From Patescibacteria group bacterium (GTDB taxonomy: Bacteria > Patescibacteriota > Minisyncoccia > Phycocordibacterales > SBAW01): a stretch of 39,548 nucleotides of DNA. The position numbers were made by a program, and so were the translations under genes. The notes under the pieces are model-generated. The model worked only from the letters and a program-made list of their open reading frames with translations. It did not search any database and was not told the origin of the DNA. The stretch is taken from contig JAZKAA010000005.1 in assembly GCA_040389385.1 (NCBI GenBank), forward strand, positions 9,094 to 48,641. Reading direction: 5' to 3'. Positions 1 to 39,548 of the stretch are shown here, one piece after another (positions within the stretch are counted from its first letter, which is position 1; every line of letters begins with the position of its first letter).

Positions 1-84
1 AGCCAGGTGTTCAGCTACAAGTTCCTGTTGGCGACAGAGGCCAAGCCGAAATTTGTTCCGGCTGACGTCCTTGAGCGCGACTGA
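1..84 (+). CDS. 3' end of an unidentified ORF running in from outside the window
   Basis: Frame 1 open (SQVFSYKFLLATEAKPKFVPADVLERD*), followed by a terminator-like hairpin. Confidence 0.4.
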   Translation, partial: SQVFSYKFLLATEAKPKFVPADVLERD

Positions 85-104
85 AGCACATCAATCAAGG
101 CAGC

Positions 105-138
105 GACGCCCGCCATAGTCTGGTGGGCGTCTTTGTTT
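105..138 (+). terminator. Intrinsic terminator
   Basis: GACGCCCGCCA-tagtc-TGGTGGGCGTC followed by TTTGTTT. Confidence 0.7.
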
Positions 139-160
139 ATACAATACGATTTTTGGGTAT

Positions 161-411
161 GAAAAACCCCGGCTATGGAGTAATGCCGGGGCTTGTCTGT
201 CGGTATTATGTCAATCCGCGATCTTTACCTCGGTGATCAGGCGGAGCTAAAGATAGTAAATCCACAAATTTTCTAAGGTTGAGAGATTACCATCTCGCAA
301 CGCAATTTTGGACTAACATAGTGACAGACCTAAACGTAATTACGTACAAAGATCAATTTTGATTCGTTCGCCTATTACAGGGCAGAAATATGCGCCGAAC
401 CGATAGTCTGA
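161..411 (-). ncRNA. Candidate ~250-nt structured non-coding RNA
   Basis: Minus-strand promoter (TTTACA 444-439, TACTAT 422-417), minus-strand terminator (192-161), no long ORF seen, long-range stems whose G-U pairs only work on the minus strand. Confidence 0.55.
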
Positions 412-416
412 TATTG

Positions 417-449
417 ATAGTACGCTTATAAAGGACATTGTAAAGGACA
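417..449 (-). promoter_or_regulatory. Sigma70-like promoter overlapped by a TAAAGGACA direct repeat
   Basis: TTTACA-16nt-TACTAT; TAAAGGACA at 429-437 and 441-449 on the + strand. Confidence 0.55.
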
Positions 450-493
450 CATTGTGGGGATAACTCCCTGTCCCTAAATCGCCTTACTCTAAG

Positions 494-534
494 CCGACGC
501 CTTGGTCGGCTCCCCGACCCTATAGGCGTCGGGG
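494..534. repeat. REP-like double-hairpin repeat, copy 1
   Basis: CCGACGCYTTGGTCGG-N-CCCCGAC...GTCGGGG; also at 8855-8906 and 16837-16875. Confidence 0.85.
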
Positions 535-539
535 CAAAG

Positions 540-2015
540 TTACTCCACGAAATACTTCTTCTGAATGTCCTTTACAGCATCCTCTTCTTCGGCGGCTTTG
601 CGCTCTTTGCCGCCCTCCCCTAGCGCTTTAAGCTCGTTGTCTTTCAGCACCGCCAGCTCCAGAGCCCGCTTATTTAAATACTCTTCGGTGTTGTGCGCGG
701 GGTCGTCCAATACCTCCTCCAAAAGCGCGTGTAACATCCAGCCCAACCGCGGGCCCGGGCTTTCACGTGTAACATCCATCAGCCGCTTGCCGTCGGTCTT
801 GAGCATGCCTACAGAGATAGGGTCGCGCATAGCCTGTTCTATCATCGCCTGGTACTTACGGAGGCGGAAGGGCTGCTCCTTAGGCCGCCCGGTCCCTATC
901 CGGTCGCAAATACGCAGGTTAACGAGGTCCCAAATGTGCCCTTGGCCGACGTTGGCCACTATGCGGCGCACGGCCGAGAGCGTAACCACCGCCGGGTCGC
1001 TAAAAAACATATGCCACCGCACCAAGCTGACCACCGTAGCGATTGTTTCGCCCGGAAACTTGAGCCGCTGCAATATCTTTTTGGCCATACGGGCCCCGAC
1101 CACCTCGTGGCCATGGAAGGTCCAATCCTTTTTCTCATCGCCCCAGCGCCGGGCCGCCGGCTTGCCAATGTCATGCAAAATAGCCGCCAACCGGACCTCT
1201 AAAGGCCACTCTTTGTCGGCCGCATGCTGCAGCGCACGCAGGTTGTGCTCAAAGACATCGTACTTATGGGCCTGATTTTGCTCTACCCCTACCCCCTCCA
1301 AAAGCTCGGGCAGGATAAAGGGCAAAAGGCCCAGTTTTTGGCACACAATAAGCGCCGGCATGGGCTGCGGCGACATGATTATCCGCACTAGCTCGTCGCG
1401 GATGCGCTCTTGGGATATCCGGCCCAACTGGGCCGCGCACTCCCCCATTGCAGCACTGGTGTCGGGCTCTAAAGCAAAGCCCAACTCGGCCGATAGGCGT
1501 ACTGCGCGCAGGATACGCAGCGCATCCTCATTAAAACGCTCTGTAGGGGCTCCAACTGCCCGTATAACGCCTGTGTCGATGTCTTTTAGCCCATCATAAA
1601 GGTCAATCAACTCCCCTTTGCTGGGGCTATAGGCCAAAGCATTGATAGTAAAGTCGCGGCGCTTAAGATCATCCTCGAGTTTTTGGCTAAAAATAACACT
1701 ATCAGGCCGTCGGGCGTCGCTATACGTGCCCTCGAGCCTATAGGGTGTTACCTCGACGACCTTAAGCTTGTCGTCTGTGACAGCGTCGTTGACCACACCG
1801 ACGGTGCCAAACTCGTTGGTGTAGTAGGTGTGCGGAAATGCGGCCTGGATCTGCTCCGGCGTGGCGTTGGTGGTGACGTCCCAGTCGTTGGGCGTGCGAT
1901 TAAGCAGCAAGTCGCGCACGCACCCCCCTACTACCCACGCCTCAAAACCCGCTTGCTCTAGCGCATCGGTGACCTGTTTGACCTCGGGGGGTATTTTGCT
2001 GGGCTTGAGTTCCAT
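540..2015 (-). CDS. cca: CCA tRNA nucleotidyltransferase (class II) with HD domain
   Basis: VGGCVRD..DWD, RRDFTINA, EDALRILRAVR, SQERI, LHDIGK motifs. Confidence 0.92.
   Translation of the reverse strand: MELKPSKIPPEVKQVTDALEQAGFEAWVVGGCVRDLLLNRTPNDWDVTTNATPEQIQAAFPHTYYTNEFGTVGVVNDAVTDDKLKVVEVTPYRLEGTYSDARRPDSVIFSQKLEDDLKRRDFTINALAYSPSKGELIDLYDGLKDIDTGVIRAVGAPTERFNEDALRILRAVRLSAELGFALEPDTSAAMGECAAQLGRISQERIRDELVRIIMSPQPMPALIVCQKLGLLPFILPELLEGVGVEQNQAHKYDVFEHNLRALQHAADKEWPLEVRLAAILHDIGKPAARRWGDEKKDWTFHGHEVVGARMAKKILQRLKFPGETIATVVSLVRWHMFFSDPAVVTLSAVRRIVANVGQGHIWDLVNLRICDRIGTGRPKEQPFRLRKYQAMIEQAMRDPISVGMLKTDGKRLMDVTRESPGPRLGWMLHALLEEVLDDPAHNTEEYLNKRALELAVLKDNELKALGEGGKERKAAEEEDAVKDIQKKYFVE
759..774. 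promoter_or_regulatory. parS-like palindrome inside cca
   Basis: Reverse complement TGTTACACGTGAAAGC, 14/16 to the TGTTNCACGTGAAACA consensus. Confidence 0.6.
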
Positions 2016-2066
2016 TTGGGTTTAGCGCAATTCTAGCAGATATTTGTTACCATTGACCTGTTAACT

Positions 2067-2138
2067 GCGCCCGTGGTGAAACGGAAATCATAAGTGCCTT
2101 CGAAGCATTTGTTCCAGGTTCGAGTCCTGGCGGGCGCA
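2067..2138 (+). tRNA. tRNA-Arg(TCG)
   Basis: Acceptor GCGCCCG/CGGGCGC, anticodon arm AGTGC-CT-TCG-AA-GCATT, GGTTCGAGTCC T-arm. Confidence 0.93.
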
Positions 2139-2194
2139 CAAAATCGTTTTTGTGGATAACAAAACATCCGTCTAGTCCTGCATGATAGTATGTA

Positions 2195-2866
2195 ATGATG
2201 AGGAGCGACAAGGATGTTGCCACAGCTTTGCGGAGGGCTGGGAAGAGTTACCGAGAAATCAGAAAGGAAACGGGGGCGTCTCTCAGCACGTTGTGCCTAT
2301 GGTTTAAAGATCTTGAGTGGTCCAAGGATATAGGTAAAAAGCTTATTTTCCAACAGATTTCAGACAGTACCACAAAAATAATTGAGCTAAATAAAATCCG
2401 TGGCTCCCGACTCGATACCCTCTATGATTTAGGAAGAAAAGTTGCGAGTCAGGAATTCGAAAAATTGAAGACAGATCCCCTATTTGTAGCAGGAATCGTT
2501 GCCTATTGGGGTGAAGGAGACAAAGCCACCAAACATCTTTGTAGGCTTGCAAATAGTGACCCGGCAATGGTCCGCCTTTTTTGGCTTTTTCTTACTAAAA
2601 AATGCGGTATCCCCGGTAGTAAAATTAGCTGCTGGTTGATCCTATATCCCGATTTGGACGAACAAGTTCTGAAAAAACGATGGAGTTTGGAGACCAAAAT
2701 ACCTATAGAAAACTTTAAAAAAGCCACCTTTATTCGGGGTAGACATCCGACAAAGAGGAACGGCTATGGAATTTGTAGTATAGTTGTTTCCAGTCGTTTT
2801 TTTAAAGAAAAAATGTTAGTATGGCTTCGTCTGATAGCAGAGGAAATGAATGCGGATATGGTCTAA
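2195..2866 (+). CDS. HTH plus LAGLIDADG-like putative endonuclease overlapping the tRNA-Gly 5' end
   Basis: N-terminal HTH-like LRRAGKSYREI; FVAGIVAYWGEG helix followed by LANSDPAMV; AT-richer than neighbours; last 15 nt lie inside the tRNA. Confidence 0.65.
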   Translation: MMRSDKDVATALRRAGKSYREIRKETGASLSTLCLWFKDLEWSKDIGKKLIFQQISDSTTKIIELNKIRGSRLDTLYDLGRKVASQEFEKLKTDPLFVAGIVAYWGEGDKATKHLCRLANSDPAMVRLFWLFLTKKCGIPGSKISCWLILYPDLDEQVLKKRWSLETKIPIENFKKATFIRGRHPTKRNGYGICSIVVSSRFFKEKMLVWLRLIAEEMNADMV

Positions 2867-2922
2867 TGGTATGACAAGTGGTTGCCAATCACTTAGCGGG
2901 AGTTCGATTCTCCCTATCCGCA
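2852..2922 (+). tRNA. tRNA-Gly(GCC)
   Basis: Acceptor GCGGATA/TATCCGC, anticodon loop TT-GCC-AA, GTTCGATTC T-loop. Confidence 0.93.
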
Positions 2923-3020
2923 CAGTCGAGTGAGAAAACGCAGAAAAAGCTTGCTTTTATCTGCTTTTGCGAGCGAGCAAGCTGATATGTACCCATATCC
3001 GCACAAAGAACAATAGAAGT

Positions 3021-3180
3021 TAAAAGACAGCCAGGGTGTGGACAGCAAATTTGTTGAAAAGTAAAGCTAATCTCCCACAACTGTGGATAAACTTGGGGAC
3101 ATGTGCATAAAAGACAGCCCCACAGCGCCAAAATGTCCTTAAATTCACTATTTCTTCAGATTCAAACGTTTCAATAGTAA
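3021..3180. promoter_or_regulatory. DnaA-box cluster with AT-rich flank (candidate oriC or DnaA-box cluster)
   Basis: TGTGGATAA 3082-3090 (perfect), TGTGCATAA 3102-3110, degenerate boxes at 3037, 3052 and 3094; another perfect box at 2151-2159; AT-rich stretch 3138-3180. Confidence 0.55.
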
Positions 3181-3355
3181 CGTTACACATGAAAACGGCT
3201 AAAAGACAGCTCGGCGATCAGGGAGAGGAAGTCGCCTGCAAGTATCTGGCAGGGAAAGGCTATACGGTACTAGAGCGCAACTACCTTAAGCCATGGGGGG
3301 AGATCGATATCCTGGCGGAGAAGGCGAAAAGACTATATTTTATTGAGGTAAAGTC

Positions 3356-3371
3356 CGTTTCACGTGAAAGT
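3356..3371. promoter_or_regulatory. parS-like palindrome in yraN (encodes VSRE)
   Basis: CGTTTCACGTGAAAGT, 13/16 to consensus. Confidence 0.6.
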
Positions 3372-3550
3372 GTGAGGGGAGAGAGTCTATCCCCTCCAAG
3401 TAGTTAAATATAAGCAAATACGATATAATATTTACTCCCACCCCCTACAACTGAAAAACCTTGCGAACAGAGTCCTGCCTTGGGGCTCCGGTTACTCGCA
3501 AGGTTTCCGTCTCCAGGGTGGGACTTTGTTACAAGCTAAAAACCTTGCGT

Positions 3551-3682
3551 ATGAGTCTTGAGAAAGACCGTGTATGGCCGTATAAGCCGTGTAGAAAGCA
3601 TTTCTTGGGCGTCTGGACAGAAGACCCGTGTACGGTGTGCGGGGCTACTAAAAAACGGCCTGACGACTGGGTAGAAAAGTAA
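3551..3682 (+). CDS. 43-aa Cys/His micro-protein carried by the element
   Basis: MSLEKDRVWPYKPCRKHFLGVWTEDPCTVCGATKKRPDDWVEK; CxxH...CxxC; TATAAT at 3424-3429 and a structured leader upstream. Confidence 0.5.
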   Translation: MSLEKDRVWPYKPCRKHFLGVWTEDPCTVCGATKKRPDDWVEK

Positions 3683-3728
3683 CTGTGCATAACCTCCCTT
3701 TGGACTTTTTGAAAGTCGTGTTTGTATA

Positions 3729-4020
3729 GGAGTAATGCTTCGTAGTCGCGAGGCAGGACGTTTACCCCTAACCTAAAGTTTTATGACTATAGGAGGGTGG
3801 ATTAAGGGTGGTTACGTTCGCTAGGCAAAGGTTAAGCCTGGACATTCAACCGCCGAGGTACTCCCGAAAGAATAAGTGAATCCCGCAACTGGGACGACTC
3901 TTTCCAAGAGGAATCCCAATCGCAGAAGAGGAGGGTAAACCACCAATCCTGATGCGATTTTAGGAGAAACGAACAAAGTAGGGACGAAAGCAAAAGGCAC
4001 CCCGGAAAGGTGCCTTTTGT
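3729..4020 (+). ncRNA. Candidate ~290-nt multi-stem RNA inside the element
   Basis: No ORF in the track; many nested stems; ends in the terminator CAAAAGGCACC-ccggaaa-GGTGCCTTTTG. Confidence 0.55.
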
Positions 4021-4196
4021 CGTCGCGAGGTTGTGTACGGTCTGTACCTCCTAACTATGTCCTTTACCCTGTCCTTTATCAAGGGTTTTTATCCCCAGAA
4101 GCCTTAAATATAGCTAAAACGGGTGAAATCTACGTAAATCCCCTATACACACCATACCACGGTACTTACTTGCGGGGGATAGGCCCTGAGGGGAGA

Positions 4197-4212
4197 GGGT
4201 TCACGTGTAACC
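4197..4212. promoter_or_regulatory. parS-like palindrome in the 3' half of yraN
   Basis: Reverse complement GGTTACACGTGAACCC, 13/16 to consensus. Confidence 0.5.
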
Positions 4213-4485
4213 GACGGCTATAGGCCAGAGGAGAATGTCCATCCGGCCAAGCTCAAACGGCTCCATAGGGCTATCCAAACTTACCTCTTGGACCATAAGG
4301 TCAAGGACGACATAGAGTGGCAGATAGACGTGGCCTGCGTGTACTTGGACTTTGGTACGCGTAAGGCGAGGGTGGAAATGCTGGAAAATGTGATATTGTA
4401 AGGGTACTTTGGTGTAAAGGACACATAAAGGACATCGGGGCGTTCTCTATAGGGAGTAACGCTTGTGTGGGGTGAAAAATTTAGT

Positions 4486-4556
4486 CGGGGCGTAGTATAG
4501 TGGTAGTACACTTGCTTTGGGAGCATGAGGTCTGAGTCCGATTCTCAGCGCCCCGA
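4486..4556 (+). tRNA. tRNA-Pro(TGG)
   Basis: Acceptor CGGGGCG/CGCCCCG, anticodon loop TT-TGG-GA; T-loop reads GTCCGATTC. Confidence 0.9.
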
Positions 4557-4604
4557 CTAAGTTTTTCACCGGATGTCTGGGAGACATCCGCGGCCCCGAA
4601 GGGG

Positions 4605-4639
4605 ATGAGGTCTGAGTCCGATTCTCAGCGCCCCGACCA
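4605..4639 (+). repeat. Exact 33-bp duplicate of the tRNA-Pro 3' end, this copy ending in CCA
   Basis: ATGAGGTCTGAGTCCGATTCTCAGCGCCCCGAC at 4525-4557 and 4605-4637. Confidence 0.9.
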
Positions 4640-4643
4640 GAAT

Positions 4644-5495
4644 ATGAATAGAGTAACTCTCACGACCAAAGGGTCCAAAGACTACGAGTTGTTGGACAGC
4701 GGCAATGAGCAAAAGCTCGAGCGCTATGGCGCGGTGCTTTTGGCGCGCCCGGACCCGCAGGCGCTGTGGCCCAAGATGATGGGGGAGGATAAATGGGGAA
4801 GTGCGCAGGGGCGCTTTGAGCGCAATGGCACGGAGGGTATTTGGTATGCCAACGACCTGCCCAAGGAGTGGCCGATAGAGTTTGGCGGGCTCAACTTTAT
4901 AATCAAGCCGACAAGCTTTAAACACACGGGCCTCTTCCCCGAGCAACTTCCCAACTGGGAGTGGGTTGCCGCACAAAAACCAAAAAAAGTTTTGAACTTG
5001 TTTGGCTACACCGGCGGCGTGAGCTTGGCCGCGGCCAAAGCGGGCGCAGAGGTGACACACGTTGATGCAAGCAAGACCGCGGTGGCATGGGCGAGCGACA
5101 ATGCAAAGCTAAGCGGGCTAGGGGATAAGCCCATCCGTTGGATAGTCGAGGACGCGATGCAATTTGTTAAACGCGAAATAAAACGCGGCAACACCTACGA
5201 CGGCATCATTATGGATCCGCCGGCGTTTGGCCACGGGCCCAAAGACGAGTTGTGGAAGATAGAGGAAAACTTTATGGAGTTTGTTGCAATGTGCAGCGAG
5301 CTTTTGAGCGACGATGCAAAATTCTTTTTAATAAACGGATACGCAGCCGGCTACTCCTCGCAAGCCTTTGCCTACAACCTCGACCCGTTGGTAAAAAAAT
5401 TCGGCGGCCGTATAGAGCACGGCGACCTAACAATAGAGGAATCTTTGTCCGGTAGATTACTCCCCGCCGGCATCTTCGCCCGCTGGTCTAAATAA
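4644..5495 (+). CDS. Class I SAM-dependent methyltransferase (RlmI/RlmK-related)
   Basis: VLNLFGYTGG motif I, VTHVDAS, IIMDPPAFG; ATG 4644 chosen because the upstream ATG lies in the tRNA repeat. Confidence 0.85.
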   Translation: MNRVTLTTKGSKDYELLDSGNEQKLERYGAVLLARPDPQALWPKMMGEDKWGSAQGRFERNGTEGIWYANDLPKEWPIEFGGLNFIIKPTSFKHTGLFPEQLPNWEWVAAQKPKKVLNLFGYTGGVSLAAAKAGAEVTHVDASKTAVAWASDNAKLSGLGDKPIRWIVEDAMQFVKREIKRGNTYDGIIMDPPAFGHGPKDELWKIEENFMEFVAMCSELLSDDAKFFLINGYAAGYSSQAFAYNLDPLVKKFGGRIEHGDLTIEESLSGRLLPAGIFARWSK

Positions 5496-5522
5496 TAAAA
5501 AAACACCAAGCAGGGCTTGATG

Positions 5523-5702
5523 TTAGATGGGGCTGCCTAAATCGGCAATAATGCCTGCCACGGGGCGATCGTCTTTGGCGACGGCGTTGAGGATGGACTC
5601 AAATGCCGAAGATCGTTCAAACTCGGGACCGTACAGCCGGGCGAGCTTGTCGTCGTAGGGCTTGAGCTTGTCCCGAGCAGTTTTCAATTTGTCATCAGGC
5701 AT
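5523..5702 (-). CDS. Small hypothetical protein (59 aa)
   Basis: ORF with a purine-rich SD-like sequence upstream; no recognised motif. Confidence 0.4.
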   Translation of the reverse strand: MPDDKLKTARDKLKPYDDKLARLYGPEFERSSAFESILNAVAKDDRPVAGIIADLGSPI

Positions 5703-5782
5703 CCAGAATCTCCCTCTTCCACTAGCCACTCTACTTGCACAGACCCACTTGTCAAACTTTTTTCCGCAGGTACTATAAGGGT

Positions 5783-5854
5783 ATGAAGCAGACGCAAAGC
5801 CTCCTCGGCCTCCTTCTCCTCCTTAGAAAGGGTGGAGGCCTTGCTTGCGTCTAA
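5783..5854 (+). CDS. Leucine-rich leader peptide (leuL-like)
   Basis: MKQTQSLLGLLLLLRKGGGLACV*; 7 Leu in 8 consecutive codons; ATG 6 nt after TACTAT (5771-5776), TTGTCA at 5749-5754. Confidence 0.8.
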   Translation: MKQTQSLLGLLLLLRKGGGLACV

Positions 5855-5908
5855 ATCGACAGAAAGATTGAGAACCAAACAAGCCCTCCACCCGGAGGGT
5901 TTTGTTTT
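5807..5908 (+). promoter_or_regulatory. Transcription attenuator (1:2, 2:3 and 3:4 stems)
   Basis: 1:2 GGCCTCC 5807-13/GGAGGCC 5834-40; 2:3 GGGTGGAGG 5830-38/CCTCCACCC 5885-93; 3:4 GCCCTCC-accc-GGAGGGT plus U-tract. Confidence 0.8.
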
Positions 5909-5937
5909 GCGTCCCAATCACACAGGAGGAGACGGGA

Positions 5938-6333
5938 ATGGCACAAAGTTCGTTGGCAGAAAAAGTCGAGTTGGCTCCAGAGCCGGTAGCAAGCTGGGAA
6001 ATTGTGGTCACGTCGGCGACCTCTACGTCTATCAGTGACAAATACGCGCGCGTGACGCTTGTTTGTACAGCGCGCGGGGTAAAGATGGTCGAGGAGCAAA
6101 ACGGCAGCAATGCCGCAGAGGCCGCTCTAAGCGCGATTTGCTTGCTGGTGCCTGCAGGGGTGTTTGTCGAGCGGCCCGTGGTACAGATTGTCGGTCGTAG
6201 GGTCGAGGCTCACCTCATTGCCTCGCGCGGGAACGTCTGCGTCATCGGCACAAGCCGTAATCCTGACCCCGCTCTCGCTGTCGCAAAAGCATATCTGCAT
6301 GCACTGCTCCAGCTCGACAAGGGCCCTAAGTAG
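5938..6333 (+). CDS. Stand-alone LeuA (isopropylmalate synthase) C-terminal allosteric-domain-like protein
   Basis: 131 aa; ARVTLV..NGSNAAEAALSAI..DPALAVAKAYLHAL resembles the LeuA GxGPVDA...DI.EAS.KAY..AL pattern; SD AGGAGG; leucine attenuator upstream. Confidence 0.65.
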   Translation: MAQSSLAEKVELAPEPVASWEIVVTSATSTSISDKYARVTLVCTARGVKMVEEQNGSNAAEAALSAICLLVPAGVFVERPVVQIVGRRVEAHLIASRGNVCVIGTSRNPDPALAVAKAYLHALLQLDKGPK

Positions 6334-6358
6334 CCCCCGAATGTTCGGGGGCTTTTTA
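6332..6358 (+). terminator. Intrinsic terminator
   Basis: AGCCCCCGAA-tg-TTCGGGGGCT followed by a T run. Confidence 0.75.
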
Positions 6359-6359
6359 T

Positions 6360-7490
6360 TTAGTGCATGCTATCCAAAACCGCTTCCAGCTTTTTTGCTT
6401 CTGACTTTGCTACCGTTGCGTTAAAGTTGGCTGCTTTGGCGACAATATCGCCGTCGAGCAAGACCGGGATACCGCCCTGGCCCTCTGCGGCCAAACTGCG
6501 GCTAATGTGGCCGAGTGAGATAGCGTAGAGCGTGCTCGCGCCGGTGGTGGCGCCAAGGTTGGCAGTGGAGATAAGTCCGCGCAAGTTGCCGTCGGTGCTG
6601 GCCACTGCGCCGCCGGACGAGCCCGCTTGCGATGCAATCGTCCCGCCCACAGAAAAGGTGTCCACTTGCAGCCCGCCGTCAAAGGAAAAGAGTTGTCCTA
6701 CGGTCGCAAATGCGGATGTTGCATACAGCGAGGTGGCGATGATGTCGCCGCCCAAAAGCCCCGCGGGATATGAGGCGAGTATCATGCGGGTGCCCACGCG
6801 GGGCGGAGAGGTCGACCACGCCAGGGCAGGGAAGCTGCTTGGCAGCACACCGGCTGGGTTGGTGGTGCCGGTAATGCGCACAAATGCGTAGTCGTTTTGT
6901 CCGGTGCCTTTGGCCTGCTCGGCTTTAATTTGCTCGGCGTTGTCGTCTATCCATTGCTGCGGCAGGTACAGCAACTCGGCACTGTAGCGTGCCTGTGCGG
7001 GGCTGCCGATACGGATAACGCACGTGATATTATTTTTGACTATATAGTCACGCAGGAGGAAAAATTGTCCGACATGCGCGTTGGTGAGTATGACGCCGCG
7101 ACTGTCGATGACAACACCGCTGCCCGAGATGGGTTGGAATGCACCCCCACTGATTGTCGTGCATAAAATATTAACGAGCGCGCCGCGCACGAGCGTGTTG
7201 AGGTCAGTGTCTGACAGGGTGGGCGCCGCCGGAACTTCCGGAACAGAAGTCCTCGGGTCTCCCGTCCGGGTCCCCGTCTCCTGCGGGGAACTCGGCAGGC
7301 CAGACTTCTGCCCCGTAAGTTCCGGCTTTGCTGACGTCGTGCTTGCGATAGGAAACTCCCCGCCGGTGGTTGTCTCGGTGGGCAGGCTCGTGGGGGTCGG
7401 AGCGAGCGCGGTATGGGTCAGGCCAAATATTCCGACAACAATAAGCGCGATGATCCCAAGCACATTAAGTATGGCGGCTATCAGATTCAT
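6360..7490 (-). CDS. Membrane-anchored trypsin-like serine protease
   Basis: N-terminal TM helix, GSGVVI..ILTNAHV (His), NDYA (Asp), GSSGG (Ser). Confidence 0.85.
   Translation of the reverse strand: MNLIAAILNVLGIIALIVVGIFGLTHTALAPTPTSLPTETTTGGEFPIASTTSAKPELTGQKSGLPSSPQETGTRTGDPRTSVPEVPAAPTLSDTDLNTLVRGALVNILCTTISGGAFQPISGSGVVIDSRGVILTNAHVGQFFLLRDYIVKNNITCVIRIGSPAQARYSAELLYLPQQWIDDNAEQIKAEQAKGTGQNDYAFVRITGTTNPAGVLPSSFPALAWSTSPPRVGTRMILASYPAGLLGGDIIATSLYATSAFATVGQLFSFDGGLQVDTFSVGGTIASQAGSSGGAVASTDGNLRGLISTANLGATTGASTLYAISLGHISRSLAAEGQGGIPVLLDGDIVAKAANFNATVAKSEAKKLEAVLDSMH
7228..7326. repeat. 99-nt palindromic element inside the protease linker
   Basis: GCCGGAACTT/AAGTTCCGGC and CAGAAGTC/GACTTCTG nested stems; length is a multiple of 3. 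Confidence 0.7.
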
Positions 7491-7497
7491 ATATGTG

Positions 7498-7568
7498 TGC
7501 GGGATGCCGGAATCGGACCGGCAACTACAGTTTGGAAAACTGTCGTTTTACCACTAAACTAATCCCGC
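7498..7568 (-). tRNA. tRNA-Gly(TCC)
   Basis: Reverse complement GCGGGATTAGTTTAGTGGTAAAACG-ACAGT-TTTCCAA-ACTGT-AGTTGCCGGTCCGATTCCGGCATCCCGCA. Confidence 0.92.
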
Positions 7569-7591
7569 GAGTCTGTGTATACTCAGTTTAT

Positions 7592-8329
7592 ATGAATACC
7601 AAACAAATTATAAGTGTCCTTGTCGTTATAGTTATTGCAGGCGGCGTGTGGTGGTTTTTGGCTAAGGCTCCCGCTCCGGCACCAATGACAACGCCGCAGA
7701 CCGTGCAGGCCAGCACGTTTAACGAAGACGCTCAATACAGCACCATCAAAGTTGAGTACCCGACTGCGCCGGCTAAAGAGCGCGCCGCTATCGAGGCCGA
7801 GATAGACAAGGACATTGCGGACTTTAGGCAGAGCGTTGCCGGTCTTGACGCAACGGTGATGCCGAGCTTGGCCGACGGGCACAAGCTTGAGTTTGTTGCA
7901 GGGTACAAGGAGTACCACTCGACCGATACCAGCTCGTACTTTTACACTATCTTTGAAGACACCGGCGGGGCGCACCCCAACGCGTACTTTAAGACTTTTG
8001 TGTTTGATAAAGACGGCAATCGGATTGGAATCAAAGACGTAGTGGGGCCCGACCTCACCAAGCTCTCGCAGTTGGTGCGTGCTGATGTGCTCAAGCAGAT
8101 GGAAGACCGCCTCGGTTTTGGGCCTGACAAAACAACATTGAGTGCGGACGGGCTTCCGGATTCGTCCTATGGCTTTTATGCGGAGGGTACAGAACCAAAA
8201 GAAGAGAACTTCCAAGACTTTGTCATAGACGGCGACACGTTGGTGATAGAAATTCCGCCCTACCAGGTAGCTGCATATGTAATGGGTAGCTTTGAGGTGC
8301 GGATCCCGCTTTCGGACATCAATCACTAA
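7592..8329 (+). CDS. DUF3298/DUF4163 (RsiV/PdaC-like) membrane-anchored protein
   Basis: N-terminal TM, TGGAHPN and PPYQVAAY motifs. Confidence 0.8.
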   Translation: MNTKQIISVLVVIVIAGGVWWFLAKAPAPAPMTTPQTVQASTFNEDAQYSTIKVEYPTAPAKERAAIEAEIDKDIADFRQSVAGLDATVMPSLADGHKLEFVAGYKEYHSTDTSSYFYTIFEDTGGAHPNAYFKTFVFDKDGNRIGIKDVVGPDLTKLSQLVRADVLKQMEDRLGFGPDKTTLSADGLPDSSYGFYAEGTEPKEENFQDFVIDGDTLVIEIPPYQVAAYVMGSFEVRIPLSDINH

Positions 8330-8331
8330 CG

Positions 8332-8360
8332 AAAAAACCCGCCGGAATGGCGGGTTTTTT
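8332..8360. terminator. Bidirectional terminator
   Basis: AAAAAACCCGCC-ggaat-GGCGGGTTTTTT. Confidence 0.8.
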
Positions 8361-8373
8361 CGTCTCGAGAGGA

Positions 8374-8501
8374 TCATTTGGCATAAAAAGCAAACTTCTT
8401 TGCTTTTTGCCCGCAAATGATGGACGGAGCCATGTCCTGCAATGGCAGGACGGCGAGTCCCGGGCCAGAAACCAAATTTTGCGACGGCAAAATTTGAGTT
8501 T
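8374..8501. repeat. Three-hairpin intergenic element
   Basis: AAAAAGCAAA/TTTGCTTTTT, GTCCTGC/GCAGGAC and CAAATTTTGC/GCAAAATTTG stems. Confidence 0.5.
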
Positions 8502-8509
8502 ATGGGAAC

Positions 8510-8782
8510 TTACTTAACGGCTTCTTTTAGTGCCTTTGCTGGCTGGAACTTAGGCACCCGCATAGAGGGGACCTGGACCGCCTCGCCTGTGCGCGGGTTG
8601 CGCGCAGTGCGTGCGGCGCGCATCTTGGTCTTAAAGATGCCCAAACCGGCTATGGAGACCTCTTCGCCGCGCTTGAGCGCCCCGACAATGGTGTCGACCA
8701 TCGTCTCGACAGCGCGTTCGCCGTCGGCCTTGGTGGTGCCCAAGACGCCGTGCACCTTTTCCGCAATGTCCTGCTTATTCAT
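8510..8782 (-). CDS. hup: DNA-binding protein HU
   Basis: MNKQDI..GLGIF..RAARTARNPRTGE..PKFQPAKALKEAVK. Confidence 0.95.
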   Translation of the reverse strand: MNKQDIAEKVHGVLGTTKADGERAVETMVDTIVGALKRGEEVSIAGLGIFKTKMRAARTARNPRTGEAVQVPSMRVPKFQPAKALKEAVK

Positions 8783-8854
8783 GACAAAATACGTTGGTTA
8801 GTAATGGTTATGCCCTGTAGCGGCAGTATACCCCCCTCAAAATAGATTGCAAAG

Positions 8855-8906
8855 CCGACGCTTTGGTCGGCTCCCCGACCTCCAGACCGTAGTCGGAGCG
8901 TCGGGG
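8855..8906. repeat. REP-like double-hairpin repeat, copy 2
   Basis: CCGACGCTTTGGTCGGCTCCCCGAC...GTCGGGG. Confidence 0.85.
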
Positions 8907-8926
8907 CTGTGATATTGTGGGCACCA

Positions 8927-9511
8927 ATGACTGTAAAAAAGGCGAAAAACCCTATCGTTATTGGGGTTTCTGGCGTGCGGGGGAGCTTTAGCGAGATGGC
9001 GGGGGAGGCATACGCGGCCAAAAAGCGTCTCAAGCAGTACACGATCAAGCATTTGGTGACGGTAGAGCACGTGCTTGCGGCTGTTGAGAGGGGAGATGTT
9101 GCGGTTGGGGTCTTTCCTGTCGCCAACTCGAGCATGGGCGTGGTGCTCGAGGCCATGCATGCGGTGTCGCGGTACCGCTTTACGATGAAGGAGGCCTTTA
9201 CTATCCAGGTAGTGCAAAATTTGCTGGCCCGGCCGGGGGTAGCCGCGCGTGATATCCGCACAATAGTCTCGCAACTCCCCGCGCTCGAGCAGTGCAAGCT
9301 CCAGCTCAAGCATCGTTGGCCTAGGGCCAAGCTCAAAGAGTATGCCGATACGGCCAAAGCGGCCAAGGACCTTGCAGCGGGCAAGCTGCCGCGCTCGACC
9401 GCGGTAGTTGCATCTGCCGCCGCCGCCAAACTCTATGGTCTAAACATTGTGGCGCCCGCAATTCAAGACCACAAAAACAACGCCACCTTTTTTATAGCAG
9501 CAGTTAAGTAA
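8927..9511 (+). CDS. Prephenate dehydratase-like protein, catalytic domain only, degenerate motifs
   Basis: G..GSFSE.A, PVANSS.G.V, ALEQC, DTA.AA, IQD..NN.T.F; no ACT or chorismate mutase domain. Confidence 0.8.
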   Translation: MTVKKAKNPIVIGVSGVRGSFSEMAGEAYAAKKRLKQYTIKHLVTVEHVLAAVERGDVAVGVFPVANSSMGVVLEAMHAVSRYRFTMKEAFTIQVVQNLLARPGVAARDIRTIVSQLPALEQCKLQLKHRWPRAKLKEYADTAKAAKDLAAGKLPRSTAVVASAAAAKLYGLNIVAPAIQDHKNNATFFIAAVK

Positions 9512-9526
9512 AAAAATCTCCCGTGG

Positions 9527-9997
9527 TTAGGGAGATTTGGCAACAAGGTTGATAGATTTGCCGTTCAGATATCGGCATTGCAGGACCAGAAAGTGCTTGA
9601 GCGCGATGATTATTTCGCGCGGGGTCCGCGATAGGTTGCCCAGCTCTATTTGGGGCACATGTACGGGGTCCCCTTTAAGCGGCTGACCGTAGGTAAGACC
9701 TGTCATGTGACGCACGTGCGCGTAGTCGTACCGTCTGGCCGTAGAGTGGTGTTGCTGGCCTTGCACTACGGTGCCGCTGGTGGCCACCACATACACCTCC
9801 GCCTGTGATTTGGTCTGCAAAATGGGCATCAAGTTGATAGCTCTTTGCTCGATCAGACTGTGAGTAGCGTAGTGGGTCTGAGGCATCTTGAACTCGATGA
9901 CATCCACCTCGCCGGGCCGGTAGGGCTCTTGCAGGGCCTCCGTGATAGCAAGCCAACAAAAGTTAGGCGCGTCGATAGCCAAAGCAAAAGTAAACAT
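9527..9997 (-). CDS. Hypothetical protein (156 aa)
   Basis: ORF with GGGAGG SD and a promoter-like sequence upstream. Confidence 0.6.
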   Translation of the reverse strand: MFTFALAIDAPNFCWLAITEALQEPYRPGEVDVIEFKMPQTHYATHSLIEQRAINLMPILQTKSQAEVYVVATSGTVVQGQQHHSTARRYDYAHVRHMTGLTYGQPLKGDPVHVPQIELGNLSRTPREIIIALKHFLVLQCRYLNGKSINLVAKSP

Positions 9998-10077
9998 GGC
10001 GCTCCTCCCAATCTTCCATTTTTAACCCTACGCCCGTCGCGTTTGTTTTGCAAATAAAAAGACCCCGGAGTGTGGGG

Positions 10078-10593
10078 TCAGTGTTTTTGCGAAAAACTAT
10101 TGCATTGCAGTGCACCGACTATCAGCCGCGAGAGTTTTGTTACCTCGGGGCTGGTCTGTATGACGGTGTCGATTTCTTCTCCCACCATCGTGAGGATGTC
10201 CAACACCTGGGTAAACGAGTCGTGTGGTTCGTGATTGCTGTATGCCGGAGTACCGATCCAGTCACCGCTGCCGTCCTCCGCAGTCGTGGTAACGAGCAGC
10301 ATTGCGTGTTGGGGATGGACATTCCAACTTATCTGGGACGCCATAATCATAGGCACCACGCGCGCCGCCAGCGTTGCTTTGTGTACCTTGGTATCCTCGG
10401 CCGTGCGTCGGAGCATGGTGAGAGGAATGTTTGCGTACTCCGCCTTGCTGTAGGAACGGACTTTAACCAGCTCTACAACAGCTTCGCTGTCGGGGTAGCT
10501 GGCCTTGAGTGCCATGCGGATGTGATCGGCGGCCAACTCGGCGACGCCAGTCTCCAGCGTGTTCTCCAGACAGACATAGATGTTTTCTGCCAT
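10078..10593 (-). CDS. Hypothetical protein (171 aa)
   Basis: ORF downstream of rny, GGAG SD, followed by a terminator hairpin at about 10056-10079. Confidence 0.6.
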   Translation of the reverse strand: MAENIYVCLENTLETGVAELAADHIRMALKASYPDSEAVVELVKVRSYSKAEYANIPLTMLRRTAEDTKVHKATLAARVVPMIMASQISWNVHPQHAMLLVTTTAEDGSGDWIGTPAYSNHEPHDSFTQVLDILTMVGEEIDTVIQTSPEVTKLSRLIVGALQCNSFSQKH

Positions 10594-10643
10594 GACGCGC
10601 TCCAATGCAGGGGTTCAGCCTCTTTGACTGTAGCAGGTAAACT

Positions 10644-12173
10644 CTACCGGGCAAACTCGATGGCGCGGGTTTCGCGGAAGACGGCCACCTTTATTTCGCC
10701 CGGATATTTAAGCTCGTTTTCTATACGCAGCGCAATATTGCGCGCCAGCTCGCGCGCCTGAAAGTCGGTCATCTCTTCGGGCTTAACAAAGACGCGCACT
10801 TCGCGGCCGGCAGAAATTGCGTACGATTTTTCTACCCCCGCAAACGAGTTGGCAATGCCCTCGATGTCGGCCAAGCGCTTGATGTATTGCTCGACACTGT
10901 CGCGGCGCGCGCCGGGGCGCCCGCCCGATATTGCATCGGCCACCTGCACAATCATGCTCTCCGGAGTTTCGTACGGGTACTCCTCGTGGTGGGCCTGCAT
11001 GGCCTTGATGACCTCTTCTTGCACACCAAACTTTTGCAATATGCGGCGGCCTATCTCCACGTGAGTGCCCTGCACCTCGTGGTCCAAAGCCTTGCCGATG
11101 TCATGCAAGAGCGCGCCCGCGCGTGCCACCTGCACGTTGGCGCCCAGCTCTTCGGCAAGCATGCCCGCGATGTGCGACATCTCTACCGAGTGCTGCAGCA
11201 CCGACTGTCCGTATGATGTGCGGAAAAAGAGCCGGCCCAAAATCATAATGAGTTGCGGCGGCAGGTTGAGCACCCCGGCCTCAAACGCCGCGGCTTCGCC
11301 CTTGTCTTTGATTATTTTTTGCACCTCGGCCTGCGCCTTGGCGACAGTCTCCTCTATCTTGGCCGGTTGGATGCGGCCGTCGATTATTAAGTTTTCCAAT
11401 GCGACGCGCGCAACCGCGCGGCGTATCGGGTCGTAGCTCGAGAGGATAATAGAGCCCGGCGTGTCGTCGATAATAACCTCGACACCCGTGGCGCGCTCGA
11501 GTGCCTTGATATTGCGGCCCTCCTTGCCGATTATTTTACCCTTGAGGTCGTCGTTGGGGATGGTTATGGCAGTGGCCATAGTGTCCGATGCAACCGAGTT
11601 GCCCAAGCGGTGTATCGCCGTGGTGAGTATCTCGCGTGCGCGGCGCTCCAGGCGCTCCATGCCGTCGCGCTCGAGCTTGGCCGCGCGCATCATCATGTCG
11701 TCGCTCTGCTCGCGCTCAAGCTCGGCGTATAGCTGCTCCTTGGCCTGCTCTTTAGAGAGCCCTGCCACCTTGGCCAGCTCGTCGGCGCGAGCGGTTACCA
11801 TGGCCTCGGCCCGCTCTTTTACTTGTTTGACCTCCTCTATCTTTCCTTTGACCGCCTCGACCTCTTTGTCGAGCTCGATTTGTTTTTTATCCAGAGATTC
11901 CTCGCGCTTAAAGACGCGCTCCTCGGCGCGCAGGACCTTTTCCTCTTTTTCTTTTACCAGCTCATCGGCTTGCAGGAGTTTTGCCTTTGACTCCTCCTCG
12001 GCACGCAGCAAAATCTGCGCCGCCTCTTCCTTGGCGGTAAAAAGTATCTGCCTAATTTCGACCTCTATCGAGCCCTTACGCGAGAGAACGAGCAACCAAC
12101 GAAAGACGTAGCCAATGACCGCACCCCCGAGCGCTGAGCCCGCGAGGAGCAGGAGTAGATTTGTTAATGACAT
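10644..12173 (-). CDS. rny: Ribonuclease Y
   Basis: TM anchor, coiled coil, KH (KGKIIGKEGRNI), HD (LLHDIGK), ARELAR..YPGEIKV. Confidence 0.97.
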   Translation of the reverse strand: MSLTNLLLLLAGSALGGAVIGYVFRWLLVLSRKGSIEVEIRQILFTAKEEAAQILLRAEEESKAKLLQADELVKEKEEKVLRAEERVFKREESLDKKQIELDKEVEAVKGKIEEVKQVKERAEAMVTARADELAKVAGLSKEQAKEQLYAELEREQSDDMMMRAAKLERDGMERLERRAREILTTAIHRLGNSVASDTMATAITIPNDDLKGKIIGKEGRNIKALERATGVEVIIDDTPGSIILSSYDPIRRAVARVALENLIIDGRIQPAKIEETVAKAQAEVQKIIKDKGEAAAFEAGVLNLPPQLIMILGRLFFRTSYGQSVLQHSVEMSHIAGMLAEELGANVQVARAGALLHDIGKALDHEVQGTHVEIGRRILQKFGVQEEVIKAMQAHHEEYPYETPESMIVQVADAISGGRPGARRDSVEQYIKRLADIEGIANSFAGVEKSYAISAGREVRVFVKPEEMTDFQARELARNIALRIENELKYPGEIKVAVFRETRAIEFAR

Positions 12174-12256
12174 AAAAAGTAGACATAAAAGTTTGGTTCA
12201 AAAGCACTCCGTTAGAGTACCTCATGTCTCTATATATGTCTAATTCACCAAAATGG

Positions 12257-12892
12257 CTACTTTTTAGCCGTGGTGATACCTTTTTGGGTGAAGATTTCGT
12301 CTACAATGCCGTACTTTTTGGCCTCGTCCGCCATCATAAAGTAGTCGCGGTCGACGTCTTTTTCTATTTTCTCAAGAGGTTGGCCGGTCGCTTTGGAGAG
12401 TATCTTGTTGAGGCGCTCGCGAGTGGCAATAATGTGACGCGCGGTGATTTCGATGTCGGTGGCCTGGCCTTGCGCGCCGCCCCACGGCTGATGAATCATC
12501 ACCTCGGCGTTAGGGAGCGCAAAGCGCTTGCCCTTTTGCCCACAGGCCAAAATAACCGCCGCAGCACTGGCCGCAATACCCACGCACACCGTGGCGACGT
12601 CGGGCTTGATGTGGTTCATTGTGTCGAGGATTGCCAAGCCGGCCGTCACCGAGCCGCCGGGGGAGTTAACGTACAGTTGGATATCCTTTTTGGGGTCCTC
12701 GGCCTCCAAAAATAGGAGTTGGGCAATGACCAAGTTGGCGGTCTGGTCCTCGATAGGGCCGGAGAGGAAGATAATGCGCTCTTTGAGCAATCTGGAGTAG
12801 ATATCAAAGGCGCGCTCGCCATGCGGCGTCTTTTCTATCACCATCGGCACCAGTTGAGCGTATTCTTTGGAATATTTTTCGTTGTTTTGCAT
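12257..12892 (-). CDS. clpP: ATP-dependent Clp protease proteolytic subunit
   Basis: [32 protein letters not shown]. Confidence 0.97.
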
Positions 12893-13002
12893 GTCCTCAG
12901 TATATACTTGACGATAAACTTTTTCAAGCGCACAATAACGCCACAGGGCAATCTCTTCTCGTCCGTTCTCATATGAGCAACGGCGCAACATTGGAGGCCA
13001 CC

Positions 13003-13230
13003 ATGACTCGCTTGATCGTTGGTCTGATTCTCGTCGTTATTTTTGCGGCGTCGATGTTTTTCGGCACTGCAGATCTTCCGGCTTGGATTCCAGCCAGCAC
13101 AATCGCACTGGGATTCGTCGGCCTTGCGCTGATCATCTCCGGCACCAAGAAGCTCTCGGTGTCGCATGCGTCCCGCACTGTTGTTGTCCACGGGGCGTAC
13201 ATTCCGTACATCCCAGGGTTGGACAAGTAG
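13003..13230 (+). CDS. Small two-TM membrane protein lying antisense between tig and clpP
   Basis: GGAGG SD, two hydrophobic segments, hairpin at 13249-13278 downstream. Confidence 0.6.
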
Positions 13231-13290
13231 TTCTTCTGTTCGAGTTCGAAGGGTCCGGACTTCTGTCTGGGCCCTTGTTCTATATAAAAT

Positions 13291-14304
13291 CTACTTCGCT
13301 CCTTCCAAAAGCTTCAACACTTTTTCGTTGCGGAGGACTGTCTCTATATGTACGCGGACCAGCTCGGGGTTAGCGTCTGGGAAATGCTCTATCGCATGCT
13401 TGAGCTCGGCCTCTATTTCCTTTTCATCAGCGGTGACACTCTCCTCATCGGCCAGTTTGTTTAAAATCAACTGCAAGCGCGCGCGCTTTTGTGCCTGGTC
13501 CGTGAAGTCTTTGCGGATTTGCTCCTCGGTCTTCTGGGAGTGCTTGAGATAGTCCTCAAACTTGAGCCCCATTCGCTGCACATCCTCCTGCATCTGCGCC
13601 ATAATCTTGCCCAGCTCGCTCTCGACAAAAATCTTGGGTACGGCGAGCGGAGTTTGCTCGAGCAAAAGCTCGACCAGCTTGCCGCGCCGCGTAGACTGCG
13701 CACGGCGCAGCTTTTCCTCGGTGATGCCCTTTTTCATTTGCTCCTTGAGCGCGTCAAGAGTCTCAAATGCACCAACTGATTTAGCAAACGCATCATCCAG
13801 CTCAGGTACGACATCATTTTTCTTGCGCGACTGGCGTAGGTCCTCCAATGTTTTGTCCACCTCCTCGTCGGTGCCGGGGAGCGCGGTCTCCAGAGCGACC
13901 TTTTCGTGCAAAAACTTCCATGTCTTGGGTACCGACACTTCCGGGTAGAGCGTAGTGCGGATAACAAGCCCGACCGGATTGCCGGGCGCCAGCTTGGTCA
14001 CCTTGATTTCCGGCCGGCCGACAACATCGAGCTTGTGCGCCTCGACCAGCTCGGGGTAAAAGTCTTTTATAAACAGCTCGGCGGCCTCCTCCAAGACGCC
14101 AACCTCGCCTACCTTTTGTACTGCTGTCGCGGGCGGCACTTTACCGGGGCGAAATCCGGGTAGCTCCATATGCTCGGCCAAGTGGGTGATAGCCCGCTCG
14201 CGGTAGGGTGCCAGCACCTCAAACGGCACCTCACCCGAGATATCTACCTCGGACTCGGGCAGGTTTTTAAGGGCGAACTGTTTCGCCAGCGCTTCAAATT
14301 GCAT
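13291..14304 (-). CDS. tig: Trigger factor (short form, PPIase domain apparently absent)
   Basis: LPGFRPGKVP ribosome-binding motif, PELDDAFAK; only 337 aa; upstream of clpP. Confidence 0.93.
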   Translation of the reverse strand: MQFEALAKQFALKNLPESEVDISGEVPFEVLAPYRERAITHLAEHMELPGFRPGKVPPATAVQKVGEVGVLEEAAELFIKDFYPELVEAHKLDVVGRPEIKVTKLAPGNPVGLVIRTTLYPEVSVPKTWKFLHEKVALETALPGTDEEVDKTLEDLRQSRKKNDVVPELDDAFAKSVGAFETLDALKEQMKKGITEEKLRRAQSTRRGKLVELLLEQTPLAVPKIFVESELGKIMAQMQEDVQRMGLKFEDYLKHSQKTEEQIRKDFTDQAQKRARLQLILNKLADEESVTADEKEIEAELKHAIEHFPDANPELVRVHIETVLRNEKVLKLLEGAK

Positions 14305-14336
14305 TTCGCGAGGATATCACAAAGCGCGGCAAAAGC

Positions 14337-14519
14337 CTACGCATTAATAGTCTCTTGCACGGGTGGAGTATTGAGCAGGGCCTTTTCTCGCACAAAAAAG
14401 TACACGCCGCCGGCGGCAAATACCAGTATCAACAACGCGATAGCGACCATGGGGCCGACGCCCAACCTTTCTTTTTTGCTTTCTTGTGGAGCGAGCGGTG
14501 TGTCGAGAGAGGCATCCAT
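14337..14519 (-). CDS. Small single-TM protein
   Basis: GPMVAIALLILVFAAGGVYFF; TATACT 6 nt before ATG. Confidence 0.65.
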   Translation of the reverse strand: MDASLDTPLAPQESKKERLGVGPMVAIALLILVFAAGGVYFFVREKALLNTPPVQETINA

Positions 14520-14624
14520 ACTGTAAGTATATGAGTGGCATGCAATCTGCTCGTACACAAAATGTGTGGATTGCTAGTTGGAGAACTTTTGCCACACGCG
14601 GTCAATGGGGGTACAGTGGTGTAC

Positions 14625-15542
14625 ATGGCATCGATAAAAGTTTTTGGACATAAGTCGCCCGACACCGACACGACCGGCTCGGCTGTGTTGTGGGCGTGGT
14701 ACCTCACCAACCACACGACCACCCCCGCCACCCCTTTTGTATTGGGCGATCTCAATAAAGAAACCCAGTTTGTGCTCACCCGTTGGGGCGTGCCTACTCC
14801 GGCGCTTTTGGAGCTTGCTGCAGATGACGACGTGGTGGTTGTCGACACCAACAACCCCGCCGAGCTGCCCGACAACATCAATAACGCCAACCTGTTGGCC
14901 GTGATAGACCATCACAAGCTGGTAGGAGGGCTCACCAGCAAAAACCCGCCGACCATCACCATGCGCCCGCTGGCCTGCACCGCCACTCTTATATACGACA
15001 TGATGGGCACCGTCGCCGAGCAGATGCCCAAGGAGATGATGGGTGTGATGCTTAGCTGCATACTCTCCGACACGCTCGAGTTTCGCTCGCCCACAACGAC
15101 GCCGCACGACAAGGCAGTGGCAGAGGCGCTTGCCCAAAAGCTCGGTGTTGCAATACCCCAGTATGCGGCCGAGTTGTTTGCCGCCAAGTCTGACGTCAGC
15201 GACTACAGTGACCAAGGGCTCATCCATATAGACAGCAAAGTATTCCCCGTCGGCGGCAAAAACCTCCGCGTATCAGTGGTAGAGACCGCGTCAGCTCGAG
15301 CGGTGCTCGGCCGCAAAGAGGGGATTATGCAGGCGCTCAAAGCCGAGGCGCCTAAGGGCCAGGACGGCATCCTGTTTTTTGTTGTGGATATTTTAAAAGA
15401 AGAGGCGACCGTCTTTGTCTACGACGAGTTTGTAAAAACTATTGTAGAAAAATCGTTTGGTACGAACGTGCCCGGCGACACTGTAGTCTTGCCGGGCATC
15501 GTCTCGCGCAAAAAGCAGATTATTCCTGCGCTGCAGGTGTAG
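14625..15542 (+). CDS. ppaC: Mn-dependent inorganic pyrophosphatase (family II)
   Basis: GHKSPDTD, VIDHH, SDTL.F.SPTTT, SRKKQIIP. Confidence 0.95.
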   Translation: MASIKVFGHKSPDTDTTGSAVLWAWYLTNHTTTPATPFVLGDLNKETQFVLTRWGVPTPALLELAADDDVVVVDTNNPAELPDNINNANLLAVIDHHKLVGGLTSKNPPTITMRPLACTATLIYDMMGTVAEQMPKEMMGVMLSCILSDTLEFRSPTTTPHDKAVAEALAQKLGVAIPQYAAELFAAKSDVSDYSDQGLIHIDSKVFPVGGKNLRVSVVETASARAVLGRKEGIMQALKAEAPKGQDGILFFVVDILKEEATVFVYDEFVKTIVEKSFGTNVPGDTVVLPGIVSRKKQIIPALQV

Positions 15543-16740
15543 CGTCGTCTTTTGTAACTTCGGTCGCTTCTGCAAGAGTTGCTTCGGCAACCGGGGCATC
15601 CTCTTTCTTTTCTACCTTGCCGCCGACCGAGTCGATGTCGATACGCCAGTTGGTAAGCTTGGCTGCTAGACGGACGTTTTGGCCGCCGCGGCCGATAGCG
15701 AGCGACTGCTGGTCGTCTGCCACCGACACTTTGGCCGTGTGTGACTCCTCGTCCAAGACGACGCTCATTACGCGGGCAGGGGACAGTGCTTCCTCGATAA
15801 AGGCTTTAGGGTCGGCGTTCCACTCTATAATGTCTATCTTTTCGCCACCCAACTCGCTGGTGACAGTACTGACACGGACGCCGCGCTGGCCAACCAAACT
15901 GCCGACAGGGTCGACGTGCGCATCGGTCGATGCCACCGCCACTTTGGCGCGGCTGCCGGCCTCGCGCGCGATAGCTTTAAATATGACGACGCCGTTTTGT
16001 GCCTCCGGCGCTTCCATCTCAAACAATTTCTTGAGGAAGTCCGGATGCGCGCGCGAGAGTCGCAGGTAAATACCGCGGGGCGACTCCTCTACTTGGTACA
16101 AAAGCGCGCGTATGCGCTCGCCCTGGCGGTAGCGCTCGCCCGGTATCTGCTCCTCGTACGGCAAGATGCCCGTGGCGCGGCCCAAGTCAATATATAAGTT
16201 GCCGCGCTCCATACGCTGCACCGTACCGCCGATAATCTCGCCCACCTTTTTGCCGTACTCGGCCACGACGGAGACCTTTTCCGCCTCGCGGATTTTTTGG
16301 ATGATGACTTGCTTGGCGGTCTGGGCCGCAATGCGACCGTAGTCGTCTTTGGCCTCGAGAGGAAAGACGAGCTCCTCGCCCACAACGGCGTCGCGCTTAA
16401 TAAACTTGGCGTCGCTAAGCATGATGTGCTGCTCGGGGTTATAGAGCGGCTTGGGCGGAACGGGGTTGCCCTCGGCGTCGAGCACAGGCTCGGCGTCTTG
16501 GTCCAGCTCCTCTTCCATCCGGACGGTGTTTTCGTCTACAATTTCTTTGACCTGCACAAACTCGGTTTTGCCCGAGTTCATATCCAGGTGTGCGCGGATG
16601 ACCTGCCCTTTTTGTGCGTACTCTTTTTTGTATGCGGTTGCGAGCGCGGCCTCGATAGCCTCGATAACTTTGGCGCGCGGGATACCCTTGTCCTCCTCGA
16701 GTTCGCCCAAAACAGAGTTCATTACTTTGAGATCCATCAT
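15520..16740 (-). CDS. nusA: Transcription termination factor NusA
   Basis: YGRIAAQTAKQVI.QK, S1 and KH domains, AIGRGGQNVRLA. Confidence 0.97.
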   Translation of the reverse strand: MMDLKVMNSVLGELEEDKGIPRAKVIEAIEAALATAYKKEYAQKGQVIRAHLDMNSGKTEFVQVKEIVDENTVRMEEELDQDAEPVLDAEGNPVPPKPLYNPEQHIMLSDAKFIKRDAVVGEELVFPLEAKDDYGRIAAQTAKQVIIQKIREAEKVSVVAEYGKKVGEIIGGTVQRMERGNLYIDLGRATGILPYEEQIPGERYRQGERIRALLYQVEESPRGIYLRLSRAHPDFLKKLFEMEAPEAQNGVVIFKAIAREAGSRAKVAVASTDAHVDPVGSLVGQRGVRVSTVTSELGGEKIDIIEWNADPKAFIEEALSPARVMSVVLDEESHTAKVSVADDQQSLAIGRGGQNVRLAAKLTNWRIDIDSVGGKVEKKEDAPVAEATLAEATEVTKDDATPAAQE

Positions 16741-16756
16741 GTTGGTGTATTCTTGT

Positions 16757-16797
16757 TTTTTTAAAAAGAAAGACTGCCCCTCGGGGCAGTCTTTCAG
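16757..16797 (-). terminator. Terminator-like hairpin in the nusA 5' leader
   Basis: Minus strand GAAAGACTGCCCC-GA-GGGGCAGTCTTTC then TTTTT, immediately after TTGACT-17-TATAGT (16834-16806). Confidence 0.65.
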
Positions 16798-16836
16798 ATA
16801 TTCCAACTATACTCCCGCTGTTTTTTAAAGTCAACT

Positions 16837-16875
16837 CCGACGCTTTGGTCGGAGCCCCGACCCCAAACGTCGGGG
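16837..16875. repeat. REP-like double-hairpin repeat, copy 3
   Basis: CTCCGACGCTTTGGTCGGAG-CCCCGAC...GTCGGGG. Confidence 0.85.
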
Positions 16876-16890
16876 TATATAATAAAACCT

Positions 16891-18381
16891 ATGCACGGAG
16901 ACGACGTATTGTTGCGCGACTTTTTGGTTGATGCGGGGCTACTAAGCCGCTCGCAACTTGCCGATGCACTACAGCGTGCGGGTGAGGGCCCTCTTGCGCT
17001 TGCGCTCTCCGAAATGGGGGTGCTTGGCGAGGATGATTTGCGCCGCGCGTCGGCGCACGCACTTGGCGTGCCGTTTGTCACACTTGCGCGGCACGAGCTG
17101 GCGCTCGATGCGATGCTACTTATACCCGAGCCCCTTGCCCGCGCGCACAATGTCTTTGCGTACAAACTTGCCGACGGCGCCGTCGAGGTAGCCGCGCTCG
17201 ACCTGGCCGACTTGGGAGCACTTGCCGACCTCAAGCGCACGCACCGCGTGTTGCCGCGGCTGACCGACGCGCGCTCGATGCGCGAGGCGCTCCTGCACTA
17301 CCAAAAACATCTTAAAGAAAAGTTTGGCGAGCTGCTGACCACGGGCGCCCACCTGGGCGAGGCGTTGATAAACCACGCGCTCTACAGCCGCGCGGGCGGT
17401 GTGCACATAGACGCCGGGCAAATGACCACATTGGTGCGCTACCAAATAGGCCACGCGATGCACGAGGCGTTTGCGCTCCCCGCGCAGGCGGGCAAGCAAT
17501 TGGTGGGGCAACTCAAGGCGCTGGCCAAACTCCTGCCGGTGGAGCGCGCACAGGAGGGTAAATTTAAAATAGAAAAGGACGGCCAGATAACCAACGTGCG
17601 CGTGCATGCGATGCCGCACAAAGGCGGCGAGCGGCTACACCTGCGCCTGGCACGCGGCAACGCCGCGCGCGGCTACATGCTTGAGTCGCTCGGGCTACAT
17701 GGCGAGGCGCTTGCGGCAGTCGAGCGGGTGCTCGCGCGCGAGCAGGGGCTCATCACTATCACCGGCGCACTTGGCGGCGGCAAGACAACCGCGCTCCAGA
17801 CGATTGAGGACCTGCTACTCTCGCCTCATCGCACGGTGTTGTGGGCAGACAATGCCGCCACCGCGCGCGCAGCGCTGCGACACGACCCGCACGCACTCTT
17901 TTTGGATGACGTACGCGACCCGGCTCTCGCGGCGCTTGCCACTGCTGCCGCGCGACGCGGCGTTCTTGTGGTGGCCGGCGTAGGTGCCGACGGGTTATTT
18001 GATGCGCCTGATGTCGAAGTCCGTGTTGCGCGCGTGCAGCGCTTGGCCAATGACCAGTTTAGGCAGATGCAAAAGTTGTCGCGTGCCGAGGTTAACGCCT
18101 TTGCCGAGCAGATTACGCCGGCACGGCTGTACGACGCTTTAAAAGAGGAAAAAGTGATAGAGCCTGGCGCCGCATGGAAGGATATTATGTTTGCACATCC
18201 CACGCCGAGCTCCGGACACCCGACCGGTTACTTTGGGCACATCGGCCTGCAAGAGGTACATGCGAGGGGCCTGCCTGCGCAGGCAGGAGCGCGCGCCGGG
18301 CTCAATTTGATAGAAGACGGGCTATTTAAGGCGGCCCAAGGGCTGACCAGTGTCGAGGAGGTCCAAAAACTCCTTATTTAG
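16891..18381 (+). CDS. Degenerate GspE/PilB-family ATPase with MshEN-like N-terminus
   Basis: L.D.LV.AGLLS..QL..AL repeat, Walker A GGGKTT, LRHDP, G.TSVEEV C-terminus; EDPVE Asp box missing. Confidence 0.8.
   Translation: MHGDDVLLRDFLVDAGLLSRSQLADALQRAGEGPLALALSEMGVLGEDDLRRASAHALGVPFVTLARHELALDAMLLIPEPLARAHNVFAYKLADGAVEVAALDLADLGALADLKRTHRVLPRLTDARSMREALLHYQKHLKEKFGELLTTGAHLGEALINHALYSRAGGVHIDAGQMTTLVRYQIGHAMHEAFALPAQAGKQLVGQLKALAKLLPVERAQEGKFKIEKDGQITNVRVHAMPHKGGERLHLRLARGNAARGYMLESLGLHGEALAAVERVLAREQGLITITGALGGGKTTALQTIEDLLLSPHRTVLWADNAATARAALRHDPHALFLDDVRDPALAALATAAARRGVLVVAGVGADGLFDAPDVEVRVARVQRLANDQFRQMQKLSRAEVNAFAEQITPARLYDALKEEKVIEPGAAWKDIMFAHPTPSSGHPTGYFGHIGLQEVHARGLPAQAGARAGLNLIEDGLFKAAQGLTSVEEVQKLLI
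18270..18287. repeat. Perfect 18-bp palindrome within the coding sequence
   Basis: CCTGCCTGCGCAGGCAGG, read as LPAQAG. Confidence 0.65.
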
Positions 18382-18412
18382 AGCCATATTTTGGTATTTT
18401 AGGCTATAGGGC

Positions 18413-18635
18413 TTGACAAAAGTCAAGCTAGGGTGTATACTATGCTTACACAGTCAAGGAGTAGAGGCCTTTGACACAGTTTCATAGCGAGAAGGGATAT
18501 CGGCGAAAAAACCGCTCTTAGAGCAATCGCCAATGTTATTCCTCGTCGCCGGGCCTGACAGTAGGCGCGGTACGAGGGTTTGCATGCTGCGCGTCGCGCA
18601 GTGTCCATCCCTGCTTCTCACAGAAGGAGAGTGTC
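18413..18635 (+). promoter_or_regulatory. Near-consensus promoter and ~190-nt structured 5' leader
   Basis: TTGACA 18413-18, 17 nt, TATACT 18436-41; multi-branched stems before the SD. Confidence 0.6.
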
Positions 18636-18896
18636 ATGACAGGTGCAATCCTCGTTGCAGGTGTTGCAATCGTTGCCGTGTTAGCGGCAACTTCTAATCG
18701 TCTGCCCGTTATTGCGCGACTGCTCATCGCGGGTGCGGCGACGGTGTTCATCCTGGCGTTCGCGTCAAGTGGAGCGAAGTCGGCCGAAAACAAGCCGATG
18801 CAAATTTGCACCGGCGAGTGTCAGAAATCCGCTCCGGCTCCCAAGCCGAAGCAAAAGCTGAAGCAGGTCGTCGGCGCGGCGCCCCTCAGCTGGTAA
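18636..18896 (+). CDS. Small membrane protein (86 aa)
   Basis: AAGGAG SD, two hydrophobic segments, CxxxC. Confidence 0.6.
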   Translation: MTGAILVAGVAIVAVLAATSNRLPVIARLLIAGAATVFILAFASSGAKSAENKPMQICTGECQKSAPAPKPKQKLKQVVGAAPLSW

Positions 18897-19147
18897 CCAG
18901 TTCTTCGCCGGCAGGTCTCACCACCTGCCATCCTCCCAAACTGATCGGCAACTCTCTTTTGTTGCCGGTCCCTTTCAAGCCCTTCATTACAAGTGGAGTG
19001 TTTGAAAGGGATACTACATCCCACCGCGTCGCTAGCGGGGTGCAAACGAGACCCTCTACTGTTCCATTTTTTGGACAGCCTCGTTTGTGCCCCACTGGCG
19101 GTGATAAGCATCGTCAGAAATTCAACGTCGCTCTAAAGGAGGGCAAC

Positions 19148-19489
19148 ATGTGGAAGACAATTAAGACCATTGTCGGACTCGGCATTGGAGCGATGATCGT
19201 TTACTTCATCGCGGTGCAGTTCTTTCTTCCAATCGCGACGAGCCCAAATCCGGGCCGAGCTATGGACCGGACAACACAAGGGTTCCTCAACTGGCTTGCC
19301 AGTCCGGCACAGCCAGGCGACGACGCGCGCATCGTGTCGTTCGCGTTTGTCATTGGGCTCATCTTCTTTGTCCTTTGGCTGTTTCGGAAAATTGCTGCTG
19401 ATGGCAAGAAGACCTTCAGCAAAGCCAAGCCGAAGAAGAAGAAGCCCAGGCGTGTCGAAATCATCGACGACGATGACGACCACCATTAG
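19148..19489 (+). CDS. Two-TM membrane protein with basic then acidic tail (113 aa)
   Basis: AAGGAGG SD; tail KKKKPRR..DDDDDHH; terminator at about 19522-19556. Confidence 0.65.
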   Translation: MWKTIKTIVGLGIGAMIVYFIAVQFFLPIATSPNPGRAMDRTTQGFLNWLASPAQPGDDARIVSFAFVIGLIFFVLWLFRKIAADGKKTFSKAKPKKKKPRRVEIIDDDDDHH

Positions 19490-19571
19490 TTCTTTGCGGC
19501 CATAGGCCGATGTGCGAGAGGCCCCTGATGGAAACATCGGGGGCTTTTTGTTTTTCTGATACTATAGGCAC

Positions 19572-20318
19572 ATGCAGAAACGGTCGCTCGTCATCGCCAA
19601 TTGGAAGATGTATATAGAGTCGCCCGAGGTCGCCCGCGCTTGGGTAGCCAAGGTAGGGAGGGCCAAAAAGGATGCCGAAGTGTGGGCGGCGGTGCCGGCC
19701 CCATTTATCCCGCTCTTTGCCAAGTCGGCATTGTCCGTAGGAGCTCAGACTGTGTCGCGGCTGGATGCTGCACATCACGCACACACCGGCGAGGTGTCGG
19801 CCACAATGGTTAAAAACAGCGGCGCATCATTTACGCTTGTCGGGCACTCGGAGCGCCGTGCAGCAGGCGACACCAACGAGGCCGTGCACGCGCAGTTTGC
19901 CGCGGCACTCAAGGCGGGGCTCACGGTAGTCTTGTGTGTGGGTGAGCAGGCGCGCTCGCAAGACGGCGCGCACTTTACATATATAGAGGAGCAGTTGCGC
20001 AGCGCATTTGCAGGCGCGCAGTCGTTGGCAAAAAAAGTTGCTGTTGCCTACGAACCCGTGTGGGCGATAGGCAAGAGCGCCGAGCACGCGATGAAGCCGC
20101 CGCAGATAGAAGAGACGGTGATTTTTATCCGCAAAGTATTGGCCGAGGTGCTGGGCCGCACAGCGGCTCTTAAAGTACCTGTCTTGTACGGCGGCTCGGT
20201 CGAGCCTGCCAACGCGCACGCATTACGCTACGAGGGCGGGGTGGGCGGATTTTTGATTGGACACGCCAGCGCCAGTCCGGAAGAGTTTTTGGAGATTGTA
20301 AAACAATGCAAGGGATAA
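19572..20318 (+). CDS. tpiA: Triosephosphate isomerase
   Basis: ANWKM, TGEVS, GHSERR, AYEPVWAIG, LYGGSV. Confidence 0.96.
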   Translation: MQKRSLVIANWKMYIESPEVARAWVAKVGRAKKDAEVWAAVPAPFIPLFAKSALSVGAQTVSRLDAAHHAHTGEVSATMVKNSGASFTLVGHSERRAAGDTNEAVHAQFAAALKAGLTVVLCVGEQARSQDGAHFTYIEEQLRSAFAGAQSLAKKVAVAYEPVWAIGKSAEHAMKPPQIEETVIFIRKVLAEVLGRTAALKVPVLYGGSVEPANAHALRYEGGVGGFLIGHASASPEEFLEIVKQCKG

Positions 20319-21391
20319 AGTCGGTACGCGATGCAGACGTTAAAGGCAAGCGCGTGATGGTGCGCGTAGATTTTAATGTGCCAATTGCAGATGGCGTCGT
20401 TGCAGATGATACACGGATTAAGGCAGCGCTCCCGACGCTCAATTTTTTGCGCGAGAAGGGTGCTGCAGAAATTATTGTAGTCACGCATTTGGGCAGGCCC
20501 GGCGGAAAAATAGTAGAAGAATTGCGTGTGGCCCCTGTGGCCAAGCGCTTGCGTGAGCTTTTTGACGCGCCCAATGTGTCGCTCTTGGAAAATATTTTAT
20601 TTGACCCCCGCGAGGCTGCAAACGACGTAGCACTTGCGCAAGAGCTCGCACAAAAGGCGGATATTTTTGTAAACGACGCCTTTGCCGACCTGCATCGCCC
20701 GTACGCAACCCACCTGTCGCTCCCGCGCCTGTTGCCCAGCTACGCCGGGCTGTTGGTAGAGACAGAGATCGAGCATCTCTCGCAGGCACTCACGCCGCCC
20801 CAAGGCAGCATCGCGCTCATTGGCGGGGCCAAGTTTGAGACAAAAGAGCCTCTGCTCAAAAAATTGCTCGACACCTACAGCGAACTTTTGCTCGGCGGCG
20901 CGCTGGCCAACGACGTGCTCAAGGCACGCGGCTGGCCGGTGGGCGCATCACACGTATCGGAGCTCGGGGTGCCGGTAGATATTGCAGGCAACGAGCGCCT
21001 GGTGGTGCCGACAGATGCTACCGTGCGCGAGGGGGAGCAAGGTGCCGAGCGCACGACGTTGGTTGTCGACACACAAATAGGCGAGGCAATAATCGACATC
21101 GGCCCGGCAACAGCCGCGGCATGGGCACAAAAAATCGCCGCCGCCCCGTTTGTGCTGTGGAACGGCCCGATGGGCATCTACGAGCTCGGCTTTACCCTCG
21201 GCACCGACACGCTGGCCGAGGCGATAACAAAAAGTAACTGCAAAGCGGTTGTGGGCGGCGGCGACACGGTGGCCGCACTAAAGAAATTTACATTTGACCC
21301 GGAAAAGGTGTTTATCTCGACCGGCGGCGGCGCGATGCTCGAGTTTTTAATGAGCGGGACTCTCCCCGGGCTGGATGCTCTGCGGAAATAA
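20306..21391 (+). CDS. pgk: Phosphoglycerate kinase
   Basis: RVDFNVP, HLGRP, VNDAF, WNGPMG, GGGDT, STGGGA. Confidence 0.96.
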   Translation: MQGIKSVRDADVKGKRVMVRVDFNVPIADGVVADDTRIKAALPTLNFLREKGAAEIIVVTHLGRPGGKIVEELRVAPVAKRLRELFDAPNVSLLENILFDPREAANDVALAQELAQKADIFVNDAFADLHRPYATHLSLPRLLPSYAGLLVETEIEHLSQALTPPQGSIALIGGAKFETKEPLLKKLLDTYSELLLGGALANDVLKARGWPVGASHVSELGVPVDIAGNERLVVPTDATVREGEQGAERTTLVVDTQIGEAIIDIGPATAAAWAQKIAAAPFVLWNGPMGIYELGFTLGTDTLAEAITKSNCKAVVGGGDTVAALKKFTFDPEKVFISTGGGAMLEFLMSGTLPGLDALRK

Positions 21392-21679
21392 ATGTATATG
21401 CACATGTGGTACGTCGGTGCCAACGATATTCATGCGCACAAAGTCGGCCTTGTGGTCGACTTTTAGTTTGTGGGCCACAGTCTTGGCCGCGCGGAATAGG
21501 GGGTCAGACACGCTGTCCGGCAGATCTTGGAACCATTGGTGGTGGCTTTTGGGTATAAGCAGCGTATGGCCGGGCGACTTGGGCGCAATATCATAAAAAG
21601 CAATAGTGTCCTGGTCCTCGTATACCACCTTGGCAGGTACCTCGTGTCGGCCTATTTTGCAAAAGATACAATCGGGCAT
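21347..21679 (-). CDS. HIT-family nucleotide hydrolase
   Basis: CIFCKI, PGHTLLIPK, VPHVHIHL. Confidence 0.93.
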   Translation of the reverse strand: MPDCIFCKIGRHEVPAKVVYEDQDTIAFYDIAPKSPGHTLLIPKSHHQWFQDLPDSVSDPLFRAAKTVAHKLKVDHKADFVRMNIVGTDVPHVHIHLFPQSIQPGESPAH

Positions 21680-21696
21680 GACGTATACTATAGCAA

Positions 21697-23337
21697 ATGA
21701 AGTCGTATCGAGTACGGGAGAGACAGCACGACGACTTGGTTGATGACTTGCTGCTGGCCCGGGGCATTATGCCCGAGGCTAAAGAGCACTTTCTTAACCC
21801 AGACTACATCGCCGATGGCCACGACCCGATGTTGTTGCCCGATATGCCCGCGGCAGTTGAGCGTATTTTGTCCGCACAAAAAAATAATGAAAAGGTTGCC
21901 GTGTGGAGCGATTATGATTGCGACGGAATCCCCGGTGGCGTTTTGCTTACGGAGTTTTTGCGCGCGATGGGGCTTGCTGTTACGCACTACATACCTCATC
22001 GTCACAAGGAGGGGTACGGATTAAATAATGAGGGCATAGATGAGTTGGTGGAGCAAAAAGTTTCGCTGATGATTACGGTTGACTTGGGCACGACCGATAT
22101 CGAGTGTGTTGCTTATGCTAAAGCAAAGGGAGTAGACACAATAGTGACCGACCATCACTTGGTACACGGCGCATTGCCCGATGCATTGGTGATCAATCCC
22201 AAGCGCCCCGATAGTAAATATCCATTTGACGGCTTGTGCGGCGCAGGTGTCGCGTGGAAGTTGGCTCAGGCGCTGCAAAATAAAACACACACGCTCGGCG
22301 AGGGGCAGGAAAAGTGGCTACTCGACTTGGCCGGCTTGGGCACGCTCTCGGATATGGTGCCCTTGGTGGGCGAAAACCGGATGCTCGCGCGCTTTGGCCT
22401 GACCGTGATGCGCCGCGCGCGCCGGCCCGGGCTGCGTGCGCTTTTAGAAGTGCTGCGCATCAAGCCCTCGACACTCACCGAAGACGACGTCGCGTTTATG
22501 GTGAGCCCGCGCATCAACGCGGCAAGCCGCATGGACAACCCGCATGTGGCGGCCGCACTTTTGGGCGCCACTGACGGCGCACGCGCCGTAGAGTTGGCGC
22601 GCGAGCTCAACACCATCAACGACGCTCGCAAAACGTTGGTTGCCACAACGGTCAAAGAGGCCAACAAGCGCCTGGCGCTTGGCACACCAAGCCCGCTTAT
22701 TGTGATGGGTAGCCCCGCGTGGCGGCCGGGGATACTCGGGCTGGTGGCTAACAGTCTGATGGAGGCGCACGGTAAGCCCGTGTTTTTGTGGGGGCGCGAG
22801 GGTGGCACTGCCATACGCGGCTCGGTGCGCTCCAATGGGGTCAGCGTTGTCGAGCTGATGGGCGCCGCCAAGGATGCGTTTGAGGAGTTTGGCGGGCACA
22901 CAGCGTCGGGCGGATTTTCTTTGGCGGAAGAAAAGGTGCACGAGTTGCCCGCACGACTTCAGTCTGCGTACGAAACTCTTGCGGCGCAGGGTGTCGTGAG
23001 CGAGGAGAAGATAGTCGACCGCGAGCTGTCGCTGGCCGAGGTGCCCGCCGCGTACAAAGACTTGCAGCAACTGGCACCCTTTGGTGTCGGCAACACCAAG
23101 CCGTTGTTTATCTTTGGCCAGACAACGATTAAATCAATGAAGACCTTTGGCAAGCAGCAAAACCATCTTGATTTTTATCTGGAGCAAAACGGCGCACACA
23201 CGGGAGCAATAGCGTTCTTTTCTAACTCCGAGTCATTTACCAAAAAAGCCGCGGGCGGCGTGCGTGCCGATATTGTAGGCCATGTCGAGATGGACTGGCG
23301 CGGCAAGCCCCGCATCCGCGTGGTTGATATTATTTAA
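21697..23337 (+). CDS. recJ: Single-stranded DNA exonuclease RecJ
   Basis: DYDCDG, EGYG, TDHH, PRINA, GGH motifs. Confidence 0.95.
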   Translation: MKSYRVRERQHDDLVDDLLLARGIMPEAKEHFLNPDYIADGHDPMLLPDMPAAVERILSAQKNNEKVAVWSDYDCDGIPGGVLLTEFLRAMGLAVTHYIPHRHKEGYGLNNEGIDELVEQKVSLMITVDLGTTDIECVAYAKAKGVDTIVTDHHLVHGALPDALVINPKRPDSKYPFDGLCGAGVAWKLAQALQNKTHTLGEGQEKWLLDLAGLGTLSDMVPLVGENRMLARFGLTVMRRARRPGLRALLEVLRIKPSTLTEDDVAFMVSPRINAASRMDNPHVAAALLGATDGARAVELARELNTINDARKTLVATTVKEANKRLALGTPSPLIVMGSPAWRPGILGLVANSLMEAHGKPVFLWGREGGTAIRGSVRSNGVSVVELMGAAKDAFEEFGGHTASGGFSLAEEKVHELPARLQSAYETLAAQGVVSEEKIVDRELSLAEVPAAYKDLQQLAPFGVGNTKPLFIFGQTTIKSMKTFGKQQNHLDFYLEQNGAHTGAIAFFSNSESFTKKAAGGVRADIVGHVEMDWRGKPRIRVVDII

Positions 23338-24203
23338 TGGAATCTCAAAACATTTTGATAGAAGGTCGCATCTACGAGCCGGTTGCCCGTCATCGGCCAC
23401 CAGCTCCCGGCGATTCGCGTCTCTATAAAGGTGATGGTGTGTTCGTAAGAGTAGGGAATGCAGAAAAGATAGACGCCAATCTTTTGGTTCATAGGCGTTT
23501 AGAAAAAGCGGGATTCCCTGTTCCGCGTATTTTAGGAGAGGGTGCAGTAGGTGATGAAAAATATTTTATCGAGGAGTCCTTAGGAGACACCATACTCCGA
23601 CTGCAGTTTGCAGAGGAGTTTGCCAATACAGGCCACATATTAGAAGAATCTTTTTCGTCATTTATTAATATAATGCGTCGATATCTGACTGCACAGACAA
23701 AGGCAGTAGCTGACGGTGACGCGGCTACATTTATTGAGAAGGTTCAAGTCAACCGACTTTGTAAGGAATTGCCTGAGTATGCCGAAAGAATCCAAGCAAA
23801 AGCATCCGAGCACCTCAAGTTGTTGTCGCGGTTTCCGTTTGTGCTTTCGCACGGAGACCTTAGTCCGAATAATCTTTTTCCTGAGGGAATAATCGACTTA
23901 GAAGACTCACTATCTGCTCCTTTTGGATACGATGCCGTGTGCGCTCTGATGACTGGGGATTGGTACCCAGGTGATGTGGAATTTGAGTTTGAGGTTACGC
24001 CGTATTACTTTACTCCCGCTCAAAAAGCAGAGTTTTTAGATATGTGCGACAACGTATCTACAACGGCCGGGTTTCCGCCAATTTCTAGCTCCATCGAGAG
24101 CTTTTCATTCTTTAGGGCGGCGTGGCTTACGGCAAATATGGGGGAGTGGCCTAAAACTCAAAAATACCGCCACGACCGTTTTATCCGTGAGTATTTAGAT
24201 TAG
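23337..24203 (+). CDS. Aminoglycoside phosphotransferase/choline kinase-like protein
   Basis: HGDLSPNNL..IIDLED; AT-richer; TAATG overlap with the recJ stop. Confidence 0.75.
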   Translation: MESQNILIEGRIYEPVARHRPPAPGDSRLYKGDGVFVRVGNAEKIDANLLVHRRLEKAGFPVPRILGEGAVGDEKYFIEESLGDTILRLQFAEEFANTGHILEESFSSFINIMRRYLTAQTKAVADGDAATFIEKVQVNRLCKELPEYAERIQAKASEHLKLLSRFPFVLSHGDLSPNNLFPEGIIDLEDSLSAPFGYDAVCALMTGDWYPGDVEFEFEVTPYYFTPAQKAEFLDMCDNVSTTAGFPPISSSIESFSFFRAAWLTANMGEWPKTQKYRHDRFIREYLD

Positions 24204-24227
24204 ACACGGCACGATATACTTCAGGCG

Positions 24228-24950
24228 ATGGATAAAGCGGTTATTTTTTGTGACGGTGCAAGCAAGGGCAACCCCGGCCTGGGTGGGTGGGGGGCCGTGG
24301 TGCTGGCGGGGGGTCATGTGCAGGAGTTGGGCGGCGCGGAGGCTCACACCACCAACAACCGCATGGAGCTTACGGCGGCACTCAATGCGCTACGCTACGT
24401 AGCGCCCAAGGGGCCTGCATCGGTGGTAGTGTACACCGACTCCAACTACGTTATCAACGGGATTTCTAAATGGGTCCACGGATGGAAGAAGAAAGGCTGG
24501 CTTACCAAAGAAAAAAAAGAGGTCCTCAACCGCGACTTGTGGGAGCAGCTCCACACAGCGGCGCTCTCGCTCGGTGCATTGATTGATTGGAGGTATGTCG
24601 GCGGACACGTGGGCGTTGCCGGTAACGAGCGCGTAGACGCTATTGCATCCGACTTTGCGGTGAACAAACATGTCGAGTTGTACTCAGGGCCGTCGAGTAC
24701 GTATACAGTTAATCTCGCCAATATTGGCGTCGATGACGTAAAGAAGCAGTCAAAGTCCAAGTCGAGTGAGCGCTCCAAAGCCAAAGCGTACTCCTACATA
24801 AGCGAGGTGGGAGGCGTGGTGATGGTGCACCGCGCTTGGGAGGAGTGCAAGGCGCGAGTACAAGGCAAAAAAGCCCGGTTTAAAAAATCTCTCTCCGCAG
24901 AGGACGAAAAGGCAATTGTGGCGCAGTTTTCCAATGCCGCAGGCCACTAA
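24228..24950 (+). CDS. rnhA: Ribonuclease HI with C-terminal viroplasmin/hybrid-binding-like domain
   Basis: DGASKGNPG, TNNRMEL, TDSNY, GNERVD; tail WEECKARVQG..ARFKK. Confidence 0.92.
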   Translation: MDKAVIFCDGASKGNPGLGGWGAVVLAGGHVQELGGAEAHTTNNRMELTAALNALRYVAPKGPASVVVYTDSNYVINGISKWVHGWKKKGWLTKEKKEVLNRDLWEQLHTAALSLGALIDWRYVGGHVGVAGNERVDAIASDFAVNKHVELYSGPSSTYTVNLANIGVDDVKKQSKSKSSERSKAKAYSYISEVGGVVMVHRAWEECKARVQGKKARFKKSLSAEDEKAIVAQFSNAAGH

Positions 24951-26259
24951 ATGGGCGCTGGTGGGGCTCGTGTTTGCGGCGCTTTTTATATTTCGTATCG
25001 AGCTGTTGCTTCGGCAAGAGTCGGGGCAAACAATTACAGAGCTGATAGGTACCACCGCAGTGGTTGAGGGCACTGTGGCCGACGACCCCGACGTGCGCGA
25101 CACGAGTACGCGCGTAACTATTGATACCGGCTCAGGCAAGCTAATCGCATCTTTGCCTATTGGCACGGAAGTTGCGTATGGAGATAGGGTAGAGGTTCGC
25201 GGCAAAGTCGAGGCGCCCAAAAATTTCGAGACCCAGGGCGGTAGGGAGTTTGACTACCAAAATTACTTGCGCGTGCGCGGTATCTCGGCCACCATGTCGT
25301 TTGCCAAACTCCTTTCGCAGCAAAACGGCGGATGGTCAGTCTTACGCGGATTGTTTTGGATCAAACATGCGTTTGAGCACTCGCTCGAGCGCTCTATACC
25401 GCAGCCACAAGCCGCATTGCTAGAGGGTATCTTGCTCGGCGAGCGCGGTGGGTTAAGCAGCACGCTCTTGCAGATGTTTGTAACGGTCGGGCTGATACAC
25501 GTGGTGGTGCTGTCGGGCTCCAACATATCAATAGTGGGGGAGGGGGTCTTCCGCGCGCTCGGGTTTGTACCGCGGGCGCTGCGTTATCTTTTGGGTGGCG
25601 TTGCGATACTTTTGTTTGTACTGATGACCGGCTCGGGCGCGGCGGCGGTGCGCTCGCTTATCATGGGTGGCATCGGCCTGGTCGCGCGCTACTTGCGCAG
25701 GCCTCAACTCGCATTGCGCGCGCTTGGTGTGGCGGTAGCCGCGATGATTATTTGGAATCCGCTTTTTGTACTGGACTCGGGCTTTATGTTGAGTGTGCTC
25801 GCGACGTTTGGGTTGATAACGCTTTCGCCGTGGCTCGAAAAGAAATTGCCGTGGGTGCCAAGCTGGCCGCAGTTTAACTTGCGCTCTATTGCAGCCTCGA
25901 CCATTGCAGTAGAAATTTATTTACTGCCTGCGCTTTTGTATTACTCAGGCAATTTTTCTTTGGCGGCGTTGCCGGTCAATCTGTTGGTGTTGCCGTGGGT
26001 GTGGCTGGTGATGCTCACGGGATTTGCCGCAGGCATCATTGGGCTACTGCACCCAATGTTGGCCATTGTTCCTGCACTTGCGTGTGATATCTTGCTGCGC
26101 GCAATGCTGCTGATAACAAAAGCGGGAGCCTCGCTCCCGTTTGTCTCGACAACTATTACCGCGTTTCCGCTTTGGATCGCACTCGCAGTGTATGTTCCAC
26201 TTACTTGGGCTGCCACGAAGACAGCGCGTCAAAGCGCGCCTCGACAACGCCCCAGTTAA
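24934..26259 (+). CDS. comEC: ComEC/Rec2 competence protein (OB-like and competence domains, no beta-lactamase domain)
   Basis: FDYQNYL, GLIHVVVLSGSN, multiple TMs; start uncertain. Confidence 0.9.
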   Translation: MPQATKWALVGLVFAALFIFRIELLLRQESGQTITELIGTTAVVEGTVADDPDVRDTSTRVTIDTGSGKLIASLPIGTEVAYGDRVEVRGKVEAPKNFETQGGREFDYQNYLRVRGISATMSFAKLLSQQNGGWSVLRGLFWIKHAFEHSLERSIPQPQAALLEGILLGERGGLSSTLLQMFVTVGLIHVVVLSGSNISIVGEGVFRALGFVPRALRYLLGGVAILLFVLMTGSGAAAVRSLIMGGIGLVARYLRRPQLALRALGVAVAAMIIWNPLFVLDSGFMLSVLATFGLITLSPWLEKKLPWVPSWPQFNLRSIAASTIAVEIYLLPALLYYSGNFSLAALPVNLLVLPWVWLVMLTGFAAGIIGLLHPMLAIVPALACDILLRAMLLITKAGASLPFVSTTITAFPLWIALAVYVPLTWAATKTARQSAPRQRPS

Positions 26260-26800
26260 GATTTTTGAAAAACGCTTCCAAGTATTTGCCTTTGCCTGCT
26301 GCGCCGTAGTCCAACAAGTACGTGTGCTCCCACACATCTATTGCAAGTACAATCGGCAAGGTAACAAAGTGCCCTTGGTGCTGCTCGCCGCTAAAGCCCG
26401 CGAGTAGTTGCTGGCCGTATGCGTCCCAGTACAACAGTGCCCAGCCCGGGCCGCGCATGTTGCCGATGGCCGTCAGATACTCCTTGTGATACGAGTGATA
26501 CTCCTTTTCAAACTGTGCGGCCAGTTTGCCGGAAGGGTTGAGCGCTTTCGCACCGCCCTCAAACTGCTGAAAGTAATATTCGTGCAGGCGCATACCGCCA
26601 AACTCAAATGAGCGGCGGCGGATAAGCTCACTCAACGCGTGCGCGTTCTTTTCGGTGTCCTTGGCGTACTCCGGCATTGCTGCGGAGATTTGATTAAAGT
26701 TTTTTACATAGCCCTCGTATAGTCCGATGTGCTGCTTGACCGACTCGTCCGAGATTCCGTCCAAAGAGGGGATACTGAATGTTTTTGGTGAATAGTCCAT
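26201..26800 (-). CDS. Fe/Mn superoxide dismutase family protein
   Basis: H..LY.GYV.N, LHEYYF, DVWEHTY. Confidence 0.9.
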   Translation of the reverse strand: MDYSPKTFSIPSLDGISDESVKQHIGLYEGYVKNFNQISAAMPEYAKDTEKNAHALSELIRRRSFEFGGMRLHEYYFQQFEGGAKALNPSGKLAAQFEKEYHSYHKEYLTAIGNMRGPGWALLYWDAYGQQLLAGFSGEQHQGHFVTLPIVLAIDVWEHTYLLDYGAAGKGKYLEAFFKNLNWGVVEARFDALSSWQPK

Positions 26801-26934
26801 ATAGGGGTAGTAAATCACCTTATTTGGCAAGATAAAATGAATATCCCCAACTACTTGCAATTTCCCCCAAATATGCTATAATAGAGGGCGGAGTAGGTTA
26901 GCTCCGCAGTTTCATCAAACGGGGGATATCCCAC

Positions 26935-27288
26935 ATGCGTAAGATGTTTATTGGCGGCCTGTGTGTCGCTGGGTTGGCTGTCGGCGTTGGTGTCGGTTCT
27001 GCTGCGGCTCTGGTGGCTCTGGCCATCAACCCGGCGCGCTTGACCATGCAACCGATGCCCGGTTCGGTCGAGATCGCCTACCAGGTGAAAAACGGGACGT
27101 TCATCCCGAGCCTCATCGCGGCCGCGCCGGTCGTCCTGCCGACCGACGTAAACCGGTTGGCCAAGAGCAACAAGCTCGTCGGCATCAAGTCCGCCAAGGA
27201 CTGCGACGAGTGCGGCAAGGCTGACCACGTGCCAGCGCCGACCGCGCTGGAGCAGGTTCGCAACCTGACGCGTGAGTACAACAAGTAG
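26935..27288 (+). CDS. Exported or membrane-anchored hypothetical protein with CxxC
   Basis: Hydrophobic N-terminus, CDEC; TATAAT upstream. Confidence 0.6.
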   Translation: MRKMFIGGLCVAGLAVGVGVGSAAALVALAINPARLTMQPMPGSVEIAYQVKNGTFIPSLIAAAPVVLPTDVNRLAKSNKLVGIKSAKDCDECGKADHVPAPTALEQVRNLTREYNK

Positions 27289-27304
27289 CGGTTACAATTA
27301 CCGC

Positions 27305-27991
27305 ATGAAGCGTCACCACAGTGCACCAGTCCTCGCGATTGGTGCACTTTTATTTTTGTCCCTTGCTATCTGGAGTTACATTTTTGCTCCGGGGCCATTG
27401 CCCGCAACACTTTCCGTACAAGACATCGAGCCGCAGTGGTTTGCCGACGCTCTTAAGGTAGAGCAAACCAGCACAGACAAAGTTGCGGCGCTTTTTGCCG
27501 CGCTGCCGCCGGATGCTGCGTTGCCCGCGCGCACCAAAACAAGCGGCTGCATCATAAACGGCTCGTACCCGGACACCGCGTGCACGCCGGGCGAGGTATT
27601 TAAAGACGCGGCAACATCAACCATCTGCGTAAGCGGGTACACCAAGACCGTGCGCAGCGTTTCGACAAAATTGCGCCAGCAGATTTACCGCGCATACGAC
27701 ATTGCATATCCGCCGCCGACCGGCACCTACGAGCTCGACCATTTTATCCCGCTCGCCCTCGCGGGCGACAACTCTGCGGCCAACTTATTTCCCGAAGCGG
27801 CTGCGCCCAAACCGGGCTTTAGAGAGAAGGATGTAGTGGAAGTGTATTTGTATGAGGAGGTGTGTAAGGGTCATATAGATTTGCAGCAAGCCCAAGTACA
27901 GATAGCAACCGACTGGTTAGCGGTCTACAACGCGCTCCAGCCCGCCGACATAGCGCGCCTAAAACAAAAATACTCGAGCTGGTCGAATTAA
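27305..27991 (+). CDS. Membrane-anchored HNH-like nuclease
   Basis: N-terminal TM; YELDHFIPLALAGDN..ANLFPE..KD.VE. Confidence 0.7.
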   Translation: MKRHHSAPVLAIGALLFLSLAIWSYIFAPGPLPATLSVQDIEPQWFADALKVEQTSTDKVAALFAALPPDAALPARTKTSGCIINGSYPDTACTPGEVFKDAATSTICVSGYTKTVRSVSTKLRQQIYRAYDIAYPPPTGTYELDHFIPLALAGDNSAANLFPEAAAPKPGFREKDVVEVYLYEEVCKGHIDLQQAQVQIATDWLAVYNALQPADIARLKQKYSSWSN

Positions 27992-28033
27992 AGTTTCTTT
28001 GTTACGGTTGGGTTAGAACAGAGAGGTGACGAC

Positions 28034-28489
28034 ATGCATGTGCTCCGCAGACTTTTTTTGGCCCCGACATTCCACCGTAACGATATTAATGCTCGGTTCG
28101 TCAGATTTTTTCTGCTGGTGTTTTTGGGCTCGTACGCCTTGGTTTTGCTCTCTGCATATGCAGCCGGAGTGATCCTTGGTCCCCCGCCCCGGGACTTTGA
28201 ATCTCTGACGTTCTCGGTGGTCGCATCGATACTCGTTGTCTCCCTTACGCTAAACTTTGTTTCCTATGTTTGGGCACGATATGCCCTTACCAAGGTTGGG
28301 TTTAGCGCTCGTCATGCCAATCGGTGTGGATGGGGGATGGCAATCCAAATGCTCGGACTTTCGATAGTCAGTGGCGATGGCCTGGTCGGCTTGGTACTAT
28401 GGTTGATCGGATTTAGTCTCTTTGTCCGGAATTTTACCGAAGGTCCGAGTCCGTCCCTTCCTACTTCAAAGCAGTTCTCCCGCAGATAA
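28034..28489 (+). CDS. Multi-pass membrane protein
   Basis: GAGGTG SD, 3-4 hydrophobic segments. Confidence 0.6.
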   Translation: MHVLRRLFLAPTFHRNDINARFVRFFLLVFLGSYALVLLSAYAAGVILGPPPRDFESLTFSVVASILVVSLTLNFVSYVWARYALTKVGFSARHANRCGWGMAIQMLGLSIVSGDGLVGLVLWLIGFSLFVRNFTEGPSPSLPTSKQFSRR

Positions 28490-28492
28490 TTA

Positions 28493-28525
28493 AATTCGCC
28501 TTGAGGAATTCAAGGCGGATTTTTT
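28493..28525. terminator. Terminator between convergent genes
   Basis: AAATTCGCCTTGA..TCAAGGCGGATTT followed by T run. Confidence 0.7.
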
Positions 28526-28544
28526 CTTCAAATTTTAAAACGGA

Positions 28545-28787
28545 TTAAATAAGGCCGGCTGCCTTGAGGGTTTTGTACGGGCCGTTTTTGGCCATCGTGC
28601 GCAACCCCTTGGTGGAGAGGGTAACAGTGATAGAGCGATTGAGCTCGGGGATAAATACGCGCTTCTTTTGGAAGTTGGCATGCTTACGGAGGTTGCCGCC
28701 GGGGTTAAACTTGGTGGCACGCACCTTGTTGCTGTAGCGGCCTACAACCTTGGAGCCCTTTTTGGTTACTGCACATATCCTTGCCAT
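28545..28787 (-). CDS. rpmB: 50S ribosomal protein L28
   Basis: MARICAVTKK..ANFQKKR...LSTKGLRT. Confidence 0.9.
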   Translation of the reverse strand: MARICAVTKKGSKVVGRYSNKVRATKFNPGGNLRKHANFQKKRVFIPELNRSITVTLSTKGLRTMAKNGPYKTLKAAGLI

Positions 28788-28825
28788 AGCCGCAACACTG
28801 TAACATATCTTGTATACTAGTGCCA

Positions 28826-29455
28826 ATGGATACTGCATTTTGGCTCGTCGTACTTATAGTGAGCGTCATCTTGCACGAGGTGGCGCACGGCTACATGGCC
28901 AACTGGCTGGGCGATCCGACCGCGCGCCTGCAGGGCCGGCTGACACTCAACCCCATATCGCATCTCGACCCGGTGGGCTCGGTGCTCCTTCCGCTTATCC
29001 TCTCTATTACCGGCTCACCGTTTTTAATCGGCTACGCCAAGCCGGTGCCCTACAACCCGTACAACTTACCGGGCAAATACGACGAGACGCTGGTGGCCGC
29101 CGCCGGCCCCGGCACCAACATTGTGCTTGCGGTGCTGTTTGGCCTGATTATCCGCTTTGGCGCGGCGGCCATATCGCCGACGATGCTGCACGCTTTTACC
29201 GTCATAGTGTTGGTCAACATGGTGCTCGCAATATTTAACCTCATCCCTATACCGCCACTCGATGGCTCTAAGATACTTTCGGGAATATTGCCCGGGGCAC
29301 TGTCCGAGGGCTATGACCTGTTTCGCTCCAACTTTGAGCGGCTGGGTGTGCTCTCGGGCACACTCCTTATATTGGTAGTGTATATCTTTTTGGCGCCGTA
29401 CTCTCAGGCGTTTATAACGTGGCTGTACATACTTTTGACAGGAGCGGCTATCTAA
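28826..29455 (+). CDS. Site-2 protease (M50 family)
   Basis: HEVAH, AAAGP, FNLIPIPPLDG. Confidence 0.93.
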   Translation: MDTAFWLVVLIVSVILHEVAHGYMANWLGDPTARLQGRLTLNPISHLDPVGSVLLPLILSITGSPFLIGYAKPVPYNPYNLPGKYDETLVAAAGPGTNIVLAVLFGLIIRFGAAAISPTMLHAFTVIVLVNMVLAIFNLIPIPPLDGSKILSGILPGALSEGYDLFRSNFERLGVLSGTLLILVVYIFLAPYSQAFITWLYILLTGAAI

Positions 29456-29499
29456 TATAGATTGGTGAGAACGCGCAACGGGCGCGTTTTTCACTAAAA

Positions 29500-29907
29500 A
29501 TGGCTCGTATATCCCAACTCGTCCGCAAAGGACGCACACAATTTACCCGCAAGTCCAAGTCGCCCGCTCTGGGGCGCGGTTTTAACACGCTCAAAAACCG
29601 TCCGGTATTTTATCCGTCGCCGTTTAAGCGCGGTGTCTGCACCAAGGTAACGACCGTAACGCCCCGCAAGCCTAACTCGGCAATCCGCAAAATCGCCCGC
29701 GTACGCCTGACCAACGGTCAGGAAATAACGGCCTACATCCCGGGCGAGGGCCACAACTTGCAAGAGCACTCGGTGGTCATGGTGCGCGCCGGCCGCGTTA
29801 AAGACATCAACGTCCGCTACCAGATTGTCCGCGGCAAGCTCGATGCTGCCGGTTTGCCTAACCGCCGTGTCTCGCGCTCGCGCTACGGTGCTAAGCGCCC
29901 TAAATAA
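29500..29907 (+). CDS. rpsL: 30S ribosomal protein S12
   Basis: [30 protein letters not shown]. Confidence 0.98.
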
Positions 29908-29913
29908 AATACT

Positions 29914-30384
29914 ATGCGTCGCCCAGTAAAAAATCGTAATATCGTCGGCCCGGACCTCAAGTTCCAGTCCAAGCGTGTTGAAAAGTTTATCAACTCGGTT
30001 ATGTGGGATGGCAAAAAGTCCACCGCACGCAAGGTTGTCTACGACGCCTTCGATATCATCAAAGAGAAAGCCAAGGTAGAAAATCCGTTGGAGATTTTTG
30101 ACACCGCAATCCGCAATGTAGGGCCGCAGATGGAAATTCGCTCCCGCCGCGTCGGTGGCGCCAACTACCAGGTGCCGCGCGAGGTACGCCCCGAGCGCAA
30201 AGAGGCGCTGGCGTATCGCTGGATACTGACTGCCGCTCGCGCGGGCAAGGGCAAGCCGATGGCGCAAAAGCTCGCTGCAGAGTTGATGGCTGCTGCCAAC
30301 AACGAGGGCCCCGCAATCAAAAAGAAGGAGGACACGCACCGCATGGCCGAGTCCAACAAGGCCTTTGCCCACTTCGCCTGGTAA
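29914..30384 (+). CDS. rpsG: 30S ribosomal protein S7
   Basis: [25 protein letters not shown]. Confidence 0.98.
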
Positions 30385-30633
30385 ACTAAAATTATGAAGA
30401 TACTCGATAAAAGAGATTATCTTGGGTAGTTCGGACTCCGACTTGCAGCCTGCTATAACCGAAACAAAAGAGCGCGACGTGGTCTGTGTCTATCTTGGTT
30501 TTGAGATGCAACCCAACAGAGGGCTTTCGTTCACTACCGGCCGTACCATCTTGATAAGAAATACAGAGGTGTTGGAATTTGAAAAGGTTCAAAACACTTT
30601 GTTATAAAAAACAGCGCCGAGGTGGCGCTGATG

Positions 30634-30846
30634 TCAACGGCTGCGGGGGCTTTTGGGCCCGCCATATGTTTTGAGACCACTGGTTCGGCTGTCGAGGTTG
30701 CCGAGTTCGCCCTCGAGTTCTCCGCACTTTTTCTCGAGGACCTCGATTTTGTCCACGAGCATATAGATTACCCGCGCTTCCTTGCTATCGTTTTGCAGAC
30801 CGAGAATGTCGGCGACTTGCAGGCGCAAACTTTTGGGTTGTGGCAT
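30634..30846 (-). CDS. Small coiled-coil-like hypothetical protein, antisense between rpsG and fusA
   Basis: AGGAG upstream; heptad-like IEVLEKKCGELEGELGNL; own terminator CAGCGCC..GGCGCTG-TTTTT at 30630-30606. Confidence 0.55.
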   Translation of the reverse strand: MPQPKSLRLQVADILGLQNDSKEARVIYMLVDKIEVLEKKCGELEGELGNLDSRTSGLKTYGGPKSPRSR

Positions 30847-30949
30847 GACATGGAACTCCTGTTTGATTGCCGCCACGACCATACCATAGCCGTTGCTTTT
30901 TCTCTACAATCCGTTATTCTGTTGCTAACGCCAAACGGCGCGATTTTTT

Positions 30950-33103
30950 ATGGCAGACGGCAGAGACTATCCACTCAACAAAGTACGCAACTTCGGCATA
31001 ATCGCGCACATCGATGCGGGCAAGACCACCACGTCTGAGCGCGTTTTGTACTACACCGGCTCCCAGCACAAAATAGGCGAGGTCCATGAGGGCGAGACGA
31101 CCACCGATTGGATGGAGCAGGAGCGCGAGCGCGGCATCACTATTACCGCCGCGGCCATTACCTGTTTTTGGGCCGTTACCCAAGAGCCGGATAAAAAAGC
31201 GATTGATAAAAAGTACCGCTTTAACATCATCGACACTCCGGGCCACATCGACTTTACCGTAGAGGTTAAGCGTTCGCTCCGCGTACTCGACGGCGCGATA
31301 GTCGTCTTTGACGGCGTGGCCGGCGTCGAGCCGCAGTCCGAGACCAACTGGCGCTATGCCGACGAGGCCAAGGTGCCGCGCATCTGCTTTATCAACAAGC
31401 TCGACCGCACGGGGGCAAGTTTTGAAAAGTCGTTTGCCTCTATTATCGACCGCCTGTCGCCTAAAGCAGTGCGCATGCAGCTGCCTATTGGCGAGGAGGG
31501 GAACTTTAATGCGGTTGTTGACCTGCTCCAGCAAAAGGCCTACGACTTTGAGGGCGCGATGGGGGAGAGTGTTGTCGAGATACCCGTGCCCGAGGACATG
31601 AAGGCCGACATAGCCAAGTACCGCGCGATGCTGGTAGAAAAAATTGTCGAGCACGACGATGCGTTGATGACCAGCTACCTCGACGGCAAAGAGCCGACGC
31701 TCGCAGAGCTTAAGACGACGCTGCGCAAAGCGGTTATCGCCAACGAGATATTTCCTGTCTACACCGGCAGCGCGCTCAAAAATAAGGGCGTGCAGTTGGT
31801 GCTTGATGCAGTTGTCGACTACCTGCCCTCGCCGCTTGATATGCCGCCGGTAACGGGCATCAACCCCAAAACAGGCGACCCGATACAGCGCCATGCCAGC
31901 GACGACGAGCCCTTTACCGCGCTTGCGTTTAAGCTCCAGGCCGACCCGTTTGTGGGCCAGTTGACCTTCTTCCGCGTATACTCGGGCACTATCGAGGCGG
32001 GCAGCTATATTTACAACTCCACTACCGGCACCAAAGAGCGCTTGGGCCGCATTGTGCGCCTGCAAGCCAACGCGCGCGAGGAGGTTAAAAAGGTCTACGC
32101 CGGCGAGATTGCCGCAGCAGTAGGATTGAAAGACACCAAGACATCGCACACACTTTGCGACGAAGCCAACCCGATTATTTTGGAACAAATCAAATTCCCC
32201 GAGCCGGTTATTAGCTTGCGCATCGAGCCCAAGACAAAAGCCGACCAGGAAAAGATGGGCATGGCGATGAAGAAACTCGCCGATGAGGACCCGACGTTTA
32301 AAGTAACCAACGACCCGGAGACACAAGAGACGCTCATAAGCGGCATGGGCGAGCTGCACCTGGAGATTATCGTCGACCGGATGAAGAGGGAGTTTAGCGT
32401 CGAGGCCAACGTGGGCAAGCCCCAAGTGGCCTACCGCGAGACAATCACCGCGCCTGCAGAGGCCGAGGGCAAGTACATCAAGCAGACAGGAGGCAAGGGT
32501 CAGTACGGCCATGTGCGCCTGCGCCTCAAGCCCCTGGAGCCCGTCGACCCGGATAAAAAAGTTTCTAAAAATACGACGCGCGAAGAGCATTTTGAGTTTA
32601 TCAACTCAATCAAGGGCGGTGTGGTGCCCAACGAGTTTATCGGCCCTGTCGAGGACGGCGTACGCGAGGCTATGGAGCGCGGCTTTGTAGCCGGCTTTAA
32701 GATGGTGGACATCTCCTGCGAGCTCTACGACGGCAGCTACCACGATGTCGACTCCTCCGAAATTGCTTTTAAAATCGCAGGCTCAATGGGCTTTCAAGAG
32801 GCGGTGGGCCGCGCCAAGCCGGTCTTGCTTGAGCCGATAATGAAGGTCGAGGTCGTCACGCCGGAAAAGTTCATGGGTGATGTGACCGGCAGCCTCAACG
32901 GCAAGCGCGGTCAGATAGAGGGTATGGAAGAGCGCGGTTTGGCGCGCGCCATCAAGGCCAAGGTGCCGCTAAGTGAGATGTTTGGCTATACAACCAACCT
33001 GCGCTCTATGACCGAGGGCCGGGCCAGCTTTACGATGGAGTTTGACCACTACGAGATGGTCCCGCCGCAGGTTGCAGCGGGCATCATTGCCGCACGCAAA
33101 TAA
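30950..33103 (+). CDS. fusA: Elongation factor G
   Basis: [30 protein letters not shown]. Confidence 0.98.
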
Positions 33104-33122
33104 TTGGGTTTATACTAGATAT

Positions 33123-33347
33123 ATGAATACAAAAACATTGGTGCGCGCGGGTATGCAGTACGTGGTTGCGGGGTTTGTCGGGGTAGCTCTTATTGTGTCG
33201 TCCTTCTTTATCCTGCCTGTGCAGCAGGCGCACGCCGCGGCCCTGACTGAGGCTCAAATAAGCGCAATATTGGGCATGCTCGTTGCATTTAACGTCCCGG
33301 CAGCCACCGTTGCCAACGTCAACGCTATCCTCCACAAGAGCAAATAG
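33123..33347 (+). CDS. Small exported protein made of one short helical module
   Basis: Signal peptide ending AHA; LTEAQISAILGMLVAFNVP..V..IL resembles the N-terminus of the next protein. Confidence 0.65.
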   Translation: MNTKTLVRAGMQYVVAGFVGVALIVSSFFILPVQQAHAAALTEAQISAILGMLVAFNVPAATVANVNAILHKSK

Positions 33348-33467
33348 GCCAAATAGTTATCCACACCACGCACTAGCGTGGATTTCAAGAGGGGATACTA
33401 TGGAGAGTAACAGGGCACCAGCGAAAGCTGGGTGCCCTTTCTCCTTATAAGTAAGCCCTTTAGACCC

Positions 33468-35924
33468 ATGAGTCGCATACTCTGTTTGCCCGCCCCTATA
33501 GTCAGTCCGTATTTTGCAACTACCGCCCTCCTGGCGGTAGTCATATTCTGCTGCAGCTTCTTTTTTGCAGCACCTATCGCACATGCAGAGGGCCTGTCGC
33601 CCAAGCAAATGAGCGTGATACAAGGGCTCCTCTCCACGTACGGTGTGCCGGACGGAAAGATAAAGGCAGTGTCCGCCATTTTGAAGGGTGGGCCAGACGA
33701 GCACTCATCGTCAACTCTCCGTACCCAAATGGGCTCAACCACGCCGCCCAAGCCGCCACGGCCCGCTCCGGCTTCGACATCAAGTCGTGAGCAAAGCAGT
33801 GCAGGCTCGGTGCTGCAATTTATAGCGGACTACTCGGACTCATTTAACGATAACCTTGCCGCGGTTGTAACCGCTCCGTTTGCAGTATTGAGTGATGTAG
33901 CGAGTAAGCCACAAAGCAATGCTAGCGCAGTGCTGCAGTTTACGGCGGACTACTCGGACTCGTTTAACTCCAACCTCGCAGCAGTTGCGACCGCTCCGTT
34001 TGAGATTTTGACCGACGCACTGAGCGATGTGATGGTCTCTTTGGGTGTGGGGCAGTCAGCAAACACTGTTCTGGCGTTGGCCGATGACTACGGCACTGGT
34101 GCGTCGCCAACAAGCGGCGTGTACTGCCCTAAACTCTCGACGACTCTACAAAAAGGCTCGCGCGACAATGGCGCAGGAGGACAGGTGACAGAACTGCAAG
34201 CTTTTCTCACCGATTATTATAATTTGGATGAAAATGTTGTAGTCGGAGGGTATTTTGGCAAGCTCACCCAACAATATGTGGTGCAGTTTCAACAAGAAAA
34301 GGGGCTTCCTGCGCTGGGCATAGTAGGCCAACTCACCCGTGCAGCTATCGCGGCGGCGTGTAGTGGTTCCTCTAACAACTCAAAAGAGTCTACGACATCC
34401 ACTCAACCCAACGCCACTAACGCGCAGAGCGGTTTTGTATTTAACTCGCCGACCAACGAGGCAATTGTTTCATTCGGCGGAAGTTTGACCGTCTCATGGA
34501 CTTTTCCGAACCCTCGCGGCTATATCTACTTGCAGTTGATCTCGGCTGATACCGGCGCCAACGTCGATAGCAGCCTTGGAGGCTCGATATATCAGGCGAC
34601 AGCAAAAGACTCGTTTGTGTGGAACGTCACAACGCAGACTTCTGAGAAGGGGACTCTTGTCCCTGGCCACTACAAAATCCGTGCCACTGTCAGGGACGGC
34701 AATGATGCAAAAGTAATATATGCCACTGCAGACAGTAAGGCCTTTACCATTACGCAGGGCACCGCAACTAAGGTGCAGACACAAACAACGAACAGCGGAG
34801 GCAAAGTTGTTGACCTGAAAGTGAATGGCTCGGATGGGCCAGTGACTTTGAGCGATGGGGATGCTATTACGCTGTCGTGGACATCAACGAATCCTGCCTT
34901 TACCTTTTGCCAACTGGCAGGTGCGATTACCCCGCACATTTATAACACAACGCAAACGTCCGGCAGCATGGGAGCATCTGCGTGGATAAGTTCTCCAGAC
35001 TCATCCGCAGTGAGAACCATAACTGTGCATTGTGCCGGCGCAGACCTAAGTGTAAATGGCGACGATAGTGTCGTCGTCAATGTCAAACCGACAGCGTCGT
35101 CGGTCACTAGCTCATTGGCTACTTGTGCATACACTTCGAGTGGTACTGGACTGACGAGTCAGATATCGTTTAACACAGACATGGCCCAAACTGCTGACAA
35201 TTGCAAAACACTTTGTACTGGTTCGCGCAATGAAAAATACGGTCTCAGTGACTCTGGTTATTGCACCTACACAAGTCAAAGCGGCGTTAAGAGTGTGATG
35301 GCTATTTCTGCCGCTGTCACGGTGAGCGCGCCCGCTTGTAAAGTTGGCGTAACTCCGGCAACCATAGTATCCGGACAAAGCGTTACCATCTCGTGGACGT
35401 CAACCAACGCCAATTATGTATATTGGACACAAAATCAGACAGGGCTGCTCCTTGGTCTGCCCGGTGACAAACTATCCCCCAGTGGTTCGCAAACATTTAC
35501 GGTGAGCGGCAAAGGTGCGGCCACTCTCGAGGCAAACCTTGTGGTGGTATCAAGCACTGGTGCGCAAGCAACATGCTCAGGATATGTCGTTGTTACTGAC
35601 TCCACTACTCAAGCCCCGGTTGTGTTTTCAGCGTGGCCCAATTCTGGTACTGTGCCGCTCGCTGTTACCTTTAGCACTTATTTAACGTCAAATTATATAA
35701 ATTTTGGTGACGGGTCTGTGGCGTGGGTGGGCGGAGGTTCAAGTGCCTATAGCGGATTCTGCAGCGCCGCTACTGCGGACTCCTGCACCTACAATGTTAC
35801 GCATACTTACTCTCAGCCGGGCACCTACACCGCAAAGCTGATGAGCAGCGGGCAACAGATGCTCTCCTCGACGGCGATAAACGTATCCGCGGCCAGCCAA
35901 GCATCAACAACGGGCGCGTTCTAG
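33468..35924 (+). CDS. Large exported peptidoglycan-binding/PKD/Ig-like surface protein
   Basis: Signal peptide ending AHA, PG-binding motif (VTELQAFL..GYFG.LT...V..FQ..G.VG.LTRAAI), PKD (FGDG..HTY..PGTY), Ser/Thr-rich; start uncertain (GTG 33432 or ATG 33468). Confidence 0.8.
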   Translation: MSRILCLPAPIVSPYFATTALLAVVIFCCSFFFAAPIAHAEGLSPKQMSVIQGLLSTYGVPDGKIKAVSAILKGGPDEHSSSTLRTQMGSTTPPKPPRPAPASTSSREQSSAGSVLQFIADYSDSFNDNLAAVVTAPFAVLSDVASKPQSNASAVLQFTADYSDSFNSNLAAVATAPFEILTDALSDVMVSLGVGQSANTVLALADDYGTGASPTSGVYCPKLSTTLQKGSRDNGAGGQVTELQAFLTDYYNLDENVVVGGYFGKLTQQYVVQFQQEKGLPALGIVGQLTRAAIAAACSGSSNNSKESTTSTQPNATNAQSGFVFNSPTNEAIVSFGGSLTVSWTFPNPRGYIYLQLISADTGANVDSSLGGSIYQATAKDSFVWNVTTQTSEKGTLVPGHYKIRATVRDGNDAKVIYATADSKAFTITQGTATKVQTQTTNSGGKVVDLKVNGSDGPVTLSDGDAITLSWTSTNPAFTFCQLAGAITPHIYNTTQTSGSMGASAWISSPDSSAVRTITVHCAGADLSVNGDDSVVVNVKPTASSVTSSLATCAYTSSGTGLTSQISFNTDMAQTADNCKTLCTGSRNEKYGLSDSGYCTYTSQSGVKSVMAISAAVTVSAPACKVGVTPATIVSGQSVTISWTSTNANYVYWTQNQTGLLLGLPGDKLSPSGSQTFTVSGKGAATLEANLVVVSSTGAQATCSGYVVVTDSTTQAPVVFSAWPNSGTVPLAVTFSTYLTSNYINFGDGSVAWVGGGSSAYSGFCSAATADSCTYNVTHTYSQPGTYTAKLMSSGQQMLSSTAINVSAASQASTTGAF
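33792..34002 (+). repeat. Intragenic tandem duplication, 120-nt period
   Basis: VLQF.ADYSDSFN.NLAAV.TAPF twice (33792-33882 and 33912-34002). Confidence 0.85.
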
Positions 35925-35966
35925 TAATACTTGCATTCTTCATCCGTCAGCGTCAGTATGGATAGC

Positions 35967-37307
35967 ATGAAAAAGGCTATTGCTGTACTGGCGCTTTGTG
36001 CTGTCGCTGTGCCCGCGCTGGCGCAGACCTACCCGTATGGTTATGGGGTATCCTCGACAGCGACAGTATCGGCCCCCGCCGTGTACTGCCCGCAATTCTC
36101 CTACAACTTATATATAGGGTTGAGCGACTACTATACCCGCGGCCAAGTGACGCAGCTGCAGCAATTTTTGAGCACGCAGGGGTACTACCAACCCATAACG
36201 GGCTACTTCGGCTCGATGACGCGCGCTAATGTGGCGCAGTTTCAACGCGCACAAAGCGTGTACCCTATTACCGGCGGCGTCGGCCCGCTTACCCGCGCGG
36301 CTATTGCGCGTACGTGCGGCGGTGTCGTAGTTCCTCCGCAGCCCACAGGCGGTGTTTCTATCACCGGCATTAGCGGCCCGAACTCACTTGCGGTTGGGCA
36401 GTCCGGCACCTGGCAGGTAACCACCAGCGCACTCCAAGGCTCATATGTGTCTATCAGTGTCCGTTGGGGTGATGAGCTGCAATACCCATATGCCACCGGC
36501 TCTGCAGCGCAGTCCTCGTACATTGCGCAACAAAATACCTTTACCCACAGCTACCAGAGCGCAGGCACCTACACCATTACCTTTACCGCCACCGACCAAT
36601 ACGGTCGCAGCACTACCGGCACAGCAAGCGTGTTAGTCACCGGCGGCACGCAGCAGCAAGGGCTCTCGGTAAATCCCTCCTCGGGCGCGGCGCCGCTCAC
36701 TGTCACTATTACGCCGGGCCAGTACCCCACGGGCTACTGGGCCGTACAGTTTGGCGACGGACAGACTCAGTACATGCTGCAGGGGAGTGTCACTCATACC
36801 TACACGCAGCCCGGTACCCACACCGTAACGGCGACGAGCGACATGGCGTGCTTGCACACGACGCCGCAGTGCTACACCTTTGCCGCGCAGCAAATCCTAG
36901 GTACTGCAACCGTGGTGGTTACATCGGGCCAGGTGGTGGGTGCCATGATCGTCAGCTCGCCTGTGCAGGGCCAGCAAGTACAAAACGGCACGTCGCTCGC
37001 TATTAATTGGGGGGCGCCGTACTTGGTAACGAGTGGTAGCTATGTGCTCGACCTCTATACAGCCGCCGGTGCCAAGGTAGGCACGATAGCTATCCAAAGC
37101 GCCACACAGTCAAGCGGCTCGTACAGCTGGAATGTGCCGCGCATCCCCATCAACTACATGTGCGCAATGATCTACCCCAACGGCCTGTGCGGACAAAACC
37201 TGGTTGGCGGCAGCTACTACGTGCAAGTGTCGCTGGTGCCGGGCAACGGCTTTGACAACCAGCAGCCCACCGCGACGGCAAAAAGCGGCGTGTTTACGGT
37301 CTATTAA
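35967..37307 (+). CDS. Exported peptidoglycan-binding protein with two PKD domains
   Basis: MKKAIA..ALA signal peptide, PG-binding motif, WGD..HSY..AGTY and FGDG..HTY..PGT. Confidence 0.82.
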   Translation: MKKAIAVLALCAVAVPALAQTYPYGYGVSSTATVSAPAVYCPQFSYNLYIGLSDYYTRGQVTQLQQFLSTQGYYQPITGYFGSMTRANVAQFQRAQSVYPITGGVGPLTRAAIARTCGGVVVPPQPTGGVSITGISGPNSLAVGQSGTWQVTTSALQGSYVSISVRWGDELQYPYATGSAAQSSYIAQQNTFTHSYQSAGTYTITFTATDQYGRSTTGTASVLVTGGTQQQGLSVNPSSGAAPLTVTITPGQYPTGYWAVQFGDGQTQYMLQGSVTHTYTQPGTHTVTATSDMACLHTTPQCYTFAAQQILGTATVVVTSGQVVGAMIVSSPVQGQQVQNGTSLAINWGAPYLVTSGSYVLDLYTAAGAKVGTIAIQSATQSSGSYSWNVPRIPINYMCAMIYPNGLCGQNLVGGSYYVQVSLVPGNGFDNQQPTATAKSGVFTVY

Positions 37308-37425
37308 CCTTGCACCGTTTTGAGGCCTCTGCTACTATAGGGCGCAACGCACTAGGGCGTGTTTTTCTTTTGCTCTAAGGGTGTTTGGCGTACGAATTAT
37401 AAATTAGTAATTAATAATATTTGTT

Positions 37426-38619
37426 ATGGCAAATTTCGACAGAACAAAGCCGCACATGAACGTGGGTACCATCGGTCACGTTGACCACGGCAAGACCACG
37501 CTCACCGCATCTATCCTGCACGTGCTCGACATGGCCAAGGGCCAGGGGTACAGCGCACGCGTCGAGGGTGTCGACGGTATCGACAACGCGCCCGAGGAAA
37601 AGGCACGCGGTATCACCATCGCGCTCCACCACAGCGAGTATGAGACTCCCAAGCGCCACTATGCGCACATCGACGCGCCGGGCCACGCCGACTACATCAA
37701 AAACATGATCACCGGTGCCGCCCAAATGGACGGCGCGGTACTCGTGGTTGCCGCAACTGACGGCGTTATGCCCCAGACCCGCGAGCACATTCTCCTTGCG
37801 CGCCAGGTTGGCGTGCCGAAGATCATCGTCTTCCTCAACAAGGTAGACATGGTAGACGACAAAGACCTTGTCGACTTGGTAGAAGAGGAGGTGCGCGATC
37901 TCTTGAAGAAGCAAAACTACGCCGACGCACCGATACTCCGTGGCTCCGGTCTAAAGGCGCTCGAGTCTAAGAGCCTCGACGATGAGTATGCCAAGGGCGT
38001 GCTCGAGTTGGTCAACACTATGGACTCCTTCCTCCCGGACCCGGTCCGCGAGTTGGACAAGCCATTCCTGATGCCTGTCGAAGACATCTTCTCCATCGAG
38101 GGTCGCGGCACGGTAGTTACCGGCCGTATCGAGCGCGGTGTTGTTAAGGTAGGCGAGGAAGTCGAGATCGTCGGCTTGCAGCCCACCACCAAGACCACGA
38201 TTACGGGTATCGAGATGTTTAACAAGCAGCTCGACCAGGGTCAGGCAGGCGACAACGCGGGCATCTTGCTCCGCGGTACCGCCAAGGATGACATCCACCG
38301 CGGTCAGGTATTGGCCAAGCCCGGTTCGGTAACTCCGCACACCGAGTTTGAGGCCGAGGTTTACGTGCTTACCAAGGATGAGGGCGGTCGTCACACGCCG
38401 TTCTTTACCGGATATAAGCCGCAATTCTATGTCCGCACGACCGACGTCACCGGCGAGGTAACACTCCCGGCCGGCACCGAGATGGTCATGCCGGGCGACA
38501 CCATCACCTTTAAGGTCAAGCTCGTAGCGCCGGTTGCGCTCGAGGCACAGACCCGCTTTGCGGTCCGCGAGGGCGGCAAGACGGTAGGTGCAGGCGTCGT
38601 CACCAAAATCACCGCGTAA
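37426..38619 (+). CDS. tuf: Elongation factor Tu
   Basis: [36 protein letters not shown]. Confidence 0.98.
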
Positions 38620-38638
38620 TCTCCCTAGAACTAAAAAG

Positions 38639-38667
38639 AAAAGCCCGCTCGTAAGAGCGGGTTTTTT
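38639..38667 (+). terminator. tuf terminator
   Basis: GCCCGCTC-gtaa-GAGCGGGT followed by T run. Confidence 0.8.
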
Positions 38668-38684
38668 CGTTGTACAATGACCGC

Positions 38685-39023
38685 ATGAAACTTAGAGCAT
38701 ACATGCAACAAGTTGTATTAAACCTAGCTCTGGGTATTCTTTTGACGGCATTTTTAGGCTGGTTTGGTTTGTACAATCACGTTTTTCAAATTGACAATTA
38801 CGTGTCAGCAACTCTTTTTGCTATCTGCTTTGCGCTGGCGTTTGGCAGCGTAGTACCTTTAGTAATTTCTCTTAGATTTGGGTTTCGTCCTATAGGAATG
38901 GTCAATGCATTTTTTGGTTTCAATTCTACAACCATTGCTTTGTTTGGCGCCTCTATTGTTTGGATTTTAGTCCTGGCAGGAATTTTCAATTATCTAGACC
39001 CTTTTACTATCGTTGGGTACTGA
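38685..39023 (+). CDS. Three-TM hypothetical membrane protein
   Basis: Hydrophobic ORF, AT-rich, TACAAT 6 nt before ATG. Confidence 0.65.
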   Translation: MKLRAYMQQVVLNLALGILLTAFLGWFGLYNHVFQIDNYVSATLFAICFALAFGSVVPLVISLRFGFRPIGMVNAFFGFNSTTIALFGASIVWILVLAGIFNYLDPFTIVGY

Positions 39024-39104
39024 TTGCTTTTTTATAAAAATTGCGGCATACTCACTAGCGTTCGTTTATTAATCTGTAAGCGTTAGCTAATCGGGTATAG
39101 GTTA

Positions 39105-39123
39105 TCCTGAGCTTGTCGAAGGA
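39105..39123. repeat. Short REP-like element in the rpsJ leader
   Basis: TCCTGAGCTTGTCGAAGGA; resembles a widespread interspersed repeat but is single-copy in this window. Confidence 0.4.
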
Positions 39124-39142
39124 ACAACTAGACCCAATCATT

Positions 39143-39535
39143 ATGGCAACCGAACCAAAAGAGAAGAAAGAAACAGTTAAGAAAGCGCCGGCCAAGCCGC
39201 GCGCAAAGAAGGCGCCGGCCGTAGCCCAAGTCACGCGCCTGCGCATTAAGGTGCGCGCGTATGAGCACAAGGTGTTGGACGCATCTGTTAAGCAGATACT
39301 CGACACCGCGCTGCGCTACGACGCCAAAGTTGCCGGCCCCATACCGCTGCCTACGGAGATAAAAAAGTATACGGTCAACCGCTCAACCTTCATCTACAAA
39401 GATGCGCGTGAGCAGTTTGAGATGCGCATCCACAAGCGCCTCATCGACATCCTCGACCCGACCCCCAAAGTCATCGAGGCTCTGACCAACTTGTCTCTCC
39501 CATCCGGAGTGACGATAGACGTCAAAATGGCCTAG
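39143..39535 (+). CDS. rpsJ: 30S ribosomal protein S10 with Lys/Ala-rich N-terminal extension
   Basis: [38 protein letters not shown]. Confidence 0.97.
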
Positions 39536-39548
39536 TCAAAAAGAGTCA

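Follow-up and report, generated by a model that had tools for sequence, protein, structure and literature searches.

We found that the yraN gene of this Patescibacteria group bacterium is interrupted by an insert of 806 bp at positions 3382-4187 of the window (the whole stretch of 39,548 nt that was analysed). The insert is probably a non-autonomous DNA transposon, namely a mobile insertion cassette, which an IS1595-family transposase may have moved and which carries a cargo unit headed by a leader RNA. While the anatomy can be read directly, we infer the mechanism of insertion, and the following steps are therefore a proposal. A DDE transposase supplied in trans would recognise the two imperfect 24-bp ends and cut the target with a stagger of 8 bp, or possibly of 10 bp; repair of this cut would leave the direct repeat. 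The landing spot, which has two adjacent parS-like sites on its sides, is a variable loop of yraN. The event is ordinary in kind; the cargo and the context are unusual.

The break in yraN lies at 3381/3382 and the gene picks up again at 4196. Based on PF02021 and an alignment of 30 orthologues, the N-terminal part (UPF0102, PD-(D/E)xK-type) covers 3189-3381 on the plus strand, corresponding to 64 codons and one base, and the C-terminal part covers 4196-4401 on the same strand, corresponding to the remaining two bases of the split codon followed by 67 codons and a stop. Accordingly, Pfam matches 3189-3407 to positions 1-47 of the 80 in PF02021 (E 7e-14) and 4183-4398 to positions 49-80 (E 1.2e-3). 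As it stands, the N-terminal frame reads into the insert and ends at a stop codon at 3405-3407. Taking out 3382-4195 (814 nt) restores a frame of 399 nt that encodes 132 residues (64 residues, one split codon and 67 residues), and this restored YraN aligns end to end with all 30 orthologues examined, with a best identity of 80%. Both the Pfam halves and the alignment thus agree with the sequence-only reading, which had described a cut gene with its 67 C-terminal residues resuming 814 nt downstream and a 132-aa frame upon excision. The insertion point is in a variable loop of YraN.

The interruption is found only in this genome: of the 79 other genomes of the genus, 65 have yraN as one match without a break, and one relative (G026) shows the empty-site sequence of the locus. 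The earlier suggestion to look for intact alleles is therefore answered at the level of the genus, while none of the contigs of the read samples searched holds an empty-site allele from the same strain, so that movement is read from anatomy. A joint between 3370 and 4513 in X3 (side of 34, 85% likeness) was given no weight as an empty site, being the DNA of a relative. The insertion is recent, given that neither half of yraN has decayed and that the two copies of the duplication are identical.

The ends of the insert are of the TATCCCCnnCAAGTA type. The left terminal inverted repeat, AGAGTCTATCCCCTCCAAGTAGTT (3382-3405, plus strand), matches the right one, whose reverse complement is AGGGCCTATCCCCCGCAAGTAAGT (4164-4187, minus strand), at 18 of 24 positions, and a repeat search gives 21 nt at 81%. 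Directly outside these ends lie the two copies of the target-site duplication, GAGGGGAG, at 3374-3381 and 4188-4195, identified from the sequence and a genome-wide control. The identity between the direct repeats reaches 11 nt (3373-3383 and 4187-4197); the target duplication can accordingly be taken as 8 bp long or, if both ends are placed one base further in, as 10 bp long. As a control for chance, we took all pairs of identical 8-mers at distances of 200-4000 nt across the entire 729-kb genome (n = 77,994). Only one pair, that of the cassette, has at least 17 of 21 complementary bases directly inside the repeats; behind it come one pair with 16 and three pairs with 15. The imperfect inverted repeats of about 25 bp and the direct repeat of 8 bp (or 10 bp) claimed at the outset are thus upheld, and the arrangement is unique in the genome.

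A mobile insertion cassette is defined in PMC3913671 by two inverted repeats, the lack of a transposase and a target duplication. The insert shows all three: inverted repeats, no transposase inside or nearby, and a target duplication. These results support the description of the insert as a transposase-free cassette in an otherwise intact yraN.

The cassette begins with an inward-facing promoter-like site (3401-3429, plus strand), in which reading of the sequence gives a perfect -10 TATAAT at 3424-3429 and a weak -35 TAGTTA at 3401-3406. The consensus promoter scan did not list this site, its -35 being below threshold. The site is followed by a structured leader (3446-3550, plus strand), recognised from its similarity to the relative G008, from four instances, from covariation and from folds. 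Homology to G008 begins at 3426 and amounts to 82% identity over 124 nt. The predicted helices are P1 (3456-3466 with 3496-3506), P2 (3470-3475 with 3483-3488) and a long, terminator-like helix B (3466-3483 with 3513-3530). A third pairing joins the loop to the 3' copy, the second copy of AAACCTTGCG at 3540-3549, which adjoins the start codon.

Across the four sequences, helix B has 18 pairs with 70 of 70 cells paired and 4 pairs compensatory, P1 has 11 pairs, all paired, with 2 compensatory, and the loop with the 3' copy has 10 pairs, all paired, with 1 compensatory. The four sequences fall into two subgroups, and these compensatory changes therefore amount to essentially one evolutionary contrast; within that limit, the helices are mutually exclusive and each shows compensatory change. 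The leader is real and, judging from these pairings, attenuator-like, with three mutually exclusive helices. It would form either P1 and P2 or the long terminator-like helix, and the third pairing could cover the region of the start codon. Accordingly, we infer a switch that acts by transcription attenuation and on translation. The structured leader proposed from the letters is consequently a conserved RNA with covarying helices.

True instances of this leader number four, and the genes behind them are two methyltransferases, a 29-codon ORF and the 43-codon ORF of the cassette. Pattern scans returned 5 stretches in metagenomes, 2 of them true (the new L091 and the G008 contig), 4 stretches in genomes, 2 of them true (G008 and G026 again), and none in viral sequences. 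The remaining stretches are chance matches in coding DNA, and two further hits in the genus with the covariance model R1 were both plain terminator hairpins. As in riboswitch and attenuator leaders, an upstream pairing and a terminator-like helix compete with each other, and the translation start is covered by one more pairing; unlike them, the leader of the cassette matches no Rfam family, is found in four instances only and heads differing genes.

Behind the leader, the 43-aa ORF (3551-3682, plus strand, from the ORF list) has Cys or His at residues 14, 17, 27 and 30, and its start codon is positioned as are the gene starts behind the other three leaders. We found no relative by word-index protein search, Pfam or PHROGs. 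In the ESM Atlas the best score was 0.89, to unnamed clusters and below the level that counts, and a full HMMER scan of 1.84 billion representatives gave five hits, all of them repeat-protein artefacts. The AlphaFold2 model made without an alignment is of low confidence (mean pLDDT 54.5). The peptide cargo of the sequence-only reading therefore holds as an ORF at a conserved start position and is otherwise an orphan. Its origin as a remnant of an IS1595 zinc ribbon was rejected, as there was no Pfam hit. Homology of the ORF or of the 3' stretch to the regions behind the other leaders was rejected as well, since blastn matched the leader only.

The next 306 nt (3683-3988) had been described as a large structured RNA, a description that our results do not support. 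The stretch has no plus-strand ORF of at least 30 aa, and its minus-strand ORFs belong to no family. The case for an RNA consists of folding energy, and the z-scores of 3683-4025 are similarly low on both strands (-4.1 on the plus and -4.8 on the minus strand). Searches of the 79 genomes of the genus and of phage and plasmid collections gave no DNA match to 3683-3988. Rfam at gathering score returned only tRNAs over the whole window, and with E up to 10 on 3300-4300 only chance-level RsaE (E 1.3) and mir-578 (E 5.5).

The stretch is followed by a perfect 11-bp hairpin (3989-4020; 3991-4001 paired with 4009-4019), found by repeat search and folding. Flanked by runs of A and T, this hairpin resembles a terminator acting in both directions; it is not among the hits of the terminator scan. 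A hairpin of similar style follows a gene in a relative (L086). Further on, at 4056-4097 on the plus strand, BLAST matches, aligned contexts and motif counts identify a motif typical of the genus, TATGTCCTTTACCCTGTCCTTTAT followed by TTATCCCCA, with short BLAST matches in about 17 genomes of the genus. The promoter motif at 4056-4079 is followed by a -10 box in the relatives, and this box is missing here. An array of repeats in the insert was ruled out, with only one 20-nt direct repeat found around the leader.

Taken in order, the cassette would be read as one inward-facing expression unit: a -10 box, a leader of roughly 105 nt, the 43-codon ORF, about 300 nt, and the two-way terminator-like hairpin. 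The ORF and the 3' stretch may also be the remains of a larger ancestor. It is quite conceivable, if somewhat short of an even chance, that the cargo is dead weight, the insert being an internal-deletion remnant of a larger transposon in which the ORF and the 3' stretch have decayed and have no function. Consistent with decay, the ORF has no relative or family and a low-confidence fold, the 3' stretch has no homologue and the promoter motif at 4056-4079 lacks its -10 box. Furthermore, the same leader heads a 29-codon ORF in one relative and a 238-aa methyltransferase in another, so the slot behind it turns over. Against decay speak a leader that is intact in all three pairings, a start codon at the conserved position, a perfect -10 hexamer at the start and a perfect hairpin at the end; nor is any trace of a transposase reading frame left.

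Whichever way the cargo is read, the transposase that would have moved the cassette was sought across the genome and its relatives. Profile searches of this 92%-complete genome gave no match to the transposase families PF12762, PF01610, PF00872, PF00665 and PF01609. The ORFs of the insert match no Pfam or PHROG family, and tblastn with the IS1595 transposases of the genus found no remnant within it (noise only, best E 0.06). The lack of a match to PF12762, the DDE_Tnp_IS1595 family, in both insert and genome means that the element is not itself an insertion sequence, as expected for a non-autonomous derivative. The cassette is present in one copy in the genome; none of the 79 other genomes of the genus contains it as a whole, and the insert has no match in phage and plasmid collections. 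In 400 other genomes of the order, the end pattern does not occur as an inverted pair (6 single hits compared to 7 control hits); neither there nor in the genus was a full-length element with these ends found. IS1595-family transposases are present in 4 of the 79 other genomes of the genus; none of the transposases found is flanked by cassette-like ends, and the four IS1595-type loci of the genus have no matching inverted repeats. A possible right end in L025 (8-nt match) was dropped because there is no duplication there. The search for a cognate transposase and sister copies recommended at the outset thus yielded neither. As far as searched, the cassette looks stranded, with a single copy and no transposase detected in its genome.

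Next, we compared the ends with those of eight plasmid-borne IS1595-family elements for which ends were worked out. Three of the eight have G(G/C)nTAT(C/G)C-type termini and duplications of 8-10 bp: ISAcr1 (ends CTTGCCTATCCGG, 8 bp), an element of Methylocella tundrae p1 (ends A(C/T)GGGTATCCCCTTCACG, 10 bp) and an element of a Legionella antarctica plasmid (ends CAGGGCTATGCAG, 8 bp). A block of the right end of the cassette, GCCTATCC, is identical to ISAcr1 at 8 of 8 positions and at the same distance from the tip. The left-end block, TATCCCCTCCAAG, is identical to the end of the Methylocella element at 11 of 13 positions; by our own arithmetic, the chance of such a match at fixed register over about 60 comparisons is roughly 6e-4. 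Of the other five reference elements, three have CCTGATTACCC ends and two no clear ends by scan, so the likeness covers only part of the IS1595 family.

The duplication length also fits, IS1595 duplications being usually 8 bp according to PMC8101967: the cassette has 8 bp, with 10 bp also readable, and terminal repeats like those of three of the eight members. End shape and duplication length together point, with better than even confidence and short of proof, to an IS1595-family transposase. The assignment made by the sequence-only reading is therefore borne out for the ends and the duplication, and lacks a cognate transposase or sister copy. We take the ISSod11 subgroup label, and the end consensus of that group, as an assumption; this consensus was not found in the literature searched. 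Similarly, IS1595 members with passengers are in print, as the same reading had claimed, but those described in PMC11891212 have a transposase, whereas the derivatives claimed were non-autonomous.

Could a different transposase family have moved the same kind of cassette? Duplications of 8-10 bp are not exclusive to IS1595; ISL3, IS256, IS4, IS6 and ISAs1 make them too. With the duplication readable as 8 or 10 bp, the end likeness based on three reference elements and no cognate IS1595 transposase found with these ends, such an origin has something in its favour. We nonetheless consider it unlikely, because the terminal blocks match IS1595 ends at equal distance from the tip (8/8 for ISAcr1, 11/13 for the Methylocella element), and because ISL3, IS256, rve and DDE_Tnp_1 transposases were likewise not found in the genome.

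The cassette lies between two sites that resemble the 16-nt palindromic consensus of parS. Site 1, CGTTTCACGTGAAAGT (3356-3371), resembles the consensus and falls on the SVSRE codons of yraN; site 2, GGGTTCACGTGTAACC (4198-4213), resembles the consensus and has a core 8-mer. In the whole genome these are the only two sites with at most 3 mismatches to this consensus. The core 8-mers TTCACGTG/CACGTGAA occur five times in the genome, four of them in the window at 762, 3359, 3361 and 4200, and before the insertion the TTCACGTG cores of the two sites were spaced by 27 nt. All 30 related loci have 2-5 parS-like sites each (at most 4 mismatches), most of them with a site at the same yraN codons as site 1, and 11 of the 30 have a paired second site 15-39 nt away. 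A ParB_N domain was found on contig C3. The sequences thus strongly support a putative parS-like cluster at the yraN locus in all 30 related loci examined, and they agree with the original claim that the cassette sits between two such sites formerly 27 nt apart, both conserved across the genus.

These sites and the leader allow a bolder reading, in which the cassette is a working mobile module: a new attenuator or riboswitch-like class of leader, which in relatives heads a swappable slot of methyltransferases or micro-ORFs, would control a small zinc-binding protein and a partner RNA. Landing between paired parS sites would then not be random, since the transposase or the cassette would be drawn to a centromere region bound by ParB. 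We regard this reading as a long shot.

Another possibility is removal at the RNA level: the insert would then be an intron of group I or II, or an intervening sequence of another kind, and yraN would be expressed whole. The halves of yraN are intact, taking out 814 nt restores the frame exactly, the insert folds well, and inserts in rRNA genes are a known feature of relatives of this group, as reported in PMC11270868. This is nevertheless very improbable. No group I or II intron or other Rfam model matches, even with E up to 10. A target duplication outside terminal inverted repeats is the signature of DNA transposition, and deletion of any transposon plus its duplication restores the frame. 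Furthermore, in group I introns the 5' exon ends in U and the intron in G, and the 11-nt repeat has no cut point giving both.

Finally, the DNA itself appears authentic. The genome is metagenome-assembled (19 contigs, 92% complete), and in such genomes insertion sequences often stay unassembled. In run X1, which is probably the source sample, Logan contigs span 2600-3794 and 3775-4554 and show zero differences; a second sample, X2, has a contig of 180 nt that is likewise free of differences over 3352-3531. The right junction is thus spanned in one sample and the left junction in two; stretches of the insert that lack X2 or X3 coverage were not counted as evidence. That unrelated pieces were fused within yraN, as might be feared of a window taken from 19 metagenomic contigs, is scarcely credible, given that the independent X1 assembly spans both junctions and the second sample the left one without a difference, and that a chimera would not yield inverted ends adjoining a perfect duplication. 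The mis-assembly named beforehand as fatal to the transposon reading is accordingly not borne out.

The mobile insertion cassette that we propose resembles several known systems. Like MIC231 of Bacillus cereus and the qnrD 'mic' of Proteeae, it is bracketed by imperfect inverted repeats, has a target-site duplication and contains a passenger where a transposase would be expected; the repeats of the qnrD element are 24 bp long and differ at six positions (PMC3913671), the very figures of this cassette. MIC231, by contrast, has a demonstrated partner in IS231A, and the cassettes described in PMC3913671 hold enzymes or resistance genes. This one holds a leader-controlled 43-codon ORF and non-coding sequence, in one copy and in an uncultivated host with a reduced genome. 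Transporter IS (tIS) such as ISNha5 are likewise IS1595 members with passenger genes according to PMC11891212, but they keep the transposase that the cassette is without. The ISAcr1, Methylocella and Legionella elements share its end blocks (8/8, 11/13), their distance from the tip and duplications of 8-10 bp, whereas they measure 990-1080 bp and consist almost entirely of a PF12762 transposase gene, of which the cassette has none. MITEs are usually defined as short and present in many copies. They too are non-autonomous, with inverted ends and a target duplication; at 806 bp, single-copy, found in none of the 79 genomes of the genus and carrying an expression unit, the cassette differs from them.

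To our knowledge, mobile DNA has been little described in uncultivated bacteria of the Patescibacteria type with reduced genomes. With its clear boundaries, the cassette exemplifies a recent transposition into a conserved gene, and it supplies a concrete pair of ends for tracing an active transposase. Two by-products may outweigh the cassette itself. One is a compact leader RNA with three competing, covarying pairings ahead of variable genes. The other is that the parS-like cluster of the genus is the yraN locus, with sites inside the coding sequence of yraN.

The yraN gene of the genome under study (G000; 729 kb in 19 contigs, 92% complete; the window is C5:9094-48641) is split in two. Its N-terminal part, an ORF at 3189-3407, matches PF02021 (UPF0102/YraN) over positions 1-47 of 80 (E 7e-14) and the remainder, in the frame 4183-4398, over positions 49-80 (E 1.2e-3), with 806 nt (3382-4187) between them. 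When 3382-4195 is removed in silico, a YraN protein of 132 aa is restored, as a sequence-only reading had proposed, and this protein aligns over its full length with each of the 30 orthologues for which loci were fetched (out of 65 genomes with a match) at 51-80% identity. Elsewhere in the genus (79 other genomes), PF02021 gives a single unbroken match in 65 and no match in 14; two partial matches are found in G000 only. Given the unbroken match in the relatives and the end-to-end alignment, yraN was whole before the insertion. The insertion point is a variable loop with the conserved SVSRE block on one side and the conserved YRPEEN block on the other.

In run X1, probably the source sample, Logan contigs match 2600-3794 and 3775-4554 with zero differences, and one contig of a second sample from the same study spans 3352-3531, also with zero differences. 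Because these contigs cover the junctions, the insert in yraN is not an assembly fault. As for an intact allele, the empty site is visible in the closest relative, G026 (locus L060); none of the contigs seen in the samples carries an uninterrupted yraN of the same strain.

The insert is flanked by GAGGGGAG at 3374-3381 and 4188-4195. The identity of this direct repeat spans 11 nt, so that the duplication can indeed be read in both ways proposed earlier, as 8 bp or, with both ends shifted inward by one base, as 10 bp. The ends are inverted repeats (AGAGTCTATCCCCTCCAAGTAGTT and AGGGCCTATCCCCCGCAAGTAAGT, 18 of 24; 21 nt at 81% in a repeat search). As a chance control, we took all identical 8-mer pairs of the whole genome with a spacing of 200-4000 nt (n = 77,994) and counted complementarity over the 21 nt just inside: at least 17 complementary bases are found in the insert's pair only, 16 in one pair and 15 in three pairs. 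The insert is present once in the genome and was not found in any of the other 79 genus members, where its leader and a 24-nt motif alone give matches. Its ORFs match no protein family, no remnant of the IS1595-type transposases of the genus was detected inside it, and the transposase families PF12762, PF01610, PF00872, PF00665 and PF01609 have zero matches in this 92%-complete genome.

In PMC3913671, a mobile insertion cassette is defined by inverted ends and a target duplication without a transposase, the first being MIC231 of Bacillus cereus, which the IS231A transposase moves in trans. The insert agrees exactly with the definition as worded there. We consider it very probable that the insert is a trans-dependent cassette with inverted ends, and the earlier proposal of a transposase-free cassette splitting yraN is borne out by the ends, the duplication, the genome-wide control and the lack of a transposase match. 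With a length of 806 bp and a single copy, the insert is not a typical MITE; an intron was rejected, as no Rfam intron model matches.

The family of this cassette is less firmly placed. The sequence-only reading had assigned the ends to the ISSod11 group of IS1595, by an end consensus which we, too, take to be that of the group; it was not found in the papers accessible to our literature search. With a transposase from the genus (L025:1153-1974; PF12762, E 7.6e-37) as query, a plasmid search returned 188 records annotated as IS1595 family, and ends were worked out for 8 of them. Three (ISPma1, ISKpn3, ISAeca5) have the termini CCTGATTACCC, two show no clear ends by simple scan and three have ends of the cassette's type: ISAcr1 (CTTGCCTATCCGGTTG, 8-bp duplication GTTCAACG), an element of Methylocella tundrae p1 (A(C/T)GGGTATCCCCTTCACG, 10-bp direct repeat) and one of a Legionella antarctica plasmid (CAGGGCTATGCAGTTGAC, 8-bp duplication). 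ISAcr1 shares GCCTATCC with the cassette's right end at equal distance from the tip, and the left end matches 11 of 13 bases of TATCCCCTCCAAG in the Methylocella element. By our own arithmetic, the chance of 11/13 in a fixed register over ~60 comparisons is near 6e-4. In the IS1595 family, 8-bp duplications are usual, and an N-terminal zinc finger is combined with a DDE domain (PMC8101967). Four of the other 79 genus members encode IS1595-type transposases; no ends like the cassette's were found at these four loci, and no paired cassette-end pattern in 400 other genomes of the order. The end blocks and the 8-10-bp duplications of three of the eight reference elements agree with an IS1595 origin, while the family label is unproven; having compared the ends with IS1595-family elements only, we lean towards this assignment.

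Just upstream of two IS1595-type transposase genes in different genomes of the genus (L025 ~1106-1125; L026, reverse strand), ACTTATCCCTTGACAAC is common to both. It is either a left end or a promoter, and no matching right end was found at these loci.

The cassette's leader (3446-3550) matches no Rfam family. The stretch 3426-3549 is 82% identical to one in G008, another genome of the genus (L011 ~1492-1606, minus strand), 5′ of a ~340-aa methyltransferase-like gene, and a shorter match in G026 (L012 1490-1613) lies 5′ of a 238-aa gene, by our own reading an FkbM-type methyltransferase. Scanning public collections for the leader pattern yielded one more instance, on metagenome contig L091 (280-398, minus strand), the other matches being the same two genomes or chance; a covariance-model search of 80 genomes of the genus gave no further true copy. 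Methyltransferase-like genes follow two of the four leaders, a 29-codon hydrophobic ORF follows the third and the cassette's 43-codon ORF the fourth. Between G026 and L091, the slot behind the leader has homologous flanks and holds a methyltransferase in the former and the hydrophobic ORF in the latter.

The best fold of all four leaders (-42 to -53 kcal/mol) is a long helix (3466-3483 with 3513-3530) followed by a T-rich tail, the terminator style of the genus. In an alternative fold the 5′ half of the long helix goes into P1 (3456-3466 with 3496-3506), plus P2; in a third pairing, the 3′ arm of P1 binds a second copy of AAACCTTGCG (3540-3549) ending 1-2 bases 5′ of the start codon. The long helix, P1/P2 and the third pairing are mutually exclusive. 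When the four sequences are aligned, the long helix has 18 pairs, with all 70 cells paired and both partners changed in 4 of the pairs. P1 has 11 pairs, all paired (2 compensatory), the third pairing has 10, all paired (1 compensatory), and P2, where one row is out of register by a column, is 87.5% paired. As the sequences form two subgroups, these compensatory changes are in effect one contrast, which affects all three pairings together. Such covarying pairings are what a switch between termination, read-through and masking of the start site would need.

3′ of the slot, G026 (L012/L096) and L091 share a short conserved stretch readable as a ~41-47-aa ORF starting MKR(R/H)WY. G008 has a perfect 22-24-nt palindrome with a TACTATGATATATCATAGTA core in three copies (L011 480-504, 1699-1721, 2170-2192), which bracket the leader, its methyltransferase gene and an adjoining TrpR-like gene in the manner of cassette borders or operator sites.

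The 43-codon ORF (3551-3682) starts at the same position as the genes behind the other leaders and has C-x2-H and C-x2-C motifs; no search found a relative, and its structure model is of low confidence. The 306 nt 3′ of it contain no plus-strand ORF of at least 30 aa. Folding z-scores of 3683-4025 are -4.1 (plus strand) and -4.8 (minus strand), no homologue of this stretch was found, and the expression unit terminates in a perfect 11-bp hairpin (3991-4019). Of the cargo first proposed, the structured leader is thus upheld by its four instances and compensatory changes, while the 43-aa peptide and the large structured RNA are unproven.

Right of the hairpin, the cassette carries TATGTCCTTTACCCTGTCCTTTAT and then TTATCCCCA. 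In ~17 genomes of the genus this motif pair is found just 3′ of the cca gene and is followed by a TAnAGT box, a box that the cassette copy lacks. The cassette thus consists in part of lineage-typical sequence. From its place after cca and the adjacent -10-like box, the pair looks like a promoter or operator. A copy 3′ of yraN is conserved in G026. On the minus strand, a stretch of ~270 nt (~160-430) with no ORF noted lies downstream of the promoter-like motif and ends in a strong terminator hairpin near 160-190; Rfam gave nothing convincing for this stretch (best L10_leader, E 0.23), which may be an undescribed small RNA with a conserved position after cca. Tandem TGTCCTTTA motifs, often adjoining a DnaA-box-like TTATCC(C/A)CA, are present in the window at 429-448 (-), 4059-4078 (+) and 4415-4433 (-), and at C3:50737 and C8:8748-8770 on other contigs; GTCCTTTA is found 7 times in the window, where 0.8 would be expected.

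We also examined the landing site with a 16-nt sequence that we take to be the parS consensus. Only two sites in the whole genome have at most 3 mismatches, both in the window (759-774 and 3356-3371); another parS-like site is at 4198-4213. Four of the genome's five TTCACGTG/CACGTGAA 8-mers are at window 762, 3359, 3361 and 4200, and ParB is encoded on another contig. All 30 related yraN loci (L045-L074, 3.3 kb each) have 2-5 sites with at most 4 mismatches, one of them perfect, compared to ~0.13 expected per locus and strand by our own arithmetic. A site is inside yraN, on the SVSRE codons, in 28 loci and just upstream of the gene in two, and a second follows 15-39 nt further on in 11. Throughout the genus, the yraN locus is a parS-like cluster. 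The cassette inserted, as already noted from the sequence, exactly between such a pair, with cores 27 nt apart beforehand; one event supports no statement on targeting.

Further features lie near the tRNA genes. Between tRNA-Arg and tRNA-Gly, which are adjacent in 4 of 6 loci checked for tRNAs, a low-GC 223-aa ORF (2195-2866) gives a weak helix-turn-helix match and shares 15 nt with the tRNA-Gly gene. It has the same place in two of the 30 yraN loci (L055, 80% identity; L062, 61%) and is a second variable insert in the tRNA cluster. In contigs of relatives from two other samples, 39 different letters take the place of the 157 nt 3′ of tRNA-Gly (2924-3080), another indel hot spot beside a tRNA. 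Finally, a 22-nt inverted repeat (4471-4492 and 4549-4570, 95% complementary) encloses tRNA-Pro and extends its acceptor stem, and the last 33 nt of the tRNA (4525-4557) recur 80 nt downstream (4605-4637), where the next ORF starts; this arrangement may be a scar of integration at the tRNA.

Overall, the observation is confirmed and the cassette reading is right in kind: the element is transposase-less and has IS1595-type ends. The insertion of such a cassette is an ordinary event for bacteria; host group, cargo and landing site make the find useful but modest.
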